Virus record (IMG/VR): IMGVR_UViG_3300045988_062794
Reading direction: 5' to 3' (one strand)
Source: a virus
Length of the DNA: 64,000 nucleotides
Program-made: the position numbers and the translations under genes
In this document: positions 1 through 64,000 of the stretch, one piece after another
Layout of the letters: each line of letters starts with the position of its first letter
Position numbering within the stretch: the stretch's first letter is position 1
Notes under the pieces: model-generated
What the model was told of the DNA's origin: nothing
The model's input: the letters and a program-made list of their open reading frames with translations, nothing else
Databases searched by the model: none

Positions 1-185
1 AATGAACCTGTGGCTTTCCTCATAGGAAACCAAGGTCCATCACAATTAAAAGAGTATGCTACTTGATGTAATTTATGAAGATTACAAGGTAATTGAGCTT
101 GGTGACAATCAATCTTTATAATTGGTGCACCATTCACACCAGATACAACTCGCTCAAATTGCTGTACTGCACCAATTTTTTCCAT
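1..185 (-). CDS. hypothetical protein, N-terminal part only (ORF runs off the left edge)
   Basis: Hand translation of the minus strand from the ATG at 185..183 stays open to position 1 (MEKIGAVQQFERVVSGVNG...). It is on the same strand as the neighbouring late genes. Confidence 0.3.
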   Translation of the reverse strand, partial: MEKIGAVQQFERVVSGVNGAPIIKIDCHQAQLPCNLHKLHQVAYSFNCDGPWFPMRKATGS

Positions 186-273
186 AGCTTCTCCTACCCA
201 CTCTAAAAAATCACTTATTCTGATTTTATTTTCAGCAAGATCTAAATCTGCAATAACTTTTGCTATTACACTC

Positions 274-939
274 TTACTGCTTATCATTTTTGTTATCATA
301 CTTATATCTCCATTTAAAATTGTAAGCCAATTTTTGTTTTCTTTGACAACATCGTTTGATACTTACTCTAGCATTTTCATTTTTTAAATATCTGGCAGCA
401 GACATTATGGAATCAAATTCATTTAATAATTTGTTATCAGTTGAATATTGTAGCACTGGTTTCCTTTGTGAAGCAACTAGTGGAGAATTTTTCATAAGTA
501 AAGACCGTCTTTCTAATTCCTCTTTTGTCCATATTCTATTTTTATTTGCTTCAATAATTTTACTACGCTGATATTCTGTAATTTCATGTGCTTTACCTTT
601 TATTCCTGTGGTTTTTCCAGCTATTTTGCAAATATTATAATCTCCATCTGAGTCAATATATTTTTGTTCTAATAATAGCAATGTATCTGGTATGTCATCA
701 CATTGTTCTAAAATCCAAAATTCAAATGATGAGTTTCCATATTTATTATATGCATTTTGTAAATGAATATTTATATGTTTATTTTTTACCAGTAGGTTAA
801 AATGTTGTCTGTATCTTTTGCTAAGATTTGATGTACTACCTACGTATTTCTTATTATTCAATATATTTACTATAGCATATATTCCAGCGTGCTTTGGTAA
901 GTTTACTTGTCCGTTATAATAAAATTTAAATTTTTCCAT
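274..939 (-). CDS. GIY-YIG homing endonuclease (I-TevI-like, free-standing)
   Basis: N-terminal GIYAIVN...KKYVGSTSNL..R..QH motif set. The C-terminal part (PVLQYSTDNKLLNEFDSIMSAARYL...NFKWRY) is typical of NUMOD/IENR1-type DNA-binding tails. Confidence 0.85.
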   Translation of the reverse strand: MEKFKFYYNGQVNLPKHAGIYAIVNILNNKKYVGSTSNLSKRYRQHFNLLVKNKHINIHLQNAYNKYGNSSFEFWILEQCDDIPDTLLLLEQKYIDSDGDYNICKIAGKTTGIKGKAHEITEYQRSKIIEANKNRIWTKEELERRSLLMKNSPLVASQRKPVLQYSTDNKLLNEFDSIMSAARYLKNENARVSIKRCCQRKQKLAYNFKWRYKYDNKNDKQ

Positions 940-1385
940 TATAATTCGATGTAATCCCTCTCTTTAGATTTAATAATCTGAGCTAATCTTCTTTTATTGT
1001 CTCTTGTCATTATTAATTGATACATTGTCTTATTGTGATTAAGCATATTATGTTTATTCCAATAGTATCTGTATTTATAAAAGTTAGAATGCTCATTCAA
1101 ATGATAAACTATTTTACCTACTTTCTTTGTTTCTGCATAATCTATCCTGAGACTCCTACCACTATATTCTTTTGGTTTATGTTTTACTATACTTAAGGTA
1201 CCTAGTCTACATGGTAATTTTATCTCTTTACCATTCTCTATTAATTCATCTCTTAAGTATTTAAAATAATCATTGATTATATCTCTAAACACTCTATATT
1301 CTACTTGATATAATGGGTTATCACCAACATAATCAATATAAGATTTGTAGAAGTCTTTGCCAGTATAAGATTTAGTTTCTTGCAT
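939..1385 (-). CDS. hypothetical protein (basic, possibly DNA-binding)
   Basis: 148-aa ORF abutting its neighbours in the late operon. No motif I can name with confidence. Confidence 0.55.
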   Translation of the reverse strand: MQETKSYTGKDFYKSYIDYVGDNPLYQVEYRVFRDIINDYFKYLRDELIENGKEIKLPCRLGTLSIVKHKPKEYSGRSLRIDYAETKKVGKIVYHLNEHSNFYKYRYYWNKHNMLNHNKTMYQLIMTRDNKRRLAQIIKSKERDYIEL

Positions 1386-2031
1386 TTAGTTCATTATTAA
1401 CGTCGTTAGTACTATTATTCGTGGTGTCAGTAGGTACTGATAACATAAAATTTAACTCTTTACTAAAGATTAAATTCTTTAATGTAGGTATTTTGTCAGC
1501 AGGCATTGGATAAGCTGAATCGTAATCATAACAGTCTCCAGCTTTTGTAGGATCTTCTAATATACCATCTATTTCTACATATTCTAAAAAACCAGGACCA
1601 CTTAGGTATAAGTGATTATTCTTTAAGTAAGCAATATAATCATTACATGTATATTTTCTACTAGTCTGGTATTTAGCTTTCGTTTCTGTCCCAACCTGTA
1701 TTAAGTTACCATGCATATCTTTCACAGCAACTAAACCAGAACCAAAGTGTAAATCTATAAACTTAGGTAGTTCATCATCAGAGATATAGTTGAAGCCATT
1801 AGGTACTCCACATCTACTTACTTTAGATATGTGTAAAGGTCCAATAGTTTGTACATACTCTGGATTTATATCTCTACCCTTATCTAGATCCTGTTTAATT
1901 AAATATGCTCTATATTGATGTATCCACTGCTCTATCTGTATACGGGATAGCTTTTCACTTTCGCTAACATCACTATCCCTCACAGTAAGTATGATATCAT
2001 CAATTATTGTATTTAATGAATTAAATGTCAT
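1372..2031 (-). CDS. hypothetical virion/tail-module protein
   Basis: 219-aa ORF with a 14-nt overlap onto the next gene, which suggests operon coupling. Confidence 0.55.
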   Translation of the reverse strand: MTFNSLNTIIDDIILTVRDSDVSESEKLSRIQIEQWIHQYRAYLIKQDLDKGRDINPEYVQTIGPLHISKVSRCGVPNGFNYISDDELPKFIDLHFGSGLVAVKDMHGNLIQVGTETKAKYQTSRKYTCNDYIAYLKNNHLYLSGPGFLEYVEIDGILEDPTKAGDCYDYDSAYPMPADKIPTLKNLIFSKELNFMLSVPTDTTNNSTNDVNNELNARN

Positions 2032-2042
2032 AATTAATTATT

Positions 2043-2696
2043 TTAAATAGTTTCTACATACAATCCAACAAGAGCTGACAAATCATGTGTAAGAGGTTGT
2101 TCACTATTTCTTGTACATTTATATTTTATACCATTTTGGATATAATATTTATCTTTGAATATTTCCATAGGCGGAATATAAATAATAGGATCGTCTATAG
2201 TACCTTTGTGTTCTTCGTCTACTACTTTCCACAAACTTGCAGTAGCCATAGAAGGTTTCCAATTATCTTGAGTAGTATGTTCTTTTATACATTCCCAAAG
2301 AATATTATCAGATAAATATCTTTCTGTTACTTTAACAGTGATACCTGCAACCCATTCTGGATAATGATCTTTAACTTGTAATGCTTCACCTGGAGTAAGA
2401 TCATATGTATTGATTTCTTTAGTAATCTCTTCACCAAGGATATTCAAAGCTAAGATACGACTAAAGTCTCTATTAATTACAGGTTCTTCTTCTGTACTAG
2501 TCCACTCTTCACTATTTAACAATTCAATAAAAGTTGGATCACTAAAGGAATATCTTGGAAATGATTCATCTTCAAAAGGTACTAACATTTCTTCATGTAA
2601 AATAACTTTACTCTGATCTATACTTGTTCTCATTTCGGGCAGTATTTCAATACCATGTGATTTTGCCCATAATAAATCTACTATTGCGTATTTCAT
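2043..2696 (-). CDS. CBM5/12-like repeat protein (fibre-associated), paralogue of 11276..11920
   Basis: ILWECIKEHTTQDNWKPSMATASLWKVV fits the aromatic CBM5/12-type pattern. The C-terminal ~60 aa are nearly collinear with the ORF at 11276..11920. Confidence 0.55.
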   Translation of the reverse strand: MKYAIVDLLWAKSHGIEILPEMRTSIDQSKVILHEEMLVPFEDESFPRYSFSDPTFIELLNSEEWTSTEEEPVINRDFSRILALNILGEEITKEINTYDLTPGEALQVKDHYPEWVAGITVKVTERYLSDNILWECIKEHTTQDNWKPSMATASLWKVVDEEHKGTIDDPIIYIPPMEIFKDKYYIQNGIKYKCTRNSEQPLTHDLSALVGLYVETI

Positions 2697-2697
2697 A

Positions 2698-4791
2698 TTA
2701 TTTTGCTTTTAAAGTTTGTAAATAGTTATATGCTTTGATACAGTCCTCTTTGGAAAGAATCTGATTGTTGTAGATGCCTAAGTTTTTAAAAGCTATTTGG
2801 GTATAATTATTTAAGTTAAATCCTATATTCAAACTTGATTTAACGATCGCAAAATTTTGATCTACGGTATATTCATACTCAACCCAATTTCGATCATATA
2901 ATCTACCATCTGAGCAAATAGCATGCAATGATTTAGTTCCAAAACTTTGTAAACTACGTGGATTATTAATAGATATAAGCAATCCATTAGCAATGTTATA
3001 CAGATAAACATTTTGAGCTTTTACAATGCCACAATTGATCTGAACATTTGATAACAATTCCCAATCTCCAACAATCGTCCAATCTTCGTTCATTGTAAAA
3101 CTAGAGCTCTGAACTTTATCATCCACCCCATCAGTAATGAGGTATCCTTCGTATTCGGGGATTTGCTCAACTAAAACATCTACTTCTTGTGAAGAATTAT
3201 ACCATATACCATTCGTAGCATTTGCTGCATATTGTTTTTGGAAAGTATATACACCATCCTTAGTTATTTTAATATAATCGCCACTTTTATTTGCATTTCC
3301 AGCTAAAAGATGATCACCATCTTTCATACCGGTAATACGTATTTTCCAATCAGCAGAATTAGATACATTTGATAAAACTAAAACATTACCCCTGTCTCCA
3401 GTTCCGATTATTCTAAACGAATCTTTTTTTACATCTGTGGGCTTAACTGTATTATCTTTAAGACTAAACGAGTTGAAATTATATGCATACAACCCATACC
3501 CACTCCCTTCTGCAAACCCAAAATTAGACAGTACAAGATTATTACCATTGCCTGTAATGTTGGCAATAGTAGCACGATCTTCGTCCTCGTTGGTTTTGCC
3601 TACCACTATCCATGCTTGGTCGGGGAAGAGCCAGGGATAGGTTTTAACGAAGTAGTCTTTGATCTTGGTCAGCTCTTCTTCGGTGGCATCATGATCGAGA
3701 AATACAAGTTCCCAGATAGCAGCGTTAATACAAGTTCCTACATTAGTTGGAGCTAATTTCCCAACATGTAGCACATCTGTTCCTTCAAAATTACCAGTTG
3801 TAATCGAAACACCATTATAACTTTTAGATGTCTGATAAGTAAGGATGTGTGGTAAATCATTTTCACTCCCTATTGCTCCAAAAGATATAGGCTTATTAAG
3901 ATGATCGGCTTGTATATTTCTAAATTCCAACAAGAAGGCACCATTATTGAGCCAATTCTTTACATTAGATACTAATCCTAATGCTCCTTCTCCCCTTGTA
4001 ATCCACTGTCTCAACGCCACAACCGTATATCCCTTTTCCTTAGTCAGAATAGGGAAGTTATCACAGGTACCGTAATCGTCTACTCCGTCAAAGACGAGTG
4101 CACCGGGGTAGAGGGGAAGTTGTTCGATGGTGATTTGACCTAAATCCGCACTTGCTAAATGAAGATGCATTTCATTACTTGTATATTCTGGGTTATCTTG
4201 TAATGTTATTATTCCATTTGAAGGCAACTTTAAATACTTATTCGAAGCGGAATTGGCAAATTTCATAACTCCTTCCGGGTAAGTACTTGTAATCTTAATG
4301 GTGACATTATTAGATATACCTAAATTAGATTTACTGATAAACACAATATTCTTTCCTGAACCCTGTGATACTTTAACATCAATAATGACTTTCGAGTTAT
4401 TTTTAGTTATTCCTATTTCTGTAGTATCTCTATTATTCACCCATTTAGAAAAATCACCAACATATCCACCTACCCCGCTCATTCCACCCCAAGCGAAATT
4501 CTTCATTTGCAAATCATGACCATTACCCGTCTTATCTACCCATACAGGATTTTCTTTCATCTGTTCATTAGTAAGACCTAATGCTGAATATCTGGCAATC
4601 ATACCAGAAATAGATGGGAAGTCATCATCGTCGCCTTCTGAAGTAGGGGTATAAAGACCATATTTACGTTGAGCTTGTTCTTCCATTAATTTCCTGTATT
4701 GCTCATACCAAGACTTATAATCTAATTCAGGACCTGCTACACTTATAAGCTTATCTGTATCTTCTACATGTGTTTCATAATGTTTCTTCAT
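2698..4791 (-). CDS. tail fibre / receptor-binding protein with two LamG (concanavalin-A-like lectin) type domains
   Basis: Two copies of the LamG-type motif are present (GALVFDGVDDYGTC and GYLITDGVDDKVQS). It is 697 aa and sits in the fibre cluster. Confidence 0.55.
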   Translation of the reverse strand: MKKHYETHVEDTDKLISVAGPELDYKSWYEQYRKLMEEQAQRKYGLYTPTSEGDDDDFPSISGMIARYSALGLTNEQMKENPVWVDKTGNGHDLQMKNFAWGGMSGVGGYVGDFSKWVNNRDTTEIGITKNNSKVIIDVKVSQGSGKNIVFISKSNLGISNNVTIKITSTYPEGVMKFANSASNKYLKLPSNGIITLQDNPEYTSNEMHLHLASADLGQITIEQLPLYPGALVFDGVDDYGTCDNFPILTKEKGYTVVALRQWITRGEGALGLVSNVKNWLNNGAFLLEFRNIQADHLNKPISFGAIGSENDLPHILTYQTSKSYNGVSITTGNFEGTDVLHVGKLAPTNVGTCINAAIWELVFLDHDATEEELTKIKDYFVKTYPWLFPDQAWIVVGKTNEDEDRATIANITGNGNNLVLSNFGFAEGSGYGLYAYNFNSFSLKDNTVKPTDVKKDSFRIIGTGDRGNVLVLSNVSNSADWKIRITGMKDGDHLLAGNANKSGDYIKITKDGVYTFQKQYAANATNGIWYNSSQEVDVLVEQIPEYEGYLITDGVDDKVQSSSFTMNEDWTIVGDWELLSNVQINCGIVKAQNVYLYNIANGLLISINNPRSLQSFGTKSLHAICSDGRLYDRNWVEYEYTVDQNFAIVKSSLNIGFNLNNYTQIAFKNLGIYNNQILSKEDCIKAYNYLQTLKAK

Positions 4792-4793
4792 AC

Positions 4794-5252
4794 TTATAAG
4801 TTATTTATTGTTATTGTTATTTGTTCTTTATTATCCATCGCCTTCTGAAGTAGGGGTATAAGCTTGTTATAAGCTACAGTAGAATTAGATATCCAATCTT
4901 CTTTCATACCATCCCAAGTACCTACTAGGATACATCCTTCAGTATCAGCTGTTTTATTGCCCGTATGGATACGTATACCTAAGAAGTGAGGTACATTAAG
5001 TATCTCAGGCATAATACGCTTAAAACGGCTAGAATAGCTTAATTTCACCTCATACGTACCAGCAGGTACAGCTGTGTCCCCATACACCTTTTCCTTGCAT
5101 TTACATGTAATTCCTTTAGGTGTATTAGGACATACTTCAGGTAATGGTCTTACTGGATCTTCAAGTGTATCCGATATATACGCACCATCTACATATAACT
5201 CCCCAATAGTATATTCATTAGTGCGAAATATTCTATCTAATCTGAGTTCCAT
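4794..5252 (-). CDS. DUF5675-like protein (YkuD/L,D-transpeptidase-like HxGN..DTxGC motif), possible cell-wall enzyme
   Basis: GTYEVKLSYSSRF...NVPHFLGIRIHTGNKTADTEGCILVG resembles the DUF5675 signature, recalled from memory. Confidence 0.4.
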   Translation of the reverse strand: MELRLDRIFRTNEYTIGELYVDGAYISDTLEDPVRPLPEVCPNTPKGITCKCKEKVYGDTAVPAGTYEVKLSYSSRFKRIMPEILNVPHFLGIRIHTGNKTADTEGCILVGTWDGMKEDWISNSTVAYNKLIPLLQKAMDNKEQITITINNL

Positions 5253-5767
5253 TACGCAGCAGGTGTTTCTAATGCAGCAACTCTCTCTTCTAAAGCACTT
5301 ACTTTAAGAGTTAATGCAGTAATCAATTCCCTTACTTCACTATCGTTGTAATTTGATAAACCTGCAAGCTTGGTCTTTTCTTCTGTAGTATAATCATTAG
5401 TGGATAATCCTTTACCAGTTTGTTTATCTACTTTACCTGCAATAAGTTCTGCATGTGTATTAATAACATCAATTAATTCAGGTAAGCTATCCATAATTTC
5501 AGGAGCATCTCCAATTAAAGCATCAATCTTAGCTTCAATTTCATTTTCACGTCCAGTTGCCCTACTTATTTCAGAAGTGAGATCACTTCTTAGATCTTTA
5601 ATATCTGATGTAGCTTTATTATTTACATAAACCCAATTCTTACCATCAAAATACTTCAAATCACCACCATTAGGATTAGAAGCTAAGTCTGCCCAATATT
5701 TAACAGATGCCGGATTAGGTTTAATTGTACTCCCTAATATATCGTATTTATTATTATATGTATTCAT
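5252..5767 (-). CDS. short tail-fibre protein (coiled coil)
   Basis: The N-terminal KYWADLASNPNGGDLKYFDGKNWVYV resembles the N-terminus of the 1489-aa fibre. It also carries the GKGLSTNDYTTEEKTKLAGL fibre repeat. Confidence 0.55.
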   Translation of the reverse strand: MNTYNNKYDILGSTIKPNPASVKYWADLASNPNGGDLKYFDGKNWVYVNNKATSDIKDLRSDLTSEISRATGRENEIEAKIDALIGDAPEIMDSLPELIDVINTHAELIAGKVDKQTGKGLSTNDYTTEEKTKLAGLSNYNDSEVRELITALTLKVSALEERVAALETPAA

Positions 5768-5773
5768 AAGTTA

Positions 5774-5808
5774 TTAAAATAAAAAAGGTTGACTATTTAG
5801 TCAACCTT
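5774..5808 (-). terminator. intrinsic terminator-like hairpin
   Basis: 9-bp stem aaggttgac/gtcaacctt (5785-5793 / 5800-5808) with a 6-nt loop. The plus-strand A-run 5776-5786 becomes a U-run on the minus transcript. Confidence 0.5.
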
Positions 5809-5814
5809 TGTGTT

Positions 5815-6378
5815 TTAGATTTCAATTTGTTTCTCCTCAGCTTGAGGAACCTTTTCATTAACCTCTGGACGAACAGTAGTTACATTTTGTAAAAGTTGCT
5901 TAAGCTCTTTCACTTCAGCTTTTAATTCATCAAGTTCTTTGAAATCTTTTGTCACATTGGTTGTTATGTCCGGAGTTGTATTAAGTAATTTTAAGATGTC
6001 TTCACATCTCCTCATCTCTTCATCGTATTTTAATACGCTTTCCTTTTTAACTTTGCAGTCATTATAGGATTGCTTAACCATATCTACAATTTGAGTTTTA
6101 TCTGTAGCTATAGTAAGTCCGATGGTAGAATCGGTCATCATTGTTTTATCTTCAGATACTGACAGTTTCTTCTGCTCACCGTCACAAGAGATAACTAAAT
6201 CTACAAGCTTACGCCTATTTTGCATAGGCATTGGGAATTGACCTGGTGGCAATGGTTCATCGTAGGGTTTTGATACACTTACTACTTTACCTAAACTGTA
6301 TGTAGTACTCTTTTTAAAAGTACCTGTAATCTCGAGTACGTGTATATTTGTACCCGGCGTTAACTGTGAGAATGTCAT
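5815..6378 (-). CDS. hypothetical protein
   Basis: 187-aa ORF bounded by terminator-like hairpins on both sides. Confidence 0.55.
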   Translation of the reverse strand: MTFSQLTPGTNIHVLEITGTFKKSTTYSLGKVVSVSKPYDEPLPPGQFPMPMQNRRKLVDLVISCDGEQKKLSVSEDKTMMTDSTIGLTIATDKTQIVDMVKQSYNDCKVKKESVLKYDEEMRRCEDILKLLNTTPDITTNVTKDFKELDELKAEVKELKQLLQNVTTVRPEVNEKVPQAEEKQIEI

Positions 6379-6390
6379 ATCTTTAAGTTT

Positions 6391-6426
6391 AAAAAGATAT
6401 GGGCAGGTATTACTCGCTGCCCATAT
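6391..6426 (-). terminator. intrinsic terminator-like hairpin
   Basis: 10-bp stem atatgggcag/ctgcccatat (6397-6406 / 6417-6426), with a short A-run on the plus strand at 6391-6396. Confidence 0.4.
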
Positions 6427-6442
6427 ACTTAGTTAATATATA

Positions 6443-6880
6443 TTAGGCAGCTGGAGCTGCAGCCACAGTGTAATGATTCATAACCTGAATAACATTATCG
6501 CATTTATTGTAATAAACCCAATATCTGTTACCAGCAGAGATTTCAGAACCAACTAATGGTGTGCTATCTCCTTTTACTACAGGTATATTATTGTTATTTG
6601 AAGCAGTGCTTACTGAACCAGTAGTAGATACAAACACAGGAAGTGTTGCACTAGCAGTGGCAGGAGTATGTCTAACCTCTAATACAAACACACCTTCTCT
6701 AGGAAGTCTACACCACACTTTAGGACAGATACCCAGAACTGTAGATTCTGTTGAATCACTTACGCTTATTGTATTGATTTTCGGTATTACTTGGTCTAAA
6801 ATACGAACGGTATTGTTACGTCCAAAGTAAGGATTAAACATGAAAGGAAACATAATAACCTCCTTTCTTATTAAGCGCAA
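6443..6880 (-). CDS. hypothetical protein
   Basis: 145-aa ORF that overlaps the upstream gene by 10 nt. Confidence 0.5.
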   Translation of the reverse strand: MRLIRKEVIMFPFMFNPYFGRNNTVRILDQVIPKINTISVSDSTESTVLGICPKVWCRLPREGVFVLEVRHTPATASATLPVFVSTTGSVSTASNNNNIPVVKGDSTPLVGSEISAGNRYWVYYNKCDNVIQVMNHYTVAAAPAA

Positions 6881-7818
6881 CAGCTATCACCGTAGCCATA
6901 TCCGTAACCATAAGGGTTTCCATAGCCTGTAAATCCACCATTACATCCATAAGGATTACATGTTAAATATGCAGGAACTGGACAAGGTTTAATCTGATTT
7001 ACAATATTCTGAGTCTGCTGTTGAGTAATAGCAGAAGTTTGCAATGCGTTCTTTTCATCACGTAGAACATCAATCTTATTCTGCATTTCTCTCATTTCTA
7101 ACTGACAGAATTTATCATTGATAATCTGGGTCTGAGCATCTATCTTAGCACCAAGAATGTTAAATCTTGTAGCGTTTTCACTAGACAAGTTGCAGAACCC
7201 TGAAGTAATAGCGTTTTGCAAAGTGTTGGTTTGCTGACAGATAGACAATCTGTTATCAGCATTCATCTGAGTTAAGTTCAAATTAACTGCATCGATTGAA
7301 CGCTGAGTTGTGCAGCAGCAGTCACTAATAGCTTTGATTACGTTGCAATCACCAGCATTAACAGCATTGATTACTCTTTCTGCAGAGAAACCTACTTCAC
7401 CACCAACCTTACCAATTGCATTCTGGATAGAACACAAAGCATTGTCAATTGACTTAACATCACAGTTCAAGTTAGTAGACAAGGTATTGATTGCTTCCTT
7501 GTTACCATTGATAGCCTGCATCAACAAATCAGTATTGTTGTTCTGGTTACCCATAGCGGCTAAACGAGCGAAGTCAGAGTTGGTTTCAGCCTGGTTGCCA
7601 CGACCGAAGCCGTTGCCACCCCATCCGCCCCACATCCAGAAGAGCACGATGATGAAAATCCACCACCAACCACCATTGCCACCGAACATACCATTACCGT
7701 TGTTCATCATAGCCATCAAAGCAGCAGGATCAAAACCTTTATTAGCATTTTGCATCAAAGCAGCGATACCGGGGTCAATACCACCACGGTCTACAATTAT
7801 TCTTTCGTTTTCTAACAT
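6871..7818 (-). CDS. hypothetical membrane-associated Gly/Trp- and Cys-rich protein
   Basis: Contains GGNGGWWWIFIIVLFWMWGGWGGNGFG (a likely TM segment), a long N/Q-rich helical region with about 14 Cys, and a G/Y-rich tail ending GYGYGYGDSCCA. Confidence 0.5.
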   Translation of the reverse strand: MLENERIIVDRGGIDPGIAALMQNANKGFDPAALMAMMNNGNGMFGGNGGWWWIFIIVLFWMWGGWGGNGFGRGNQAETNSDFARLAAMGNQNNNTDLLMQAINGNKEAINTLSTNLNCDVKSIDNALCSIQNAIGKVGGEVGFSAERVINAVNAGDCNVIKAISDCCCTTQRSIDAVNLNLTQMNADNRLSICQQTNTLQNAITSGFCNLSSENATRFNILGAKIDAQTQIINDKFCQLEMREMQNKIDVLRDEKNALQTSAITQQQTQNIVNQIKPCPVPAYLTCNPYGCNGGFTGYGNPYGYGYGYGDSCCA

Positions 7819-7864
7819 AATGATTTATTTTTTAATTGATTTAAATTACTTGATTGTTTGATAA

Positions 7865-8626
7865 TTAGAAATATCTAATAGATGTGTTTCTAGCATCTCT
7901 ACTCTGAGTTTTGCTATGCATATCTTTTTCACGTGCTTCACGCTCCATTTTCATGCGTCGCATTTCCACATCAGAGTAATCATCATATTCATATCCACGA
8001 GAACGTAGTTCATAAGGACGATCGTGTTTATGATAATATTTATCATAGTCCAAATATTCTGGTTCTCTATAACGATTCAAAGAATAATTACCTTTACGAT
8101 ATTCGTGTTCATAAGCTTTATAATCATTCTCTTCGTCATCACACATGATATAAACGTAATAATGCCACATCTTACCTTCTGAAATGTCTTTGTCACAAAT
8201 CCAAGCTTTGGTAAGTTCTGCAAAATGTTTTGTGTTATTGCTGCCAGTCATTGCTACAACAGCTTTATAAAAATCTGAATAGATCATATTCATAGCAACA
8301 TACCAATCCCATTTGTTATGTTTCTCTGATCTTAAGTTTATGCCCATTTGATTGGCAACGGACGTTGTCTCTTCAACCGTCCAATGAGGGCCTTTAGTGC
8401 CATCCTCATTTTCCATGCCTTCTACTGCGTATCTGGCATGTTCCTCATCAAAGTGAGGACCATTTATAGCTTCATATACATTAGCACAGAGTTCTGATTT
8501 AAGTATCTGGAAGCCCTTCTCTAACAAACTACCTTCGTGCTTTTCTAAAGCTTTACCAAGCTTATCAATAGCTTCAGTAGGAGAAGGATGGTGTTTGATT
8601 TGATCTAGAATTTTATTTAAATGCAT
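7865..8626 (-). CDS. hypothetical protein
   Basis: 253-aa ORF rich in His, Tyr and Trp. No family recognised. Confidence 0.5.
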   Translation of the reverse strand: MHLNKILDQIKHHPSPTEAIDKLGKALEKHEGSLLEKGFQILKSELCANVYEAINGPHFDEEHARYAVEGMENEDGTKGPHWTVEETTSVANQMGINLRSEKHNKWDWYVAMNMIYSDFYKAVVAMTGSNNTKHFAELTKAWICDKDISEGKMWHYYVYIMCDDEENDYKAYEHEYRKGNYSLNRYREPEYLDYDKYYHKHDRPYELRSRGYEYDDYSDVEMRRMKMEREAREKDMHSKTQSRDARNTSIRYF

Positions 8627-8673
8627 AGTTTCAATTTGTTTATTGATTAATACTAAATTGAAATGTTTTGCAA

Positions 8674-9279
8674 TTATTTTGAAATAGTTATAACCCTTGT
8701 TTCAATTGTCTTGATTAAAGGGTTTGTATTAATTATCTGATAGTCTCTTATTAAATCTTTTTTAAAATTTAGTGTGAACAAACGTCTAAAGAAACCTTTT
8801 TTACGCCATACTTTACGTTCACTTATATATAAATCTTGACGATTTCTAATGTCTAGTATATGTGTTAATATACTATCCTTTCTCTCTATTTTGATTGTAG
8901 TCAATTGATTTGGTTTTAGTTCTACTAAAAAGTCAGGATTAGGATCCTTTATTTTATGTAGTGTAGTATCTTTAATTACTGTTTCAGTAGAAGATACTGT
9001 ATTTAGCTCTTTGTCTTTTAATTTAAGCTCTTTAGCTTGTTTCCTTACTACTTGTACTAAACTGTCATTAGATTCTTTAAAATCGTCTATAGTAAGCATT
9101 AAGACTTTATTATTATCCTCAGCGTTGCTGAGTTTACCTTCATAATAATGTAAAGCACGTTTAGTTTCTACTAATCTATTATCTAAGTAATCTACTTTAT
9201 TACTAAGCCTATAATTATTTAAACCTAAGAAGACAGTAAGTGCAACAAAACCTATTTTAATATATCTCAACACATTCAC
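8674..9279 (-). CDS. N-terminally membrane-anchored coiled-coil protein (possible spanin-like lysis accessory)
   Basis: Hydrophobic N-terminus IKIGFVALTVFLGL followed by predicted coiled coil. Its start abuts the stop of the holin-like gene. Confidence 0.3.
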   Translation of the reverse strand: MNVLRYIKIGFVALTVFLGLNNYRLSNKVDYLDNRLVETKRALHYYEGKLSNAEDNNKVLMLTIDDFKESNDSLVQVVRKQAKELKLKDKELNTVSSTETVIKDTTLHKIKDPNPDFLVELKPNQLTTIKIERKDSILTHILDIRNRQDLYISERKVWRKKGFFRRLFTLNFKKDLIRDYQIINTNPLIKTIETRVITISK

Positions 9280-9824
9280 TATTTTATTTTTTTAACCAGT
9301 TGCTTAACTTTTGGTAAGTCTTCCTTATCTATGGTTATATCAAGATACTTTTCACCTTTACTCTTTATTACTTTACTTAGGATTCTCCAAGGACCATCTG
9401 GGTATAATGTATTTAAGTTTTCAACTATAGACCATAACTCAACTCCAGCAATAAGCCCTGCAAAAAGCTCTGATAAGTGAGCATTGAATGATATTAATAT
9501 ATCAGCATCAATTCGTGATGCAAACCATACAATAGCACAAGACCAACCAAATTTCCGTAATGTTTTCCAAAAACGTCTAGATTCACATTTCCTGTTCTTT
9601 TTGATTGATACTTTACAACCAAGTATAGCATCAGTAACAATAAGTAATCCTAGTAATAGTAATACAAAAATGATAGGTGTAAAAGTGCCCATCAACCAAT
9701 TTAGTAGGCTGACACCAACACAAGCAATAAACTTTGTTATACCTTCACCGGTTAAATCTTTAAAATAGTTCATTGTAGAAACACCTTGGCTTACTAAAAA
9801 ATAATTATGTAATTTATCTAACAT
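9279..9824 (-). CDS. holin-like protein (phage_holin_4-type architecture)
   Basis: Multiple TM segments. LIVTDAILGCKVSIKKNRK..S and AGVELWSIVENLNTLYP match the D..tG...k..S / E..SilEN pattern of this holin family, recalled from memory. Confidence 0.55.
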   Translation of the reverse strand: MLDKLHNYFLVSQGVSTMNYFKDLTGEGITKFIACVGVSLLNWLMGTFTPIIFVLLLLGLLIVTDAILGCKVSIKKNRKCESRRFWKTLRKFGWSCAIVWFASRIDADILISFNAHLSELFAGLIAGVELWSIVENLNTLYPDGPWRILSKVIKSKGEKYLDITIDKEDLPKVKQLVKKIK

Positions 9825-9985
9825 GATGTAAGATTTGAGATATATTGAAATAGAAAACGCTAACTAAATTATGAAAATCTAGCTAGCGTTGTGTTATCTT
9901 TTGATAGTACGTTTAAAACGTTAAATACCTATAAAAGTTGCTTAGGATAATAATCACTATTACATACCTAATAGCGGTTATTTTC

Positions 9986-10675
9986 TTATTGATTAGATAA
10001 ATCAAAGATTGGTAAAAAATATAACGTATCTTCTTGAGAGGTCGTATAATGAACCATAGCCTGTAAGATCCCTTCTGAAGTATTTGCATTTACCAAATCT
10101 ATTGATTCTATCCACCAAAACTCTTCATTATTTACTCTAGTAGAGGTCCAAAATGGGGAATATCCTTTACGACCAACTTCCACTATAGCCGTATTAAGAT
10201 CGTTTCCAAATCTCTGTAATATTGCTGCTTCTCCAAAACTAAGTACATGTGGAAATAGATCTTCATTATTGGGTGTTGTTAGTTTTAAATTTATAGCAAT
10301 TTCCTGAAAACTCGGACTATTTGCAAATGCATACGTACAATTTTGAAATCCATTTAAATCTTTTAATGCATCGGTATCAGAGGAAGCTATAGGCATATCT
10401 GTTCCAAAATCATATAATCTTAAGTTATACTGATCCATATTTTTATAATCTAATAATAATTTCTTATCACCATAGATAATAGCAATTCCCAAATTATCTG
10501 GTTTATTAGCATTTTTCCATTGATCTACAGTAACAAAACTCCAGTCATTTAGCATTATATATACCCCATCTGTAACTTCTACTTGCTCTTTAGACCATAC
10601 TTTAGTACTACCTAAGTACATAGCTTTTACTTCGGTAGTACCTATATATGCATTCTTAATATCTTTATTAGTCAT
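9986..10675 (-). CDS. hypothetical fibre-module protein (weak DUF1566-like FWTST motif)
   Basis: 229-aa ORF. YSPFWTSTRVNNEEFWWI weakly resembles the DUF1566 motif. Confidence 0.4.
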   Translation of the reverse strand: MTNKDIKNAYIGTTEVKAMYLGSTKVWSKEQVEVTDGVYIMLNDWSFVTVDQWKNANKPDNLGIAIIYGDKKLLLDYKNMDQYNLRLYDFGTDMPIASSDTDALKDLNGFQNCTYAFANSPSFQEIAINLKLTTPNNEDLFPHVLSFGEAAILQRFGNDLNTAIVEVGRKGYSPFWTSTRVNNEEFWWIESIDLVNANTSEGILQAMVHYTTSQEDTLYFLPIFDLSNQ

Positions 10676-10677
10676 AG

Positions 10678-11274
10678 TTAACCGGTTATTATATAAAGTG
10701 TAGTATTTTTCTTCTCAGTAAGTTTATCGTAGGCAGCTTGAGATAATGATGCTATTTCAGATACTCCGTTACCACTTATAGTATTTATCTTCCTATATTG
10801 ACCGTTGTCGGAGAGGTATTTTGTACCGGAGCCAGTATTTTGTAAACTTTGTCGATTAGATACCGAAGTATAGGTCTTGTTACTCTTATTAATAATTACG
10901 GTTGTTACCATTAATCCTATAGAGTGATCACCGGAGTCTACTGTTAAAAAATTTGTTATAATACTATATGTTTCAGTAGAATTACTAATTGTTATCGGGC
11001 TAAATCCATCAGGATCCGTTTCAATTCTTGCTGTTGTTATTCCTTTGTTTACTGCATCAACTATCTTTTGATAGTTTTCATCTGATAATGTACCACTTTC
11101 ACTTGGAAATAAAGTTGTTAAGTCAAGATACTGATTGCTAGCTATAATCTCTGACCATTGTTTATCTTTCCTACCATATATCTTACCATCTGAAGGCGCA
11201 TCAGGAAATTCTTCTATACCGTAATTGGGTAGTTTTACCCACTCTCCATCTTTCTTTATTTTTATTGTACCCAT
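10678..11274 (-). CDS. hypothetical tail-fibre-like protein
   Basis: 198-aa ORF tightly packed in the fibre cluster. The N-terminal KKDGEWVKLP resembles fibre N-termini. Confidence 0.45.
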   Translation of the reverse strand: MGTIKIKKDGEWVKLPNYGIEEFPDAPSDGKIYGRKDKQWSEIIASNQYLDLTTLFPSESGTLSDENYQKIVDAVNKGITTARIETDPDGFSPITISNSTETYSIITNFLTVDSGDHSIGLMVTTVIINKSNKTYTSVSNRQSLQNTGSGTKYLSDNGQYRKINTISGNGVSEIASLSQAAYDKLTEKKNTTLYIITG

Positions 11275-11275
11275 A

Positions 11276-11920
11276 TTATACTAAAGTTACATAGTTATCT
11301 ACTAAACTTGACAAATCATGTGAAAGTGGCATTTCACTATTCCTAATACATAAATACACTTTACTGTTCTGTGTATAGTATTTATCCTTAAATAATTCCA
11401 TAGGTGGTATATAAGGTATCGGATCTTCTAATGTACCAGCATGATCTTTATCAACCACTTTATACAAAGACGCTGTATCTACTCCAGGAATCCAATTTTC
11501 TTGTAACGTATGATCCTGTATTACTTCATACAATATATCTGAATTATTTGTTACTACTCTAAATCTAAAACCCTTAGTAACAGAAGTACCATAAGAAGCA
11601 TCTCCTTTCCCCCATACAGGGTAAAGTGTTTTCATTTCTAAAGCTTTATCCGCAGTAAGTACTGAAGTGTTAATTATAGTTTTAATAAAGTTAATAGCTT
11701 GTGCTTGTTCATTGTCAAATTGTCCTGTATTTACTACTGTCTTTATTTCATCATAAGAAGGATAATGATTAAATACATGTTCATTGTATTTATAATGAAT
11801 AATATCATCTTCAGTTTCCTTATCCTTATCTACTTGAACGTCCCATCTTACTGCCCATTCATTTAAACCTAAGTATTCAACAGAAATAGGGATGCTATTA
11901 CTATGTGCGATTCTTGTCAT
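11276..11920 (-). CDS. CBM5/12-like repeat protein, paralogue of 2043..2696
   Basis: ILYEVIQDHTLQENWIPGVDTASLYKVVDKDHAGTLEDPIPYIPPMELFKDKYY... aligns residue by residue with the ORF at 2043..2696. Confidence 0.55.
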   Translation of the reverse strand: MTRIAHSNSIPISVEYLGLNEWAVRWDVQVDKDKETEDDIIHYKYNEHVFNHYPSYDEIKTVVNTGQFDNEQAQAINFIKTIINTSVLTADKALEMKTLYPVWGKGDASYGTSVTKGFRFRVVTNNSDILYEVIQDHTLQENWIPGVDTASLYKVVDKDHAGTLEDPIPYIPPMELFKDKYYTQNSKVYLCIRNSEMPLSHDLSSLVDNYVTLV

Positions 11921-12932
11921 AACCTAATAATAAAATTTTAAGTTCTTTTATATTATTTGTTCCTGTGAATTTCTTCCACAAATTAAAGCAATTACCATAT
12001 CTACACCATCCCCAGTAAGAAGATAGAGACCTGAATTTCTTATTAAAATTAATGTATTTAGTTTTCCTATAGAACTTCTTTTTCATATCCTTTCTTAATT
12101 TCATATGACTGTGTCTAAAAACATAGCCTAAGAAATCAATTCCTCTATCATCTACAGGATATATTTGCCAATCATGTTTCACTTCTAATTCAAGATGTGA
12201 GATCATGTATTCTTGTATCTTTTGTAATGCTTGATGTAATTCTTCTTTATTGGAAGAAAGTAGAACCATATCATCACAATATCTGAAGTAATGTTTAATC
12301 TTTAACTCCTGCTTTACCCATCTATCAAACCATGTTAAATAAAGATTAGCAGCAAATTGTGATATATAATTACCAATAGGTAATCCTTTATCTGTAGAAT
12401 AAATTATCTCAGATATTAAATTTAGAAACCTTTTATCTTTGAATATTCTATTAAATAGATCCATCATAATCTTTTGATCTACAGAAGGAAAGAACTTCTT
12501 TACATCTAGTTTCAAACAATATTTAGTATTTTTTGGATCTGTTTTTAATGCATGTTTCAATCTTTTTACTGCTAAGTGAATACCTCTACCTTTGATACAA
12601 CTATAAGTATCTGAAGTAAATCGCTTAACTAAATAAGGTTCTATGACATTCATTATAGCGTGATGAGCTATACGGTCTGGAAAGTAAGGTAATCTGTATA
12701 TTTCTCTTTCTTTATGACCTCTATCAGCAATAATAGTATAGATATCATATTCAGATGTTTTATAAGTACCTTCGATAAACATCCTTTGTAATTTTAATAA
12801 ATTCTCATGTGAATGTTTATCAAATTTAGCAATACCATAACGTTTAGATTTGTTAAGTCTTGCTTTCTTATCTGCTAGAACAAGATTGTTAAAATCGATA
12901 ATTCTATTGAAAATATTACCAATGCGTTTCAT
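11901..12932 (-). CDS. diversity-generating retroelement reverse transcriptase
   Basis: RT motifs include LPIGNYISQFAANLYL (the DGR-type IGxxxSQ motif) and the catalytic YCDD. A TR/VR pair lies immediately upstream. Confidence 0.9.
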   Translation of the reverse strand: MKRIGNIFNRIIDFNNLVLADKKARLNKSKRYGIAKFDKHSHENLLKLQRMFIEGTYKTSEYDIYTIIADRGHKEREIYRLPYFPDRIAHHAIMNVIEPYLVKRFTSDTYSCIKGRGIHLAVKRLKHALKTDPKNTKYCLKLDVKKFFPSVDQKIMMDLFNRIFKDKRFLNLISEIIYSTDKGLPIGNYISQFAANLYLTWFDRWVKQELKIKHYFRYCDDMVLLSSNKEELHQALQKIQEYMISHLELEVKHDWQIYPVDDRGIDFLGYVFRHSHMKLRKDMKKKFYRKTKYINFNKKFRSLSSYWGWCRYGNCFNLWKKFTGTNNIKELKILLLGYDKNRT

Positions 12933-13054
12933 TAGCTATTTTGGTGTTAGGACCCGTTCATCCAATACTACTAGGGTCCCTTCAAAGCACCTGTTATTTT
13001 TCACCAAGGGGTGAGGCTGATCTAATTTATACAACAAAAACTTCCAAAATTTCA
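12933..13054 (-). other. DGR spacer (Sp-like) region between TR and RT, with two hairpins
   Basis: Hairpins ggaccc/gggtcc (12950-12979) and tcacc-aagg-ggtga (13001-13014). There is no ORF in this interval. Confidence 0.5.
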
Positions 13055-13150
13055 CTGTGAACTGATATTCGAATTCGAATTCGATGAATCATTATTAGCA
13101 TTCGAATAGAAGACTCTGCAATTAGACTCATTGTCTGAATTACCTGACTT
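13055..13150 (-). repeat. DGR template repeat (TR), core alignment
   Basis: Aligns ungapped to 13301-13396 at a constant offset of 246. It is rich in sense-strand AAT codons (…AAT TCG AAT TCG AAT…). Confidence 0.85.
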
Positions 13151-13225
13151 ACTTTTTAATACATCTTCATCTAATCAAACCATTCTTTTAGATCCCGCCT
13201 TTGTTAATACTCTAGTTTTATAGGT

Positions 13226-16200
13226 TTATCCATTAAACCCAGGCTCTAACGCCAAAAATTCTTCTTTTGTTTTAACTACTATATTTCCATAAAAGCCCAA
13301 CCGCGAACCGAAAGACGAAGCCGAACCCGACGAACCAGCATCAGCATCCGAACCGAAGACCCCGCACCTAGACCCATGGGCCGAACCACCCGACCGCAGC
13401 AGAACCCTGTTACCCGTATTTTGATAGTAATAGTCTGCATAATATGTAGTGTCTGATCCACCGCTAACGTAAGTAGGCATAATATCCGCGTATTCTCCGT
13501 GAGCAATACCAGTAATCCAATTACTAGAAGAGGCAGCAGTATTGCTGCTAGAAGAGGCAACAATTTGTCTTACATTTGTATATCCTGCAGATGTTAAACC
13601 GGAAAGGTCAGTATTTACCTTAAGACCTCCATCGTACACTATCCATTGTCTATCAATAATATTAATTCCTTGTACGAATTCGTATTTACCATAATAACAA
13701 TCTTCAAGACCTAAAAAATTACTACTTTTACTAGACTTTCCATCCCTGTTACCTAATGACACTGTGGCACCTGTCGAACCATCCCAAGAACGTGTACCAC
13801 CGGAACAAGGTATGCTACTATTATCTGTACTTATATTCGTATTACCATATTTAGCACAGAATAAATTAGCAATAGTTTTATGGGCTCTATAATCAATCAA
13901 TCCCCAATTTAAACCATTGGTTTGTGCTTGATTGAAAAAGGTTTCTATAGTTTGATTTCCAGTACTAGTCGTATCGGGTCTGCTGGTTAATTTACCGTCA
14001 GTATTATATGCTTCAAATACACCAATCAAACATTCTCTTTCTTCTTTATAAGAATCGGTAAGCTTTCTATCAGATATATACAATTTGAATTTACCTATAC
14101 TCACTAGTTCTGTACGATAATAATATTTAGGGAAATGAACCATGTAATATACATAATGATAAGCACCAGTACGGTTAACAGTAGAACCATCTTCCCATTT
14201 ATTACTATCCGTAGAATTTAAATAGGCAATAGCAGCAGAACCATCATCCTGAGGTAACGCTAAACATCTTTTAAATTTACTAGTAAGGTTAGTAATGATA
14301 TCTAAATTACCACCTCTTTCTAGTGTAGTGGTACTTGTGGTTTCGTCAAATTGGACCCACATAGCGTGTGTTTCTTCATTGATCTGTTTCCAATCAAGAG
14401 TGACCTCTTTCACATCATCCAAACTACTTATTTGAATAGTTTGAATCTCTGGGGTGATGTATCCTGCTACGGATCTAGGTTCAATAGTCCAAGTTTCAGT
14501 AGTTGGTAATACAAATGTATTTTCATCAGTATCCCTTGTAACCAAAGTATAGGAACTTTCCTTTGGTACAGTATTAGAATACACATATACGTCTGCTAAA
14601 CCGCTAATATCTTTTGCTAATTTTATTTTCAATTTAGCTCCTCGATACATTAATGTTTTTTCTTCAGCTACTCCATTTGCTGTAGAAGTTATAGAATCTG
14701 GTGTGACCCATTTCCTAAAATTAGGAGAACTAAAAACAGATACTTCAGTACCCTCAATAGTATATTGAGCACCAGTTGGAATTTTTACAGTATAGGTACG
14801 ATTACCAGAAAGTGTTTTAGTTACATAACCTGATAACTTTACATCAACCTTATTAGAAAGTAATTCAGGATGATTGCTAGTAACATTAATTGTTACAATT
14901 GTGGTATTATAAGTTAATGTTATAATCCTAATATTACCTGCTTCTGCAATAAATGTTTGAGATTGTGGTTTAGCATAATCAGTTACATCACTACAAGTAA
15001 TAGTATATGTAGTATTTACTGGAATTGTGGCAGTAAGTTCAGTTCCTTCCCATGTAAGTACTTTAGAAGTTTCACCATAAGCTATAGTAATAGTAACACC
15101 ATTAATGTTAGAATCTGATAACTGATTACTTGCAACAGTTATTTTAACAGTTTCATCTTTAGGTGCTGCTTCTACTTCTACCCATGTTCCATTCTGTCTA
15201 GCATACTGTTTACCATCTTTAGGTGCTTCTGTAACTACTAATTCATCAAAAGTATTGTCTGATAAGTCAACCCATATTTCTTGTTCGCCATCAGGTTGTG
15301 TACCTTCGCTTATATATACTTCATCAGATATATCTGTTTTTAAAGCATACTCGTTGCCATGTTTACCATCAAGTAAATCAGCATCTAAACCACTACCAAC
15401 CCCATCTACTGTTTTTACTTTGGATAATACATCTGCTGCAGTATATGCAGAGGAATCTAATTTTGTATTAACCTGAGTAGTAGTAGCATAACCTTTTGCA
15501 TTTAATTCAGTTTCGGTTACATATTCTTCAGGTACTGAAGTAAGGTAATTGCCTTTTGGTTGATAAGTACTAGCTGCATCAGTCTTAGTTAAATACCCAC
15601 TAAGATCTACTGTTTCACTTAACTTATCCCAATCTGGAGTAGTTGAAGTAGCTACATAATTAGCCCCTGTATCTTCAAGATTATACACGTCACCGATACT
15701 TACATTTTCAGCAGGTAAGGCATTATAATTAGCTACAGAACCTTTTACTTTATATACTGAACCTATAGCAGTATTAATCTTCTGATCTATTTCTTCTGAT
15801 GTTGGTAATCCAGTAAGTTTATTAAATCCTTCAGCAGTGATTAAACCTGCAGCAGAAGTTGTAGCTGCTGGTATCTCTATTACTTTAGATTGAGTACTAC
15901 CATTAACACCTGTTTGTTCATTCTTAAATGAATACGTAATACGACCAAATTCAGCTGTGGAAACCATGTTATCGGCCATATTTACAACATAACCATTAAG
16001 TCTTGCTAATTTACTTTTTTCAGCCGAAGTAAAATCAGTAGAGCTTAATCCTTTTCCTTCTTCCTTATCTACTTTGGTATCTAACTTACTGTCTACATAA
16101 GTCTTATCAGCTTTACCAGAAATTTGTTCAGTAACATCTACTGCTGCGACAGTATCATCAACGTACTTCTTAGTAGCAGGATGATAATCTGTAGTAGGTG

Positions 16201-17695
16201 TATATGTACTAGTATTACTTTTGGATATGTATCTACTATCATGATTATGACTAGTAATATCCCCAGTAAGCACAGCTTCTACATTCTGTTTAGTTACAGA
16301 AGCATCACTACCTGGGTCTCCTTTCTCTCCTTTTTCACCAGGATCACCTTTTGGACCTTGTTCCCCAGGTGCACCATTAGCTCCTGGTTCACCTTTAGGA
16401 CCAGGTTCTCCCTGTTCTCCCTTAGGTCCTACAGGTCCCTGTGGTCCTGCTGGTCCTTGAATACTACCTACATTACTCCACTTAGGGTTTGATACAACAT
16501 TACCATTTTCACCGACATATACATATAGGTTACCAGAAATTAACCAAGCATCACCAGATACACCTTCTTGTGGTAATTGTGATTCAGAATCTAATTCCCC
16601 TTTAATATTTAATCCTGAACCAGTATCTCCCTTAGGTCCTTGTGGACCAGGTTCTCCTTGTGGCCCTTGAATTCCCTGTATACCTTGCTCTCCTTGTTCA
16701 CCTTTAGGTCCAACAGGCCCTTGTATACCTTGTTCACCCTTTTCACCTTGGACACCTTGTAAACCTCTTTCTCCTTGTAAACCCTGAGGTCCTCTTTCAC
16801 CAGTAGCCCCTTTTTCTCCAGTATCACCTTTATCTCCTTTAGGCCCAGTTTCACCTTTCTCACCTTTCAAAGAGATTAACCATTCAGCTTCTGTTCCTTC
16901 AAAACCATGCTGTACTGCTACTTGATATGCTGATAAACCTTGAATACCTTGTGCACCAGATAAGTCTGATATGAATTTCCATTCAGTATCTCCTTTTAGA
17001 TACAATCGAGAATCCTCTTCATTTTCAACATCACCTGTATCAATCATTACAAATTGTCCTGTCTTTACTTCAGGATTATTGTAATCATCTTCCATAGCTT
17101 GGATTGAAGGGTATGTCTTTACAATAGTAAATGCGTCACCAACTGCATTAATACCACTATCCTGATAAGTATCATTTACATAGTCATAGATATACCAATT
17201 ACCATCTACAATCTTTGGTGGATTTTGAAGTACTTCTTTTGAGTCTTTTACAGCTTGTTTAGCATCCTTAACCGCATTAGGTACTTCTGCAAGCATTCTA
17301 CCAAAGTCTTCTTCAGTGCCAGTATATCCTTGTTCTACAGCATATTCATATGCAGTCTTACCATATGCAGTAGCACCAGTGTCAGCATATTCGTTTAATG
17401 CAGAATCAAATACCCACCAATTACCATTTTCACCAATAATTGGACTTTTACCAGAAGCAGGTATACCTGTGTCACGATTATCTATCCACCAGTTACCATT
17501 AGAACCAATGAAAGGAGCAACAGCATCTTCACTAGTAGCATCTGTTAGTTTAACCCAAGACTTAATATCAGGATTATATACTTTAATTACTTTTCCTTTT
17601 GAATTTGCTCCCAAGTCTATCCAGTACCCAACTTCATTAGAATTGGGTACCATATAGCTTGCAAAGAATTCATAATATACATTATTCTTTATCAT
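13226..17695 (-). CDS. large collagen-like tail fibre, DGR target protein with C-terminal variable region
   Basis: 1489 aa. It has two G-X-Y collagen-like tracts, NGNWW repeats, a [17 protein letters not shown] fibre repeat, and a C-terminal lectin-like end (…[16 protein letters not shown]…[10 protein letters not shown]) that holds the VR. Confidence 0.85.
13301..13396 (-). repeat. DGR variable repeat (VR), core alignment
   Basis: A locally GC-rich patch. By hand count, 29 of 31 mismatches to the TR over 96 nt fall where the TR sense strand has A. Confidence 0.85.
16315..16455 (-). repeat. collagen-like G-X-Y triplet tract 2
   Basis: Encodes [49 protein letters not shown]. Confidence 0.8.
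16610..16865 (-). repeat. collagen-like G-X-Y triplet tract 1
   Basis: Encodes [37 protein letters not shown]...GPKGDTG. The alternative-frame ORF 16609..16863 is a by-product of this repeat. Confidence 0.8.
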
Positions 17696-18158
17696 TACTG
17701 TATTGTTTATAGATTAAAGGTTCAGTTAGATACATACTGGTGAAAGGATAATCTTCTTTCTTTTGTCTAAGATCATTAATAAGATCTCTAAGAACTTGTC
17801 TTCTTTCTGCAACTTCCGTATAATTATATTGTGAAGAAGGTTCTTGTCCTAGTACCATTGCTTCTGCAGCCTTAGTCATTATATAATCAGAAGAAGCTAA
17901 TTCTTCTTCTGCTTCTTTTAACGCTTCTTCTAGTTCCGCAGTAATGTAATATGTACACAATAATTCACCATTTTTGTAGAAATATCTCTTCATTAGATAT
18001 TTTATAGCCTCATCGTGCGGATCTTCAACATCTACTACATCATAATAATTAAGATCTAGATTATTTATTAAAACATCTATTTGATCAGTCATGTCTAAAC
18101 CATTAAATTCATCACTGTTTAGTACATAACCATCACTCTTTCTTACTATTATCGTCAT
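17682..18158 (-). CDS. hypothetical acidic protein (possible fibre assembly factor)
   Basis: 158-aa ORF between the two giant fibre genes, overlapping the downstream gene by 14 nt. Confidence 0.5.
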   Translation of the reverse strand: MTIIVRKSDGYVLNSDEFNGLDMTDQIDVLINNLDLNYYDVVDVEDPHDEAIKYLMKRYFYKNGELLCTYYITAELEEALKEAEEELASSDYIMTKAAEAMVLGQEPSSQYNYTEVAERRQVLRDLINDLRQKKEDYPFTSMYLTEPLIYKQYSNDKE

Positions 18159-18168
18159 AACTTAAATA

Positions 18169-21100
18169 TTAAATTGTTCTTGCATAATAAGTATCTGAAG
18201 CTGTAATTAAAAATCTTCTTGCCATAGCTTTATCCAATTTATAACTACTTATGTTTTTACCAGATTCATCAAACAGCGACATACCAGAACTAGGGAAAAT
18301 ATTATATGAAGTACCCCAGTTAGAAGCATATAATAACACTTCTATATTAAAATAATCGTTGCTCTTTAAACCTAGATGTTCAGCTAATAATGATCTGGAT
18401 GGTAAATACACCGTACTATAACTAGTACTATAAATTTCAAATCTCCAACCATATCCTCCCCCACCGGAGCTGTTAGCCGGCCAAACTAATTGAATACTAT
18501 TGCTAGAAGCGCTGGGATTTAATTGTGCTTTACATGTATCATATACGCCATGTCTACTCCAAATAAAACCACTTGTGACAGCTAAACCGACAGCCCAACC
18601 TTGTGAGTTATTAGCACTGATAGTAGATCCTAAAATATAATCACCATAAATGTTATTAGTATAACTTATAGACATTGGAAGATTTTTACCATACGTTGCT
18701 GGAGCAGAATTAATACCAAAACCGGCGTTAACTCCATCCCCACTACAATAATATCCGGAGTTACTTAATGACCATCCATCTCCTCTTAAACCATTACTAA
18801 TTTGAACTCCACCAATATCACCACTACTCGCTGATATTGTACCAGTAATATTAGCTTTAGTAGAAACCATACTTCCATCTTTTTTTATCCTAAAAGGTGC
18901 ACTACCAGGACTAGATGCTGCATTACTACCAGCTGCTAAATGCACATCGCTTAATGGTGAAGTTCTACCATCTAAACGCATAGTATTAGATTGAGCATAA
19001 ATATACTCATCTGCAAATTCCCAACCTGCAATAGTTGCGGTTTCTGCTAATAATAACCCTGTAGCTATTGATTCAAAAGATGCTCCAAATCTTGTCCAAT
19101 ACCTACCAGAAGTACCATCCACTGTAGTGTAACTATTTGATGGCTTATTACTGTTAGTAGCTACTGGTGCACTACCTCTATAATACTTATTCCACATGTA
19201 GTAATAGCTACCATCTTTAACAACATCTCTAACATTACCTGCATTGCCATCAGTCCATCCATAGGTTTTTCCAGATGCCCATTCACCTCTGTAATTTAAT
19301 CCTGGTCCATCCAAACCATCAGAACCCGGAGATCCAGGAGATCCTGGAGAACCAGCAGGGCCTCTATCTCCTTGTTCACCATCTTTTCCACTTATCTTTA
19401 CTGGAGTTGTCCATCTATAACCTGTAGTTTCATCTACTACTACAACTCCACCATTATTTGGATCTATGTTACCATGACTTTCCCATGTAGCGTAACTAGT
19501 AGAATATGTAGGATCAGGATACCAAGTATACCCGTTACTGGAAGTACCTGAAGAAGATGGTCTAGTAGATAATAACGGTCTGTTTGGGGTACTATTAGTC
19601 ATACAATATATAGATATTGGTTGATAACCTGCTGCACCACCTTTAGCTTTAGTAACAGTAAAATCACAAACATCTACTTCCTTAGCATCAACTAAGAAAT
19701 GAATTCTCCACACAGCAGTATCCGAAGTAAGAGATGTTACTGTTACTTTCTTATTGGTATTATCTACATTTACTGAACCATTACCACTCATTAATGTACC
19801 AGTAATAGAATAGTTATTATTCTCAATTTGTTCTATACCAAACCACAATCTAGCTTCAGTTACCGCTCTAGATAGTTCCGTAGGATCTACTTCCCCATTA
19901 AAGTTAGCTGCAACTGTATGAGCTTCATTGGTTAAAGCACCTCTATAACCGCCTTCACCATCTTTACCGTCATACAGTTTATTGATGGTCATCATATCCA
20001 TATATGTAGCACCTCCATTAGTAGATGTAACTTCACACTTAAATGTTACTTCATTGTTGCCTGAGAAATAATTACCCGTAGGACTTACTAATAGGTTATT
20101 ACCCGTTTCATTTACTAGTTCTTGCCAATCATTTGTACCGGGTAGAGCCCAGTACCAGTAAAACATGGGTGATTCTACATTAAACGCAGTAGCTAATAAA
20201 TTAATTGTAGCTGGAACTGGAGTAGTAGCACCAGAAGCATATTTAAATACCTGTTCTCCTGTAACCATCACATACGCTGCATCTATACCATCGAATCCAG
20301 ATTCTCCGTCATGAGTTTTATTTATATACCAATCCTTAGTAAGGATAGTAGCGTCTGTAACTTTGATAGTCAATCTTATAGTAGCACTTACTGTAGTAAT
20401 TGTGCTTAACGTAATACGGTTATTTTGTATTTCAACTGTAGCATTTCCATTAATCGTAGAAGCTTCTATAGATACAATTTCTATAGGGTCTATACCATGA
20501 TATGCATACACTTCTGTATAAATAGTATTTAAATTTACTAATGGAGTATTGCCAGATGAATCATAAGGTATATTTACAGTACTATTTGTTAAATCTACAT
20601 AATATGCATCTAATCCTTCAGCACCATTTGCTAATTTAGCAATTTGTATGTCATCATAATATTGACTGCCATCTGAATCAGTAACTACACAACGTACATT
20701 AGCTGTCCTTGTAGTAAATATTGTATGTGGTATTTCAGTACTTACATTATTGCCAATTATTTCTATCGGCTCGGTTAACAATCTCCATTCATATGTAGGA
20801 TTAGTCATACCATAAGTATTACAATACAATACTACAGATGATGGAGTTGGTGTACCAGAGTAATCAGGAGTATCGTATAAGAACAGTCTTGTACCAGTGA
20901 TTTCAACCCATTTAGCTACATCATCACCAGGTTTACCTGAATCACCTTTTGATACTTGTAATTGCCACTCATCATTATCAGGACCTGGTACACTAGTAAC
21001 TCCATCTTTCATGGCAATCCACAAACTACCTTGATATGTAACTTGATCGTAATAATTATAAGTAGTATCTGGATTCCATTCTCCACGATAAATAGGAACT

Positions 21101-22533
21101 CTAACTACATCACCTGTCTCTGTGGTTTGCATTAAAGTACCAACAAATTTACTTTCCTTTCCGATCACAGTACGATCTTTACCAGCTAGAGTAAAATCAT
21201 CAATGTTATCATAGAAAGTAATTCTAGGAGCTCCTTCTCCTTTAGCAGAAATGAATATAGCATTACGTCTATCATTCATAGATGAATTCAATTCAGGATC
21301 TGCTTCTACCCTATGACCTAACAATAAGACCTTGTCTCCTACTTCAGGATTAGCGCTACCAGGTTCACATACGCTTTTAGAAAGAACAATATAGTTATTA
21401 CCTACTTCAGATACCATTCTCCAGTATCTCTTTACATTCTTTCCATCAAATTTCTGACAGATAGCCTGGTCTCTTACTCTAAATTGATTGTATTTAGTAC
21501 CGTCTTCATCATCAAAATAGCAAGTCCATCCATCACTACCATCTACTACTTCAACGATTTCCATATCAGCCATTGTAACTAATATATCTCCGCCAACAGC
21601 TTTTATTTCATTTACAATTAACTCATTTACTGTAAGATTGCCACGAACAAATAAATCATCTACTTCTAAATGCCATTTGGTATTTACGGGCCACAAACTA
21701 GCTCCTTCACCATCCCAACCAGATCTAAAGGTTTTGCCACCTTGTATACCTGCCAAAAATGTAGTATAACCTGTTGCCGTATCACCGTCTTTGCGTAGAT
21801 AATCTTCTTTTACTTTACCTGAAGTATATATTGTGCCATCGCTAGGTGCAGTAGTTTGTCCAGTCTTAATTAAAGGAAGAGACCCGGAACTGCTTGAAGT
21901 AATATTATCTATCTGACATTCCAATTTACCTAAGGCTTGATTTAAAGTATCAGTAGTAGTTAAAGGATCAGCATTTTCTCCTTTGTAATACCCGGATAAT
22001 GGAAATATAGTACTAGTAGGTTGTGTATGAAAACCAGGCGCTTCACCACTACCACCACCATTTGCAATTAAATCTGCTAATGCTGTAATGATGTTTTCAT
22101 CTTCAATCAACCTATTTAATAGGTTTTGTAATTGTTCTTTAGTAGACTTATCATCAATAGTATCTATCCAACCCTGTACTGTATCATTAACTTCAGTTAA
22201 ATCTTTATCGTGTTTATCTTCAAGAGTAATGATCTTATTGTTTAGTACATCATAGTAACTATTAATATTACTACTTAGATTATTAGTAACATTAGTATCT
22301 CCTTCCACTATCTTGTTGGATAGATCTACATAATTATTATCTACTTTGGTATTAAGATTAGCTACATCTTCTTCAATTCCATCTACTCTCTCATTAGTAG
22401 CAAATGTACCAGATAAACTAGTTTCAAAATCATCTTTATGAATTATCTTATTAGTTTTATCTTGTACAAGAGTTAGAATATCATTATCTTCAAAAGATGT
22501 AGTAACCTCAAATTGTGATATCTTTTTATTCAT
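18169..22533 (-). CDS. giant tail fibre / tail-spike-like structural protein
   Basis: 1454 aa. The N-terminal KISQFEVTTSFEDNDILTLVQDKTNK is typical of fibre N-termini. There is a short collagen-like tract GKDGEQGDRGPAGSPGSPGSPGSDGLDGPG (~19305-19392). Confidence 0.7.
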   Translation of the reverse strand: MNKKISQFEVTTSFEDNDILTLVQDKTNKIIHKDDFETSLSGTFATNERVDGIEEDVANLNTKVDNNYVDLSNKIVEGDTNVTNNLSSNINSYYDVLNNKIITLEDKHDKDLTEVNDTVQGWIDTIDDKSTKEQLQNLLNRLIEDENIITALADLIANGGGSGEAPGFHTQPTSTIFPLSGYYKGENADPLTTTDTLNQALGKLECQIDNITSSSSGSLPLIKTGQTTAPSDGTIYTSGKVKEDYLRKDGDTATGYTTFLAGIQGGKTFRSGWDGEGASLWPVNTKWHLEVDDLFVRGNLTVNELIVNEIKAVGGDILVTMADMEIVEVVDGSDGWTCYFDDEDGTKYNQFRVRDQAICQKFDGKNVKRYWRMVSEVGNNYIVLSKSVCEPGSANPEVGDKVLLLGHRVEADPELNSSMNDRRNAIFISAKGEGAPRITFYDNIDDFTLAGKDRTVIGKESKFVGTLMQTTETGDVVRVPIYRGEWNPDTTYNYYDQVTYQGSLWIAMKDGVTSVPGPDNDEWQLQVSKGDSGKPGDDVAKWVEITGTRLFLYDTPDYSGTPTPSSVVLYCNTYGMTNPTYEWRLLTEPIEIIGNNVSTEIPHTIFTTRTANVRCVVTDSDGSQYYDDIQIAKLANGAEGLDAYYVDLTNSTVNIPYDSSGNTPLVNLNTIYTEVYAYHGIDPIEIVSIEASTINGNATVEIQNNRITLSTITTVSATIRLTIKVTDATILTKDWYINKTHDGESGFDGIDAAYVMVTGEQVFKYASGATTPVPATINLLATAFNVESPMFYWYWALPGTNDWQELVNETGNNLLVSPTGNYFSGNNEVTFKCEVTSTNGGATYMDMMTINKLYDGKDGEGGYRGALTNEAHTVAANFNGEVDPTELSRAVTEARLWFGIEQIENNNYSITGTLMSGNGSVNVDNTNKKVTVTSLTSDTAVWRIHFLVDAKEVDVCDFTVTKAKGGAAGYQPISIYCMTNSTPNRPLLSTRPSSSGTSSNGYTWYPDPTYSTSYATWESHGNIDPNNGGVVVVDETTGYRWTTPVKISGKDGEQGDRGPAGSPGSPGSPGSDGLDGPGLNYRGEWASGKTYGWTDGNAGNVRDVVKDGSYYYMWNKYYRGSAPVATNSNKPSNSYTTVDGTSGRYWTRFGASFESIATGLLLAETATIAGWEFADEYIYAQSNTMRLDGRTSPLSDVHLAAGSNAASSPGSAPFRIKKDGSMVSTKANITGTISASSGDIGGVQISNGLRGDGWSLSNSGYYCSGDGVNAGFGINSAPATYGKNLPMSISYTNNIYGDYILGSTISANNSQGWAVGLAVTSGFIWSRHGVYDTCKAQLNPSASSNSIQLVWPANSSGGGGYGWRFEIYSTSYSTVYLPSRSLLAEHLGLKSNDYFNIEVLLYASNWGTSYNIFPSSGMSLFDESGKNISSYKLDKAMARRFLITASDTYYARTI

Positions 22534-22534
22534 A

Positions 22535-22840
22535 TTACTCTTGAATTATATGTTCTTCTACTTCTGTTAATATACAATCATCATCGATATCTTTTTCTGG
22601 ATAGAAATTAATTTGTTTTTTTAAACAACACATACATTCTATAATTTTATCTACATCTTCCTGAGTAATGGGAAAATCTTCATCATCTACTTTAGTACTA
22701 GCCCAACTAGATAATTTGCCTAAATGCAACAATAATACTAAATTGGTAATAGAAACTTTATCTAATTCTACATTGCACTTAGTAGACTGATTAACTAATT
22801 CCCCAACTTTATTTACATATTGTGCAAGTTCCATTACCAC
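22535..22840 (-). CDS. hypothetical protein
   Basis: 101-aa ORF that is translationally coupled to its neighbours. Confidence 0.5.
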   Translation of the reverse strand: MVMELAQYVNKVGELVNQSTKCNVELDKVSITNLVLLLHLGKLSSWASTKVDDEDFPITQEDVDKIIECMCCLKKQINFYPEKDIDDDCILTEVEEHIIQE

Positions 22841-23084
22841 ATTTATTACAACTGTTACACATTATATTACAATCACACTTTCTAAGATTTAACATATTCA
22901 GCATTTCTTTGTAATACAGATCAGCATCTTCTGTTAAACCTAATTCTGTAGCATTATCATAAAGAGTTTTCTTAAATAAGAACATCATAATTAACTCTTT
23001 CATTTTGTTATCCAAACAATTGCTACAGTAATTCTTTAATAATTTAACTTCTGCGTAATACAGAGATTCATTAATTTCATTCAT
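22809..23084 (-). CDS. small protein with Cys-cluster C-terminus
   Basis: 91 aa ending CDCNIMCNSCNKCGNGTCTICK. Confidence 0.5.
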   Translation of the reverse strand: MNEINESLYYAEVKLLKNYCSNCLDNKMKELIMMFLFKKTLYDNATELGLTEDADLYYKEMLNMLNLRKCDCNIMCNSCNKCGNGTCTICK

Positions 23085-23095
23085 ATCAATCGTAT

Positions 23096-23138
23096 AAATA
23101 AAAAAGGGGCTGGGGATAACTTCCCCAATCCCCTTTTA
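23096..23138 (-). terminator. GC-rich intrinsic terminator (bidirectional-looking)
   Basis: aaaaa-ggggctgggga-taac-ttccccaatcccc-tttt lies directly after the stop of 23159..24151. Confidence 0.6.
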
Positions 23139-23158
23139 TGGTTAAATTTATTTGCTAA

Positions 23159-24151
23159 TTAAGCAGTTACATCTGTACCAGCAATGAATGACTTAATCAT
23201 ATTAACAAACAGAGCATTTGTAGAGATCTGTCCTTTGTTAACATAGATTTCAGCAGATAACGGAGTAGTCTTAATGTACTGATTGTCATTAGACAGATAT
23301 TTGTTATCCCATTCAATTGTAATAGTATCATATTCTACATCCAATTCAGATCTGAATTCCGGAGCGATATACGGATAGATAGCATTAGCACGGTACTGAA
23401 TGCCTTCATATCCTAAGTTCCAATTTTCACGATCACGAACAATGTAAGCATTACCACGACCCGGAGTACCCTGAGTCTTAGCAATTGTCAGATTAGAAAT
23501 CGGATACATTACATTGCTCAGCAAACCAGAAGGAATTGTTGTCCACATGAAAGCTTCTACAGATACCTGGCAATAGCCTGCGTCTGTCGTAATACCCTGA
23601 TTGTAAGGAATTTCCTTAGCATTCAAAGTAAGAACAGCAGCGCTAGAAGTAGCTACTACACGAGCACCTTTGTGATTGTTAATCTTCTTTACAAAAGCGT
23701 CAATCAAATCTTTCGGAGCAGTAGTCTTAGCGATTACTTCATAAGTATGAGTAAACTGACCCGGAGCTTCGTGAATGTCATTATAAACAAGACGCAAAAC
23801 ATAACGGTGACCAATTTCCGGAGTAACATTAGTAGCTGTGATAACAATCTTATCTTCAGCTTTAGCTACGAACGGAGTGATAACCATAGAAGGACAAGAA
23901 CCTTTCTGGATAGGCATAGAATACTTAATCACAGCCTTAGTAGTCTTCGTACCTTCTTCGTTATATACGTCTTCTGTACCCTGGCAAACACCAACATAAA
24001 TAGCATTAGCAGCAGCAGCATTAGCAGCTGTTGTCAACAGTTTTTTGTTTTCATCAAACAAAGCAATGGCACCATCAGCTAAAGAATCTACATTAGAGAA
24101 CGAAGCCGGAGCTGTCTTAGCAATGAGTACCGTATTTACGTGTTGTAACAT
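23159..24151 (-). CDS. abundant-looking virion structural protein (possible auxiliary capsid/decoration protein)
   Basis: 330-aa Ala-rich ORF with GC-richer codon use than its neighbours. A long upstream spacer and a strong terminator set it off as its own unit. Confidence 0.45.
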   Translation of the reverse strand: MLQHVNTVLIAKTAPASFSNVDSLADGAIALFDENKKLLTTAANAAAANAIYVGVCQGTEDVYNEEGTKTTKAVIKYSMPIQKGSCPSMVITPFVAKAEDKIVITATNVTPEIGHRYVLRLVYNDIHEAPGQFTHTYEVIAKTTAPKDLIDAFVKKINNHKGARVVATSSAAVLTLNAKEIPYNQGITTDAGYCQVSVEAFMWTTIPSGLLSNVMYPISNLTIAKTQGTPGRGNAYIVRDRENWNLGYEGIQYRANAIYPYIAPEFRSELDVEYDTITIEWDNKYLSNDNQYIKTTPLSAEIYVNKGQISTNALFVNMIKSFIAGTDVTA

Positions 24152-24241
24152 ATTATTTTAATTTTATTAGTTAAACAAAGCGCTTAGTTTAACTGGTTTA
24201 GTCTTCTACTTTCCATGTTTCAGATTTCCGCGTAAACTAAA

Positions 24242-24943
24242 CTATTCCATCGTATTTGTCTCATTAATATACGATTGATATCTTGGATTAGCCTGGTTTT
24301 CCAAGTATAACTCCGCTGCTAGCTTCACAATTTCTGAATGAGTTGATACTGGCATATCTGTATACTCATCAAAAGGAGCATCAGTCAGGCTAATCTTTTT
24401 AGGAGTCCTCAAGTATGTGAGGATATAATTCTTTATATTGTAATTACCATCAGTATATAAATGGATTTCATTACCTTGATATAATCTCAAAGGTCTTGCT
24501 GAAGTACCATGTAATCTATACTCTGATAATGTATTTTGTCTTTGTCTATCAAAATTCTCAATAGTAGCTTCTAACACATCTGTGTGTTTAGTCCTAGGTT
24601 GACCATTTGGCCCCTTAGGCCAACAATTATTATTACTATAGATTACTGCGGTTTCACCTAAAGTAAACATATAATCTGTTGGTAATGTAACTACTTGTTC
24701 TTCTGGGAATGTTGTAAACTGATATGTCTTATTGGTTACAAGTGTACGAAGATCATCAATTCTTTTCTGATCCTGTTCAAATGCTGTACGCTTGTAATTA
24801 ATACCTGAGTATCTAGTTTTAATAAACTTATCTAAACCAGCCATTAACCAATATTCAATATCTGCTGTAACTGGTTTCTCAATATTATTATCAAGCAAAC
24901 CTATTTCGGTTTCAAATGCAGTTTGTAATTCAATGAACTTCAT
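24242..24943 (-). CDS. structural-module protein, member 3 of a tandem paralogue triplet
   Basis: 233 aa. It shares the ...DIEYWL...RIDDLRTLV... and EIVKLAAELYLENQANPRYQ blocks with the two upstream genes. Confidence 0.55.
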   Translation of the reverse strand: MKFIELQTAFETEIGLLDNNIEKPVTADIEYWLMAGLDKFIKTRYSGINYKRTAFEQDQKRIDDLRTLVTNKTYQFTTFPEEQVVTLPTDYMFTLGETAVIYSNNNCWPKGPNGQPRTKHTDVLEATIENFDRQRQNTLSEYRLHGTSARPLRLYQGNEIHLYTDGNYNIKNYILTYLRTPKKISLTDAPFDEYTDMPVSTHSEIVKLAAELYLENQANPRYQSYINETNTME

Positions 24944-24945
24944 AA

Positions 24946-25650
24946 TTATTCTCTATTACTTTGGTTAGATGGTTTAGTTTGTAATCTGTATTTACCTTCT
25001 GTGATAAACATATTAACAGCAAGGTCAACTATTTCACTATGAACAGATTCAGGTAATTCACATTTTGAAGCACCAGTTGTAGTATTAAATCTTAATGGTT
25101 TTCTATAGTAAGTAAGAATAACACCACTTAGAGTAGTGTAAGCATCTACTACTACTTCCATATACATATACTTAGTAGTTGGATCAGATATTAAAGCTAC
25201 TGCTGGTTGTCTTACAATTGGAGTATTATAAGCAGTCTTCATAAACTTTGGTAGATCTCTATATTTTACTAATTGATTATCTACTTTAGTTTCAGTAGTG
25301 TATTGCTTATAAGTACCTTTTACTTTACTTACTGAATGCACATATAAGAAATATTCATCAGTAGTAGAATAAGGTAATCTATATCTAGCTATACCATTTG
25401 ATGTAGAACCGCTTTGTGTGAGTTCTCTTTCAACCAATAAACTTTTAATAGAATCTGTATTTCTAGTTTGAGTATTGGTTTCAACTTCCATTTGATCATC
25501 ACCTACATAGTTCATCATTACATAGCGATCCTGTGCTTCATTAAGTATAGAAAAAATCAAATCTGAATTCGGTTTATTTTCTATAGTGAGATCTGGACTA
25601 ATAAGTTGGAGTCTACGCTCAAACTCCATTTGCATTTCTTTGCTACTCAT
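24946..25650 (-). CDS. structural-module protein, member 2 of a tandem paralogue triplet
   Basis: 234 aa with the same length and block order as its neighbours (…SIKSLLV…, EIVDLAVNMFITEG). Confidence 0.5.
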   Translation of the reverse strand: MSSKEMQMEFERRLQLISPDLTIENKPNSDLIFSILNEAQDRYVMMNYVGDDQMEVETNTQTRNTDSIKSLLVERELTQSGSTSNGIARYRLPYSTTDEYFLYVHSVSKVKGTYKQYTTETKVDNQLVKYRDLPKFMKTAYNTPIVRQPAVALISDPTTKYMYMEVVVDAYTTLSGVILTYYRKPLRFNTTTGASKCELPESVHSEIVDLAVNMFITEGKYRLQTKPSNQSNRE

Positions 25651-25651
25651 A

Positions 25652-26359
25652 TTATTCTGCTAATTGTGCCACATACTGTGGATGTGATTGAACTCTTGGT
25701 GATTCAACATTTTCTAATGCCATATCAGCAGCTAACTTAACTACTTCATATTGCATATACTCTGGTATTTCATCTAATGTAGATGTAATATCCTGATTAT
25801 TAATCTTACGAGGATATGCTAAGTAAGTTAAGTCGATAGTATAGGGACCTGTCATAAGATCCCTATCCACGAACACTATCAACTTGTTATCTTCTAATAT
25901 AGCAACAGGCTCTTCTATCCAAGGTTTATTATTATAAGTTTCTAAGAACCTTAAAGCATTCTCATGACTTATCAATTTAACATTGGCTAGTTTACTACCA
26001 AAATGTAAAGTGCCTTGTATGAAGTACATACGCTTATCTTGTGTATCACTACCGTACTTAATGCTTGATTTAAAATCATTAAGCGTTAATCTGTTATTAG
26101 TAGTTTCACTAAGCAAAGTTAACCCTTTGTCTGTTCTTACTAGACCTTCTAAATCTGCTACACGTTTAGTATTACCTTCAAAAGAAGTTTGTATAGTATT
26201 ATTACCAGTAAACTTAGTAGCTATTTTACTTAGATAAGCAGTATATAACCAATAATCTATTTCTTCTGGTAAGAAAGAAGGACATCCAGACATGCCTATA
26301 TTAACAGCATTCTTGTCAGCTTCTACTTTAAATGCAATATGTGCTTCTGCTATTGTCAT
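25652..26359 (-). CDS. structural-module protein, member 1 of a tandem paralogue triplet
   Basis: 235 aa. It carries …EIDYWLYTAY…RVADLEGLV… and EVVKLAADMALENVESPRVQ. Confidence 0.55.
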   Translation of the reverse strand: MTIAEAHIAFKVEADKNAVNIGMSGCPSFLPEEIDYWLYTAYLSKIATKFTGNNTIQTSFEGNTKRVADLEGLVRTDKGLTLLSETTNNRLTLNDFKSSIKYGSDTQDKRMYFIQGTLHFGSKLANVKLISHENALRFLETYNNKPWIEEPVAILEDNKLIVFVDRDLMTGPYTIDLTYLAYPRKINNQDITSTLDEIPEYMQYEVVKLAADMALENVESPRVQSHPQYVAQLAE

Positions 26360-26361
26360 AT

Positions 26362-27114
26362 TTACTTGGATTCTATTTCTTGCATGATAGCCAATCTAAT
26401 ATCCTGATTTTTCTTATCATCAAGCATTAGTACAGCTTCATCCATACTACGTCCAATTACATCAGTGCCATAGTAATACAAGTTCTTATTCTTACGAATA
26501 ATATTCTTGCTAATAGCTGCTTCAATCAAGTATTGAGTTTCTTTATTCTGGTTGTTGACCCAAAGTAAGAGATACTTCTGAGGATCTGCTTCAATTAACT
26601 CATTAAGCTTACTTTCTACTAATTCACTAGAAATAGAATCAGATTTGATACCATAAAGTCTAAGACATTTACGCATTTCTTCAAGTGACATCTTAGTAAA
26701 GTTAGCGTAAGCTTCACGTTTAACTTTAAATTTCTTATTATTTTCTTCAGCTTCTGCTTCAGAATTAATCAATACGAAATCATTACTTGGTTTGATGTTA
26801 GCTGTTCCGCAGGCTACTCTTTTATGATTTTTAAGAAACAAATATGCAAGTTCATCTTCAGGTCTTTCTGTGTGTAAGTAATAATCTTTATTACCAACTT
26901 TAATAGCATAAGTAGTCCAGAAAGAACTATAAGGAGCTAAATGACCTTCAGGATAACCGATAGCTTTCTCTAATCTACGAGCATCTTCCTCTGTTAAACC
27001 TGTATACTTGTTACCTGATCTTGTCCAATATGACGCGATGTATTCAGAACAATTTTTAAACTTTGCAATCCCAGACCAGGGATTAATTCTAATAAATCTT
27101 AACGTTGCTTCCAT
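26362..27114 (-). CDS. hypothetical head-module protein
   Basis: 250-aa ORF that is the first gene after the MCP/homing-endonuclease terminator. Confidence 0.55.
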   Translation of the reverse strand: MEATLRFIRINPWSGIAKFKNCSEYIASYWTRSGNKYTGLTEEDARRLEKAIGYPEGHLAPYSSFWTTYAIKVGNKDYYLHTERPEDELAYLFLKNHKRVACGTANIKPSNDFVLINSEAEAEENNKKFKVKREAYANFTKMSLEEMRKCLRLYGIKSDSISSELVESKLNELIEADPQKYLLLWVNNQNKETQYLIEAAISKNIIRKNKNLYYYGTDVIGRSMDEAVLMLDDKKNQDIRLAIMQEIESK

Positions 27115-27146
27115 ATATTTATATAAATATAGATTTTAAACCTGTT

Positions 27147-27180
27147 AATAAAAATAAAAGGTCTGTAGGATTCACAGACC
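27147..27180 (-). terminator. intrinsic terminator
   Basis: 7-bp stem ggtctgt/acagacc (27160-27180), with the plus-strand A-run 27147-27159 giving a U-run on the minus transcript. Confidence 0.55.
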
Positions 27181-27187
27181 TAAAAAT

Positions 27188-27781
27188 TTATTCTTCTTTA
27201 TATCTCCAGATATATTTTAAATTACTAAAAGATCTAGCTGTTCCTAAATTTGATTCTCCTTTTAATTGTCTTTGGATAGCTCTACGGTCACACTTAGTAG
27301 ATCTACTGGCTTCAATTATAGAAGGAAAAACATTTAATAAAATACCATCTTTAGAGTATTGACAAACTGGTTTAGCTTGTTTTATTCCTCTTTCTCTATT
27401 TAGTTTAGCTACTCTTTCTGAAACTGGTTTTCCAATTTGTAATGCAATTTTAGCTTTTCTACAAGCTTCTGATATAACGTGACCACCAGCGTCTATATTA
27501 TATCCTTTATCTGGACTAGTAGAGTCATAAAAAGATATCCAATACTTTTCTTTAGCATCACCTAATTTTATATCATCTTCTAGTTCCTCTATTAATTCTA
27601 TATAGAAATTTTCTCTACCGTGATTATTCATCGCAATGTATAAAGAACACCTTCTATCATTAATCTTAGAACTATTTACTCTGGATAAGTGATCACCAAA
27701 TCTTTTATAAATATCTCTTTTTGTTTGACCTATATAAATTTTATTATTGGTTCTGTCTGTTATTTTATATATTCTAATCAT
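27188..27781 (-). CDS. GIY-YIG homing endonuclease (free-standing, directly after the capsid gene)
   Basis: IYKITDRTNNKIYIGQTKRDIYKRFGDH is a GIY-YIG core. The C-terminal VCQYSKDGILLNVFPSIIEASRST…KYIWRY is an IENR1-like DNA-binding tail. Confidence 0.8.
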   Translation of the reverse strand: MIRIYKITDRTNNKIYIGQTKRDIYKRFGDHLSRVNSSKINDRRCSLYIAMNNHGRENFYIELIEELEDDIKLGDAKEKYWISFYDSTSPDKGYNIDAGGHVISEACRKAKIALQIGKPVSERVAKLNRERGIKQAKPVCQYSKDGILLNVFPSIIEASRSTKCDRRAIQRQLKGESNLGTARSFSNLKYIWRYKEE

Positions 27782-27843
27782 AGTGGTATAAATTTTTATA
27801 CCACTATAACGAGAATATTATTTTATGTTCCACATGCTTTCAG

Positions 27844-29328
27844 TTAAGCTTCGGCATCCATAATAAGTTCTCCACATCCTCGGGGATCCCTTACCATAAT
27901 ACCCATTTCACCTAAGAAGTGAACTGTGTAACCATCCTTTGCATTAGAACGCAAAGTATTGATAGATTTAGCAGGACCTGCAGGAGAGATAGAACCACCA
28001 GTATACCACTGCATGAATTCACGACCTTTACGTACTACCTTAACAATGTTTGCTTCACCATCACGACGGCTAACATCCAAGAAAGTAAAACGATAAGATT
28101 CCAGCGGTTTACCAGAAATCGGATGCAACAGACGGTTGTCTGTAGTATTATCATACAGCGGGAAGTGTTTCAGTGTCAACTCAATACCATTAGTCATCTT
28201 GTAAGTTACAAACTGACCACCAAGTGTTAATTCCTGACCACTACCACTTACGAACTTAGTATCGATCAAGTTCATTGTAGCTGCTTTCTGTTTCAATACA
28301 CGGTCAAATTCACGAATACCCATTTCACCAGTAAGTGCAACGAATTTACGTTCATTAGTACCAAGTACATTATAAGACAAATCGAACAAGAAGTCTTCCA
28401 GCAATTCAGCTGTCAACTCAGTATAATAACGTCTGTTAGACGGAGCGATCTGTTCCAAAAGACCAGCAGGCAAATAAACCGGACGACCGTTAGTACCTTT
28501 CAGAGAGAAAGTACCATCCTGGTTACGATTAGACTTAGAGTAAACCATCATCTTTTCGCAACGTTTACGCCATTCACGCAATGCTGTCCATTCCTGATAA
28601 TCAGACCACAAATAAGATTTCTTACCTGTTTTAGGATCCTTCAGTGCAATCCACAGAACAGTTGCATAAGCAGTACCAGTAATATCATAGCTCAAACGAG
28701 TTGTGAACAGGTAGTTACGCATCTTGAACTGAGTATTGTAGTTCAGGATATCTGCTTCTTCACTATATTCTTCGTAAGCAGAACCCAGACGTGACAGTTC
28801 ACGACCAGCCAACAGATACTTACCAGGAATATAAGAATTAGACTGACCATCTGCAATAAACATAGTATAGCACCACAGGTTACCGTCCTGGATAGGAGCA
28901 CCAGAAATACGTAACTGATATTCCTTGTCATCAAGTACTACAATAGCACCCGGACCAAACCATTTGTCTTCTACCCAAATCTGGATAGGTGTGTTACCAA
29001 TACCTGCCATAATAGTGTCAGCATTAGCGGCAGTAATTTCTGTACCCTGCCATTTAGCAGAGCGAATTGTTACAGCTCTATCGGTATCGATTTCTACGTA
29101 CCATTCATACGTACTCTGGTCAATGGTCATTACATTACCAAGACCACCCGTAATAGCATCAATAGATGTGCCATAAGCACCATCTTTAGCAGCAAAAACG
29201 TAAGATACGATACGTTCTACTTCATAAGGTCTTGATAACATTGCTTCTGAAATCTTATTTTCGTCAATAAGATCTGAAAACCATCTACTTTTACCGATTT
29301 GCAAATTATTCAGAATTCCGTTATCCAT
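27844..29328 (-). CDS. putative major capsid protein
   Basis: 494-aa ORF downstream of TerL and portal, with GC-richer codon usage suggesting high expression. The call rests on size and position only, with no motif proof. Confidence 0.5.
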   Translation of the reverse strand: MDNGILNNLQIGKSRWFSDLIDENKISEAMLSRPYEVERIVSYVFAAKDGAYGTSIDAITGGLGNVMTIDQSTYEWYVEIDTDRAVTIRSAKWQGTEITAANADTIMAGIGNTPIQIWVEDKWFGPGAIVVLDDKEYQLRISGAPIQDGNLWCYTMFIADGQSNSYIPGKYLLAGRELSRLGSAYEEYSEEADILNYNTQFKMRNYLFTTRLSYDITGTAYATVLWIALKDPKTGKKSYLWSDYQEWTALREWRKRCEKMMVYSKSNRNQDGTFSLKGTNGRPVYLPAGLLEQIAPSNRRYYTELTAELLEDFLFDLSYNVLGTNERKFVALTGEMGIREFDRVLKQKAATMNLIDTKFVSGSGQELTLGGQFVTYKMTNGIELTLKHFPLYDNTTDNRLLHPISGKPLESYRFTFLDVSRRDGEANIVKVVRKGREFMQWYTGGSISPAGPAKSINTLRSNAKDGYTVHFLGEMGIMVRDPRGCGELIMDAEA

Positions 29329-29344
29329 AAATTAATTTATATTT

Positions 29345-30529
29345 TTATATATTATTTAAACTACGTGCTGCGATACTCCAGATAGAGTTTGGTGAACTAG
29401 TGTGAACTTTCTTTGAGTTTTTTGAACTACCCGTGTTTTTTAAGCTTTGTTTAAGTGTTTTTATAGCAGAGCTAGTTCCAATTTTTTTAGCAGTATCTAG
29501 CAAAGTGTCACCCTTCATAGTAAAATAGGCTGACTCAATTAAATTTTTGACGCTCTTAGAATAGTCCTTTTGATATTGAGTAAGACCATCAGCGTCAGCT
29601 TTAAAGATGTAATTTAGTAAAGCTTTCTTATCTTTTTCAGGAATAGCTATACCGCGTATATCTTTTAAAGATTTAATGTTGGTGACAACGTCATCTACAA
29701 ATCTTTGTTGGCGCTCTACTCTCTGTTCATTTTCCTTTTTCTGTTGCGCTAATAGCTGTTCCTTTCTCTCTTCAGCTATATCCTTCATAGCTTCCAATGC
29801 GTCTTCAGCTTCGTCTTCAAGGATACCCGCATCTTCGTACTTTTCGATTTTACGAGCAATTTGTTTCTCGTTAAACCCTTTAGCAGCAAGTAATTCTCTT
29901 ACAATTCTCTTTTGATTTTCTTCGATAGTGGTATCAAAAGTTTCATAATCAATTGCAGGGGCAGCTTTAAAATAATCTTCAAGCTTACCACCATTACGTA
30001 CGAATTCATCTAACTGAGCAATTTCTTCACTAGCATACTCTGGTGTAGAATTCTCCTCAATCATCTCTCTAAAATATTCACAGAGCTCTTCTACTGTAGA
30101 AGGTTTATCTTCTCCTTCTTCTACTTCAAGACCCATTTCTTCTGCTACAGCATCAAAGAATGCAGTTACTTGAATACCTTCGTTATCCAATTCTTCTCCT
30201 TCAGTAGGAGTATCTACTACACTATCTTCTTTCTCTTTAGTATCTACTACTTTATCATCTTTAGCAGGTTCCTCAGTAGGATCTTCTACTACTGGTTCTT
30301 CTATTTCTTTTTCTTCCTTTTCTGGAGTCTTAACAGCATCATTTCCAAATACGTCTTTTACAGAAGGAGCTTTATGCTGTCTCTGCAAACGTGCAATCTC
30401 TTCATCACTAATCTCTCCCTGTTCTTCACGTAGATTTCCTGTTACTAAAGGATTATTATCTATAGTATTAGATGAAAATACATCTGCTACTGCTTCCCAA
30501 CCTAATAGTTGATTACTATTGTTATCCAT
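29345..30529 (-). CDS. acidic coiled-coil protein (scaffold-like)
   Basis: 394 aa with a very acidic E/D/K-rich centre, located just upstream of the capsid-size gene. Confidence 0.4.
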   Translation of the reverse strand: MDNNSNQLLGWEAVADVFSSNTIDNNPLVTGNLREEQGEISDEEIARLQRQHKAPSVKDVFGNDAVKTPEKEEKEIEEPVVEDPTEEPAKDDKVVDTKEKEDSVVDTPTEGEELDNEGIQVTAFFDAVAEEMGLEVEEGEDKPSTVEELCEYFREMIEENSTPEYASEEIAQLDEFVRNGGKLEDYFKAAPAIDYETFDTTIEENQKRIVRELLAAKGFNEKQIARKIEKYEDAGILEDEAEDALEAMKDIAEERKEQLLAQQKKENEQRVERQQRFVDDVVTNIKSLKDIRGIAIPEKDKKALLNYIFKADADGLTQYQKDYSKSVKNLIESAYFTMKGDTLLDTAKKIGTSSAIKTLKQSLKNTGSSKNSKKVHTSSPNSIWSIAARSLNNI

Positions 30530-30537
30530 AATTATTA

Positions 30538-31896
30538 TTAATTAGATTTATTATTTTGTTTTTCTCTTAAAAATTCTGCTCCACCTAGACCTATTGTAGG
30601 AAGTAACCATTCCATTGGTACTAGTCTATTAAGTCTATCTATATATCTCTGTTTGTCAATATACAAATCGTATTGATTTCTAACAGCACCGTTAGCTTTA
30701 CCACTTCTAAAGTAATCTAGAATCATATTCTCATCTACAGGGTCACTCCATTTACTAATTTTATTAGAATCTTTCAAAGCTCTCTTGAGAGTCAACATAT
30801 GACTTTTAGATTCTGTAGGATTAAGCAAATATCTCTTATTCCTGGCTGCTGAATGAAATCCAGCATCTCTTAATTCCTTAGTAGTATAAGTATTACCTGG
30901 ATCTGCTAAATATCTAAGATAAGGGTTTGTAATATAATCTACACCAGGTTCTGCTTCATACTTTATTGAACCAGCTATACCATCTGCTATATGTCCTAAT
31001 TCATGATTTGCAGTACCAGGTATATAAGTAGATGGGTCAAGTACTATACTATAATCATCAACATTACTAGATGTAAATCCATCTTGAATGTTTTTCATGT
31101 TAGCCTTGCCATATATATTATCACCCATCGAGCCATAAGATACATAATCTTTCCTACCAGTTATTTCTTTATAAGCAATATCGGAATAAGCCTTTTCGTA
31201 ATTAGTATTATAAGCCTTATCAATCTCTCGTACTAACTTACGAGTATCCTCATCAGGGTATAGTGCTTGATCAACGCTTCTTAATATCTCATTACTATAC
31301 TGATTCTTATTAACTGCTTCACGATACCAAGTATCCTGTAACATGGCTGCTTGTGCTTCTATATCTTTTGGAGGTTTAGCTGGATTGTAGTTTCTCTCTC
31401 CAGAAGGAGTACGTTTAGCTTTAATAGGTTTAGTAATAGTGGGTGTGAATGGTTCTGCATATGAAGAAGTAGCATATTCATCAGTACCCTCAATTAATCT
31501 TCCTACTTTGGATTTAAACTTTTTTAATGTTTTACCAACACCCCAAGGAATGATATTAAGAGCAGCATCCACAGCAGCACCTGTATAGTCTCCATTACTT
31601 AGGTCTTCAACAAAGTTAATTGCGTCCTTTACATAACCCGCAGGAGTTATATAAGCTTCAGGTTGAACTGTAGAAGCTTTACCTGATATCTGTTGTTGCC
31701 TCTTATAATACTCTGGAGTACCTGGAGTAAGACCTAACTCTTTTGGTGGCATTATCTTCTTACCACCATCTTCGTACGCAGGAATTGAATCAAATTGTGA
31801 TTTAATGTCAAGATAGGTAGTATCAGGATTTTGAGCTTTAATACTGTCGTATATTTGTTTCTTCTCTTTAAAAGATAAATCTGACCATTTCATCAT
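30538..31896 (-). CDS. head-module protein with HExxH zinc-metallopeptidase motif
   Basis: 452 aa containing PGTANHELGHIADG. Confidence 0.45.
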   Translation of the reverse strand: MMKWSDLSFKEKKQIYDSIKAQNPDTTYLDIKSQFDSIPAYEDGGKKIMPPKELGLTPGTPEYYKRQQQISGKASTVQPEAYITPAGYVKDAINFVEDLSNGDYTGAAVDAALNIIPWGVGKTLKKFKSKVGRLIEGTDEYATSSYAEPFTPTITKPIKAKRTPSGERNYNPAKPPKDIEAQAAMLQDTWYREAVNKNQYSNEILRSVDQALYPDEDTRKLVREIDKAYNTNYEKAYSDIAYKEITGRKDYVSYGSMGDNIYGKANMKNIQDGFTSSNVDDYSIVLDPSTYIPGTANHELGHIADGIAGSIKYEAEPGVDYITNPYLRYLADPGNTYTTKELRDAGFHSAARNKRYLLNPTESKSHMLTLKRALKDSNKISKWSDPVDENMILDYFRSGKANGAVRNQYDLYIDKQRYIDRLNRLVPMEWLLPTIGLGGAEFLREKQNNKSN

Positions 31897-32294
31897 TTAA
31901 TTCCCATTAGTCTGTTAGCCCATCTTTCTGTATAGAAATGATAATAATCTTCACATTCATGAAATGCACAGTGCAGTAAAGAAGGTAAGCCAACTACTAT
32001 CAGATATAAGGGACCTAATCGTTTTGATTGTTTTGTGTGTCCCAATTCATGATACAAATGCTTAGGATTATTAACGATAATATACTTACCAAGGGTAATA
32101 CCACCAGCCATTTGAGGACTGAGCTTACACTTAATACCATTCCCACAAACTTCTTTAGTACATATTTCATGACCTTTATATATTTTATATAAGGCTAGCC
32201 CCAGTAGATTCTGGGGCAATTGCCAAATATATAGTAAAACTTCTTTCATATTACTTACCTGTTTTACCAGTTTTACCACCTTTCTTGCTTCCAC
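31893..32294 (-). CDS. small HExxH-motif protein
   Basis: 133 aa containing LYHELGHTKQS, followed by hydrophobic and Cys/His-rich segments. Confidence 0.45.
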   Translation of the reverse strand: MEARKVVKLVKQVSNMKEVLLYIWQLPQNLLGLALYKIYKGHEICTKEVCGNGIKCKLSPQMAGGITLGKYIIVNNPKHLYHELGHTKQSKRLGPLYLIVVGLPSLLHCAFHECEDYYHFYTERWANRLMGIK

Positions 32295-32322
32295 CTTTCT
32301 TACATGCCATAATTAGTTCCTC

Positions 32323-34902
32323 CTATTTTTTAGTTTTAGATTTACTTTTTTCTCCTACCACTTTATTCTTTAAAGCCGTTTTGGCTTTCAGTTTTTCTCT
32401 TTCCATTGCAGCTTTATCTTTAAGAATCTGCAACTTCTTAGCTTCCTCAAGTTTCTGCTTTTCTAATGCTATCTTTTCTCTTTCAATAGTAGCTTTAAGC
32501 TTTTCAGCTTTATCTGACTGTTCAATCTTCTTAGCTTCTATCTGTTTCTTATTCTCAGCTTCACGAGCTTTATTAGCTTGTTCAATCTGTTTAGACATAA
32601 TATCAGAGTAAAGACGTTGCTGTTCAATTGCTTGATTACCAATCTCAATAGGATCTGGTATACCATTGCCATCTTGATCCATACTTTCAGAACCACGATA
32701 AGCATTCAATTGAGCAACAGTAATCTTAGTAGCATTGTCCTGATCAATCTTGTATTTCTCAAGGTCAAGTTCTGCTTCTTTAAGCATAAGTTCTTGTTCC
32801 TTAACTTGATTCTGCATTTGGACAAGTTGCTGCTGTTGCATTGCTTCTTGTTCTTGCATAGCTTGCTGCTGAGATATTCTTTGATTTTCAAGTTCTTGTA
32901 ACTTATTCTTTAACATTGATAGATTATCCATCATATACATTTCAGCAGCATCTACAAGACTTGCACCATTCTGCATAGCTGGTTGTATCAATGCTCTTAA
33001 CTGCTCAATTGCTTGAGATTCTTTAGTAGAATCCGTTACAAAAATATCAAAGTCTTCATATGGGAAATTATCTGATACTGAGACAAATGCTCTAGTAGTG
33101 TCATCAAATATATAATTGAGATACTGTTTATCACTATCTTTCCATGCAGCTTTTGCAGCATTTAATAACATTAATAAAGCTTGTTTCTTTACTTGGTTAT
33201 GCATCCAGAATAAAGGTTCAGTAATATGAGCAGATTGTATTACAGATCTTTCTACATTACCTACTAATTCTGTACTAGAGATAGCACCTTGTCTTTGAGG
33301 AGTTACCCCAGACAACTCTGAAGCCATAGCTTCAATCTTATCAAGTAACTGTATATACTGAGCTATGACATTACCCATAGTAAGATCCCAAGTAGAGAAT
33401 CCATTCCAACTTGATGGTCTACCACCTTCTCTACCAGGTATATCCCAACCTTCATCATATGGGTTAATAAATGCAACACCTAGTGCACTTAAGTAATGTA
33501 ACCATTTTGAAGTATCTATACCTAATCCTTTAGGTATCTGTGTAACATCTACTACAGGTACTTTACCTTTATCTCTAGCCATAGCTAGTTCTAATCGATA
33601 GAATGTAGTAATATATAAATACTGTAATGGTTTCATTATACTAACTAATGATTTTGGTACACTGTTAGTATTACTATAGACTACCCCAGTATATGGTAAT
33701 CTCTGCGAATTAAGATTGTTACTAGTAATATACTGATATTCTATAGGTTGAATACCAAAGTAAATGTCATCATCTGCTCTATATCCTTCCCATACTTCTA
33801 CAATCCAATCCCATTCTACTGTTTCGGTTTCGAGTGGTTTATAATATTCGTCTACTACAATTTCTTCAGGTAAACCTGTTTCAGGGTTGATAGTTGTTAA
33901 GAAACCTATTTTCTTAAAAGATTTCCAACATACATGATAAACTACCACATCTTCAGCATCACCATAAGGATTATGATCAGGTAACTTACTATAAATCTTA
34001 GTATCTATATGGTTCCAATCGTCAACCATATTCTTATCACCTAACCAGTTCTTACCACTCTTACCATACTGATCGAATTTCTCTAGTAACTTATTGAGTT
34101 GTTTTTCATCCATTTTATCATAAAACTCATCATATACCTGAGTATATGACATAATCATTTTATTACAACACATAGGTGCTTCATGAATGAATTCTATGCC
34201 ATCACAATCATCATACCAGAAACCTTTTGGGTTAACCCTATTTAAACAAGGTTCTCCATTCCTAATGCCTACGTAAAGAACTTCTTCCCCAGCAATAAGT
34301 GCATCTTTCCATGTCTTTACAAACTCATGGTCTATATTCAAAGAGTTCTTCAAATAGTTTAAACTGTGATAAGCAGTTAATTCGGCAACATCCTTATAAT
34401 CCTTAGTAAGGTATTCCTGTATTTGTTCTGGAGTCTGTATTTCCCCAGATTGTAAGGCTTCTTCATATCTTGCTTGTCCTTCAGGGCTCATCTTAGCCAT
34501 GATTGCTGCTTGTACATAATCTAAAAGCATTTGCTTAGCTTTTTCTTGCATTTCACTTGCAGCAGCATCGCTAGTACGGCATACCTTAAAATTGAAAGGT
34601 CGTTTAGTTTCTTCACCAATAAGTAAATCAATCTTAGGTCTGATAATGTTATAATCCTGTGCCATTGCTGGGAAACCATCATCTTGGTTAAAAGGGTTAG
34701 TAACATACTTCAAATCCTTTTCACTATAGACACTATTATATAGATCATAATAAGTCTGCATTTCTTCTTCTGAAGGTACTGTATCAGAATTAGTTATTTG
34801 TGATTGACCTATAATGTAATCCACACAACATTCCCGCCATTCGTCAGTCTTCTTGTTATAAGGTATTTTCTGTATAGGAAAGCTATTTACTGTGCGTTCC
34901 AT
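32323..34902 (-). CDS. portal protein (putative)
   Basis: 859-aa ORF immediately downstream of TerL with a long K/E-rich C-terminal tail. The call rests on size and synteny. Confidence 0.65.
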   Translation of the reverse strand: MERTVNSFPIQKIPYNKKTDEWRECCVDYIIGQSQITNSDTVPSEEEMQTYYDLYNSVYSEKDLKYVTNPFNQDDGFPAMAQDYNIIRPKIDLLIGEETKRPFNFKVCRTSDAAASEMQEKAKQMLLDYVQAAIMAKMSPEGQARYEEALQSGEIQTPEQIQEYLTKDYKDVAELTAYHSLNYLKNSLNIDHEFVKTWKDALIAGEEVLYVGIRNGEPCLNRVNPKGFWYDDCDGIEFIHEAPMCCNKMIMSYTQVYDEFYDKMDEKQLNKLLEKFDQYGKSGKNWLGDKNMVDDWNHIDTKIYSKLPDHNPYGDAEDVVVYHVCWKSFKKIGFLTTINPETGLPEEIVVDEYYKPLETETVEWDWIVEVWEGYRADDDIYFGIQPIEYQYITSNNLNSQRLPYTGVVYSNTNSVPKSLVSIMKPLQYLYITTFYRLELAMARDKGKVPVVDVTQIPKGLGIDTSKWLHYLSALGVAFINPYDEGWDIPGREGGRPSSWNGFSTWDLTMGNVIAQYIQLLDKIEAMASELSGVTPQRQGAISSTELVGNVERSVIQSAHITEPLFWMHNQVKKQALLMLLNAAKAAWKDSDKQYLNYIFDDTTRAFVSVSDNFPYEDFDIFVTDSTKESQAIEQLRALIQPAMQNGASLVDAAEMYMMDNLSMLKNKLQELENQRISQQQAMQEQEAMQQQQLVQMQNQVKEQELMLKEAELDLEKYKIDQDNATKITVAQLNAYRGSESMDQDGNGIPDPIEIGNQAIEQQRLYSDIMSKQIEQANKAREAENKKQIEAKKIEQSDKAEKLKATIEREKIALEKQKLEEAKKLQILKDKAAMEREKLKAKTALKNKVVGEKSKSKTKK

Positions 34903-34904
34903 AT

Positions 34905-36965
34905 TTAAAATGAAAATGTTAATATATTTGAATCAAATAATTTATTTGTAGAATCAGAAGTGTCTTGTTCAAACCATTTATCTGTAAATATAGGTAAATC
35001 AAACAATCTTTGGTTCCTCTCTACTTCTTGTTTTTGCTTTACTTGAGACGTATACAATTGTTCCCTGTATATCATTAACTGAATCATTGCCATTACCCTA
35101 TCGAAGTTACCTTTATCATTATACATTATTAATTCCTGTAGTAATGGTTCTGATAGTATAGACTCAAGTCTCATATGACCAGGTTCTGTTTCTTCCTCTA
35201 GCCATTCCTTAATCTTACCCTCACCCCAAAGTTTTATCTCTTTATTCATATGACAACCTTTACGTCTATTTACTTTGGAGTCTCTTACGATATCTTTGAT
35301 AATATCTGGTTGATCAGCTAGTAAGTAATCACAGTGCTTATTATTAAAGTAAGCGAATATACCAGTGTTTTGGTTTTCTACCATAGCCCTAGCATTATAA
35401 TACATTAATAGTTTACGTACATTATCATAGAATTCTTCTGCTGTTTTTGGTCTACCAGTATATTCTGCTACTAATATGTCACTATAAGATTCAAAGTTCT
35501 GTATACGCTTGTATATAAATATAGAACCTAATGAGTTAGTACCGGATTGATCTTGATCATATGGGTCTAAACCTGCTATATATAAGCCTATGGGAGGATC
35601 AGGGCAAGGGTGTTCCCATATTACTATAGAACCTGTAGGATCTGCCATCTTTGGTAGAGGATATTCTGTAATATCGCCTGTCTTTTTGATTACCCATTTA
35701 GGCACACCCTGTTCCCATACTAAATCACCAACTTGCTTGTGATTTTGTAATTTACGATTAGTTCTTATCCTAGCTAATTGTTTTTGTAATTCTCGTTTAG
35801 GGAATATATTACCAGATAGTTCAGTAAAGGCTTCAGCGGGTGTTTCTGCATGTTCTGCAGTATACCTGTCTACTTGTTGAGAGTCTTTAGCACTCTTTAA
35901 TTCTTTAGCTCTTAGGTTAAGTATATATGCCCTAGCTTTATCGTGAAGAGTATTACCATCGTCATCCATATATATACGATTACCATTTGAATCACGTATA
36001 TCTAGGTTAGTATGTTGAGGTACAAAGAAACCACATTTCTTACCACCAACTGCACCTTCATCCCATATATTATCAAAACCAATACAGTTAAATGCTTCAG
36101 GGTCGTAAAAGGCTTCCCTTAAACCTGCTACATTATCACCCTCGTCACCACCTGTACCAAACAAAAGCATTAGACCAAAGGCAACGCCATCTTGTTCTAC
36201 TGATGGTCTAGCAATTTCCCATGCAGCTTTTAATTCTTTGAATGAACCACCTTCTTCCCACACAATTAGTTTAGCAGCCTTACCACGAACAGCATTTGGG
36301 TTATCTTTAACAGATACACCCATTATTTCAGATTTATAACCCATTTCTACTTTGTTACCAAATTCATCAGTAACAAGCATAGATGCTCTTTTACGCATAG
36401 CTGTATTAGCTACTTGCCTTTTCTTACCCCATGCGGTATTAGCATCAATAAAATCCATATAATCCCAAGCTTTGGTTAAGTTACCATCTTCAGTAAGATA
36501 TTGCTTGTTTGATGCATATACATAAGACTTTGAATTAGGGATAAGAAAGAAGTTACGACACAACATGGAAGCAGTTTTATATGAATAACCCTTACGTCTT
36601 GCTTTTGTGAGTACCATATGTTTACCTTGATTCTCTGCTTCCTCTACAGCTTGAAAGAAGTAATAATCGTAATCATAGAAATCAGGGAATGCAGCCTGTC
36701 TAACCTTCTTAGTTTCACCATTAGTTGTGATATAAACAAGTCTTTGAATAGGACAATAGTTTAAATAGAAATAGTTATACCCAGTAATGTAATCACCATC
36801 TTCTGCAGTATAACCATTAACACATCTATCTACTTCTTGGTCCCAGAAATTGTAATATTCAGTAGTACCTTTCGGGTAAGCACAATAAGACCCCGACGCT
36901 AAATAAGTCAACGCCGGGGTTCTAAACTTGTCACTATTCTTGATTTTCTTACTGAAATCAATCAT
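34905..36965 (-). CDS. terL: terminase large subunit
   Basis: 686 aa. It has a Walker-A-like TKARRKGYSYK, a Walker-B-like KLIVWEEGG, and RNase-H-like nuclease acidic residues (IAGLDPYDQD, MVENQN). Confidence 0.75.
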   Translation of the reverse strand: MIDFSKKIKNSDKFRTPALTYLASGSYCAYPKGTTEYYNFWDQEVDRCVNGYTAEDGDYITGYNYFYLNYCPIQRLVYITTNGETKKVRQAAFPDFYDYDYYFFQAVEEAENQGKHMVLTKARRKGYSYKTASMLCRNFFLIPNSKSYVYASNKQYLTEDGNLTKAWDYMDFIDANTAWGKKRQVANTAMRKRASMLVTDEFGNKVEMGYKSEIMGVSVKDNPNAVRGKAAKLIVWEEGGSFKELKAAWEIARPSVEQDGVAFGLMLLFGTGGDEGDNVAGLREAFYDPEAFNCIGFDNIWDEGAVGGKKCGFFVPQHTNLDIRDSNGNRIYMDDDGNTLHDKARAYILNLRAKELKSAKDSQQVDRYTAEHAETPAEAFTELSGNIFPKRELQKQLARIRTNRKLQNHKQVGDLVWEQGVPKWVIKKTGDITEYPLPKMADPTGSIVIWEHPCPDPPIGLYIAGLDPYDQDQSGTNSLGSIFIYKRIQNFESYSDILVAEYTGRPKTAEEFYDNVRKLLMYYNARAMVENQNTGIFAYFNNKHCDYLLADQPDIIKDIVRDSKVNRRKGCHMNKEIKLWGEGKIKEWLEEETEPGHMRLESILSEPLLQELIMYNDKGNFDRVMAMIQLMIYREQLYTSQVKQKQEVERNQRLFDLPIFTDKWFEQDTSDSTNKLFDSNILTFSF

Positions 36966-36969
36966 ATTA

Positions 36970-37215
36970 TTAATGATTAAACAATTTCTTTATATTTCTC
37001 CAAACTCTCTTATAGAGAGGCATTGTAGCTTGTTTCAATTTTTCTACTGCTGCCTTCTCTGCAGCTTCCTGCTCCATTAGAGTAACCTCTATATCTTTAA
37101 GGGCTTTATAGTCATATGCGGGTCCCATATTAACAATCGTATCATACTGATTGTATTTAACTTTAACTGATTTTGCCTTACTAGTAGTTTTAGTAGCTTT
37201 CTTTTCCTTAGTCAT
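36970..37215 (-). CDS. hypothetical small basic protein
   Basis: 81-aa ORF upstream of terL. Confidence 0.45.
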   Translation of the reverse strand: MTKEKKATKTTSKAKSVKVKYNQYDTIVNMGPAYDYKALKDIEVTLMEQEAAEKAAVEKLKQATMPLYKRVWRNIKKLFNH

Positions 37216-37275
37216 AGTTATTATATTTTGTGCGTTTAACGCGTAGTTAGTTTATTTTGTTTCAAAATGTATTAC

Positions 37276-37836
37276 TTACCGTACAGCTTGTCTATTTGAT
37301 AGTTCATATGGGTTAACTTCTGCACCACCACGAATCCTATTATTAGCTAATTCTTCTGATCTTACTGCGGACTCTAATGCATCTAGAGATTTAATAGTAT
37401 TACCAAGTTTTTCCATACCTGCTAGGATTAATTGAACTTTCTTATCATCAAGTTCATCTTGTAGTGACTCTGCATAATATCTAGATACACTATCTAATTT
37501 TAACCTAGCATTCTTAAGTAAGCCTAAGATAAGAGTTTCATTGAAATTAATGTAAGCTTGTTCTGCTTCTATTACCTCTACTGGTAATTTATAGTTAGCA
37601 TCATCAAAGAGCTCTTTCTTAAGTCTTGGTTCTATGTCTTCAGGAGACATACTTTTTACATAAGGACTATCATATTTATTCTTTAGTACAATATAAGTAA
37701 TGTATTTAGTAGCCATTTCTTTATCTGCCTTATCGGCATCCCATACCTTTTTAAAGGCTGGGATACCTAGGGCATCATTGTGTATAACTACTTTTCCTGC
37801 AAGAATATCAAATAGTTTCATTAGTTCGGACAACAA
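37276..37836 (-). CDS. hypothetical protein (position compatible with a small terminase subunit, unproven)
   Basis: 186-aa helical-looking ORF just upstream of terL. Confidence 0.4.
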   Translation of the reverse strand: MLSELMKLFDILAGKVVIHNDALGIPAFKKVWDADKADKEMATKYITYIVLKNKYDSPYVKSMSPEDIEPRLKKELFDDANYKLPVEVIEAEQAYINFNETLILGLLKNARLKLDSVSRYYAESLQDELDDKKVQLILAGMEKLGNTIKSLDALESAVRSEELANNRIRGGAEVNPYELSNRQAVR

Positions 37837-38171
37837 TCACAACAAATTTTTTCACAATTACCGCAATCACGTACTTTCTGATAATTGTGTCTCATTTCTT
37901 TTAATTCAATTAATCTGTTGATAGCGGAAGCACAAGGTACAATTACAATCTCAGGAGCTTTATCTTTTTCTGTAGTATAAGCTTTGAACAACAAACTAGG
38001 TTCAGTAATTTCGTATTTCTTACCTTCATAAAACAATTCCCCAGCTTCAGGTAAAATATAGTAATAATCAATTATATCATATTTTTCAACATTATCTTGA
38101 ATATTTTCAAGAGAACCATCTTTACTACTTAACAAATTGTTATATCTTAAATTGTAAATCATATTAATCAA
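37821..38171 (-). CDS. small protein with Cys-cluster C-terminus
   Basis: 116 aa ending RDCGNCEKICCDCCPN. Confidence 0.5.
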   Translation of the reverse strand: MINMIYNLRYNNLLSSKDGSLENIQDNVEKYDIIDYYYILPEAGELFYEGKKYEITEPSLLFKAYTTEKDKAPEIVIVPCASAINRLIELKEMRHNYQKVRDCGNCEKICCDCCPN

Positions 38172-38266
38172 ATTTTATATACCTTAATTTATAGTGTCTA
38201 TTTAAAGCATCAACAGCTTCTTGTTTAGTGTAAAACATATTTACATACTCTGGATTACGACTGTAG

Positions 38267-38767
38267 TTATTTATTATCTCCTTCAGTTGTTCCGCTATCT
38301 CGTCCTGATTCTTGTGTCTCATTTTCTATTGTATTATCTGATGAACCAAAACCGTTTTCACCTCTGTCACCTTCAACTAATTCTTCAGCTAGAGTAGGTT
38401 CAATAGTAGGATAAGGCATAATAATTAACTGTGCAATCTTTTCACCTGGTTGATAGATAGTAGGCAATGCATCAGTAGTAAGTTTAAACTTACACATGAT
38501 TTCACCTCTGTAACCAGCATCTACTACACCTACACAATTGCACAATGATAAGGATCTCTGAGATACAGATGATCTCATAAAGATGAGACCTACATATCCT
38601 TCAGGAATCTCTACTGCTAAATCAGTATGATATACTAGTACCATTTTACCACTCTTATCAAATTCCTGAGTAAACCTAGTAGCGGTTAAATCTAATCCAG
38701 CATCATTAGGATTAGCATAAGTAGGTAATACTGCATCTTGTGCTAATTTCTTAAACTTTACTTCCAT
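38267..38767 (-). CDS. dut: dUTP diphosphatase (trimeric dUTPase)
   Basis: Canonical motifs are present: NDAGLDL, GVVDAGYRGEI and RGENGFGSS. Confidence 0.9.
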   Translation of the reverse strand: MEVKFKKLAQDAVLPTYANPNDAGLDLTATRFTQEFDKSGKMVLVYHTDLAVEIPEGYVGLIFMRSSVSQRSLSLCNCVGVVDAGYRGEIMCKFKLTTDALPTIYQPGEKIAQLIIMPYPTIEPTLAEELVEGDRGENGFGSSDNTIENETQESGRDSGTTEGDNK

Positions 38768-38768
38768 G

Positions 38769-38957
38769 TTATTTTCTTACTATATTATTTCCTAATATTA
38801 TTTCCGTCATCTGTGCTGCTAGATTTGCAGCATAATCTTCAGCAAATTGACTACGATTCGTGTCCTGTAGTATCTGTTTCAGATACAGTAGAATCACTTG
38901 TTGATTCAATAGTATCTGATCCAGTTTCTCTTCTATGTTTGTTTCTTTCATATTCAA
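38769..38957 (-). CDS. hypothetical small protein
   Basis: 62-aa ORF that overlaps the 3' end of 38851..39627 by 107 nt, so it is uncertain. Confidence 0.3.
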   Translation of the reverse strand: MNMKETNIEEKLDQILLNQQVILLYLKQILQDTNRSQFAEDYAANLAAQMTEIILGNNIVRK

Positions 38958-39627
38958 TTTCCTCTACAGCATTCTTGAGAAAGTTTATTAGTTCTCGTCT
39001 AAGCAAGTTAGATCTTAATACTGGATCACCTTTGTATTGCGCTTCTAATGTATATACAAATCTACCATCTCTATCTTTATTCTCTTCTGCTTTATCATCA
39101 TAATTAAAGATTTCTCTATAATAGATCTTGATATTGTCAAGAGAACATTTCTTAATAGCTTTGTTGATTTGCTTATCAGTGAACATATACTTTTGTTCTT
39201 TACTAGAGATAGCGTCACAATCAGCTTTGATAATCTCATTATAGGCATCCATTACTTCCCAAAAGTCGTCTATTAATTTCTGCTTACGAGCTGCTTCAGG
39301 AACAATATCTCCTTCACGGTGTTTACTTATCCAAAGTAAAGCAATAGCATTCCAGGCTACTTGTGCTAGATGCCTACATCCTGTTTCTTCATCAAAGATT
39401 TCATTCTCTGCAGCATACAAGTGTCTAAGTAATGCACCTTTATATCTTTCATAACCGTTTTCTAGATTCTGCCAAGTATTATCATTATACTTCTTAGCAC
39501 CCTCTGTATATACTCTAGCAATATCTTCAAGACAGTCCAATGGCATTAATTCCCATCTTGTTTTATCGTCTTTACGATCGTTCTTCATATCCATCTGGTT
39601 TAGGCATTTTTTGTATTCGTATTGCAT
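38851..39627 (-). CDS. dATP/dGTP diphosphohydrolase-like (DUF5664/PF18909-like N-terminal domain) protein
   Basis: RWELMPLDCLEDIARVYTEGAKKYNDNTWQN…YKGALLRHLYA…DEETGCRHLAQVAWNAIALLWI fits the family pattern as I recall it. Confidence 0.5.
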   Translation of the reverse strand: MQYEYKKCLNQMDMKNDRKDDKTRWELMPLDCLEDIARVYTEGAKKYNDNTWQNLENGYERYKGALLRHLYAAENEIFDEETGCRHLAQVAWNAIALLWISKHREGDIVPEAARKQKLIDDFWEVMDAYNEIIKADCDAISSKEQKYMFTDKQINKAIKKCSLDNIKIYYREIFNYDDKAEENKDRDGRFVYTLEAQYKGDPVLRSNLLRRELINFLKNAVEEIEYERNKHRRETGSDTIESTSDSTVSETDTTGHES

Positions 39628-39961
39628 CTATTTCAGTCTTATTCTCTAGTATAGCTTTACATATCCTGTGATAACCATCACATATTCTACCGTAACTATC
39701 TAGTATAATTGGATATTTAGTATCTGCTTTTTGTATTCGTAAAGAATGAAATATAAAATCATCTAAACATCCAACATCCCAAGGTAAGTGTGATAGATCT
39801 ATGCCAACTAGAGGTAATTTAAATACAGGATATTTCTGTTCTTTACAGTAGGTAATAAGTGTTGATGCATTCCATATTTTACCCTCACATATATATCTAT
39901 TCTCTGTGATTCCAGAGTCTTCAAATATTACTCTTGGGTTCTTGTCTTTCTTTGCTAGCAT
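39572..39961 (-). CDS. ParB/sulfiredoxin-fold-like protein (DGxHR motif)
   Basis: ILDSYGRICDGYHRICKAIL resembles the ParB-like nuclease-domain motif. Confidence 0.35.
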   Translation of the reverse strand: MLAKKDKNPRVIFEDSGITENRYICEGKIWNASTLITYCKEQKYPVFKLPLVGIDLSHLPWDVGCLDDFIFHSLRIQKADTKYPIILDSYGRICDGYHRICKAILENKTEIDAIRIQKMPKPDGYEERS

Positions 39962-40145
39962 ATTTCTTTTTTAGTTTTATTTTAAAAAGATATCCAAACA
40001 TAATAGATTTTGTATCATCATTACTTGCAATTATATTAGAAGCAAATTTAAAAGGATGATTACATATTACTTCTATTACTTGATATGGTATGTTATATTT
40101 ATTAGCTAATTGAGTATATATGCTAGTTCTTTTTTGAGAAGTCAT
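39921..40145 (-). CDS. hypothetical small protein
   Basis: 74-aa ORF in a run of overlapping minus-strand genes. Confidence 0.4.
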   Translation of the reverse strand: MTSQKRTSIYTQLANKYNIPYQVIEVICNHPFKFASNIIASNDDTKSIMFGYLFKIKLKKKYASKERQEPKSNI

Positions 40146-40515
40146 ATACTACTTTATATTCTTTATTCTGGAGTAAATCATCAAAGGATGATGCTGCATC
40201 AATAGAACCCGGTCTAATAGTATTAACTATTATCTTTAAAGTATCAAGTGCTGTGTTATCAGCATATACTTTAATACTTTGTAACTTCTTTGCTTCTTGT
40301 TTAGAATAATCTACTATAGGTTCTAACGCTAACGTATTCTCCTCACTTAAAGGGTTATCCAGAGTAATAGGATAATGTAAAACCGTTTCTGTCTTTATTA
40401 TTATTCCTTTATTGTAGTCTAGTTTCTTACCAAGAAGTTTATTAAACCATATTTTAATCTTAGAGTAATCTTGCCAAAGGATTATAGTACCTGGCTTAAA
40501 TGTTATTATTTTCAT
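40123..40515 (-). CDS. hypothetical protein
   Basis: 130-aa ORF. Confidence 0.5.
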   Translation of the reverse strand: MKIITFKPGTIILWQDYSKIKIWFNKLLGKKLDYNKGIIIKTETVLHYPITLDNPLSEENTLALEPIVDYSKQEAKKLQSIKVYADNTALDTLKIIVNTIRPGSIDAASSFDDLLQNKEYKVVYDFSKKN

Positions 40516-40876
40516 GTATTCTAATTATGATGGTTACTTGAACTCTGTCTCCGATGATCTCTGGTATTAGAGCTTTATTAACACTTAATTCATCTTCGGC
40601 AGGACCTGCAATTAGAATTCCTTTTTCTTTGAAAGCTTTAATGTACCGACTTAGATTATCCTTAGTAATACCTAATGTTTGAATTATATGCTTTCTATTC
40701 TGTCTATTAGCTATATTCTTGTGTTCATTAGGTAGTTTATTATAATTAATGTCTAATCTAATTAACTCAGCCATTAATTCTAGTTCCCTGTCCGTAAGCC
40801 GAAGTATGCCATTAAGTGATGTTAAGAACTCTGTAATAAGATCATCCTTATTTACAGTCTTAACTAATTTATTCAT
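40496..40876 (-). CDS. winged-helix/HTH DNA-binding protein (putative regulator)
   Basis: IIQTLGITKDNLSRYIKAFKEKGILI looks like an HTH recognition unit. Confidence 0.4.
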   Translation of the reverse strand: MNKLVKTVNKDDLITEFLTSLNGILRLTDRELELMAELIRLDINYNKLPNEHKNIANRQNRKHIIQTLGITKDNLSRYIKAFKEKGILIAGPAEDELSVNKALIPEIIGDRVQVTIIIRIHENNNI

Positions 40877-41318
40877 TGTCTTCCTTGTCTACATCTAAGA
40901 TCTGCTGAATAGCATTAATAAGTTTCAACAGATTTTGGTTTACTGTTTCAGATTCTAATTTCAAACAAGGTTGAATCTTACCTTCTTCAAAATCCTTTCT
41001 TACTTTATCCAGATTACCTTCATATTTGGTTTTGCAATCATTGATAAAAGCTTCCAATGCAATCAACTTCAGTTCAGCAATAGTAGGTAATGTTTCTTCT
41101 TCTACTTCAGCAACTTCTGAACCATACGGTTCCAAATTGCCACCTTTTACTAATGCGTCAACATATTCTTCGTTAATAGACATAAAACGAGAATTAGTAC
41201 CTTTCTTTGTAGTTTTAGTGTCTTCCATTACAAATTCTCTATCATCAGAGTCGAAATTAAAGATATCACCAATCTTTGCACAACCAAAAGGTTTAATTAC
41301 TTTATAAGCTACGTTCAT
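40869..41318 (-). CDS. hypothetical acidic protein
   Basis: 149-aa ORF. Confidence 0.5.
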   Translation of the reverse strand: MNVAYKVIKPFGCAKIGDIFNFDSDDREFVMEDTKTTKKGTNSRFMSINEEYVDALVKGGNLEPYGSEVAEVEEETLPTIAELKLIALEAFINDCKTKYEGNLDKVRKDFEEGKIQPCLKLESETVNQNLLKLINAIQQILDVDKEDNE

Positions 41319-41319
41319 A

Positions 41320-41619
41320 TTATTTACTTATTTGTTTAACCATTAATTCTACCCACTTGTTAATATCAAACTTTGTATCACCTTCCTTAATCACTGTATC
41401 GCCGTCTGTAGTATACTGCTTTGGTTGATTCATGATCATATATGCATTCATTAAATCTTGTAAAGATACTGTTATTTTGTAAGCATTTGTTTTAGATGGG
41501 GAATGCATATCTTTAGGTATGAACAAATTGTATTGACCATTAGGTAGTTTTTCTATCCATTCTGATAGACCACTCATGTTAATGAGGTTATCTATCAAGC
41601 TATTATTTTCAATGTTCAT
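41320..41619 (-). CDS. hypothetical protein
   Basis: 99-aa ORF. Confidence 0.5.
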   Translation of the reverse strand: MNIENNSLIDNLINMSGLSEWIEKLPNGQYNLFIPKDMHSPSKTNAYKITVSLQDLMNAYMIMNQPKQYTTDGDTVIKEGDTKFDINKWVELMVKQISK

Positions 41620-41663
41620 GATTATATAACGCGTATGATTTATTTTTGTTGTAATTTTTATGC

Positions 41664-41693
41664 AATAAAAAAGCCCCTAATTTCTTAGGAGCT
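41664..41693 (-). terminator. intrinsic terminator-like hairpin
   Basis: agcccctaa-tttc-ttaggagct pairs at 8 of 9 positions. The plus-strand A-run 41664-41671 precedes it. Confidence 0.45.
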
Positions 41694-41715
41694 AATTTAT
41701 AAAAATGAAAAAAGC

Positions 41716-42102
41716 CTATTTGTTTTTACTAATGAAAGCTACCACATTGTATGGATTTACTAATTGACTATCTTTAAAGAGATCAAAATGTGCAGCAGCT
41801 TTAGAAGGATACGCTACAATATCACCTACTTCAGGATGATTCTCTTTATCTTGCCATTCATAATTTGAAGGGATTGCTAATACTACACCCTTTCTAAAGG
41901 TAGTAGGTACTTTCTTTACTTCTGTTTTAGTATCATACTTGTCAATACCATCTACATCTTTCTTACCAGTTGGTATTGGTTCTGAGATCTCTTTCTCAAT
42001 ATATTCTTCAGGTAACGGTTTAACTAAAATGTCCCGAGTAAACGAATACTCTACTTTTTCTAGTACCTGATCCAGTAATATATTATCTTTATTCTCTGCC
42101 AT
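41716..42102 (-). CDS. GroES/gp31-like co-chaperonin (tentative)
   Basis: The pattern ILVKPL…(long loop)…KGVVLAIP…VGDIVAYP…YNVVAFI mimics the Cpn10 beta-barrel layout. Confidence 0.3.
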   Translation of the reverse strand: MAENKDNILLDQVLEKVEYSFTRDILVKPLPEEYIEKEISEPIPTGKKDVDGIDKYDTKTEVKKVPTTFRKGVVLAIPSNYEWQDKENHPEVGDIVAYPSKAAAHFDLFKDSQLVNPYNVVAFISKNK

Positions 42103-42150
42103 AATCCTTATTTTTGCTGTTAAAACGCGTTATAATGCAAATTGTTCCTT

Positions 42151-42396
42151 TTAAAAGTTACTATATTTCAGTATATTTCCTCCAGTACAGCAGATATTTA
42201 GTGCTAACTGTGGACAGTGTTCCCTATCTTCAAATGCACAATTATCGCAACTACCATTATTTTGTGGGTGTATTATGTATTCTATACCGTCAATAGTAAC
42301 AAAACCTTTTAAGATAGCTTCTTTAGCTTCTGGTTCTCCCATATTAGTCATAATATTCAAATTCATCATCTGAGTATAAATCCTCAAACTCATCAT
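42151..42396 (-). CDS. hypothetical small Cys-containing protein
   Basis: 81-aa ORF. The true start may be an internal Met. Confidence 0.4.
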   Translation of the reverse strand: MMSLRIYTQMMNLNIMTNMGEPEAKEAILKGFVTIDGIEYIIHPQNNGSCDNCAFEDREHCPQLALNICCTGGNILKYSNF

Positions 42397-42539
42397 AAAA
42401 ATAGAAATCTTCCATATACTATTACTTTAGATATTAGTAGTATAATCCAGAGTAAGGAGTAATGGTTGATATTACTTACTATCTCTATATATACTCTCCT
42501 ATCTCTCTACTCTAGACATAGAGAGTAACGAAATATATA

Positions 42540-42716
42540 TTAATTTTGTTCTATTTCTATCAAATATTTGTGCAATATGTCACTCTTATTATCTCCTTTA
42601 TTAGCGTATTTTACTACTTTATACTTAGCGTTTCTACCAATAACAGGCCAATATTCTGTTGTATAATACTCTTCTATTACTTCTTTTTCTCTATTTGATT
42701 TACAATTTTTTAACAT
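42540..42716 (-). CDS. hypothetical small protein (58 aa, below the ORF-track cutoff)
   Basis: Hand translation gives MLKNCKSNREKEVIEEYYTTEYWPVIGRNAKYKVVKYANKGDNKSDILHKYLIEIEQN. Confidence 0.3.
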   Translation of the reverse strand: MLKNCKSNREKEVIEEYYTTEYWPVIGRNAKYKVVKYANKGDNKSDILHKYLIEIEQN

Positions 42717-42736
42717 CTTTTAACTATATTTAACTA

Positions 42737-42967
42737 TTATACAAAACTCATACTATCATGAGTACCATTTGTGTTCTTACAAAAGAGTTCACAGCCTGTC
42801 ATATATTCTGATATAAGCTCCCCTGGTGTATCTGTTTCTTCTATATAAATCTCTAAGATATCACCATTTTCATATACTTTTTGATATGTTTTATAGCTCC
42901 AATCTCCTACTTTATTATCTTTTACTTTGGTAAAACCGTGCTGTTCTAACCACTCTGAGCGTGTCAT
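42737..42967 (-). CDS. hypothetical small protein (first gene of the minus-strand block)
   Basis: 76-aa ORF adjacent to the divergent switch region. Confidence 0.5.
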   Translation of the reverse strand: MTRSEWLEQHGFTKVKDNKVGDWSYKTYQKVYENGDILEIYIEETDTPGELISEYMTGCELFCKNTNGTHDSMSFV

Positions 42968-43183
42968 TTTAACATTATTTAATTATTTTTAACATATAGC
43001 TTCTAACGTACACATAAAATTTTTGTTAAAAATATGTAAAAAATAAAAATTGAGCGCAAGGAGAAATTTGAGAGAGCGGGAAGTAGTATATAATTGCCCT
43101 CCCCCTATCATAAGTGAAAGGAAAGTCCCCCGGGGGTTCTCAATGCATCAAGCTGTGTTTTGGGCTTGTTATTTGCTTTAATA

Positions 43184-43233
43184 ATGCATCAAATTGGTTA
43201 ACTTATTTGTTTATTGTGATTATTAACGTTTCA
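43184..43233 (+). promoter_or_regulatory. conserved early-promoter-like motif, copy A
   Basis: ATGCATCAA…N20…ATTGTGA in the same register as copies B and C, about 65 nt upstream of 43297. An extra ATGCATCAAG box sits at 43143. Confidence 0.4.
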
Positions 43234-43296
43234 GCCACAGCGGAAGGCGGTTGTGGTGTAGTACTACTACTGAAGGGTAGATAGCCGAGAAGAAAG

Positions 43297-43704
43297 ATGA
43301 AGTGCGCAATCATGGAGTTGGAAGCAAAACAAGCAAGTAATGGTAACTGGTATGTGAACATCACAGCACAGCCAGAGAACGATCCATTTGCTGAAGAGTT
43401 ACACTACCGTATGTGGTGTAGCGAAGCGTTAGCTGAGAAGCTAACAGCTAAGAAACCAGCGTCTATCGAACTAAGACGAGTTAGTGTTAAGGTTGAGCAG
43501 TTCCAACGGGTTGATGATGACGGTACAATCAAGCCACAAGTGTTCAACACCTTGTCTGTGGTGGTACGTCAGTTCCAGAATGCAGATGTAGATGACCCAA
43601 CAGTCATGGCTGAGAAGCTGCGTTCATCTCTGTTGAAGGACGGTAAGATCTGTGATGTCCAGACAGATGACTTTGACGGTGCTACTGGTGACATTCCTGA
43701 GTGA
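43297..43704 (+). CDS. early protein, SSB-like acidic tail (paralogue of 44534..45154)
   Basis: MKC..(E/H)… N-terminal similarity to 44534..45154. The C-terminus DDFDGATGDIPE resembles the acidic D-I-P tip of bacterial SSB. Confidence 0.35.
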   Translation: MKCAIMELEAKQASNGNWYVNITAQPENDPFAEELHYRMWCSEALAEKLTAKKPASIELRRVSVKVEQFQRVDDDGTIKPQVFNTLSVVVRQFQNADVDDPTVMAEKLRSSLLKDGKICDVQTDDFDGATGDIPE

Positions 43705-43743
43705 GAGTAAGGGCTTCGGCCCTTCTCTTCATTCTTTTGTTTT
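43703..43743 (+). terminator. intrinsic terminator
   Basis: aagggc-TTCG-gccctt with an extended gagag/ctctt stem, then attcttttgtttt. Confidence 0.6.
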
Positions 43744-43750
43744 CTACGAC

Positions 43751-43800
43751 ATGCATCAAGTCCTTTTCCCTCTTAGCAGATTGTGAGGAGTATATTATAA
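43751..43800 (+). promoter_or_regulatory. conserved early-promoter-like motif, copy B
   Basis: 38 of 50 ungapped identities with copy C: ATGCATCAAGT…CCCT.TTAGCAGATTGTGAGGAGTATATTATA. Confidence 0.5.
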
Positions 43801-44072
43801 AGTGTATATTTCTCATCATATTTATATTTATTTATATTCTTATGCCTAAACAGGTGATATTAGCCAGTATCATCGCTTTAAGTAAGAGTGTAGGCTAGTA
43901 GAGAACGGCATCTCTACGAAATCAGTAGCTATTGGTTAAACCTCTTTAGAAAAGGACTACTGAGCTATTATCCTTTGATAGCAAGCTTGATACCGAGTGA
44001 CTCTCGGTTGCATGTCGTAAAGACCAGGTAGGTGGTATAGTCAACTGCATCTAGACTACCTGGTTTACTTTT
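43801..44072 (+). ncRNA. candidate small structured RNA (promoter motif B to terminator, no convincing ORF)
   Basis: Five consecutive hairpins at 43898-43917, 43923-43961, 43964-43982, 43992-44008 and 44023-44063. The last is followed by ttacttttg. Confidence 0.35.
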
Positions 44073-44099
44073 GATTATTAATCAATAAAATTATATATT

Positions 44100-44282
44100 A
44101 TGATAGCAGTGGTAAGATGCTATAAGCACATAACTCCGGTAATTGTTACAGTATTTGAAAAAAACGATGAACAAACTCAGAAAGATGCTCTAGAAATGGC
44201 TACTATCTTAAGTAGAAGAGACAACTGTGAGTATAGAGTAATGGTAGAGTATTGGGTTGCGTTTGGTACTCCAGCAAAGTAA
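44100..44282 (+). CDS. hypothetical small protein
   Basis: 60-aa ATG-initiated ORF followed by a terminator-like hairpin. Confidence 0.4.
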   Translation: MIAVVRCYKHITPVIVTVFEKNDEQTQKDALEMATILSRRDNCEYRVMVEYWVAFGTPAK

Positions 44283-44291
44283 GCTATTTAT

Positions 44292-44328
44292 AAGGTGTTG
44301 GTTTTGCCTTCACCTTATTTACTTTCTT
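44292..44328 (+). terminator. intrinsic terminator-like hairpin
   Basis: aaggtg…cacctt (44292-44316) followed by atttactttctt. Confidence 0.45.
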
Positions 44329-44331
44329 ATA

Positions 44332-44381
44332 ATGCACCAAGTTAATTACCCTTTTAGCATATTGTGCGAGATATAGTATAC
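44332..44381 (+). promoter_or_regulatory. conserved early-promoter-like motif, copy C
   Basis: ATGCACCAAGT…CCCTTTTAGCATATTGTGCGAGATATAGTATA lies 150 nt upstream of 44534. The leader hairpin gaggatt/aatcctc follows. Confidence 0.5.
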
Positions 44382-44533
44382 TTATAAGCGTACGAGAGTA
44401 TTAGAGTATGAGGATTAGATAATCCTCACCTTTCATCTTTTTCATCTCTTTCTCTTATTACTCTTTACGCCTATATATAATATATAGCGTATCATAGACA
44501 ATTAAACAATTAAACAACTAAATTATCAAAATT

Positions 44534-45154
44534 ATGAAATGTGACATTTTAGCTCATGAATTTAACACAGCTGAGAACGGTAATAGATACTGTAAGCTGG
44601 AAGTACGTCAATCTGGTGACGAATTCGGTAGAACATTCAATTATGTAATGTTTATTACTGATGCAATGGAAGCAGCTTTAGAAGCTAAGTTTCCGAAGTT
44701 TATCTACCTACAAGAGGTACGTGTAAAGGCACCTAAACCCTTTTATAGAGTTTGGGAGACTGATGGACCTGGTCATGCTCAGGGTGAGTTTGTTACTCGG
44801 CCTAATAGAGAAGATCCTGATAATCCTATAATGATTGTATTTGAGGATATCAAAGTTATTATTAGAACTATGCCTGATGGTTCACCCGCAAGAGGTGAAG
44901 ATGCGCAGAAATTAGCTGAATCAAGCTATTATAGAGGTATTAGTATGAATACTATTGTACCTATAGATGCGTATGATGATGGTGATACTGATAACAATAT
45001 TGGTGCTACAAATACAGGAGCTGATCCATTTGCTGGGGCATCTACAGCTGGTGATGGTGATATACCTGAAACCGCTACAGATCCAGCAGAACAACCTACG
45101 CAACAACCCGCTGGTAGACCGACTGGTAGACCTGGCGTAACAATTAGACGTTAA
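44534..45154 (+). CDS. early protein, SSB-like (paralogue of 43297..43704) with extended acidic/Pro-rich tail
   Basis: The N-terminal ~75 aa are collinear with 43297..43704. The tail contains GDGDIPETATDPAEQP. Confidence 0.35.
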   Translation: MKCDILAHEFNTAENGNRYCKLEVRQSGDEFGRTFNYVMFITDAMEAALEAKFPKFIYLQEVRVKAPKPFYRVWETDGPGHAQGEFVTRPNREDPDNPIMIVFEDIKVIIRTMPDGSPARGEDAQKLAESSYYRGISMNTIVPIDAYDDGDTDNNIGATNTGADPFAGASTAGDGDIPETATDPAEQPTQQPAGRPTGRPGVTIRR

Positions 45155-45168
45155 TAATCATGAGAATG

Positions 45169-45200
45169 GCTGGTCTTAGTGATCAGCTGTTCTTTTTTTC
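45169..45200 (+). terminator. intrinsic terminator
   Basis: gctggtc-ttagt-gatcagc followed by tgttcttttttt. Confidence 0.7.
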
Positions 45201-45231
45201 AATTTACAAACGATAATCTGTATATTGTAAT

Positions 45232-45432
45232 ATGAGACAGTTAAATTCATTAGAAGAAAATGCTTTAAAGATTTCAAAATACTCTACAATAGCATTTGTT
45301 ATATTCTTCTTTTTCTTTATAGGCTTTGTTGCAGAGTCTGTACGCCCTTTATACATATTGGGTGGACTAATGCTTATAGTATGGAAATACATAGCATACG
45401 TTGCTATAAAAGATCTATTACATATTAATTAG
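45232..45432 (+). CDS. small membrane protein (two hydrophobic segments)
   Basis: 66 aa containing IAFVIFFFFFIGFV and LYILGGLMLIVW. I prefer it over the antisense ORF 45204..45392 because of strand context. Confidence 0.45.
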   Translation: MRQLNSLEENALKISKYSTIAFVIFFFFFIGFVAESVRPLYILGGLMLIVWKYIAYVAIKDLLHIN

Positions 45433-45434
45433 TC

Positions 45435-45659
45435 ATGAGTAAGAAGAAATATCACAAGCAAAATTGCAATAGCTCAGTACGTGCTGTTGTACATTTAGGT
45501 AATGAAATTATTTCATTAATAGGGACACATGCCTTTGAATGGTCTATTGTAAAACAGACTAAGAATAAGGTAAACATTCTCACATTCTCTAATAGAGAAA
45601 TGGCTGTTAAGGATTTTGAAAAATACAAGAACTTAGAGCATGAAAGCGGAAAGAGGTAG
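45435..45659 (+). CDS. hypothetical small protein
   Basis: 74-aa ORF. Confidence 0.45.
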   Translation: MSKKKYHKQNCNSSVRAVVHLGNEIISLIGTHAFEWSIVKQTKNKVNILTFSNREMAVKDFEKYKNLEHESGKR

Positions 45660-45882
45660 TTTAATTCAGCAATTAATAGGTAGAAAAATAACTATTATAA
45701 GCTGTAATTTAGTCGGTACAGTTATATATGCAGAGATTGCTAAACAGAGTAGATCTGTAAATATACTATTAAGGGTTAAAAGACTTGATAAATTGTCCTA
45801 TAAGAGCATTACAGAAGATAAAGAGATATCTCTTAGTCTTACAGGCTTATTAAAGGATGTCAGGTTACATGCCTTAATATAA
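45640..45882 (+). CDS. hypothetical small protein
   Basis: 80-aa ORF overlapping the previous gene by 20 nt. Confidence 0.45.
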   Translation: MKAERGSLIQQLIGRKITIISCNLVGTVIYAEIAKQSRSVNILLRVKRLDKLSYKSITEDKEISLSLTGLLKDVRLHALI

Positions 45883-46073
45883 CTTTTATTGAACTAATTA
45901 TTCATTAAAAGACATAGTCTTATAGAAAGACAATATCCGAATTAACTTGTTGAATATGTAAATTATAGACTCTATCTCGGATAACATGTGAATGGACTAG
46001 AGATTATCTTAACCAGAGTAAGATTTGCTTGACGGCATTATATCATTACTCTGGTTATTTTAAACTAATCAAC

Positions 46074-46370
46074 ATGAAAAAGTATCACAGACTACGATTA
46101 CTCAGTAATCTCATTGAGATAATTGAAATGATATTGTTCATACTATGGGGATTATCAATATTATTTATTGAATCATTCATAGGTCTTCTCATCTATTATA
46201 TGGTAGGCATCATACCTATCTTATTTATTTGGCGAAAACATATAGTTAAAAAGCATTTAAAAAAGAAAATATATGCTACTATTTGTATTTTTAACAGGTT
46301 GCTTATTGATAGCATATCTGTACTACGTGCTCACAATAAGAGCAAAAAAGAGGAAAAAGCTTTTAAATAG
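46074..46370 (+). CDS. small membrane protein
   Basis: I prefer the ATG at 46074 over the TTG at 46029 because 46011-46056 forms an 11-bp hairpin. The hydrophobic core is ILFILWGLSILFIESFIGLLIYYMVGIIPILFIW. Confidence 0.45.
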   Translation: MKKYHRLRLLSNLIEIIEMILFILWGLSILFIESFIGLLIYYMVGIIPILFIWRKHIVKKHLKKKIYATICIFNRLLIDSISVLRAHNKSKKEEKAFK

Positions 46371-46647
46371 GGTTCATAGAGTATTAAATATGTTATATGC
46401 TTCTAAAAACTCTATTGAAAACACAGAAGATCTTTCCGATATACGATTCTATGTTAATAGATTAGGATCTTATATTAATCTAATTGAAGCTGATATATTT
46501 GATTCAGAAAGACTTGCAAATTACTATCAAGAGTATATGGAAGCTTTAAAAGAATATGAAAGTATTTCTGCAGTAAAGAGAATAGCATTAGCTCATACTC
46601 GATACTGTATTAGTAAATTAGAAGAATACGAGAGAACTCTTAATTGA
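46273..46647 (+). CDS. N-terminally membrane-anchored protein
   Basis: The TM segment LLFVFLTGCLLIAYLYYVLTI is followed by RAKKRKK. It overlaps the previous ORF by 98 nt. Confidence 0.5.
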   Translation: MLLFVFLTGCLLIAYLYYVLTIRAKKRKKLLNRVHRVLNMLYASKNSIENTEDLSDIRFYVNRLGSYINLIEADIFDSERLANYYQEYMEALKEYESISAVKRIALAHTRYCISKLEEYERTLN

Positions 46648-46653
46648 TATAAT

Positions 46654-47052
46654 ATGGAAAGGAATAAGAACTTCGCGCATTTTCTGCAACAGATAGGATA
46701 TATTCCATATGAATTAGATATGAAAGTTCAGAAATTCTTTAATGTCAAAGATCCTGATTTTATTAGTTCATATGGTCCTATAAATATAGAGTTTTTTCCA
46801 TCTTGGCTAGGGCCAGAAATACCGCTAAATGCGGTAGTAAACAGGAGTGAAAACTTCTGTTATGGATTGCATGAACATGGACACAGTCCTTGTTTAATCT
46901 ATCCACGACCATATGTACTATGGACAAATGATCTAAATGAACTAAGAGCTACTAAAATATACCCGGATATAATTATGGATCGTATAATCTCTAAATACAC
47001 GTGTGAAGAGATATACCGTGCCATAACGCAAAATAATATGCTTATTCTCTAA
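46654..47052 (+). CDS. hypothetical protein
   Basis: 132-aa ORF containing GLHEHGHSP. Confidence 0.5.
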   Translation: MERNKNFAHFLQQIGYIPYELDMKVQKFFNVKDPDFISSYGPINIEFFPSWLGPEIPLNAVVNRSENFCYGLHEHGHSPCLIYPRPYVLWTNDLNELRATKIYPDIIMDRIISKYTCEEIYRAITQNNMLIL

Positions 47053-47069
47053 TATCCCGGTAATTAGAA

Positions 47070-47155
47070 GTAAATGTAGTTTAAACACTATTATAGTGTA
47101 AGGAGAAAACAAGCAATTTTCATTGCTTATAAGAGTTCGAGTCTCTTCATTTACT
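47070..47155 (+). ncRNA. tRNA-like element 1 (acceptor + T-arm canonical, interior non-canonical)
   Basis: Acceptor gtaaatg/catttac and T-arm aagag-ttcgagt-ctctt. The interior 54 nt fold as gttt…aaac plus a 6-bp/6-nt-loop hairpin aagcaa-ttttca-ttgctt. I found no 5-bp/7-nt anticodon arm. Confidence 0.45.
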
Positions 47156-47183
47156 TTTTTTAGATCATTTTAAATAATACAAT

Positions 47184-47534
47184 ATGCTAAGATTAACAAC
47201 TATTCAGAAGTTACCGTGGACGAAACTATTCTCGGTAGCAAATTTGTTTATACGCTATTTGGGTCTTACTAAGTATGACGCATTTCGGCTAGCGTATAGT
47301 TGCGTGTGTGGTCATAATATCCTTATTCAAGGGCCACAAAGAACCAATTTCTATTTGTTGCATAATAAACTGTCTAATATCAATTTTCGAGTATATCTTG
47401 AACAAGTTGATGGTTTATCTATGCAAATAGATAGAAAATACTATGAACCTGTGAGAATGGGTTTAGAGAGAAAAGGTAAACCAAATCTTTGGGAAAGCAA
47501 ACTCAAAGAGGTACTGATTTTTAGAACTATTTAA
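47184..47534 (+). CDS. hypothetical protein
   Basis: 116-aa ORF. Confidence 0.5.
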   Translation: MLRLTTIQKLPWTKLFSVANLFIRYLGLTKYDAFRLAYSCVCGHNILIQGPQRTNFYLLHNKLSNINFRVYLEQVDGLSMQIDRKYYEPVRMGLERKGKPNLWESKLKEVLIFRTI

Positions 47535-47551
47535 CTTAGATAAGAGTAGAA

Positions 47552-47947
47552 ATGACAATAAAACTTTTATTTAATTATAAGAATTTAGATCAAAAACTTC
47601 GCCAAATAAAACTTTTACAAACATTGTTTGGTTTAGGTTTAAAGGAAGCTAAATATGCTGTAGATTGTGGAGAAATTCTACAATGTGAATGTGATAAAAG
47701 TATAGTCGAAACGATTCGAAGTAGTAATGCTAATATTGAAGTAATAACACTTCCTTCTCCAATAAAAGCAGAAGAATCATTTCAGCTAACAGTTTATTCG
47801 AATTTACAGAATTTATTTCCTCAGGATAAGTCAGAATGTGTACTTATAAGTAAAGAAGAATATAATCTTTTAACTAAATACAAAGGATTATACTTAGATA
47901 TAATTGGTACTCTCAACAATGTTGTAAAGCAATTTTCAAATTCTTAG
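47552..47947 (+). CDS. hypothetical protein with ribosomal L7/L12 C-terminal-domain-like motif
   Basis: IKLLQTLFGLGLKEAKYAVDCGE compares with the L7/L12 motif …ATGLGLKEAKDLVE…. Confidence 0.35.
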   Translation: MTIKLLFNYKNLDQKLRQIKLLQTLFGLGLKEAKYAVDCGEILQCECDKSIVETIRSSNANIEVITLPSPIKAEESFQLTVYSNLQNLFPQDKSECVLISKEEYNLLTKYKGLYLDIIGTLNNVVKQFSNS

Positions 47948-47989
47948 TTTTATACCTTTACTCAGTTATTAATTAATAATTTATCAAAA

Positions 47990-48499
47990 ATGGAAAATCA
48001 AAGTTCAGGAGCCTTTAAAGGCTTTGTCGCAGTAATTTTATTGCTGCTTGGAGTATGTGCCGGCATTTGCACATACAAGTACGTGAAGGGAGAAATCCCA
48101 AACATTACACAATCCGCTACGGAAGAGTTTATTGAATCCGAGATGGAAGCAGTGCCTACAGTGGAAGAAGCTATGCAAGAATGGAATGATCTTAAAGAGT
48201 CATCCAGGTGTTACGAAGTTTATAGTAACTTTCCACCTGAAATAATGCAGGCATTGTTCGAGAAATTAGGAACGCAAGAGCCTATAAAGAGGTATGTTCA
48301 AGAGTATGAACGTAACAGGGAATACTACATATCTCTACAGATTGCGGAACAATTAAAACATCAAGGACTTAATAATCCTGGAGTAGATGGAAAAAGGATT
48401 GAAGGAGTAGAAATAACTACTAAGTTAAAGAAAGAAAAGGAACCTGAGAAGGTACCAATTCCAGCAAAAGCTGCCAAGGATACAATAGTGTATCAATAA
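47990..48499 (+). CDS. N-terminally membrane-anchored protein
   Basis: 169 aa with the TM segment FKGFVAVILLLLGVCAGICTY. Confidence 0.5.
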   Translation: MENQSSGAFKGFVAVILLLLGVCAGICTYKYVKGEIPNITQSATEEFIESEMEAVPTVEEAMQEWNDLKESSRCYEVYSNFPPEIMQALFEKLGTQEPIKRYVQEYERNREYYISLQIAEQLKHQGLNNPGVDGKRIEGVEITTKLKKEKEPEKVPIPAKAAKDTIVYQ

Positions 48500-48850
48500 C
48501 AGTTTACAACTTCATTATTTCTTCAGTGGCTGTACTTGCATGCGAATGTAGGTGCAGTCGTCCTCAGAAAATGACAAACCTGTGGGGCGTAAGTAACTAA
48601 GTAGTAATACTATAATGTCAGTATGTAGTATTACACTGAAACTGACTGTTATGATCGTGCGGACGTAAAAATCAGGTAGATGATAAGAATTGTACTGACA
48701 ATACAATTCTGCTGTATCTTAAAACAAGTTTTGATAGTCAAATTTTCCTAAACCAATCCTCGTTATTAGGTAAAATTTCTTTTTGTTTACGTATTGCTAC
48801 AACAATACACATCTGTTATGTATTTATTTTGCATTGTAGTTGTAGATACA

Positions 48851-49315
48851 ATGCCGTCATCAACAATTTTAATAAAATCAAAAATGAAAGCAACAGTAAA
48901 CGGGTTAGCAATGATTGTATTGCCTCCCAACATTTCTGTAGAAGAAGCAGAGGTTTTATTCTCTGAAGTACTTAAAAAATTGCGTTCAGAATCTGCTAAG
49001 ATTTCTGTTATTAACGCTAACAATGAAGCATTTGCAAGTATTTTTAATGCTAATGACTTATTCAAGCCAAGTGAAGCTCGAGTATTACTTGCAGATAATT
49101 TATTAGTAAAGTTTGCGCAATTTGTTAACGATCCTATCTCTTTTGCAACGGCGTTTGTCAGTGAGTACTATGGCCCTCGTGATGAAATCAATCATGCTGT
49201 AGTAACAGATATTGCCAGTATTGAAGAAGGCTCTGCTGATTGGGCTTTATTCGAGAGAAAGAGATTAACATTTCTTATCTATCAATGTCGTAACATTCTC
49301 AATAATCAACGATAA
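48851..49315 (+). CDS. hypothetical protein
   Basis: The track ORF starts at a TTG at 48794. I prefer the first in-frame ATG with sensible sequence, at 48851 (MPSSTILIKSK…). Confidence 0.45.
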   Translation: MPSSTILIKSKMKATVNGLAMIVLPPNISVEEAEVLFSEVLKKLRSESAKISVINANNEAFASIFNANDLFKPSEARVLLADNLLVKFAQFVNDPISFATAFVSEYYGPRDEINHAVVTDIASIEEGSADWALFERKRLTFLIYQCRNILNNQR

Positions 49316-49437
49316 TGGGAAAAACGAAGAAAGATAGTAGAGAACAAAAGGCTATGCATAGAAAAGATTCTATGCATAAGCCTAAAATGACTCCTTACAA
49401 AAGAGAGTCAAAAAGTAAAAGAATATACGAGAAGTAA
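49315..49437 (+). CDS. possible 40-aa highly basic micro-protein
   Basis: Its ATG overlaps the upstream stop (TAATG). The sequence is MGKTKKDSREQKAMHRKDSMHKPKMTPYKRESKSKRIYEK. Confidence 0.2.
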   Translation: MGKTKKDSREQKAMHRKDSMHKPKMTPYKRESKSKRIYEK

Positions 49438-49689
49438 CTCGCCAGTTATAACTCTTTTATTAATAACTCTAAAGTTAACGCTTATGAGTATGGTGGTTAT
49501 CCCCAAGCATGTTAAACCTAACGCCCTAAACTCACTAAAATGTATATGAAGATATATACTACGAGTTGTGTATTTATATACAAATGACATAGTAAAAGTT
49601 CTATGTTAATTATAAGAAGGAAAGGAGGTAAGATAGGAATAAGGAATAAGAATACTATCTCATGCTTTTTACTTTAGAAACTTATTTGT

Positions 49690-49956
49690 ATGTTAGAAAG
49701 AATAGAAATTAAAAAACTTGTAAAACAAGCTGTTTCAAGAGATCCACCATTAAACTGGTATCTCTATCATATGTGCATATATGGTCGTTTTATATCAAAA
49801 TTAACTGATTATGTTAGCAGTTTTTGTCTTCGTACAGCGAGAAGTTATGAAACATTAATTAATAATATAATTAGTGGTTATGATCCAGTTAATTTTGTAT
49901 TAGATGATCATAAATATGAACGTAGATCAGTATTTGAAGGTATTTATCATTACTAA
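49690..49956 (+). CDS. hypothetical protein
   Basis: 88-aa ORF. Confidence 0.45.
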   Translation: MLERIEIKKLVKQAVSRDPPLNWYLYHMCIYGRFISKLTDYVSSFCLRTARSYETLINNIISGYDPVNFVLDDHKYERRSVFEGIYHY

Positions 49957-49982
49957 TTATTAACATTTAAAACATTATCAAA

Positions 49983-50402
49983 ATGGAAGAAAAAGACATT
50001 ATTTCGCAGATCAAAGAAGGTAGAACAGTGAGCAAGTCTATGGTAGAAGAAGTAAATAAGGATATCCTCAAAAACAAAGAGGATGCTCTGAAAAGAGAAC
50101 TTGCAACAGCGCTGGTCGACAGCGAGTACAATGTTTCATACAGCAAACTGAAACTGAAACGTGCTCGTGCATTTGAGGAAGTAGAACGCACTCACATTCA
50201 GGAAACCGGTGCAAATCGGGAATCTCTCATGGCAGGCGGTCTGACTCCGGAAGAGTATAACAAGAAACAGAAGGAAATTGACAAGAAGCGCGAAGAAGAG
50301 CTTCTCAAAGTAAAACAAGAGTACAATACCTATCTTCGTCAGCTGAATGATCAGAATCCGGACATTTCCTGGGATACTCGAAAGAATAGTTTTAATAACT
50401 AA
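49983..50402 (+). CDS. hypothetical coiled-coil protein
   Basis: 139-aa K/E-rich ORF. Confidence 0.5.
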   Translation: MEEKDIISQIKEGRTVSKSMVEEVNKDILKNKEDALKRELATALVDSEYNVSYSKLKLKRARAFEEVERTHIQETGANRESLMAGGLTPEEYNKKQKEIDKKREEELLKVKQEYNTYLRQLNDQNPDISWDTRKNSFNN

Positions 50403-50842
50403 TCTACAATCCAGTACTAAAGTGTCTATGTACTAATAGTATGTGTAATGTGAATCTTGAGTAGCATTACAGAGAGGAATAAACCTCTCTACTCAAGTCC
50501 CTTGTGGCAGTAGTAGGATATATGAGCGTATCAAAGACGGCAAGTATGTGTGCCTTAGTGCCAGCTTTTTGCTACATACTTTCTATCAAAGATTTCAAAT
50601 TGAAAACAGTATATGCTTTATGCTAGATTCTATGAGTATGTCTTGTATTTTGTTTAGCATTCAATAAGTCCCAGGCATGGGCAAGGAATCAATAACACTA
50701 TTACAAATATACTCTTTATAGAATCAATACTATTAGTAAATTCTTAGAGAGTAAGGAGAGTGATCTCCTTACTTTCACTATATTCACGGTATAAGAACTG
50801 TGCTGTGTCTTATTAGGCTTATTAATCATTGTTAGGACGGGG

Positions 50843-51388
50843 CTATCGTATGCCCCCATCTCCACTATACTTTTGTGCAATTATATTGCATAATTTAATA
50901 GTATCTTCATGAGACATTGTATTTTTCATATAATTTATTGCAGTAGATATAAATTGTACATTACCAATTTCATATCCTTTAGAAGAATCTATTCTATCTA
51001 AAGATGCAGTATAAATAGGATTATTATGATTTTTAGTATAAGTTGCTAATTGTAATTTAATTCCAGTATATGGACAAATACCGTTTTGTTGTTCCCATAT
51101 TTCTTTTAGATATTCTAATGTTAAATTAAAGTTTTTAAGTCTTTTCTTTGCATTTCTAAGATAATATCTAAAAGGAGTAAATTCATCTTTGCGATTATTT
51201 GAAATAAGATTAATAATATTACCACTTTTATTATTTTTATTTCCTTTCATTGAACAAGATCTACAACAATAATTATGTCTTTTCAATCGTATATTACGAT
51301 TATATTCTGTAATTGGTTTATCATACAGTTGTCCACAATTATCACAAACTATTTGAATTAATTTTCTATTCTGTTTATATTTTAACAT
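50843..51388 (-). CDS. HNH/His-Me-finger homing endonuclease with N-terminal zinc ribbon
   Basis: CDNCGQ…CCRSC forms the zinc ribbon. ASLDRIDSSKGYEIGNVQFISTAINYMKN fits the LDRID..GY..N…N endonuclease pattern. It is antisense to the surrounding operon. Confidence 0.6.
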   Translation of the reverse strand: MLKYKQNRKLIQIVCDNCGQLYDKPITEYNRNIRLKRHNYCCRSCSMKGNKNNKSGNIINLISNNRKDEFTPFRYYLRNAKKRLKNFNLTLEYLKEIWEQQNGICPYTGIKLQLATYTKNHNNPIYTASLDRIDSSKGYEIGNVQFISTAINYMKNTMSHEDTIKLCNIIAQKYSGDGGIR

Positions 51389-51591
51389 AATATTAAAATT
51401 TTTAATTCGAAAACGTATAATATGTGGAATAGTTCTGTTTCGATATTAAAATATACGGGGATGAACGGTTTTGACTAGCAATTAGAGAGATAAGATAGGT
51501 TCGTTGTGTGTTTAAATGGCAATATTTTTGTCACAGACTATACCGGCTTAGTAGCTGCGTAAGTTTGCGTGCTAACTACGAAAGTGAGGGA

Positions 51592-51657
51592 GATAATATA
51601 GTTCAATGGTAGAATAATGCTTATGCATAGATCTGGGTTCAAATCCCAGTATTATCA
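51592..51657 (+). ncRNA. tRNA-like element 2 (66 nt, anticodon arm replaced by 4-bp/tetraloop hairpin)
   Basis: gataata-ta-gttc-aatggta-gaat-a-atgc-ttat-gcat-agat-ctggg-ttcaaat-cccag-tattatc-a. U8, A14, G18G19 and TTC…C61 are all in place. Confidence 0.6.
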
Positions 51658-51675
51658 CATTAAAATTCTATTAAT

Positions 51676-51990
51676 ATGAACAAGGAAGGTATAACGTACA
51701 GTAGTTATCTACAATATGTAGAAGAGAATTTACCGTTATCTTGGCGGAAAGTATCTCAGAAATATAATGTAGAAAAGCAATTGATTGAAGCAATCGCAAA
51801 GTATTGCTATGAACACCTCTTAAAAGGTTGTGAACTATATTATCATCTTCATGAAAATGAATTGATATGTAGTGCTGACTTTAGTAGAGAATCTCAAGGA
51901 ATAGATTGGTGGATGGATTTAAGCTCAGAAGCCAGTATGTTAGAAAACAATGGTTGTATAGAAACATTCTGTGACAATGACAAAGAGTGA
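51676..51990 (+). CDS. hypothetical protein
   Basis: 104-aa ORF. Confidence 0.5.
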   Translation: MNKEGITYSSYLQYVEENLPLSWRKVSQKYNVEKQLIEAIAKYCYEHLLKGCELYYHLHENELICSADFSRESQGIDWWMDLSSEASMLENNGCIETFCDNDKE

Positions 51991-52372
51991 AAGCAAGTTT
52001 TATAATTACAATTTCAGTTATTTTGATACAGATCAAGGATTTGTATGTGCTGGAATAAGAGACAATGTTGTCGGTATGTATAACTTACTCGTCTCAAAAG
52101 GTGCCAACGTAGTTAATAAAGATGCAGATATAATTAGAATTAGCAGTAAGAAACCTATTGTTTTATTCTGTTTTAACAGCAATACTAGCATTGGCAATAA
52201 ACTTGGTAGTGTCCAGATAATGTCTCATCATTGGTGGAATTATTATCACAACAAAGCACACAGGCATTTGAGTAAAACAAAAATCCATACATATAACTTA
52301 CCTTCGCAATGGAATAAAGTACTGATGGAAGGCTGCGTATGGAAGGAAGTAGAAGTATTAATACCAGAGTAA
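51971..52372 (+). CDS. hypothetical protein
   Basis: 133-aa ORF with a GTG start in the track. An alternative ATG lies at 51977. Confidence 0.5.
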   Translation: MTMTKSESKFYNYNFSYFDTDQGFVCAGIRDNVVGMYNLLVSKGANVVNKDADIIRISSKKPIVLFCFNSNTSIGNKLGSVQIMSHHWWNYYHNKAHRHLSKTKIHTYNLPSQWNKVLMEGCVWKEVEVLIPE

Positions 52373-52373
52373 T

Positions 52374-52568
52374 ATGAAAGTAGGTAAAAGAATTTATTTC
52401 GAGAATCAAAATGAGAGAAAAGAGTTCATTGCATTACTAAAGGATGCTAAGGACTCTATAGAAGCTGCCAGAATTATAAGTAAAACTTATAATAAGGATA
52501 TAACAGCTGCTATGGAAATCGCTGAAGTTTATTTTAATTATATCAGAAAGGACGGTAAAAATGAATGA
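52374..52568 (+). CDS. hypothetical small protein
   Basis: 64-aa ORF. Confidence 0.45.
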   Translation: MKVGKRIYFENQNERKEFIALLKDAKDSIEAARIISKTYNKDITAAMEIAEVYFNYIRKDGKNE

Positions 52569-52986
52569 ATTGAAAGAAAGTGGAAGCTATTTAGTAGTCG
52601 TAGAAGGATGCGAAATCATTGCAGTAATAGAAGGATGCGCACCTATGTTACGAATAACTCGTGCATTTAACTTATCTAAGTTCATAGAAGATGGAACAAT
52701 GATCGACAGTAAAGAAGCCGTAGAGGCTATAAGTCAGAATCCTTCTAATTTCAATTTCAAACCATTAAATTTAACTGTTGAGCAATTCTCGTTGCAAGAG
52801 ATTAAACAAGACAAATCATTAGCTTACACTAATAAAGAATACCAAAGATGGTTATCTATCTGTGGTAGTATTGACGATAGTGTTCTAATTAGCAATATCA
52901 TGCTCGAAAAAGGGTTTAGTCATGCACAAGCAAACTTAATAGTTGAACAGTTATGGAAGGACAAAAGAAACTCATTACAGCGGTAG
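52561..52986 (+). CDS. hypothetical protein
   Basis: 141-aa ORF. Confidence 0.5.
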   Translation: MNELKESGSYLVVVEGCEIIAVIEGCAPMLRITRAFNLSKFIEDGTMIDSKEAVEAISQNPSNFNFKPLNLTVEQFSLQEIKQDKSLAYTNKEYQRWLSICGSIDDSVLISNIMLEKGFSHAQANLIVEQLWKDKRNSLQR

Positions 52987-53432
52987 ATGAGCAAGACTTA
53001 AACAAATATTTAAGGAGTCGATTAGTAGAACCATATCTTCCAAAAGATTTAGTAGAAGATTGGTCTATATTTGGGTCTGTAGTATCAAATGTATATGGAC
53101 CAAACGGTATATTACCACCTGAATACAGAAACAACGATTTAAAACTATGGCTACTACATAAGTTGCAAGTAAAAGCGTTGTTAAAGTATGCTCAGTGGAA
53201 GATTTTCAGTAATATAGCTATGCTAAATAACAGAAGATCCACTGATAATGTATTAACAAGGATATTTGTATCTAAGTTAAACAATTTGGAACTGCCTAAA
53301 GTTTATGCAGATGAAATATTTGATAATTTTCATCTACAATATGTGGTACGCAAGCCTGTCTTTGAAGACTATTTTGTTATCAAAGTATTAGGTTTACCAT
53401 TCGGGTATGAACGAAAGGAGTGTCCTTTTTAG
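52953..53432 (+). CDS. hypothetical protein
   Basis: 159-aa ORF. Confidence 0.5.
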   Translation: MEGQKKLITAVDEQDLNKYLRSRLVEPYLPKDLVEDWSIFGSVVSNVYGPNGILPPEYRNNDLKLWLLHKLQVKALLKYAQWKIFSNIAMLNNRRSTDNVLTRIFVSKLNNLELPKVYADEIFDNFHLQYVVRKPVFEDYFVIKVLGLPFGYERKECPF

Positions 53433-53466
53433 ATAGGTAGGGGTTCGACTCCCCTACTTATCACCA
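53432..53466 (+). ncRNA. tRNA acceptor/T-arm minihelix ending in ACCA
   Basis: 12-bp helix gataggtagggg/cccctacttatc capped by the T-loop ttcgact (G53…C61 context), followed directly by ACCA. Confidence 0.55.
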
Positions 53467-53485
53467 CCATTTAGTTTATTAGCCT

Positions 53486-54046
53486 ATGAAGAGAGAAGAT
53501 GAAGACAATCTAATTAGGCAGGCTAAACTTGGCGATCAGAAAGCTTTTAGTACGCTTTACGACCGTCACAAGCCATTAATTCGATACATTATCTTTGATA
53601 TTGTAAAGAATGATGATGTAGCAGATGATCTCCTATCTGTTACATTTACTAAGGCTTTCAGTCGTATAGACTCATATGTTAATCCTATTTCATTTGAGTT
53701 ATGGTTGAAGAGTATTGCGGTCAATACCTCAATTGATTACATACGACACACTAAGAATGAGAAGCAGAATCATTATATTGATTCCGAGGATAATTACATT
53801 CAATTGCAAGATAGTGAATTGTCTGCAGAAGATATTATATCTAAGCGAGAATCTATTGATCAATTGAAAGTAGCTCTGAGTAGATTGAGGTTTAAGTACC
53901 GTAATATATTAGAATTACGGTACTTTAAAGGCCTCAGCTATGAACAACTCGCAAATGAATTAGCCGTGCCTATAGGAACTATAAAAAGTGACTTAAACAA
54001 GGCTAAAAAGAAATTACGAGAATTCTATAACAAACTTAATAACTAA
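53486..54046 (+). CDS. ECF-type (sigma-70 family group 4) RNA polymerase sigma factor
   Basis: Region 2 (FSTLYDRHKPLIRYIIFDIV…DDLLSVTFTKAF) and region 4 (LELRYFKGLSYEQLANELAVPIGTIKSDLNKAKKKL) are both present. Confidence 0.8.
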   Translation: MKREDEDNLIRQAKLGDQKAFSTLYDRHKPLIRYIIFDIVKNDDVADDLLSVTFTKAFSRIDSYVNPISFELWLKSIAVNTSIDYIRHTKNEKQNHYIDSEDNYIQLQDSELSAEDIISKRESIDQLKVALSRLRFKYRNILELRYFKGLSYEQLANELAVPIGTIKSDLNKAKKKLREFYNKLNN

Positions 54047-54058
54047 TATTTACAAACA

Positions 54059-54439
54059 ATGGCAGAAGTAGCAATTATCGCAATTGTAGTCATCTTATTA
54101 GCCATCATTATCGGTAAGGCCAACCATAGTGATGCATTAATTTGGAGATTACTATTCGTCTTTAGCCTTACTGTTTGCGTATCTGTTGGTCTTCTCTATA
54201 TTCTGAATGAAAAGCCAAAGCTTTCAGCTCAGACTATTGAGAAAGATAGTAAGATGATTATAGATGCAGACACGTCCCACACAGTAAACTTCAACCAGAT
54301 TACAATGGAAGAAGCGTCTTGTGACACTGTGGGTCAGGACACTACATCTTATGATCATCTTACTCGGATACAGTGCATAAACATGATGCCAGCAATTGCA
54401 AAAGCAATAGCTGAGCATGCTATCTTTGATTCTTCATAG
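54059..54439 (+). CDS. two-TM membrane protein downstream of the sigma gene (an anti-sigma role is only a guess)
   Basis: TM segments IIAIVVILLAIIIG and LLFVFSLTVCVSVGLLYIL. It starts 12 nt after the sigma stop. Confidence 0.5.
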   Translation: MAEVAIIAIVVILLAIIIGKANHSDALIWRLLFVFSLTVCVSVGLLYILNEKPKLSAQTIEKDSKMIIDADTSHTVNFNQITMEEASCDTVGQDTTSYDHLTRIQCINMMPAIAKAIAEHAIFDSS

Positions 54440-54522
54440 ATGGTGAGATCTAAAGACATTACTGAGAATGAGAATTAGCTTAAAAGCGTAGTATTAACAA
54501 TTTAAAAAGTATCAAACTTAAA

Positions 54523-55941
54523 ATGGGAAAGAATAAAACAGCAGCAAAGAAGGCTGCACAAGAAAAAGCAGTAGAGACTAAGCAAGGCGAAACTAAAGCC
54601 AAAGTAGAAACAAAGGTAGTAGAAACAAAGGAAAAACCTACAATTAAGGTTGATCCGAAACCGGCTCCTTCACCAACACCAGCACCTAAAGCTGAAGAAA
54701 AACCTACCGAAGAAGGTGGTGTACAGGTTGTTTCTCCTGTTGAACAGTCCTCTGCTCAGCTATCCGCAGAAGTATTCCAGAATGAGGATTTGCGGACGCT
54801 TTTGATGAAGGATGTGCTTACTCCAGAAACTACTATTGATGCAAATCATATGGTAGAGCTGGCAAAAGTTGCAACTGAACGATTCAAAACAAAGGATCAG
54901 AAAGATCCGCGCGTAATCGCAACTAATGAAATGATTGACGATGTAACTGCGTATTGTCTTGCACTTGCAGGAATCAACATGCAGATTCATGGTAAAAAGC
55001 TTGGTTTGTCTGTACCGGTTGAAGCTACCGCAAGTTTCGTACGAACTATGGGCTTCTTCGGTGTAGCTTTGCCTGAAGGTAAAGCAATCGAGGATCCTAA
55101 GAATCCTGGTCAGATGATCTTGCCCTTTGAAGCTTCTGAAGAAGCAGTGAAAACTGTAAAGGAAGAGATCAAGATTCAGAAGAGTAAACCTACGATGGAT
55201 CCGTCATTGTGGAAGAGTGATGACGATGCTAAGAAAGCAGTTCGTTATATCATGTCTGATACCTTGACTAAGGACAATCGCTTCTTAGTTTCTATTTCAA
55301 AGGTAAGAATGTACAAGATGCTTACTTCAGCTAACGAAGACGAAAAGAAGATGTGGGAAAACTCCAGCAATGCTGTTATCCTTGAAGTTATCTTCAACAT
55401 CCTCGGTGATAGCAAGTCAACATTAATGAATGCTATCGGTGGTCAGATTTATTCCGCAGCAGCAACTCGGAAGAATCCAGTCTTAAGCCATCTTATAGCT
55501 AAGCGTAACTTCTCGCAGTTTAGTGACGAAGATATTCGTGATATCACGAAGGTATTCGTTAAATTTAAAGCTGCGGATAGCTCTAAAGACCCTCTTGAAA
55601 ACAACATTGCCTGGGTTGGCTTAACTCAAGGTAAGAAAGAGGATGCTTTACTTTATCCGAAACGTCTCAGTGACTTCGATAAGAATGTGATGAACCGTAT
55701 TGACAACTTATATCCGGACAAAGTTGGCGTACCATCTGATCCTGATTATCGTAGAAAAGCTTCAAACTTGATGATAACGATTATGAACCTGTATAAGGAG
55801 AATGATCTGCTTCCTCAGGTATCTGAAACTGATTACAAACAGGCTGTAGAAGATGCTGTTAAAGCAACTTCAGGTGAAACTGCTCCGAAAGAAGAACCCA
55901 AACCAGCCGAAGACAAAAAGGATAAAGGAGAAAAGAAATAA
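54523..55941 (+). CDS. hypothetical protein with K/E/P-rich termini
   Basis: 472 aa with GC-richer codons. Both the N- and C-terminal regions are low-complexity and lysine-rich. Confidence 0.6.
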   Translation: MGKNKTAAKKAAQEKAVETKQGETKAKVETKVVETKEKPTIKVDPKPAPSPTPAPKAEEKPTEEGGVQVVSPVEQSSAQLSAEVFQNEDLRTLLMKDVLTPETTIDANHMVELAKVATERFKTKDQKDPRVIATNEMIDDVTAYCLALAGINMQIHGKKLGLSVPVEATASFVRTMGFFGVALPEGKAIEDPKNPGQMILPFEASEEAVKTVKEEIKIQKSKPTMDPSLWKSDDDAKKAVRYIMSDTLTKDNRFLVSISKVRMYKMLTSANEDEKKMWENSSNAVILEVIFNILGDSKSTLMNAIGGQIYSAAATRKNPVLSHLIAKRNFSQFSDEDIRDITKVFVKFKAADSSKDPLENNIAWVGLTQGKKEDALLYPKRLSDFDKNVMNRIDNLYPDKVGVPSDPDYRRKASNLMITIMNLYKENDLLPQVSETDYKQAVEDAVKATSGETAPKEEPKPAEDKKDKGEKK

Positions 55942-55957
55942 CTCCTAAATCAAAAGG

Positions 55958-56350
55958 ATGAGCCGTTTAACAGATTTTCTTTGGTGCGTATTGTTCGCTT
56001 TTGCAGCGGTTATTATTAGCATCAAATTGAGCCCACAAAGGGTAGAAGCTGTTGAGGTTAAACCTCATTACGAGCTTACAATTCCTAAGGTCGAGCCTAA
56101 GTCTTTTAACTTAGAGCTTGACCTCTCTAAGGGAACAGCGAGAGTAGAAAGTGACGCAGGAATCAGTAACGCTAACGTTACAGTAAATCACCCTGCACCA
56201 CAAGTAATTAACAAACCTGCAAAGGTTAAAATTAAGAAAGTATATGAAACAAAAACTGAGGTGTTGTCGAAGGTCGTGATGTTTAAAATGCCTACCCCAC
56301 GATTGATTCACACAACAACACCTGAGTATCCTACAAGGGTAGTGAAGTAA
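55958..56350 (+). CDS. N-terminally membrane-anchored protein
   Basis: 130 aa with the TM segment FLWCVLFAFAAVIISI. Confidence 0.5.
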   Translation: MSRLTDFLWCVLFAFAAVIISIKLSPQRVEAVEVKPHYELTIPKVEPKSFNLELDLSKGTARVESDAGISNANVTVNHPAPQVINKPAKVKIKKVYETKTEVLSKVVMFKMPTPRLIHTTTPEYPTRVVK

Positions 56351-58644
56351 TTAACATTGTGCTTACTGTAGAATGGCACCAGGGAAAACGAGTCTACCCC
56401 TGTAGTAAGAAGATAGATAGTGGTATTGTAGCTGATACACTTAAAAAGCAATAAAATCAGCGTATATAAATTACGATAAATCTGATCAATTTATGGTTTG
56501 TATAGACAAGTAATACAGAATACGAGAATATGATAACAGCTAACACTGTGATTCAAAAGGTAGTATAATAACTTGCTGTGGATTTATTACTTTATCCATG
56601 AAGAATCAGCAAGAAAATGGGTAACGGGTATAACCCATAAAGCTCGAGAACCGTCTGGTGGAGCGATTACAACACGGCACGTAGGTCAGCAGACACGAAG
56701 GCAAAGTATACAAATGGGGTACAAATCCTTAAGTAAGTAGAAATGGCAATTCTACTGAATCCCCAATAGAGTCTGTAGGTACTATCAAGTACGGCATCAC
56801 AGAAGGACGAAAAGGGTTAATTATCGTTAGAATTCCAAACTAATGATAGCCGTTTAGACTGACTAACGTCTTCGATGGGTCCAAACTATCGTTAAAAATA
56901 GCTACTTCTAGTGTTCTACTCTACTGTTATTACTGCTTTGTATTACAGTAATAAAGATCTTGACAACATAACATATGGTATAGTTATGGATGAGTATGTG
57001 AAAGGAAGGATTCAAACCAAGAAAATTAATAATCGAAACTAAAAGCTGAGTGGCTATGATCCATACAAAGTTAAAGAGGTAACGGACTTTAATAGCGTAT
57101 GACAGATTATCCGGAGCAGGTGCCAAACCTGTGCTTGAGAAAGCTTATTAGAATGTTCACTTAGCCTTGCAAACTAAGTTAAATAGTTCTTTTAAGGGGG
57201 TATTCCAGGTGCTAGGTCTAGATTATGTGGGAGAGATTACCACGTCTTTGCGAAATCAAGGATTAAGAAAGGTATAAGGTTTGAAGAACAGTGACCGAGT
57301 TTTGTGCTTACATTATTTAATGAGAGTTATGTCACTATAAGTCATGGAAACTAAGCACACAGTGGTAAAAGTACTGAGAACTACTACCAAACAACAGAGG
57401 TGCAGTAGCGATGCACGTTGTACGCAATAAAAAAGGAATCCTACCGCCTGCGGTGTTTTAAAGGTGTAGGTAAGTTTAGTTAAAGCTTTCTTTAATAGAT
57501 ATAACGAAAGTGGGGCTAATGTATAGTCAATGGGCTAAATTCAAGTCTGTTAATCCAGAGAAATGTAAATGTTACGATGTTTACCTGAATCCAACGATTC
57601 ATCACTGGCTCGAGAGTTAACGAGACTCTTAAATAAAAGCGTGGATAACATGTCTAACTAACGTAGGTCCAAAAACCGAATAATAAATCTGTGGAAGTCC
57701 TCGCTAAGGAAACTGACTGCGACCACAGCTTGGCGAATGCGATTGCTTAGTAGTATCAGGGTATAATGCGCAACATTATATGTCCGAGAGAAAGCGTCTC
57801 ATTGAAGCTTATAGACCTTTAAGAGTGAACCTAATAGGGAAACTATACTTATAGACCTGTCATAAGCGAGAGTAGATGAGAAGAGGTGAAAGTCCTCAAT
57901 CTTCAACCAAGTAAAATAAATAAAATCCTAGTCATGGTTACGTTGGCATCCCTATACTTAGTAATAAGTATTATATGGCGTAAGAAGTAGGTATTAGTGA
58001 ATAACTATATGAATCCTATAAGTTATTACAAATAACAAAGAATGATGAAACTTACTTCATTCACTTCGCAGTTTTAGTAACGTTCTGAAAAACGACCGGA
58101 CATAACTACTTGCCCGATAGAGAGTTTTATTTTGTTGCCACATAAAATAATTATTAGAGGTCAATCTCTGGATAATCTAAAAGTTAGGCAGTTGTACGCT
58201 GTTTTATGTGAGTGCAGTTGGTCCTGAGACACCAGGAGAACCTTGGCAAAATATTACGGATCCTCTATGATAACGATTGTAGAGTATTTCACACATATTG
58301 ACTGAACTAAGAGAATCCTTCGAAGAGTCTCATTAGCTCTGGTCATAAAGCGATTTGATAGTTCCAAAGTAAGATAAATAAGTAATTTTGTAGTATCTGT
58401 CTCATATTATAAAAGGATATAGCAATAGCATAATATCAAGAAAGTTTATCTCGCTTCTAAAACAAATTAAAGTAAAAACAGTTTCTTTTCGTATTTCTAT
58501 CTCAGTATCTCTTGAATGAGACACGACCGTGGTTTTAACCTATCTGATATAAGATGATGATAAATCGTGCATAAAAACAAAGAGAAGAATACGGAGCACC
58601 AATTAAAATTATTATTAACAAACTTATCAAAAGGAGAAAATAAA
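56351..58644 (+). other. ~2.3-kb ORF-free region, candidate large structured non-coding RNA locus
   Basis: The only track ORF is a 72-aa antisense one. All three stop codons are dense in sampled plus frames. The central ~56600-58360 is GC-richer, purine-rich and full of 6-9-bp local helices. Confidence 0.4.
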
Positions 58645-59211
58645 ATGGCAAATATCAATTATAGTTTAGTAGTTGCATCTCAGTTAGGTGCACTTTTAGG
58701 AATGAATCTCATTCACATTCGTCGCAAAAATGTAGATCCCGACTATTCTAACAAAGAACGGGAAGGTAAACAACGTCTGGCAATTCCAGTATATATCTAT
58801 GGTATTGACCGTATTAAGATTAAGAAAGCTGAACTTGTAGACCTTGGTGAAGGTCAGCGGATTGTTCAGTTTAATGATGATCCGAAATTGCAGTTATCTC
58901 TGGCAAATGCAAAAGATATCACAGATGTTATTAAGAAACCAACTGTTCAGGAGGTTGCGAATGCTGTAATGGCTGAAGAAGCCAGTGCGCAACAGACGTT
59001 CTTTGTAGACGACAAAACTGCAACAGAACTTGCGGTTTCCTTTAACAACAGATCGTATAAGGAACTTTCCTCCATGATGGAGGTGCTCTCACGTCAGGCA
59101 GCCTGTTTAACGGATGCTAATGACGCTATGATGAATGCTTGCAAGTTAGAAATGGCACAGGTAGGTAAAAGTGTCGATTTCGTTCCCATTAACGTTAATG
59201 AAACAAAATAA
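58645..59211 (+). CDS. hypothetical protein
   Basis: I prefer the ATG at 58645, which is preceded by aaaggagaaaataaa, over the track's GTG at 58567. Confidence 0.55.
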   Translation: MANINYSLVVASQLGALLGMNLIHIRRKNVDPDYSNKEREGKQRLAIPVYIYGIDRIKIKKAELVDLGEGQRIVQFNDDPKLQLSLANAKDITDVIKKPTVQEVANAVMAEEASAQQTFFVDDKTATELAVSFNNRSYKELSSMMEVLSRQAACLTDANDAMMNACKLEMAQVGKSVDFVPINVNETK

Positions 59212-59729
59212 TGACAGAACTAAGCAAGACTTCGAAGTTAAATCTCGAACGTATTCTTGCAGATGAAGATATTCGTAGCTCTTTGCTTTATAATGGCAAA
59301 AAGCCAGGTATCTTTAAATTAAATGCAGATGGATCGCTTACACTTGGTGAAACTACATTTGGTTGGTGGAATAGTTTTATTGGGTGTCAGCAGCACTTAA
59401 GCTTTTCAGATCTGACTGTACATTTGATTAATTTCATGGCTGGTGTTGGTAAAAATCAAAATGATTTTGCTCTGAATGGATTATTCCAAGATTTCGTTAA
59501 CTTTGCACTTAAGCAGAAAGACAAGAATAGGATGGTAGATATCTTGTTAACTGCATATTTGTATGGTTATAAAGAAATACAGAAGGATGGAAGGAAACCT
59601 TCTGTGGATACAGTAATTAATTCAGTTATCAGACAACAAGATGTTCGTGATTTAGATGGTGTCGCTGTTTTAACCAGCGATGGTCCTGTATTACTAAGAA
59701 ATAACTTAGTATTCCAAAGACTTAAATAG
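59211..59729 (+). CDS. hypothetical protein
   Basis: 172-aa ORF with a start/stop overlap (ATGA) onto the previous gene. Confidence 0.55.
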   Translation: MTELSKTSKLNLERILADEDIRSSLLYNGKKPGIFKLNADGSLTLGETTFGWWNSFIGCQQHLSFSDLTVHLINFMAGVGKNQNDFALNGLFQDFVNFALKQKDKNRMVDILLTAYLYGYKEIQKDGRKPSVDTVINSVIRQQDVRDLDGVAVLTSDGPVLLRNNLVFQRLK

Positions 59730-59990
59730 GATATATCAATATGTTTTTGAATTAGGAAGGTATAATAAACATTAGTATATATGTTATTTTCGTAAAAAAT
59801 ATAGTAAAAGGATTAGGAAGGTTATCCTTTTATATTGCTGTGATATGGTACTTATAAAAGAGTGCTAAGTGAAGGAAAGCCCCGAGAATAAGAAGGGGAT
59901 GCTTCATCGAGGAAGACACAGCATCGATACATGTGAGCGTATTATCAAAATATTTACTCATATAAAATTATTAATTTAAAATATTTTTAT

Positions 59991-61304
59991 ATGGTTAAAA
60001 CGTACAATAACATTGCAGAATATGCCAAAAAGTTACTAATTGAAGCAAATCCGTATATTGATGAAAAAGATATTTATATCACAGCTAATACAGATATAGC
60101 TAGTACTTTTCGAATATTAAAAGAAAAAGACTTAGCCTGTATTGACACAAGTGGTACTGAAGAAATACCATTAATACATTATACTATTTATAGTGAATCT
60201 TTAAAAGAAAAAGAGAAAGCATTTAGTAAAGAACGAGCATGTGAGCGTATTTTACAAGGTATAACTTCATATTCTTGTGAAGGGTTTACTGTAATTTCAG
60301 TTAGAGTAATTAATAAAGAAGAATCGCCAAGTGAAGAAGATTTTATACTATATGCTTTTACTGAAGCTATGTATAATCGAGCATTTGAATTAGCCTATAA
60401 AGAAGGAGAGATCAAATACACTATCGTACCAGATAATGGTATACATCGTGCAATCGTGCGTGATTCTATGATGGGAAAATATCTTGAATATATTAAAGTA
60501 GAAGATATACCGTCTAATAGTGCTATTCATCAATGCAAAGAAGATATTCTTAAAAGTGCAGAGTTCTTCTTTAAGAATATTCCATTATTCTCACGATTTG
60601 GACAGAAACCGTTACGTAAGTTCTTATTGTGTGGAGAACCTGGAACAGGTAAAACTTCTATTTGTTATGATATTGCTAAGGAATATCAGAAAGATATACC
60701 TATAGTATTTGTGACAGATTTTGATTCTTTAGCAAAACACATTTCAGAATGTGCAAAGGTTAATAAACGAACCATTGTAGTATTTGAAGATTGTGAAGTT
60801 GGCTTCCGTAATTCTGCAATTGACTCTTCAATTCTTAACTTCCTTGATGGTATTGATCGACCGAATATTCAGGATGGTGCTATAGTTATTATGACTACTA
60901 ATCATCCAGAACGTATTGAGGCTCGTATTACCAAACGTCCAGGTCGTATCGATAAGTTATTCTTTATAAACGCCTTAGAAGGACAATCAGCAATTGATGT
61001 CTTTAACCTTTACTTTGGTGAATTTATGAAGGAAAATAATTTTGATGCTACTACTCAAACAGCAAAAGAAGCTATTGAAATTATTGCTTCTGGTATGACT
61101 GGTGCTCAGATTAAGGAATTATTTAACAGTTATGTTTGTTACATGGTATCAGAAGCAAAAGATTTTAACCTCAATGACGTATTTAATACGAAAGTTGAAT
61201 TGTTTAAATCTTTTGATGACATGGACAAGAACTATAACTCTATAGAAGCTAATAAAGAGTTTGATAAAGCTCGAGGTAAAATTCTATCTGTTTTGAACAG
61301 ATAA
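59991..61304 (+). CDS. AAA-family ATPase
   Basis: Walker A (LLCGEPGTGKTS), Walker B (IVVFEDCE), and a sensor/second region of homology (MTTNHPERIEARITKRPGRIDK). Confidence 0.8.
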   Translation: MVKTYNNIAEYAKKLLIEANPYIDEKDIYITANTDIASTFRILKEKDLACIDTSGTEEIPLIHYTIYSESLKEKEKAFSKERACERILQGITSYSCEGFTVISVRVINKEESPSEEDFILYAFTEAMYNRAFELAYKEGEIKYTIVPDNGIHRAIVRDSMMGKYLEYIKVEDIPSNSAIHQCKEDILKSAEFFFKNIPLFSRFGQKPLRKFLLCGEPGTGKTSICYDIAKEYQKDIPIVFVTDFDSLAKHISECAKVNKRTIVVFEDCEVGFRNSAIDSSILNFLDGIDRPNIQDGAIVIMTTNHPERIEARITKRPGRIDKLFFINALEGQSAIDVFNLYFGEFMKENNFDATTQTAKEAIEIIASGMTGAQIKELFNSYVCYMVSEAKDFNLNDVFNTKVELFKSFDDMDKNYNSIEANKEFDKARGKILSVLNR

Positions 61305-61391
61305 GCATAGAGTAGGAGAAATTAAGTTTTCTCCTACTTACACTGGTAATTGATGCAAAATCGATAGTATTAATTTTAAAATCAAATCGAT

Positions 61392-61922
61392 ATGTTGACA
61401 TCAAAAGATATTATTACAAAACGCGACACTTTGTCTGAAACCATTACTCGTAATTGGGATATCATTAAGAGTGAAAACGTAGTTTTTCGTGGTTATAAAC
61501 GTAACTATGATATGAAGTTAGTTCTTGATAACATTTTAACTCTGTGTAAGGAAAGAATTGAAGTAAAACTTCAGTCTTTAGCATTAAACCTTGGATTCGA
61601 AGATATTGACGATCTTCCCGAGGATAATAATTATGCTACAATCTATGCTATAAGTGAATTGAAAGAGATTCACAAGCAGTTAGGCATTGTTCCTACAATC
61701 GACCCAGAGATTATTAAAAAATACGGTAAGAAGAAAATGCGTAAAACGCAGATTTTGAGTCGAGCATATATTACGACCCTACGGAATACTATTCAGATTC
61801 AAATCAATACTCTTACTGTAGAACTTGAAAACTTCAATAGCAGTCATTCATTGAAAAATGGTGATCGTAAGAAAGGAAAGTCTGTTACAATGGACTTCTC
61901 TAAACAGAAAGCTGCTGCATAA
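61392..61922 (+). CDS. hypothetical protein
   Basis: 176-aa ORF. Confidence 0.5.
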   Translation: MLTSKDIITKRDTLSETITRNWDIIKSENVVFRGYKRNYDMKLVLDNILTLCKERIEVKLQSLALNLGFEDIDDLPEDNNYATIYAISELKEIHKQLGIVPTIDPEIIKKYGKKKMRKTQILSRAYITTLRNTIQIQINTLTVELENFNSSHSLKNGDRKKGKSVTMDFSKQKAAA

Positions 61923-61964
61923 TCGTTTGAAAGTCTCTGAAAATTTTACGGCAATTTGCTTGCC

Positions 61965-62030
61965 TTGTGTATAGTTTAATGGTAGAATATCTCGAAAGAG
62001 AAGATATGAGTTCGAGCCTCATTACACAAC
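61965..62030 (+). ncRNA. tRNA-like element 4 (66 nt, anticodon arm replaced by 4-bp/GAAA hairpin), paralogue of 51592..51657
   Basis: ttgtgta-ta-gttt-aatggta-gaat-a-tctc-gaaa-gaga-agat-atgag-ttcgagc-ctcat-tacacaa-c. All helices covary with element 2 while the loops are identical. Confidence 0.6.
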
Positions 62031-62080
62031 TCCGTTACAAATTAACATTTTACATTAACATCAAATTAATTAAGTAAGAT

Positions 62081-62875
62081 ATGGAAACAATTCATTTATA
62101 CAAAACAAAGAAAGAACTGATTGAAGAAAGTTCAAAACGTGGTATTACAGTAAAACAACTTATCGCTGAAATTAAAGCAACAGCAAAGGCTGAACGGCGA
62201 AAGAAAGTATTATCTCATCAACAGAAATTAAACTATTGGAAAGTACATCGCTTTGATGCTGATGTACAACTTGTCAAGAAACATACTTCAGCTCAAGCTC
62301 GTTTTGAGAAGGTAATTCAAGACAAGATTAAAGGTCTTCATCAGTTTAAGAAACAGACAAATATGTCTGATGAAGCTTTTGAAGCGGCAAAAGAACGTAT
62401 TGAAAAGCACTCACAGAGAGAAAAAGCTCTCGAAGAGAGACGAGCTGATCGTAGAGCTCGAATCGAGAAAGAAGCTCTCAGAGTCACAAAAAAGATGAAA
62501 AGTGACTTAGAAAGATTTATCCAGGCTGAACAATTACGAAAGACTCGAAAAGAGGAGAAACGGTCCAAATATGCCGGCAAAAAAGTGAAGGTCGCTCCTC
62601 GACCCATTGTAGACAACCCTCTTGTTAAGCTAAAGAAAGGAGAAGCTATTTATAGTATCGAAATTCGTTACCTTAACAGCAAGAGTGTTCTTCCTCCAAC
62701 GTCTCCCTACACTATCGACAAGTTAGAGAAACGTATGTCTGATATTCATACTTATCAGTTAGGAAAGAAGAACAATGGTTATATAGGTGTATATGCCTAC
62801 AATATTGCTAATCCTTCTATTTGCGTGAAGGAAATGGTTAAGCCAGAAGAATCAAAACTTGATTCTGCAGCTTAA
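62081..62875 (+). CDS. hypothetical K/R/E-rich protein
   Basis: 264-aa ORF. Confidence 0.55.
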   Translation: METIHLYKTKKELIEESSKRGITVKQLIAEIKATAKAERRKKVLSHQQKLNYWKVHRFDADVQLVKKHTSAQARFEKVIQDKIKGLHQFKKQTNMSDEAFEAAKERIEKHSQREKALEERRADRRARIEKEALRVTKKMKSDLERFIQAEQLRKTRKEEKRSKYAGKKVKVAPRPIVDNPLVKLKKGEAIYSIEIRYLNSKSVLPPTSPYTIDKLEKRMSDIHTYQLGKKNNGYIGVYAYNIANPSICVKEMVKPEESKLDSAA

Positions 62876-62908
62876 CAAGCACAGGGGCGCGTCTGTAACG
62901 CGCAATAA

Positions 62909-63007
62909 GGTAGGATAATAGTGTGATAAGCTATAAAAGGCACTATACAGTTTTGTGGGAACGAAACTAGGCGCATGTATAGGGCAGTTCGATACTGCAT
63001 CCTACCA
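62909..63007 (+). ncRNA. tRNA-like element 5 (99 nt, long non-canonical interior)
   Basis: Acceptor ggtagga/tcctacc, D-arm-like atag-tgtgataag-ctat, and T-arm (g)gcag-ttcgata-ctgc(a). The interior holds helices ataca/tgtat and agttttg-tgggaa-cgaaact. Confidence 0.45.
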
Positions 63008-63022
63008 CTAAATAACCACACT

Positions 63023-64000
63023 ATGAAAATTAGAAACAAACCAGTATTAGTATATGATATTGAAGTATTTCAAAATATCTTTCATTGTACTGTAAAAAAT
63101 ACTGAAACTAATGAACTATTTCTATTTGAAATATCTGAACGTAAGAATCAGTTAAGTGAATTAGTTAAGTTTTTTAAACATTTTGATAATCAAGTTGGTT
63201 CATGGAACCAATCATATACAATAGATTATCAATTTGATACAGATGTAATATTCGCAGGATACAATAATATTCATTATGATAATCCTATTATAAATTATAT
63301 AATAGATTATTATAATCGCATGGTACAAAAACCTTATTGGGAAATTTGTCAGTCTATTTTTAACCTAAGTAAAGTAATACTGTCAAGTAAAGATGGTAAT
63401 GAAGATGCTTGGGAGAAATGGAAATATCAACAATGGTTTGAATCATTTGATATTCTTACTATGCTATATTCAACTCAACTACGTGTTGGCTTGAAAGAAA
63501 TGCAAGTAACAATGCAATATCCCAATGTTCAAGAATTTGTATATGATTGGAGTAGTCCTTTAAAAAAGGAATTATTTGATGAAATGATTCAATATAATAT
63601 AAATGATGTTGAATCTACTTCAGAACTACTACAAAGATGCAAGAAAGATGTTGACCTACGAATTGCAATTGAAGATGAATATGGTGTAAGAGTCTTAAGT
63701 AAAGATGGAGTAAATATCGGTATGAAAATTATTACTCAAAAGTATCTTGAAAAGACAGGGTTAACATGGAAACAGATTAAAGATCTTCGTTCTCCTATGG
63801 ACCTAATTCCACTGAAAGATGTTATACTTCCTTTTGTTAAATATGAATCTCCTATTCTTAAAAACATGCTTGAAGAAATGAAAAAACAAATAGTTCCTCC
63901 AGGTAGAAAAGGATATGAGTATAAATTTATATTTGATAATCTACGTTATTCAGTAGGAGTAGGAGGTATTCATTCAGTAAATAACCCTGAGATTATTATA
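63023..64000 (+). CDS. DNA polymerase, N-terminal DEDDy 3'-5' exonuclease domain (partial, runs off the right edge)
   Basis: My translation is open for 326 codons. It shows ExoI VYDIEVFQN, ExoII GYNNIHYDNPII and ExoIII YNINDVESTSELL. I cannot resolve family A versus B. Confidence 0.6.
   Translation, partial: MKIRNKPVLVYDIEVFQNIFHCTVKNTETNELFLFEISERKNQLSELVKFFKHFDNQVGSWNQSYTIDYQFDTDVIFAGYNNIHYDNPIINYIIDYYNRMVQKPYWEICQSIFNLSKVILSSKDGNEDAWEKWKYQQWFESFDILTMLYSTQLRVGLKEMQVTMQYPNVQEFVYDWSSPLKKELFDEMIQYNINDVESTSELLQRCKKDVDLRIAIEDEYGVRVLSKDGVNIGMKIITQKYLEKTGLTWKQIKDLRSPMDLIPLKDVILPFVKYESPILKNMLEEMKKQIVPPGRKGYEYKFIFDNLRYSVGVGGIHSVNNPEIII

Follow-up and report, generated by a model that had tools for sequence, protein, structure and literature searches.

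Does the reverse transcriptase gene that lies beside a very long tail-fibre gene in this phage belong to a diversity-generating retroelement (DGR) that rewrites the tip of the fibre, and how does such a cassette compare with those already described? The window (that is, the whole stretch of 64,000 nucleotides that was analysed) comes from a crAss-like phage of the Suoliviridae/Boorivirinae, as judged from genome-wide similarity to classified members; positions 22000-46000, which span the portal, terminase and major capsid genes, share 77-83% nucleotide identity with phages cr10_1, cr1_1, cr55_1 and cr50_1. Few viruses in the human gut are as abundant as crAss-like phages, and little is understood of the host ranges of these phages. 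A DGR is recognized by a reverse transcriptase (RT) of the DGR clade, an adenine-biased pair of template repeat (TR) and variable repeat (VR), a VR at the target gene's 3' end, and display of the variable residues on a C-type-lectin or Ig-like fold.

On the evidence below, we consider it very probable that the cassette is an Avd-less 'target-VR-TR-RT' DGR of a Suoliviridae/Boorivirinae crAss-like phage that rewrites the fibre tip. DGRs in crAss-like phages have been known since 2020, and the cassette adds no new DGR principle: the first one described, in crAssphage LMMB (Intestiviridae, Carjivirus), is likewise avd-less, has the order target-VR-TR-RT and targets a tail fibre (PMC7290462). Yutin et al. 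2021 (PMC7886860) mention neither DGRs nor a reverse transcriptase.

Template repeat, variable repeat and reverse transcriptase

The core features of the cassette are as follows.

13226-17695, minus strand: tail fibre of 1489 aa, the DGR target; a continuous open reading frame (ORF)
13301-13396, minus strand: VR, fibre residues 1434-1465 of 1489 (alignment)
13285-13300, minus strand: VR 3' flank TTGGGCTTTTATGGAA, candidate IMH-like boundary
13055-13150, minus strand: TR, non-coding, 33 adenines (alignment)
13042-13055, minus strand: TR 3' flank GTGAAATTTTGGAA, candidate IMH*-like segment
11901-12932, minus strand: DGR-type RT, 343 aa, with IGNYISQ at 12357-12377 and YCDD at 12270-12281
11276-11920, minus strand: 214-aa ORF overlapping the stop codon of the RT; cassette membership uncertain

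The sequence-only reading had placed the two large ORFs, both on the minus strand, where we find them, and had aligned the TR with the VR gap-free, the offset being 246 throughout, which our rerun of the alignment reproduces; its hand count, 29 of 31 mismatches over 96 nt at TR adenines, was exact. The mismatches (TR>VR) comprise 21 A>G, 6 A>C, 2 A>T and 2 T>G. Thus 29 of the 33 TR adenines are substituted versus 2 of the 63 other bases (Fisher exact p = 5.5e-18); every G and C is unchanged, and the two T>G mismatches, which lack an adenine template, are the only changes among 30 thymines. The fibre stop codon and the RT start are separated by 293 nt, and between them lies the TR. Translated in the VR frame, it reads KSGNSDNESNCRVFYSNANNDSSNSNSNISSQ; the VR itself encodes 32 residues (1434-1465), followed by LGFYG..., and has a G+C content of 65% versus 34% for the genome. 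A search of the window in which any base was allowed at TR adenines, run with the whole TR and with each half, matched only the TR and this one VR, with no second VR or further target.

A classic DGR carries an IMH at the VR 3' end and a matching IMH* at the TR 3' end, with a hairpin nearby. Here, ungapped similarity between TR and VR stops at ...TTCRCRG(T), and the flanks beyond it are alike only with indels; nothing convincing as a classic G+C-rich IMH with an adjacent hairpin was found beside the VR. The two flanks may mark IMH-like and IMH*-like boundaries, and the TR flank is kept in cr10_1 and cr50_1.

The RT ORF is full length with intact catalytic motifs. The IGNYISQ (from residue 186) and YCDD (from residue 218) motifs that had been reported were recovered by motif search and fit the DGR signature ([I/L/V]GxxxSQ and YxDD). 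The protein matches Pfam RVT_1 above its cut-off (E 8e-20) and PHROG 1423 (E 4e-110), and its best solved relative, 8ub7 (in our reading the DGR RT of the Bordetella phage), aligns over the full length at E 1.4e-40, with group II intron RTs following at E 2e-13. Judged by its sequence, the RT belongs to the DGR clade. With an adenine-specific TR/VR pair beside it, and a tail-fibre gene that has the VR at its 3' end, the DGR reading is borne out.

The cassette had also been called complete, which holds for target, VR, TR and RT and fails for Avd: no Pfam match to Avd was obtained with the cassette proteins or with the 39 small ORFs of the 64-kb window. An Avd gene is present in most DGRs and is not universal, and the Bordetella system requires it. 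Absence of avd is typical of the crAss-like phage DGR lineage (PMC7290462).

The first ~85 residues of the ORF that follows the RT constitute a small, narrow protein family, always found directly after this RT type; in the window this domain is fused to a carbohydrate-binding-like domain, unlike in cr10_1 and cr50_1. The predicted fold of this N-terminal domain has four strands and three helices and is not a helical bundle, and it had no significant match in the PDB. A structural role is judged more likely than one as a substitute for Avd.

The tail fibre and its tip

Upstream of the VR, the fibre gene encodes a modular protein.

15333-18500, minus strand: stretch 94.6% identical to phage cr55_1, covering upstream genes and, in the fibre, the first 787 residues
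17192-17500, minus strand: N-terminal region with three [N/D]GNW[W/Y] motifs whose first residues are 66, 90 and 164 (motif search and direct repeat D9)
16613-16864, minus strand: collagen-like tract 1, 28 uninterrupted G-X-Y triplets, residues 278-361 (repeat family D1)
16304-16456, minus strand: collagen-like tract 2, 17 uninterrupted G-X-Y triplets, residues 414-464
15179-15229, minus strand: foldon-like motif, 17 residues (motif match; Pfam Fibritin_C at E 0.0037, weak and below cut-off)
13229-14455, minus strand: predicted C-terminal receptor-binding module with DGR-type C-type-lectin fold, residues 1081-1489 (AlphaFold2 model)

The protein matches PHROGs tail and tail-fibre families and, over three stretches, Pfam Collagen (E 1.5e-20, 73.1 bits, cut-off 27.2), and the collagen tracts and NGNWW-type repeat that had been seen by eye are confirmed by the 28 and 17 triplets and the three motifs listed above. 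The foldon-like motif is probably a trimerization element. As similarity to cr55_1 ends at 15333, we place a module boundary there: the N-terminal ~790 residues are cr55_1-like and unlike those of cr10_1 and cr50_1. In cr55_1 itself the fibre (1096 aa) does not adjoin the RT, and the TR/VR pair is found at a separate 572-aa tail protein.

The proposal of a lectin-like tip bearing the VR gained from structure prediction. The fibre sequence matched no Pfam CLec family; the AlphaFold2 model of the C-terminal module (pLDDT 90.2, pTM 0.90), searched against the PDB with Foldseek, retrieved solved DGR variable proteins as its best matches, with TaqVP 5vf4 first (E 7e-9, probability 1.0), followed by Mtd (1yu0-1yu4) and TvpA (2y3c). 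This supports a C-type-lectin fold for the tip as modelled. The match to TaqVP of Thermus aquaticus covers about 390-400 aligned columns at an identity of only 12% (TM-scores 0.42-0.46), and TaqVP is a stand-alone bacterial protein whereas the module in the window is a phage fibre tip.

Related cassettes, RNA elements and a proposed mechanism

Homologous cassettes occur in the published genomes of cr10_1 (Canhaevirus) and cr50_1 (Cohcovirus), both Suoliviridae/Boorivirinae, the database records of which, as consulted, annotate the RT only and leave TR and VR unmarked. Both have the order of the window (that is, large fibre, VR, ~150 nt, TR, a spacer of ~120 nt, RT and a small overlapping ORF) and adenine-specific TR/VR pairs. 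Identity to the window is 63-65% for the RT and 47-49% for the C-terminal module of the fibre, and the 5' half of the TR and the spacer RNA are nearly identical, whereas the middle of the TR differs and its 3' end is 6 nt longer in the window. The LMMB cassette is more distant, with a different phage family, an RT only 44% identical and a 486-aa tail-collar fibre protein as target in place of the 1489-aa collagen-containing fibre; it nonetheless shares the RNA elements that surround the TR (a TR-bracketing duplex, a hairpin, UUACC-UCUU-GGUAA in LMMB, and an A-run). In the window these elements are as follows.

13188-13199, minus strand: upstream strand of the TR-bracketing duplex, GGCGGGAUCUAA, pairing with 13015-13025
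13015-13025, minus strand: downstream strand of the TR-bracketing duplex, UUAGAUCAGCC (predicted fold)
12994-13014, minus strand: 5-bp hairpin with a tetraloop (UCACC-CCUU-GGUGA), then an adenosine run (covariation)
12936-13013, minus strand: structured spacer RNA from the TR to the RT start, including a stem at 12950-12980 (Rfam scores)

The duplex is present in both the MFE and centroid folds, and its energy of -12.2 kcal/mol was reached by 1 of 500 shuffles. Duplexes of other sequence occupy the same position in ten crAss-like DGRs (nine found by duplexfold, and that of cr55_1 by eye), the shuffle test being weak for cr52_1, cr56_1 and cr7_1 (33-57 of 500 shuffles as good). Folded as a whole, the TR region is as stable as shuffled sequence (z = -0.02); the A+T-rich TR dominates that fold, which makes the value uninformative. 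For the hairpin, nine crAss-like DGRs show compensatory double changes at three of the five pairs and none broken; a MAFFT/RNAalifold consensus of the nine spacers recovered this hairpin alone, the second stem having been lost to misalignment. Against Rfam, the window spacer scores 34.5 bits with RT-18 (gathering 41.3, E 2e-4) and 27.4 bits with RT-17 (gathering 40.4), both below threshold, whereas the equivalent element of cr6_1 passes RT-17 (44.5 versus 40.4) and that of cr7_1 comes near the threshold (38.6). By its sequence, the spacer looks like a divergent relative of RT-18/RT-17 rather than a scored member. A scan for sigma-70 promoters and intrinsic terminators, the coverage of which excludes Bacteroidota and phage promoters, gave no terminator in the stretch from the fibre gene to the RT, and the surroundings of the TR were free of predicted promoters.

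In the Bordetella phage DGR RNA, a duplex, a stem-loop and adenosines constitute the 'cPRT Stop' (bioRxiv 10.1101/2023.10.23.563531), and the computed layout around the TR of the window matches this arrangement as a prediction. The prototype system of phage BPP-1 (Mtd, bRT and Avd) also resembles our reading of the window in its adenine-specific homing, by which a TR alters the 3' end of a gene for a receptor-binding protein, an RT homologous over its full length and a tip with the C-type-lectin fold. It differs in having Avd and a G+C-rich IMH with a hairpin, neither of which is seen in the window, and in its TR codons, AAC where the window has AAT.

Taking these likenesses together, we suggest the following sequence of events. 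The non-coding TR and its flanks would be transcribed, and the flanks are predicted to fold into the TR-bracketing duplex, the short hairpin with its A-run and the second stem, situated close upstream of the RT gene. By analogy with the Bordetella phage system, the RT would bind this RNA, prime on it and copy the TR to cDNA, misincorporating opposite adenines. The fibre gene would then receive the cDNA at its 3' end in place of the 96-nt VR, so that about 20 of 32 residues could be recoded. [quoted passage not shown] A population might in this way hold a very large repertoire of receptor-binding tips, with the TR keeping the master copy intact.

Variation among related loci

Public contigs served as a proxy for a population test, and the evidence that they provide concerns the lineage. 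The sequence-only reading had named an absence of VR variation in the population as evidence against it, and the opposite was found, with changes confined to adenine-templated positions. Among 16 loci with the window-type TR, the TR is almost invariant and there are 15 distinct VRs; among 86 loci with a sister-type TR, there are 84. Substitutions affect 389 of 495 adenine sites (79%) versus 4 of 945 non-adenine sites (0.4%) in the window type, and 1800 of 2490 (72%) versus 48 of 5063 (0.9%) in the sister type, and the VRs of neither type contain stop codons. Mean pairwise difference rises from the TR (0.0016) through the spacer (0.008), RT (0.027) and fibre (0.09) to the VR (0.158), the TR and VR values being from 13 related loci, and most related loci retain a long ORF of 1300-1443 codons ahead of the VR. 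This variation among related contigs shows, indirectly, that the cassette type is still working and diversifying in nature.

Such a pattern describes relatives, and it is conceivable, if unlikely, that the cassette in the window is a relic in which the TR/VR pair records past mutagenic homing, with the RT or RNA now dead and the tip fixed. Cassettes and fragments at various stages of decay have been reported from crAss-like phages (PMC7290462; PMC12386605), and one relative (L008) has lost the RT start (the first ~164 RT codons) to a deletion of ~510 nt and carries a 3-nt deletion in its VR, from which we conclude that cassettes of this type do decay; moreover, a single assembled sequence cannot prove current activity. 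The RT of the window, however, is full length with intact catalytic motifs, its VR is unique in the set, in frame and free of stops, no segment of the locus is better conserved among relatives than the TR and spacer RNA, and 15 of the 16 window-type loci have a VR of their own. The remaining alternative (that is, two ordinary copies of a 96-nt segment which normal mutation or drift in composition drove apart, next to an unrelated RT) has practically no chance of being right: a G+C-rich VR and an A+T-rich TR would by composition alone give many mismatches of A with G or C, yet drift from A+T to G+C would affect T as much as A, whereas the changes took 29 of 33 adenines and only 2 of 30 thymines and left every G and C intact; the VRs of relatives vary at exactly the adenine-templated positions above a fixed TR, and the TR, VR and RT recur together in at least ten other crAss-like phage loci; this alternative is already refuted because the pattern is strand-specific and adenine-only.

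If the DGR reading favoured here is correct, the tip of the long fibre is under continuous rewriting in this Suoliviridae lineage, with nearly every metagenome contig examined having its own version, which would be relevant to host tracking and to phage-host arms races. Given that the tip differs in nearly every contig, fibre sequences are unfit for typing these phages. The loci also provide a resource, two fixed templates with about 100 independent VR outcomes that arose naturally, together with an Avd-less RT that retains an RNA layout known from the Bordetella system.

Neighbour-dependent substitution of adenines

TR adenines with a 3' G have almost always become G, silent sites included. 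An adenine before G is G in about 96% of VRs, and an adenine before C is C in about 7-8%. The bRT of BPP-1 shows raised misincorporation of G at NAC (PMC12875486), which would read as sense-strand A to C, so that the spectrum of the window lineage differs from it, and a neighbour-dependent rule of A-to-G substitution looks new. We tentatively propose, with somewhat more doubt than conviction, that an Avd-less RT with a cPRT-Stop-like RNA converts adenines before G to G almost deterministically and truly randomizes the other adenines (mostly those in AAT codons). If so, the TR would carry two layers of information, a 'hard-coded' A-to-G recoding and a set of truly variable positions, the former covering scaffold codons for Arg and Gly and also, in the sister TR type, the change of an in-frame TAG to TGG. 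A neighbour-dependent rule of this strength is directly testable and could inform engineered DGR mutagenesis.

Template repeat, variable repeat and fibre tip

The sequence-only reading proposed a complete diversity-generating retroelement (DGR) that diversifies a 1489-aa collagen-like tail fibre. Our analysis confirms the observation and supports the interpretation, and adds population evidence for activity, an RNA resembling the Bordetella 'cPRT Stop' in a lineage without accessory variability determinant (Avd), and a neighbour-dependent A-to-G rule, which is a side observation worth testing. The cassette is laid out as follows, with 293 nt of non-coding sequence between the two ORFs:

11901-12932, minus strand: reverse transcriptase (RT) ORF, 343 aa (ORF analysis)
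13055-13150, minus strand: template repeat (TR; ungapped alignment to VR, offset 246)
13301-13396, minus strand: variable repeat (VR; ungapped alignment to TR, offset 246)
13226-17695, minus strand: fibre ORF, 1489 aa (ORF analysis)

Realignment reproduced the earlier counts exactly, that is, an ungapped pair at an offset of 246 with 29 of 31 mismatches at TR adenines. In the sense strand, A is replaced by G at 21 positions, by C at 6 and by T at 2, and the remaining 2 mismatches are T>G. Substituted in the VR are 29/33 TR adenines versus 2/63 other TR bases (Fisher p = 5.5e-18). Beyond the aligned block, the two regions show no relationship at that offset, and a whole-window scan in which TR adenines served as wildcards matched the TR and this single VR, with no further VR. 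AAT codons are frequent in the TR, which carries 13, 15 and 5 adenines at codon positions 1, 2 and 3, respectively; the VR corresponds to fibre residues 1434-1465, after which 24 residues remain. Both non-adenine substitutions in the window are T>G and each lies beside a substituted adenine; T>G is likewise the most frequent class at non-adenine sites of VRs paired with the TR type of the published crAss-like phages cr10_1 and cr50_1 (the 'sister type'). Taking the window and loci L010-L128 together, T>G makes up most of these rare substitutions.

On its 3' side, the ungapped match ends after ...TTCRCRG(T). All VRs read G at the final three adenine differences, which may therefore reflect a fixed difference of the IMH/IMH* type outside the mutagenised zone. 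The 3' flanks of the TR (GTGAAATTTTGGAA) and of the VR (TTGGGCTTTTATGGAA) are each kept in cr10_1 and cr50_1 and resemble one another only when indels are permitted; a classic IMH was not definable from comparison of these flanks, including those of cr10_1 and cr50_1.

The fibre matches many PHROGs tail-fibre families and contains a foldon-like motif of 17 residues. The collagen tracts and NGNWW repeat described earlier correspond to two unbroken runs of 28 and 17 G-X-Y triplets and to three [N/D]GNW[W/Y] motifs in the N-terminal area. An AlphaFold2 model of the final 409 residues (alignment of 71 sequences; pLDDT 90.2, pTM 0.90) has as its top solved-structure matches exclusively DGR variable proteins, TaqVP (E 7e-9, probability 1.0) followed by Mtd and TvpA, and the proposed lectin-like tip is thus backed by fold, although the fibre has no sequence match to any Pfam CLec family. 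Five database proteins (P0001-P0005) are 91-94% identical to the fibre, yet comprise just 474-494 aa and begin at its internal Met 996 or 1016; because the long ORF is uninterrupted in most close relatives and related contigs, these short versions are possibly artefacts of gene calling or frameshifts. Another giant tail protein (1454 aa; 18169-22533, minus strand), encoded just upstream of the fibre's operon partner (ORF 17682-18158), has a short collagen-like stretch (GPAGSPGSPGSPGSDGLDGPG); as it lacks a match to the TR, we rule it out as a DGR target.

Variation among related contigs and the A-to-G rule

An exact 30-mer from the TR, used as a query against IMG/VR, retrieved five contigs 92-97% identical to the cassette, the TRs of which are the same as that of the window or differ by 1 nt and the VRs of which are all different. 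Among the window and four of these contigs, 23 of 26 polymorphic VR positions are adenine-templated. A single scan for a 20-nt TR pattern in metagenome contigs yielded 119 more loci (all from gut or similar assemblies), and the counts below pool these with the window and previously fetched loci.

Variable repeats by TR type
TR type; loci; distinct VRs; VRs with stop; adenine sites changed; other sites changed
Window type; 16 (including the window); 15; 0; 389/495; 4/945
Sister type (cr10_1/cr50_1); 86; 84; 0; 1800/2490; 48/5063

The sequence-only reading had pointed to VR variation at A-templated positions as a check, and in these public contigs such variation is confined to adenines while the TR is near-invariant. 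Over 13 window-type loci, the mean pairwise difference is 0.0016 in the TR, 0.008 in the TR-to-RT spacer, 0.018 in the VR-to-TR spacer, 0.027 in the RT, 0.09 in the fibre upstream of the VR and 0.158 in the VR. A working DGR under selection would be expected to look like this, with template and RNA scaffold fixed and the target churning; this concerns the lineage and is not proof for the window copy. One related contig (IMGVR_UViG_3300045988_105517) appears to be a copy of this cassette that has decayed recently, having lost ~510 nt that include the RT start and first ~164 codons (window 12439-12947; about 8466-8914 in that contig) and carrying a 3-nt deletion in its VR. At another locus (L096) the 5' two-thirds of the VR almost match the TR, and a few 'TR' copies among loci L010-L128 bear VR-like GCGGGG patches; these may be either short-read TR/VR assembly chimeras or real non-mutagenic conversion.

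Across about 100 natural VRs and in both TR types, a TR adenine with G as its 3' neighbour reads G 96-97% of the time. The rule extends to fourfold-silent TCA|G sites, which read TCG in 83/83 and 82/83 sister-type VRs and in 14/15 and 13/15 window-type VRs; at silent CA|T sites of the sister type, G is found in 58-75% of VRs and A is retained in only 6-8%. In eight other crAss-like DGR TR/VR pairs with adenines sorted by 3' base, G was read in 60/68 cases before G, 25/119 before A and 17/85 before T. Protein-level selection is excluded as the cause at the silent sites, and this leaves either an RT that, having just placed C opposite the neighbouring G, almost always inserts C opposite the A as well, or selection on the nucleotide sequence. 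The Bordetella RT expressed in E. coli also shows an effect of the 3' base, with raised G misincorporation at NAC, although this effect is weaker than the crAss-like rule and has that other preference (PMC12875486). The sister-type TR (cr50_1/cr10_1; for example, 7755-7861 of locus L001) holds an in-frame TAG, which in 84 VRs reads TGG (76), TCG (4) or TTG (4) and never TAG; this template therefore contains a stop codon that each homing event has to mutate.

RNA elements in a cassette with no detectable Avd

The RT matches Pfam RVT_1 and PHROG 1423 ('Reverse transcriptase'), and a motif search bore out the IGNYISQ and YCDD motifs read in it earlier. Its closest solved relative over the full length is 8ub7 (E 1.4e-40), presumably the DGR RT of the Bordetella phage, whereas group II intron and retron RTs match at E 1e-13 or worse. 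A Pfam search of the cassette proteins and of 39 small ORFs of the 64-kb window detected no avd gene; crAssphage LMMB and its relatives share both this absence and the order target-VR-TR-RT (PMC7290462).

Upstream of the TR, GGCGGGAUCUAA (13188-13199) pairs with UUAGAUCAGCC (13015-13025) downstream of it, in both MFE and centroid folds, and the duplex is followed by a hairpin, an adenosine run and a second stem (12950-12980):

13001-13014, minus strand: 5-bp hairpin with tetraloop, directly after the duplex

Despite the lack of a detectable Avd, this layout is like that of the Bordetella phage DGR RNA. There, the 'cPRT Stop' consists of a duplex, in which spacer sequence pairs with a stretch upstream of the TR, and of a short stem-loop and adenosines behind it; cis-primed reverse transcription requires this element, which also marks the end point of the cDNA (bioRxiv 10.1101/2023.10.23.563531). 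We observed the duplex-hairpin arrangement in ten crAss-like DGRs from six subfamilies, with the duplex in the same place and of different sequence (for example, AUGUCAA/UUGACAU in cr55_1, UUCUCC/GGAGAA in cr52_1 and 14 bp in LMMB). The outer pairs covary (GGU/ACC, GGC/GCC, AGU/ACU), cognate duplex energies are about -12 kcal/mol, and, of the nine loci other than cr55_1, six gave clear significance in shuffle controls and three a weak result. Across nine hairpin sequences, three pairs show compensatory double changes and none is broken. The spacer resembles the Rfam motifs RT-18 and RT-17, which are described upstream of RT genes; the window element stays below threshold and the cr6_1 element exceeds it. 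As a terminator scan found no intrinsic terminator between the fibre gene and the TR/RT, their co-transcription is possible. The elements themselves, their conservation and their covariation are observed here; in the proposed mechanism, the TR RNA would be transcribed and the RT would prime on it, with cDNA synthesis stopping at the duplex and the cDNA homing into the VR.

An additional ORF follows the RT:

11276-11920, minus strand: post-RT ORF, the first ~85 residues of which represent a small family following this RT type

Members of this family are ~115-aa proteins with the motif EYLGxNEWAVRWD that always begin within the 3' end of an RT gene of this type (in related loci, L001 9013-9360, L002 6912-7256, L135 5001-5357 and L137 5001-5381); in the window, the family segment is fused to a carbohydrate-binding-like domain, a domain that cr1_1 also has. 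The predicted fold of four strands and three helices, for which the PDB holds no match, argues against an Avd-like protein, and on this model we rule that candidate out; the family may serve either as a DGR accessory or as a fibre accessory.

Relatives and mosaic structure of the fibre

DGRs of crAss-like phages have been described since 2020, including those of Intestiviridae (PMC7290462) and, in passages of PMC11054128 and PMC12386605, those of epsilon and zeta crAss-like phages; one passage of PMC12386605 likens its RTs to those of Suoliviridae phages. Given these reports and the homologous cr10_1 and cr50_1 cassettes in RefSeq, where the RT is annotated, the window cassette is an ordinary DGR of an already described sort, and its collagen-containing 1489-aa scaffold is an uncommon carrier that introduces no new principle.

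The window comes from a crAss-like phage, and its structural gene block has 77-83% DNA identity to cr10_1, cr1_1, cr55_1 and cr50_1 (all Suoliviridae/Boorivirinae). From 15333 upwards (that is, the first ~787 fibre residues and the upstream genes), identity to cr55_1 reaches 94.6%, whereas the C-terminal half of the fibre, along with TR, spacer and RT, is related to cr10_1 and cr50_1 (RT 63-65% and tip module 47-49% identical). In cr55_1, unlike in the window, the homologous fibre does not adjoin the RT, and the detected TR/VR pair sits at a separate 572-aa tail protein. On the basis of this mosaic, the DGR-bearing tip seems to have been exchanged as a module between fibre scaffolds, with a boundary at 15333. 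Elsewhere, small ORFs of the window have Pfam GIY-YIG and NUMOD1 matches that suggest a homing endonuclease and Sigma-70 region 2/4 matches that suggest a sigma factor, along with a dUTPase match.

What the first reader, a model, noticed from the sequence alone, without database searches (positions are those of the whole stretch)
53432..53466. Encoded tRNA minihelix (acceptor + T-arm only) ending in ACCA, directly before the sigma-factor gene
gataggtagggg-ttcgact-cccctacttatc forms a 12-bp helix, equal to 7 bp of acceptor plus 5 bp of T stem, with one G-U pair. It is capped by a consensus T-loop and followed immediately by A-C-C-A. This is the classical minihelix, which established biochemistry shows to be a substrate for RNase P, the CCA-adding enzyme and some aminoacyl-tRNA synthetases. 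It starts at the last base of the upstream stop codon and ends 20 nt before the sigma-factor ATG. There is no U-tract, so it is not a standard intrinsic terminator.
Basis: partly seen in the sequence, partly recalled or inferred. Interest (0 to 1): 0.7.

Follow-up and report, generated by a model that had tools for sequence, protein, structure and literature searches.

The report
tRNA-top-half hairpin before phage sigma gene
A very abundant human-gut crAss-like phage keeps, just before its sigma-factor gene, a hairpin shaped like the top half of a tRNA; it most likely tells the host's tRNA-trimming enzymes where to cut the phage's long RNA, though no cut has been measured.

Summary
At 53432-53462 there is a perfect 12-bp helix with one G-U pair. 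Its loop is TTCGACT, it is followed by ACCACCA, it starts on the last base of the upstream stop codon, and it ends 19 nt before the sigma-factor ATG.

The window is a crAss-like phage of the family Suoliviridae. About 90 related contigs have a hairpin at this position, in genera whose sigma proteins are only 49% identical. The helix always spans 12 positions, has no indels and shows strong covariation. It is always flanked by A(-1) and A73-C74.

The tRNA details are lineage-specific:
- The T-loop occurs only in the window's wider clade; other genera have 6-nt loops such as TTGATC.
- ACCA occurs only in the window's own species; relatives mostly have ACTA.

A paralogous copy sits just upstream of a circularly permuted phage tmRNA. 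A third copy lies at 61310-61339. tRNA-like elements with no anticodon flank the other sides of these units.

My best reading (about 0.5) is a tRNA acceptor/T-arm mimic that directs RNase Z and/or RNase P cleavage, like plant mitochondrial t-elements. It has no U-tract. No identical sequence was found in representative bacterial genomes, so it is not an attachment-site fragment. The function is inferred, not shown.

The parts
53432..53443 (+). 5' strand of the 12-bp helix. It corresponds to acceptor positions 1-7 plus the T-stem 5' strand, and its first base is the last base of the upstream stop codon TAG.
   Evidence: covariation
53444..53450 (+). 7-nt loop TTCGACT, which matches the T-loop consensus TTCRANY and is closed by a G-C pair.
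   Evidence: conserved only in the window's wider clade
53451..53462 (+). 3' strand of the 12-bp helix.
53463..53469 (+). Unpaired tail ACCACCA. A73 and C74 are invariant across relatives; the CCA is specific to this species.
52953..53432 (+). Upstream ORF (159 aa, no family match). Its stop codon overlaps the first helix base.
53486..54046 (+). ECF-type sigma-factor gene, 19 nt downstream of the ACCA.
50747..50780 (+). Paralogous hairpin directly upstream of the tmRNA acceptor piece: GAGAGTAAGGAG-AGTGAT-CTCCTTACTTTC (12 bp, 6-nt loop), then ACTA.
   Evidence: orthologues in relatives
61310..61343 (+). Third paralogous hairpin, 5 nt after the stop of ORF 59991-61304: GAGTAGGAGAAA-TTAAGT-TTTCTCCTACTT (12 bp), then ACAC.
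   Evidence: (26.4 bits, E 0.0007); the cr10_1 orthologue has a different helix sequence and the same tail
50785..50870 (+). Acceptor piece of a circularly permuted (two-piece) tmRNA. It ends ...GGACGGGGC-TATCGTAT-GCCCC-CATCTCC-A, and no CCA is encoded.
   Evidence: homologous ARAGORN tmRNA* calls in cr10_1 and L090
51457..51590 (+). Coding piece of the tmRNA. Its 5' GGGGATG pairs with CATCTCC and includes a G3-U70 pair. The tag reading frame ends ...DYTGLVAA.
51592..51657 (+). tRNA-like element with no anticodon (4-bp stem plus tetraloop in place of the anticodon arm), directly 3' of the tmRNA coding piece.
   Evidence: Rfam tRNA 59.2 bits; ARAGORN finds none
61965..62030 (+). Second tRNA-like element with no anticodon (GAAA tetraloop), 3' of ORF 61392-61922.
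   Evidence: cr10_1 orthologue

Best explanation
The hairpin mimics the acceptor/T-arm half of a tRNA and is transcribed as part of a long + strand polycistronic RNA. It most likely serves as a cleavage signal for the host's tRNA-maturation endonucleases.

Two cuts are proposed:
- RNase Z cuts after the unpaired A73. This would give the sigma-factor mRNA a 5' end with a leader of about 20 nt.
- RNase P, additionally or alternatively, cuts at the 5' edge of the helix. This would end the upstream message at or inside its stop codon.

The same device, in a paralogous copy, would define the 5' end of the acceptor piece of the phage's two-piece tmRNA. Anticodon-less tRNA-like elements would define the 3' ends of units through RNase P.

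Shown: the structure, its conservation, its fixed length, the fixed A(-1)/A73/C74, its strand, its positions and its paralogues.

Inferred: which enzymes act, and whether cleavage happens at all.
For: 1. Helix length is fixed. Across about 90 contigs, down to 49% sigma identity, the helix always spans 12 positions with no indel, although nearly every pair changes sequence.

2. Covariation is strong.
- In 11 sequences with 6-nt loops, 100% of cells are paired and 9 of 12 pairs show changes on both sides; 0 of 500 shuffles reach this.
- In 9 sequences with T-loops, 97% of cells are paired and 9 of 12 pairs show changes on both sides.
- Within the window's species, pair 5 occurs as G-U, G-C and A-U.

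3. The paired strand is the + strand. G-U pairs are frequent and A-C mismatches are almost absent, which points to sense RNA rather than a DNA cruciform.

4. The flanks stop the helix from extending. A(-1) and A73 are always present and cannot pair with each other. C74 is invariant.

5. Three lineages carry an exact T-arm, GGGGTTCGACTCCCC or AGAGGTTCGACTCCTCT.

6. A paralogous copy lies 8 to about 60 nt upstream of the permuted tmRNA acceptor piece in every genus examined. That leaves no room for a promoter in between, so the hairpin must be co-transcribed with an RNA that tRNA-processing enzymes are reported to cut (PMC11915505).

7. The 3' side of the tmRNA coding piece, and of ORF 61392-61922, carries tRNA-like elements that have lost the anticodon loop but kept the acceptor, D and T arms. 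They appear to be kept for their shape rather than for decoding.

8. The same region holds a Hatchet self-cleaving ribozyme and a RAGATH motif. Only one canonical terminator is found on the + strand between 44 and 64 kb.

9. There is a precedent. Plant mitochondrial t-elements and acceptor-stem-like stem-loops mark mRNA 5' ends (RNase Z) and 3' ends (RNase P) (PMC1920247).
Against: - No transcript ends are available, so cleavage is entirely inferred.
- Most genera lack a T-loop. Any enzyme involved must be reading helix length rather than the loop.
- Only 2-3 copies exist per genome. This is not a general punctuation system.
- The window's ACCA would be an anti-determinant for RNase Z in several bacteria (textbook knowledge). 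Position 75 drifts freely between T, C and A.
- Some lineages have imperfect helices. The L007 type has 11 bp plus an A-C mismatch, and the L028 type has two U-U mismatches.
- N(-1) is A, whereas bacterial RNase P prefers U at this position (textbook knowledge).
Confidence: 0.5

Rival explanations
1. The element is an RNA-stability or transcription-boundary hairpin. It could be a non-canonical, U-tract-less terminator or attenuator that separates the upstream genes from the sigma gene. It could also be a protective stem-loop at the 3' end of the upstream mRNA or at the 5' end of the sigma mRNA.
For: The hairpin is stable and GC-rich at its tip (-20 kcal/mol), and it lies exactly at a gene boundary. 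The sigma factor is a plausible switch between temporal classes. Copy number is low, with copies at the starts of discrete units.
Against: There is no U-tract, although the same phage uses a canonical hairpin-plus-T-run terminator at 45162-45194. The tmRNA-upstream paralogue lies as little as 8 nt from the tmRNA, so it must be read through. A stability hairpin would not need a span of exactly 12 positions held over deep divergence, nor an invariant A(-1)/A73/C74, nor a T-loop. The distance from the conserved upstream coding motif varies from 0 to about 85 nt, which argues against a fixed promoter with a start site at the hairpin.
Confidence: 0.22
2. The hairpin is an operator for a phage or host RNA-binding protein. 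The protein would co-regulate translation or stability of the sigma mRNA and the tmRNA precursor, and would recognise a 12-bp stem with an A-C tail.
For: The dimensions are fixed and the flanking bases are invariant. There are few copies, and they sit at specific genes.
Against: The loop sequence, the usual protein-recognition surface, differs completely between genera and between paralogues: TTCGACT, TTGATC, TTGGGT, AGTGAT and TTAAGT. No candidate RNA-binding protein was identified among the neighbouring genes.
Confidence: 0.1
3. The excised minihelix is itself the product. It would be a small CCA-ended RNA of about 35 nt that is aminoacylated, or that acts as a decoy for host factors that bind or attack tRNA acceptor ends.
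For: The window species encodes ACCA and has a consensus T-arm. By textbook biochemistry, minihelices are substrates for CCA-adding enzymes and for some synthetases.
Against: The encoded CCA and the T-loop are not conserved. No synthetase identity pair is conserved: the 3-70 pair is U-A, A-U, G-U or G-C. The sequence is free to vary as long as pairing is kept.
Confidence: 0.08
4. The element works at the DNA level. It would be a fragment of a host tRNA gene used as an attachment or recombination site, or a cruciform used as a homing target.
For: Phage attachment sites often contain tRNA 3' halves (textbook knowledge). An HNH endonuclease gene lies nearby, at 50843-51388.
Against: The 23-nt 3' half has no exact match in one representative genome of each of 185,579 bacterial and archaeal species. 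The 5' strand co-varies with the 3' strand. G-U pairs occur only on the + strand, which would give A-C mismatches on the other strand. The element stays in place whether or not the HNH gene is present.
Confidence: 0.03

Closest known systems
Plant mitochondrial t-elements and acceptor-stem-like stem-loops (Forner et al. 2007, PMC1920247)
   Same: These are tRNA-like or bare stem-loop structures inside mRNA precursors whose edges coincide with mRNA 5' ends (RNase Z) or 3' ends (RNase P). They were found with the same GGTTCRANYCC motif. The released elements receive non-encoded C/CA. CCA is not encoded in them, as in most relatives here.
   Different: Those are organellar, mostly degenerate cloverleaves. 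Here the element is a phage of Bacteroidales, a strict 12-bp hairpin with no D or anticodon arm, and it is paralogous to a hairpin that flanks a tmRNA. Ends were mapped in plants; none are mapped here.
mascRNA / MEN-beta tRNA-like elements of MALAT1 and NEAT1 (Rfam RF01684)
   Same: A tRNA-like fold inside a long transcript is cut by RNase P and RNase Z and so defines the end of the flanking RNA. RF01684 is the best structural match among the weak Rfam hits.
   Different: The score is 16.3 bits against a gathering threshold of 42.5, so this is not a member. mascRNA keeps a cloverleaf with a reduced anticodon arm, and it is eukaryotic and nuclear.
Synthetic tRNA minihelices (textbook RNase P, CCA-adding-enzyme and alanyl-tRNA-synthetase model substrates; cited from memory)
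   Same: The window's element has the same architecture: a 7+5 bp coaxial stack, a T-loop, a discriminator base and CCA.
   Different: Those are laboratory constructs. Here the element is genomically encoded and evolutionarily maintained, and only the helix length and A73-C74 are conserved.
RNase P-processed phage hairpin RNAs (P1/P7 C4 and P4 CI antisense RNAs; cited from memory)
   Same: These are phage-encoded, non-tRNA hairpin substrates whose ends are made by a host tRNA enzyme.
   Different: Those are regulatory antisense RNAs with specific target complementarity. No target complementarity or conserved primary sequence is seen here.
Animal mitochondrial tRNA punctuation
   Same: tRNA-shaped elements between genes act as cut sites, and cuts fall at or inside stop codons.
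   Different: That system operates genome-wide with functional tRNAs. Here there are only 2-3 hairpins plus a few non-decoding tRNA-like elements in one transcription block.

Membership tests
tRNA minihelix (acceptor/T-arm half of a tRNA) | Continuous 12-bp helix (7 acceptor pairs plus 5 T-stem pairs) | tested here: met
   The 12-position span is conserved in all relatives.
tRNA minihelix (acceptor/T-arm half of a tRNA) | 7-nt T-loop of consensus TTCRANY, closed by a G53-C61 pair | tested here: met
   The window has TTCGACT closed by G-C. This is not a family-wide feature: 34 of 88 contigs have 6-nt loops that are not T-loops.
tRNA minihelix (acceptor/T-arm half of a tRNA) | Unpaired discriminator base followed by CCA | tested here: inconclusive
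   ACCA is present in the window's species only. Relatives have ACTA, ACAC or ACAT. A73 and C74 are invariant. CCA could be added after transcription.
tRNA minihelix (acceptor/T-arm half of a tRNA) | Acts as a substrate for RNase P, RNase Z, the CCA-adding enzyme or a synthetase | not testable with these tools
   Needs in vitro assays or RNA end mapping.
Canonical tRNA gene (Rfam RF00005) | Cloverleaf with a D arm and an anticodon arm | tested here: not met
   ARAGORN finds nothing. There is no RF00005 hit at 53432-53466, even at E up to 10.
Intrinsic (Rho-independent) terminator | GC-rich hairpin followed at once by a U-tract | tested here: not met
   The tail is ACCACCA, and the scan does not list the site. 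The phage's canonical terminator at 45162 is listed.
tRNA-like mRNA processing signal (t-element or mascRNA type) | tRNA-like fold located at the boundary of a functional RNA unit | tested here: met
   It lies at a stop-codon / 5'-UTR boundary. Paralogues lie at the tmRNA 5' boundary and at an ORF boundary.
tRNA-like mRNA processing signal (t-element or mascRNA type) | Mapped RNA ends coincide with the edges of the element | not testable with these tools
   No transcript data are available.
mascRNA-menRNA (Rfam RF01684) | Score at or above the family's gathering threshold | tested here: not met
   16.3 bits against 42.5.
tmRNA acceptor piece | The 3' acceptor strand pairs in trans with the 5' end of a coding piece, with G3-U70 and a GGAC element before the T-arm | tested here: not met
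   The helix closes on itself, the 3-70 pair is U-A, and there is no GGAC. The real acceptor piece is at about 50785-50870.
Phage attachment site carrying a host tRNA 3' half | Sequence identity to a host tRNA gene | tested here: not met
   No exact match of GGGTTCGACTCCCCTACTTATCA in the representative genomes of 185,579 species.

The most novel reading that the evidence does not exclude
Suoliviridae crAss-like phages run a small tRNA-enzyme 'cut-here' system. Strict 12-bp ruler hairpins ending in A-C would mark 5' boundaries through RNase Z. tRNA-like elements stripped of their anticodons would mark 3' boundaries through RNase P. Together these would carve a two-piece tmRNA and the sigma-factor mRNA out of one early transcript. 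Because the hairpin begins on or next to the upstream stop codon, a cut at its 5' edge would produce non-stop messages. The phage's own tmRNA could then handle those messages, linking RNA processing to phage-controlled ribosome rescue.
Probability: 0.3. Interest if true: 0.8.

Novelty: new variant of a known kind. Interest (0 to 1): 0.62.

Why it matters
This phage group is among the most abundant in the human gut. The exact sigma protein of this species is indexed in 3,383 blocks of the assembly collection. Almost nothing is known about how these phages process their RNA.

A conserved, covarying hairpin with tRNA-top-half dimensions, paralogous to the element that flanks a permuted phage tmRNA, gives a concrete and cheaply testable hypothesis: these phages borrow host RNase Z and RNase P to time sigma-factor and tmRNA expression.

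It would be a natural bacterial-virus counterpart of plant mitochondrial t-elements and of mascRNA. It would also be a naturally evolved version of the minihelix used for decades as a model substrate.

The fixed 12-bp span across large sequence turnover is a natural experiment on the 'molecular ruler' used by tRNA enzymes.

The element is absent from Rfam 15. I found no description of it in the searchable literature.

Tried and rejected
- **Canonical tRNA or tmRNA at the site.** ARAGORN finds nothing, and Rfam gives only sub-threshold matches at E up to 10: mascRNA 16.3 bits and a tmRNA T-arm fragment 11.2 bits.
- **Intrinsic terminator.** There is no U-tract and the scan does not list the site.
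- **Attachment-site or host tRNA fragment.** No exact match in representative genomes.
- **N4-like hairpin promoter on the template strand.** The G-U-rich, A-C-free pairing places the structure on the + (sense) strand. The spacing to upstream conserved sequence is also variable.
- **Conserved alanine identity (G3-U70).** It is present in some relatives (the L007, L010, L022 and L027 types) but absent from the window and from cr10_1. It looks like a transitional G-U state rather than a conserved feature.
- **Covariance model R1.** It was built from the 6-nt-loop sequences and was too sequence-specific to recover the window's own copy, even with filters off. I used a descriptor scan instead.
- **First MAFFT alignment of mixed loop lengths (A2).** It put the gap inside the helix, so I did not use it for pair counts.
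- **Metagenome scan for the T-arm core.** It returned only known variants and ordinary tRNAs, and gave no information on transcript ends.
- **Look-up of contigs encoding the sigma protein.** I hoped for short transcript-derived contigs, but only long genomic contigs were returned.
- **Rfam search of the 80-nt insert next to the minihelix in L028/L057.** No ribozyme match.
- **Literature searches** for crAss plus tmRNA, tRNA-like, minihelix or RAGATH. Nothing describes this element.
- **Search for repeats or alternative-code ORFs in the ORF-free stretch 56350-58564.** Nothing found.

Full report
**1. The observation**

- The upstream ORF (52953-53432, 159 aa) ends in TAG at 53430-53432.
- The G of that stop codon opens a perfect 12-bp helix: 53432-53443 pairs with 53451-53462. 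One pair is G-U.
- The helix is capped by TTCGACT (53444-53450), which matches the T-loop consensus and is closed by a G-C pair.
- ACCA follows at 53463-53466. The full tail is ACCACCA.
- The sigma-factor ATG is at 53486.

Folded as RNA, 53420-53485 forms only this hairpin: -20.1 kcal/mol, z = -3.6. The T-arm motif GGTTCRANYCC occurs twice in 64 kb against 0.11 expected. No T-run follows the helix, and the terminator scan does not report the site. The downstream gene is an ECF-type sigma factor. ARAGORN and Rfam find no tRNA at this position. The best Rfam matches are sub-threshold: mascRNA at 16.3 bits and a tmRNA T-arm fragment at 11.2 bits.

**2. Where the window comes from**

The window is a crAss-like phage of the family Suoliviridae. 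The nearest named genome is cr10_1 (Canhaevirus), about 73% identical over the sigma region. Genes run on the - strand up to about 43 kb and on the + strand afterwards. The species is very common: its exact sigma protein is listed in 3,383 blocks of the assembly collection.

**3. Comparative evidence**

I used the sigma protein, and then an alignment of seven sigma proteins, to fetch 87 related loci. I added annotated genomes of Culoivirus and Buchavirus.

A hairpin lies between the upstream stop codon and the sigma gene in every locus collected for this comparison. Across lineages whose sigma proteins fall to 49% identity, the helix sequence is almost completely replaced. The helix still always spans 12 positions, with no insertion or deletion.

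Pair counts:

| Set | Cells paired | Pairs with changes on both sides | Shuffles reaching this | Paired when the 3' strand is slid by 1-3 columns |
|---|---|---|---|---|
| 11 sequences with 6-nt loops | 100% | 9 of 12 | 0 of 500 | 34-51% |
| 9 sequences with T-loops | 97% | 9 of 12 | 0 of 500 | 48-57% |

Inside the window's own species, pair 5 occurs as G-U, G-C and A-U. G-U pairs are common and A-C mismatches almost absent, so the selected structure lies on the + strand, that is, in the sense RNA. The base before the helix is always A. The two bases after it are always A-C. Because A(-1) cannot pair with A73, the helix cannot grow beyond 12 pairs.

**4. What is not conserved**

- ACCA is confined to the window's species. 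That is 5 of the first 88 contigs, plus 10 more contigs of the same species. Elsewhere the tail is mostly ACTA, with a few ACAC and ACAT.
- The T-loop occurs in the Canhaevirus-like clade, the L028 group and L057/L072. Culoivirus has TTGGGT. Buchavirus and L022 have TTGATC or TTGGTC.
- The L007 type has 11 pairs plus an A-C mismatch. The L028 type has two U-U mismatches.
- No synthetase identity pair is conserved. G3-U70 appears in some lineages but not in the window.

**5. The element has paralogues and tRNA-derived neighbours**

A covariance model built from the sigma-upstream hairpins found a second copy in each genome, just upstream of a tmRNA. A descriptor scan (perfect 12 bp, loop of 4-8 nt, then AC) finds three sites in the window against 0.17 expected:
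- 50747-50776, before the tmRNA;
- 53432-53462, before the sigma gene;
- 61310-61339, after ORF 59991-61304.

The complete cr60_1 genome has only the tmRNA and sigma copies on the relevant strand. The cr10_1 orthologue of the third site has an entirely different helix but the same tail, ACACTGG.

The tmRNA is circularly permuted, that is, two-piece.
- In the window, the acceptor piece is at about 50785-50870 and the coding piece at 51457-51590. They are separated by an HNH endonuclease ORF on the other strand.
- Strains of the same species without the HNH gene have a contiguous permuted tmRNA that ARAGORN recognises.
- CCA is not encoded at the tmRNA acceptor end either.

Directly after the coding piece lies a tRNA-like element (51592-51657, Rfam tRNA 59 bits). 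Its anticodon arm is a 4-bp stem with a tetraloop. A second such element is at 61965-62030. Relatives have similar non-decoding versions at the same places. A Hatchet ribozyme and RAGATH-9 lie a few kb upstream. Only one canonical terminator is predicted on the + strand between 44 and 64 kb.

**6. Interpretation**

Three features together describe the part of a tRNA that RNase P, RNase Z and the CCA-adding enzyme measure. This part of the argument rests on textbook knowledge and was not tested here. The features are:
- a 12-position helix held constant while its sequence turns over;
- obligatory unpaired A(-1) and A73-C74;
- an exact T-arm in several lineages.

In Buchavirus, the tmRNA-flanking paralogue sits 8 nt from the acceptor piece. 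It must therefore be co-transcribed with it, and it cannot be an efficient terminator. Transcripts of permuted tmRNA genes are reported to be cut by tRNA-processing enzymes (PMC11915505).

The arrangement is hairpin-AC on the 5' side and tRNA-like element on the 3' side. It occurs around the tmRNA and again around ORF 61392-61922. This fits a division of labour. A minihelix is enough for a cut on its 3' side by RNase Z, which frees the 5' end of what follows. A fuller tRNA shape guides RNase P, which frees the 3' end of what precedes.

The closest documented parallel is the plant mitochondrial t-element and acceptor-stem-like stem-loop system, in which mapped mRNA ends coincide with such structures (PMC1920247). 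I give this explanation a confidence of about 0.5.

**7. Rivals**

- A stability or boundary hairpin (0.22) fits the position. It does not explain the fixed length, the fixed flanks or the T-loop.
- A protein operator (0.10) is weakened by the complete turnover of loop sequence.
- A functional released minihelix, charged or acting as a decoy (0.08), is weakened because CCA, the T-loop and identity pairs are not conserved.
- A DNA-level site (0.03) is contradicted by strand-specific G-U pairing, by covariation, and by the lack of any identical sequence in representative genomes of 185,579 species.

**8. Verdict**

The element is a genuine, conserved mimic of the tRNA top half.

It is absent from Rfam 15, and I found no description of it in the literature I could search. 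I class it as a new variant of a known kind, namely tRNA-like RNA-processing signals. The function remains inferred until RNA ends are mapped.

Noticed in passing
window 51592-51657 and 61965-62030: Two 66-nt elements score as tRNA in Rfam (59 and 48 bits), but the anticodon arm is replaced by a short stem with a tetraloop (TTAT, GAAA). They have no anticodon, and ARAGORN misses them. Orthologues in cr10_1, L024 and L028 also have aberrant 4-6-nt 'anticodon' loops.
   Followed up: partly
window 50785-50870 and 51457-51590; HNH ORF 50843-51388 (-): This is a circularly permuted (two-piece) phage tmRNA with tag ...DYTGLVAA. In the window its two pieces are separated by an HNH endonuclease gene. 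Strains of the same species without the HNH gene (L090 and others) carry a contiguous permuted tmRNA with a canonical T-loop. The HNH-carrying allele has a compensated acceptor stem (GGGGATG/CATCTCC instead of GGGGCAT/ATGCTCC) and an odd 8-nt T-loop.
   Followed up: partly
window 47071-47155: A degenerate tRNA-like element: acceptor GTAAATG/CATTTAC, T-arm AAGAG-TTCGAGT-CTCTT, an anticodon-arm-like AAGCA-ATTTTCA-TTGCT, and a large insertion in the D region. A run of seven T follows it directly. The Rfam tRNA score is only 16.7 bits.
   Followed up: partly
window 48560-48677 and 49493-49670: A Hatchet self-cleaving ribozyme (85 bits) and a RAGATH-9 RNA (92 bits) lie in the same + strand block. 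Relatives carry RAGATH-20 and RAGATH-22 upstream of their tmRNA.
   Followed up: no
L028 2865-2945 and L057 (same position): An insert of about 80 nt with predicted structure (TTTAGAA...TTCTAAAC closing stem) lies between the upstream stop codon and the minihelix in two lineages. It has no Rfam match. It could be an unknown ribozyme or regulatory RNA.
   Followed up: partly
L026 475-529, L073 240-294 and other Loutivirinae loci: In the hairpins upstream of the tmRNA, the loop TTGGTC is complementary to the conserved 5' flank GACCAA, so a pseudoknot is possible. The sigma-upstream copies show nothing similar.
   Followed up: no
window 56350-58564: About 2.2 kb has no ORF of 150 aa or more on either strand, whether under the standard code or with TAG or TGA read through. 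There are no Rfam hits and no notable repeats. cr60_1 has a similar unannotated gap (record 5160-7303).
   Followed up: partly
L088 3544-3667 (- strand), cr10_1: Another tRNA-like element (acceptor GGAAGAG/CTCTTCC, T-loop TTCGATT), preceded by a GAAA-capped hairpin, lies just upstream of the DNA polymerase gene. The equivalent position is beyond the end of the window.
   Followed up: no
L001 2075-2110 (cr10_1): An extra T-arm-like hairpin, AGAGG-TTCGACT-CCTCT, lies between the tmRNA acceptor piece and the coding piece. Its T-arm is identical to that of the L057 sigma-upstream minihelix.
   Followed up: no

Follow-up and report, generated by a model that had tools for sequence, protein, structure and literature searches.

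The question raised by this locus is what fills positions 56351-58644 (+ strand) of the 64,000-nt stretch of viral DNA that we analyzed—hereafter the window—which belongs to a crAss-like phage of the family Suoliviridae. The block lies between genes for a 130-aa and a 188-aa protein and contains no ORF under any genetic code, as the preliminary description had claimed: the longest ORF within it, and the only notable one, is a 72-aa antisense frame (56908-57126), and its ORF-free run of 2213 nt is the record of the window, in which runs elsewhere do not exceed 858 nt. The accompanying claim that stop-codon reassignment could not rescue a gene also stands, as TAA, TAG, and TGA are all frequent in the six frames (38-69 stops in each), and reading through a single stop codon, or indeed any reassignment, yields at most 111 aa. 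Substitutions in the block show no codon periodicity (chi2 0.3-3.3 vs 31-74 in the larger CDSs), and of the 4-14 indels in each segment only 0-3 have a length divisible by 3 (2/5 in one segment), in contrast to most CDSs, where nearly all do. Parts of the block evolve 2-4x more slowly than the genes on either side, with 0.09-0.15 substitutions per nt vs 0.33-0.38 in flanking CDS.

The first important result is that this non-coding block is a fixed feature of the family. A syntenic gap of 1.9-2.5 kb is present in 15/15 Suoliviridae genomes examined, which cover five subfamilies (Boori-, Uncou-, Beari-, Louti-, and Oafivirinae) and come from human, macaque, and pig gut and one human airway sample. 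Further carriers include ~130 viral contigs and 37 of the 80 metagenome loci sampled, and all carriers are Crassvirales/Suoliviridae genomes or contigs of ~95-106 kb. Gene order is fixed—an ECF sigma factor, a protein of ~470-570 aa, one of ~130 aa, the RNA, then proteins of ~190 aa and ~175 aa—and the immediate neighbors of the element are protein genes in all genomes. By nhmmer, homology within the gap is collinear, on the + strand, and extends across subfamilies, with a single copy of the element per genome. A covariance model (R1) of the 5' domain D1, described below, gives one full-length match per genome in the five subfamilies, and a second (R2), of the core domain D3, gives matches in four subfamilies and in lineages from metagenomes; D3 has the same order and strand relative to D1 in every case and follows it at a distance of 1030-1296 nt. 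R2 is below threshold in Uncouvirinae and Bohxovirus, so the architecture is not uniform. Bohxovirus has Prevotella jejuni as its predicted host (PMC12697116). Outside the family, crAss001 (Steigviridae) has neither a 2-kb gap nor an R1 or R2 match. Two outcomes named beforehand as fatal to an RNA locus, a coding gene at this position in relatives and hypervariability or absence there, were not encountered; relatives keep the same non-coding gap, which is in places more conserved than the neighboring genes.

No hint of a function for the RNA was obtained from the flanking proteins. Pfam and PHROGs searches with nine of them recognized only the sigma factor and an AAA+ ATPase, the latter belonging to the replication module just downstream of the block, in which a DNA polymerase and a helicase follow further on in relatives. 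The 472-aa neighbor has no Pfam, PHROG, or PDB sequence match; its AF2 model (pLDDT 60.7) contains a confident helical domain, an orphan fold for which Foldseek returned only Suoliviridae orthologues. The model of the 188-aa neighbor is of low confidence (pLDDT 61, pTM 0.37), and the 172-aa protein has no match. For one neighboring protein, two sequence clusters alone hold 1,101 and 2,203 sequences. The same operon carries two kinds of small ribozyme, Hatchet and RAGATH-9 (Rfam).

The second important result is that base pairing in the block is conserved: more than 15 helices, one pseudoknot included, keep pairing through compensatory base changes. In an unbiased all-pairs scan, the column-shuffle maximum is 41-59, and eight helices exceed it with scores of 61-190 that vary with the alignment used. 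Formal pairing tests of three domains give 94-97% vs 68-75% in shuffles (0/500), and slid-partner controls pair only 26-67%. Wobble pairs are strongly asymmetric (30 G:U vs 1 A:C), which indicates that the structure forms in + strand RNA. Covariation, on which the proposal of a structured RNA had been made to depend, is therefore strong and strand specific. The features are as follows, five of them being the local helices proposed from the window by itself:

56259-67/56315-23, + strand: covarying 9-bp hairpin lying within the 3'-terminal part of the 130-aa ORF that precedes the block
56352..58100, + strand: conserved structured core of ~1.75 kb, bounded by the first hairpin that covaries and the last motif invariant in the family
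56524 (GAGAAT), 56646 (GAGAACCG), 56880 (TCCAAA), 56909 (TAGTGTTC), 58077 (GTAACGTT), 58090 (AAACGACC), + strand: family-invariant words
56359-62/56376-79 and 56380-84/56398-402, + strand: two 5' hairpins, for which the lineages show 3 and 5 different arm pairs, all fully complementary
56508..56664, + strand: domain D1
56508-15 with hairpin loop 56585-92, + strand: D1 pseudoknot
56520-23/56563-66, 56536-39/56546-49, 56572-78/56607-13, + strand: D1 helices 1-3
56617-21/56634-38, 56642-45/56661-64, + strand: D1 helices 4-5, the second enclosing invariant GAGAACCG (56646-53)
56651-52/56657-58, + strand: D1 pair within the GAGAACCG hairpin
56822-30/56840-48, + strand: variable-sequence hairpin (first proposed helix), whose arms change and stay complementary
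56905..57008, + strand: middle domain, closed by helix 56905-09/57004-08
56927-35/56946-54, + strand: middle-domain hairpin (second proposed helix), with a compensatory G-C to A-U change
57062-65/57098-101, + strand: helix, fully paired in 13/15 lineages, 6 distinct complementary arm pairs
57117-21/57127-31, + strand: hairpin, fully paired in 21/22 lineages, 6 distinct complementary arm pairs
57304-10/57352-58, + strand: helix closing ~41 nt (third proposed helix), by eye
57689-94/57723-28, + strand: helix (fourth proposed helix) enclosing conserved GGAAGUCC
57729..57911, + strand: domain D3, closed by helix 57729-33/57907-11 with a 182-nt span
57761-68/57774-81, + strand: D3 hairpin with a GCAA loop
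57883-86/57894-97, + strand: D3 hairpin with loop UGAAAGU (fifth proposed helix)
58077..58097, + strand: 3' motif pair GTAACGTT / AAACGACC, with hairpin 58081-84/58091-94 and loop CUGAAAA
58101..58644, + strand: AT-rich 3' part, poorly conserved apart from TTGAAT at 58512

D1 is 94.3% paired vs 74.8+-1.1 in shuffles (0/500), with 27/38 pairs compensatory, and on the five-subfamily covariance-model alignment the values are 96.8% vs 70.4%, with 26/26 pairs compensatory; its pseudoknot is 98.8% paired over 7 pairs, 7/8 pairs being compensatory. The middle helix is 93.9% paired vs 67.8+-3.2 (0/500), with a covariation of 0.738 vs 0.241 and slid controls at 44-67%, and the helix that closes the middle domain directly flanks invariant TAGTGTTC (56909-16) and an ATGAAGG-type motif. 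D3 is 95.8% paired vs 74.1+-1.6 (0/500) with 13/17 pairs compensatory, and 96.2% vs 73.1% with 16/17 on the wider covariance-model alignment. Between the middle domain and D3, a conserved TGAYWGATTA (57101-10) adjoins the helices of 57062..57131, of which hairpin 57117-21/57127-31 exceeds the null in the covariation scans. At the 5' side, the hairpin that overlaps the upstream ORF scores 128 (null maximum 41-59), with 8/9 pairs compensatory among Boorivirinae, and the protein motifs VMF..PTPR..PEYP, read from the alignment, remain conserved; the hairpin is a possible 5' boundary or processing element. At the 3' side, the hairpin of the motif pair is paired in 16/22 lineages (arm variants CGTT/AACG and TGTT/AACA), and a Shine-Dalgarno-like AAAGGAG lies just 5' of the ATG at 58645 of the 188-aa gene. 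The segment 58101-58644 could be either a tail of the RNA or a spacer that holds the signals for expressing that gene.

The five helices proposed earlier all exist where they had been placed, and four are kept by compensatory changes. The first has in-register arms TATCGTTAG/CTAATGATA and CTTATATTA/TAATATAAG in different lineages, with CAAACA/TGTTTG, ACGTAG/CTACGT, and ACGTGG/CCACGT as more variants seen by eye; the fourth has CTGTGG/CCACAG, TTGTGG/CCACAA, and CCAGGG/CCTTGG in register and, by eye, ATCGAG/CTCGAT in cr50_1. The third was followed only by eye (GTGCTTA/TAAGCAC in the window, ATGTTC/GAACAT in cr10_1), and its support is weaker since full in-register pairing occurs only in the window and registers shift. 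Other candidates were dropped: a helix spanning 1.64 kb (56431-36/58068-72) was near the null threshold in two scans and inconsistent across subfamilies, 56804-08/57697-701 was unsupported, and an extra D3 helix (GCTTAT/ATAAGC) was inconsistent. Cross-subfamily MAFFT alignments of D0 and the middle domain gave no RNAalifold consensus.

GC skew is +0.06 to +0.27 and AT skew is also positive, so the + strand is purine-rich, in line with the preliminary description, which had further called the region GC-richer; its GC content (0.35-0.42) is above that of the 3' flank and not above that of the upstream CDS (0.39-0.44). The impression of a region packed with GAAA motifs does not survive comparison with shuffles, as GAAA is at chance level (21 vs 21.9); the counts are 92 vs 93.9 for GNRA and 3 vs 0.7 for GGAAAC. 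Short direct repeats are present as described at 56679/57661 and 57808/57848, yet not beyond chance: one 9-mer pair should turn up at random in 2.3 kb, and the two copies of the 11-mer lie on either side of a 40-nt insertion that only the window/cr10_1 lineage has. In 300-nt windows, the MFE z is ~0 on both strands, single-sequence folding being no better than in shuffles, so local helices alone are not beyond chance and stability lends no support. Flanking CDSs score lower than the block in this comparison.

The block is thus non-coding and conserved, with helices kept strand-specifically by compensatory changes, as is generally found for genes of structured ncRNAs, and none of the contrary outcomes tested was observed, which supports the original idea of a structured RNA locus. 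In our judgment, the block is probably, if by no means certainly, a gene on the + strand, specific to Suoliviridae, whose product is an ncRNA of very large size with several domains and a pseudoknot. Such an RNA would be read in the same direction as the surrounding genes, with the conserved ~1.75 kb (56352-58100) acting as one unit and most likely as one transcript, and it would be co-transcribed with the upstream genes, perhaps with trimming at the covarying hairpin in the upstream ORF end. Its invariant single-stranded motifs (GAGAACCG, TAGTGTTC, TGAYWGATTA, GGGCUAAAUUCAAG, GUAACGUU...AAACGACC), held by variable-sequence helices, would be putative tertiary-contact, ligand, or protein-binding sites. 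By analogy with GOLLD and ROOL, we speculate that the phage may make it during infection as an architectural or catalytic RNA that acts in trans. It might take the form of a large particle, of RNA only or of RNA and protein, that acts on a host or phage macromolecule; antisense or cis regulation would be disfavored as its mode of action. The pseudoknot, the GNRA-capped hairpin, and the invariant loops flanked by covarying stems are points for a trans-acting architecture.

The fixed order, strand, and 1030-1296-nt spacing of D1 and D3, the single copy per genome, and the lack of internal promoter or terminator signals above chance speak for one unit. Points against the favored reading are the lack of a covarying inter-domain helix, the chance-level folding energy, the sub-threshold R2 scores in Uncouvirinae and Bohxovirus, and neighbor proteins of no recognizable fold or family. 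A single RNA of ~1.75-2.2 kb would be the largest structured non-ribosomal RNA known from bacteria and their viruses, about 2x GOLLD, and would form a higher-order RNA-only or RNA-protein machine (cage, scaffold, or ribozyme) needed in infection, a stronger proposal to which we give somewhat less than even chances. An alternative is a tandem cluster of smaller RNAs, separately processed or transcribed, for example one of ~300 nt at the 5' side, one of ~250 nt in the middle, and one of ~450 nt for the core. No covarying helix linking the 5', middle, and core domains was found, the linkers at 56700-56870, 57140-57300, and 57930-58070 are poorly conserved and indel-rich, the 5' domain is universal whereas the core-domain model misses two lineages, and the Hatchet and RAGATH-9 ribozymes of the same operon could process transcripts. 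However, domain arrangement and a gap of 1.9-2.5 kb are held over deep divergence, promoter-like and terminator-like consensus sites inside the block are not above chance, the block contains no self-cleaving ribozyme or other Rfam match, and variable linkers are also found in GOLLD and ROOL (PMC12286853). We regard such a cluster as unlikely, albeit a reading to be taken seriously.

The block might instead be a giant cis-acting leader within the polycistronic mRNA, between cistrons, through which the 188-aa and 172-aa genes would be regulated at the level of translation, stability, or termination. These two genes are always directly downstream, all neighbors are on the same strand, no terminator was found on either side of the block, and a covarying hairpin overlaps the upstream ORF end. 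Against this, conservation is highest at 0.6-2.2 kb from the downstream start and lowest in the adjoining 500 nt, the pseudoknot and many invariant loops resemble stand-alone RNAs, and leaders known from bacteria or phages have roughly a tenth of this length. A leader of this kind seems improbable to us.

Far less credible still is a DNA-level element—an origin of replication, a site for packaging, or an extended regulatory region, conserved through protein-DNA contacts or DNA hairpins—even though a conserved non-coding block just upstream of the replication module is where one might be sought. G:U is tolerated on the + strand only, unlike in dsDNA or symmetric cruciforms, a pseudoknot and a 182-nt-span helix covary, no iterons, direct or tandem repeat families, or CRISPR array were found in the block, and cumulative GC skew climbs steadily without a turning point. 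The strand asymmetry largely refutes this reading.

Equally hard to credit is the idea that the block belongs, in very divergent form, to a known family (GOLLD, ROOL, OLE, an intron, RNase P, or an rRNA fragment) or is a template array of the UG27 reverse transcriptase (RT) type. Its main attractions are that the block is phage-encoded, as are GOLLD and ROOL, and that the short motifs GGAAGUCC, GGUGAAAG, and GAGAACCG bear some likeness to conserved parts of RNase P RNA and 23S rRNA. As the preliminary description, which could place it in no family by eye, had suspected, the block matches no Rfam family: cmscan with the 4227 families of Rfam 15 gives no match at gathering score, GOLLD, ROOL, introns, RNase P, and rRNA included. 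At E<=10 over 55900-59000, the search returns only an MS2 hairpin, a chance match that falls within the CDS downstream, and at E<=1 nothing in the gaps of five relatives. Mimicry of rRNA or RNase P was rejected with shuffles as control, as none of the family-invariant words of at least 7 nt occurs in E. coli 23S, 16S, or rnpB, to which the best blastn alignments (E>=5) are scattered and not collinear. A group I/II intron is contradicted by the flanking ORFs, which are complete genes and not exons, separate in all relatives, the upstream one with its own stop and the downstream one with its own RBS and ATG. A location near tRNA genes, suggested earlier as a parallel with GOLLD and ROOL, amounts to little, as the nearest Rfam tRNA matches are 4.7 kb upstream and 3.3 kb downstream, and ARAGORN calls none. 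UG27 ncRNA arrays are likewise phage-encoded non-coding loci found via coevolving base pairs (10.64898/2026.09.22.753630), and UG27 is present in some Crassvirales-related phages (PMC9226505), but they consist of repeated ncRNA units beside an RT, whereas here no unit is repeated, the nine flanking proteins include no RT, and none is encoded in at least the 5 kb to each side.

Of known RNAs, the large ornate ones come nearest to the element. GOLLD is phage- or prophage-encoded, very large (many members >800 nt), and elaborately structured, was found via covariation, and has a universal and a variable part, internal variable linkers, and no assigned function (PMC12286853), but the element here spans ~1.75 kb conserved in a 1.9-2.5 kb gap and is fixed between protein genes in Suoliviridae, not beside tRNA islands. 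ROOL (Rumen-Originating, Ornate, Large) is also phage-associated, from gut and rumen habitats, without known protein partner, and has multiple pseudoknots, as the element here is pseudoknotted; some of its carrier metagenome contigs may come from rumen samples. However, ROOL lies near tRNA islands, is unrelated in sequence and secondary structure, and at 659 nt (PMC12286853) is much shorter than the ~1.75 kb here. GOLLD and ROOL form homo-oligomeric RNA-only cages, and ornate RNAs such as GOLLD, ROOL, and OLE have recently been shown to form unprecedented RNA-only assemblies (PMC12286853). Palindromic loops that covary as palindromes mark intermolecular kissing in GOLLD and OLE, and in the element here the invariant GUUAAC and CUCGAG around 57610-57622 are candidates for such loops. 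OLE shares the large, ornate design with many invariant nucleotides held by covarying helices, and acts as a ribonucleoprotein with dedicated partners, an analogy for the conserved flanking proteins here, whose role as partners is hypothetical; its model does not match the element. OLE is a chromosomal RNA of extremophilic bacteria, of ~600 nt.

Weakest of all, a hidden or decayed coding sequence—with a reassigned stop, introns, or frameshifts, or a pseudogene—has practically nothing left to recommend it: TAG or TGA is reassigned in some Suoliviridae and delta-group phages carry group I introns (PMC10136315), and annotators placed small or antisense CDSs in the gap of cr10_1, cr7_1, and Bohxovirus, but tests of stop reassignment, for one stop codon or two at a time, of periodicity in the substitutions, and of the lengths of indels all speak against it, intron families do not match, conservation above that of real genes is the opposite of what a pseudogene shows, and the annotated CDSs contain in-frame stops or lack conservation among relatives.

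The ncRNA gene that we favor appears to represent a new class, unrelated to GOLLD, ROOL, and OLE, with a conserved part ~2x the largest comparable phage RNAs. Ornate RNAs of this type are rare and without known functions, and we found no description in the literature of a large non-coding region or RNA in Suoliviridae, a family not cultured as of a 2023 review (PMC10136315). For structural biology, the locus is a well-defined target with a ready alignment, and for annotation it corrects spurious CDSs in several reference genomes. For phage biology, it is a conserved non-protein component of the early/middle program of an uncultured phage family and is represented by thousands of public sequences. 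Its conservation is family-wide, and crAss-like phages rank with the most abundant viruses of the human gut. If it is one RNA, structured non-ribosomal RNAs in the prokaryotic virosphere would reach larger sizes than so far known, and the single giant RNA machine, if real, would constitute a new giant viral RNA class in an abundant group of human-gut phages.

The first finding of this study is that the block at 56351-58644, for which a giant structured RNA had been proposed in the preliminary description, is non-coding sequence under purifying selection. Two protein-coding genes enclose it.

55958-56350, upstream neighbour, 130-aa ORF
58645 (ATG), start of downstream neighbour, 188-aa ORF

ORF and read-through scans agree with the early impression that nothing is open here except a 72-aa antisense ORF, the longest in any frame, and that stop reassignment rescues no gene: stop codons of all three kinds are common in each of the six frames, and no ORF exceeds 111 aa when any one of them is read through. 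No ORF-free stretch elsewhere in the window exceeds 858 nt, against 2213 nt in the block; three other stretches of ~0.8 kb lack any ORF of at least 90 aa (42427-43284, 43705-44521, and 45155-45968). When the window was aligned with its two closest full-length relatives, three-base periodicity of substitutions was absent from the block (chi-square 0.3-3.3 vs 31-74 in the larger flanking CDSs), indels in multiples of three amounted to 0-3 per 4-14 in each block segment (vs nearly all in most CDSs), and substitutions per nt were 0.09-0.15 in segment 57551-58000 (vs 0.33-0.38 in genes). These three properties together identify the block as non-coding and under purifying selection, which rules out a spacer or a pseudogene. 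CDSs are annotated inside the locus in GenBank/RefSeq records of three relatives (coordinates of the retrieved loci).

L001 (cr10_1), 4077-4262, annotated CDS
L173 (cr7_1), 11397-11879, - strand, annotated CDS
L175 (Bohxovirus), 11357-11863, - strand, annotated CDS

Those on the antisense strand either have in-frame stops or lack conservation from genome to genome, and are probably spurious.

Another finding is that the locus is a constant part of its carriers' gene order and not peculiar to one genome. By blastn, the window belongs to a crAss-like phage of the family Suoliviridae, and the closest reference, cr10_1, is 74% identical across 96% of the block. A corresponding gap is found in five subfamilies.

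Boorivirinae (cr10_1, cr1_1, cr55_1, cr50_1), 2.46-2.51 kb, unannotated, between the same genes
Uncouvirinae, 2.2 kb (cr115_1) and 1.9 kb (cr118_1)
Bearivirinae (cr6_1), 2.1 kb
Loutivirinae (cr52_1, cr4_1, cr53_1), 2.1 kb
Oafivirinae (cr130_1, cr7_1, cr273_1, a Bohxovirus), 2.0-2.2 kb

Profile searches show these gaps to be homologous, collinear, and on the + strand, within a constant order of genes: ECF-type sigma factor, small protein, ~470-570-aa protein, ~130-aa protein, gap, ~190-aa protein, ~175-aa protein. A coding gene at this position in relatives, or absence of the locus, would have counted against the RNA reading; the relatives keep a non-coding gap there. The gap-carrying reference genomes were recovered from the gut of humans, macaques, and pigs and from one human airway sample. 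The ~130 IMG/VR contigs gathered via the downstream protein or a core 22-mer cluster into 22 lineages when the identity cutoff is 97% and into 12 when it is 90%, and in a metagenome pattern scan 37 of 80 loci, among the matches listed, match the 5' domain model at full length, many of them on contigs of ~95-106 kb. A gap of this kind is absent from the cultured Steigviridae phage crAss001, and searches with R1 and R2, the covariance models we built from the 5' and core domains, detected neither domain in it. Its largest unannotated gap (~0.9 kb; L296 42966-43870, record 95965-96869) adjoins the TROVE/Ro60-like gene gp96, could be a Y-RNA-like locus, and matches neither model.

Covariation, suggested earlier as a check, proved strong and strand specific in alignments of relatives. 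We scanned all column pairs of the family alignment for stacks of at least four pairs, with column-shuffled controls: eight stacks had compensatory-change scores of 75-133, above every control (maximum 41), which was reproduced on two further alignments with 20-30 shuffles each. A helix spanning 182 nt has the complementary arm variants CTTGG/CCAAG, CAAGC/GCTTG, and ACTGC/GCAGT, and some others have at least seven different arm pairs. Covarying helices contain 30 G:U and one A:C, an asymmetry showing that pairing occurs in RNA of + strand sequence and ruling out DNA or an antisense transcript. The main elements are as follows.

56508-56664, 5' domain (D1), six nested helices, poorly aligned inner stem, pseudoknot of 56508-15 with loop 56585-92
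56905-09/57004-08, middle helix, bracketing invariant TAGTGTTC and ATGAAGG-type motifs
56359-62/56376-79, 56380-84/56398-402, 57062-65/57098-101, 57689-94/57723-28, and 58081-84/58091-94, helices with several complementary variants
57117-21/57127-31, helix paired in 21 of 22 lineages, six variants

On tool-made alignments, 94.3% of D1 cells are paired (74.8+-1.1 in shuffles, 0/500; 38-51% in slid-partner controls) and 27 of 38 pairs show compensatory changes; RNAalifold alone recovers 15 pairs, 11 of them compensatory. R1 has exactly one full-length + strand match in the gap of every Suoliviridae locus searched, extending to lineages outside model building (cr118_1, 78 bits; Oafivirinae, 46-83 bits), and none in the E. 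coli rRNA control. In the R1-based alignment, every one of the 26 pairs has compensatory changes and 96.8% of cells pair (70.4% in shuffles); the conservative "further pair types" measure, too, is higher than in any shuffle. The core domain D3 (57729-57911) is 95.8% paired vs 74.1%, with 13 of 17 pairs compensatory, rising to 96.2% vs 73.1% and 16 of 17 in the wider R2 alignment; R2 falls below threshold in Uncouvirinae and Bohxovirus. The middle helix is 93.9% paired vs 67.8% (covariation 0.738 vs 0.241). All five local helices noted in the preliminary description survive the compensatory-change test, that at 57304-10/57352-58 being supported by eye only.

Other signals in the block are at chance level. 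On both strands, 300-nt windows fold with energies no better than those of their dinucleotide shuffles; sites resembling promoters or terminators are as frequent as expected, and GAAA and GNRA motifs, with which the block had seemed packed, are not enriched. Short direct repeats are likewise unexceptional, an 11-nt repeat, CTTATAGACCT (57808-57858), being present as described; it flanks a ~40-nt insertion confined to the window/cr10_1/L052 lineage that looks like a local duplication inside D3. A CUGAAAA-type loop at 56599-56606, an internal loop of D1 in the window (AUGAAGAAU) and a terminal hairpin loop in Loutivirinae, recurs at 58085-58091 as the loop of the conserved 3' hairpin CGUU-CUGAAAA-ACG; the motif may serve repeatedly for binding or docking. 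Non-coding sequence, purifying selection, covariation, and synteny support the giant structured RNA reading, and we are almost certain that the + strand here encodes a structured RNA.

Whether this locus specifies one RNA or several is a finer question. D1 and D3 are single copy in each genome, in fixed order and strand, 1030-1296 nt apart, family-invariant words span 56524 to 58097, and gap length is kept within 1.9-2.5 kb, which argues for one functional unit, probably a single transcript of at least ~1.75 kb. That several smaller RNAs are clustered in tandem appears rather unlikely; in favour of that arrangement, no covarying helix between domains was found, the best candidate (56431-36/58068-72) failing in several subfamilies. 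On balance, we lean towards one RNA that is 1.7 kb or longer. Upstream, the final ~30 codons of the 130-aa ORF contain a covarying 9-bp hairpin (56259-56323, +), with eight of nine pairs compensatory among Boorivirinae. It sits on variable codons between the protein motifs VMF..PTPR..PEYP, which are themselves conserved. RNA structure and genuine coding sequence overlap here, and the hairpin may be the 5' boundary of the large RNA or a site at which it is processed. Conservation is poor in the AT-rich final ~540 nt (58101-58644), where signals for the downstream gene may lie.

Neither the block nor its homologues match any Rfam 15 family, permissive thresholds included, so the block is not GOLLD, ROOL, OLE, a group I/II intron, RNase P, or rRNA as currently modelled. 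A resemblance of some of its motifs to RNase P RNA and 23S rRNA was considered and was rejected on comparison with the E. coli sequences. The UG27 reverse-transcriptase ncRNA array (2026 preprint) is excluded, as there is no RT and no repeats. GOLLD ("many members exceeding 800 nucleotides") and ROOL (659 nt in the example studied) are phage- or prophage-encoded, heavily structured RNAs of unknown function that form RNA-only cages (PMC12286853). The present element would be a phage "ornate" RNA of the same kind, but it differs in sequence and structure, appears about twice as long as GOLLD, is carried by Suoliviridae crAss-like phages, and is fixed between protein genes rather than beside tRNAs. 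It is not described in crAss comparative genomics (PMC7886860), a Crassvirales review (PMC10136315), a human-microbiome structured-RNA survey (PMC8040213), or others, and a full-text literature search returned no account of it; a report in a subscription journal could exist. The block represents a new class among the very large, structured RNAs of phages.

With Hatchet and RAGATH-9 besides the large RNA, this part of the phage genome has an unusual wealth of structured RNAs; the Rfam matches are listed here together with two tRNA calls.

48560-48677, +, Hatchet self-cleaving ribozyme (Rfam, 85 bits)
49493-49670, +, RAGATH-9 RNA (Rfam, 92 bits)
51592-51657 and 61965-62030, +, 66-nt tRNA (Rfam, 59 and 48 bits)

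Hatchet and RAGATH-9 share a rightward operon with the large RNA and precede it by 7-8 kb. ARAGORN detects no tRNA or tmRNA in the whole window, and the two Rfam tRNA matches may be atypical or truncated tRNA-like genes. Several Suoliviridae references have a tmRNA annotated ~1-1.5 kb upstream of the sigma-factor gene (L172 6472-6862, L173 6628-6984, and L174 6165-6534 among the retrieved loci), and that of cr115_1 (L073 1-227, cut at the locus edge) is ~1.7 kb upstream; the window has RAGATH-9 and Hatchet in its place.

The conserved neighbour proteins give no clue to the RNA's role: in the predicted structure of the 472-aa protein, the Lys/Glu-rich ends are disordered and a confidently modelled helical domain is an orphan, matching only Suoliviridae orthologues in structure, and the model of the 188-aa protein is of low confidence. 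The RNA itself has a fold that is conserved, strand-specific, and built of several domains, with a pseudoknot and many invariant motifs left unpaired, and it lies in a rightward operon downstream of a phage sigma factor and upstream of replication genes. It would be transcribed together with neighbouring genes, and its invariant loops would be tertiary-contact or binding sites. Speculatively, and with low confidence, its most likely mode of action would be that of a trans-acting architectural or catalytic RNA, or a ribonucleoprotein, active during infection.
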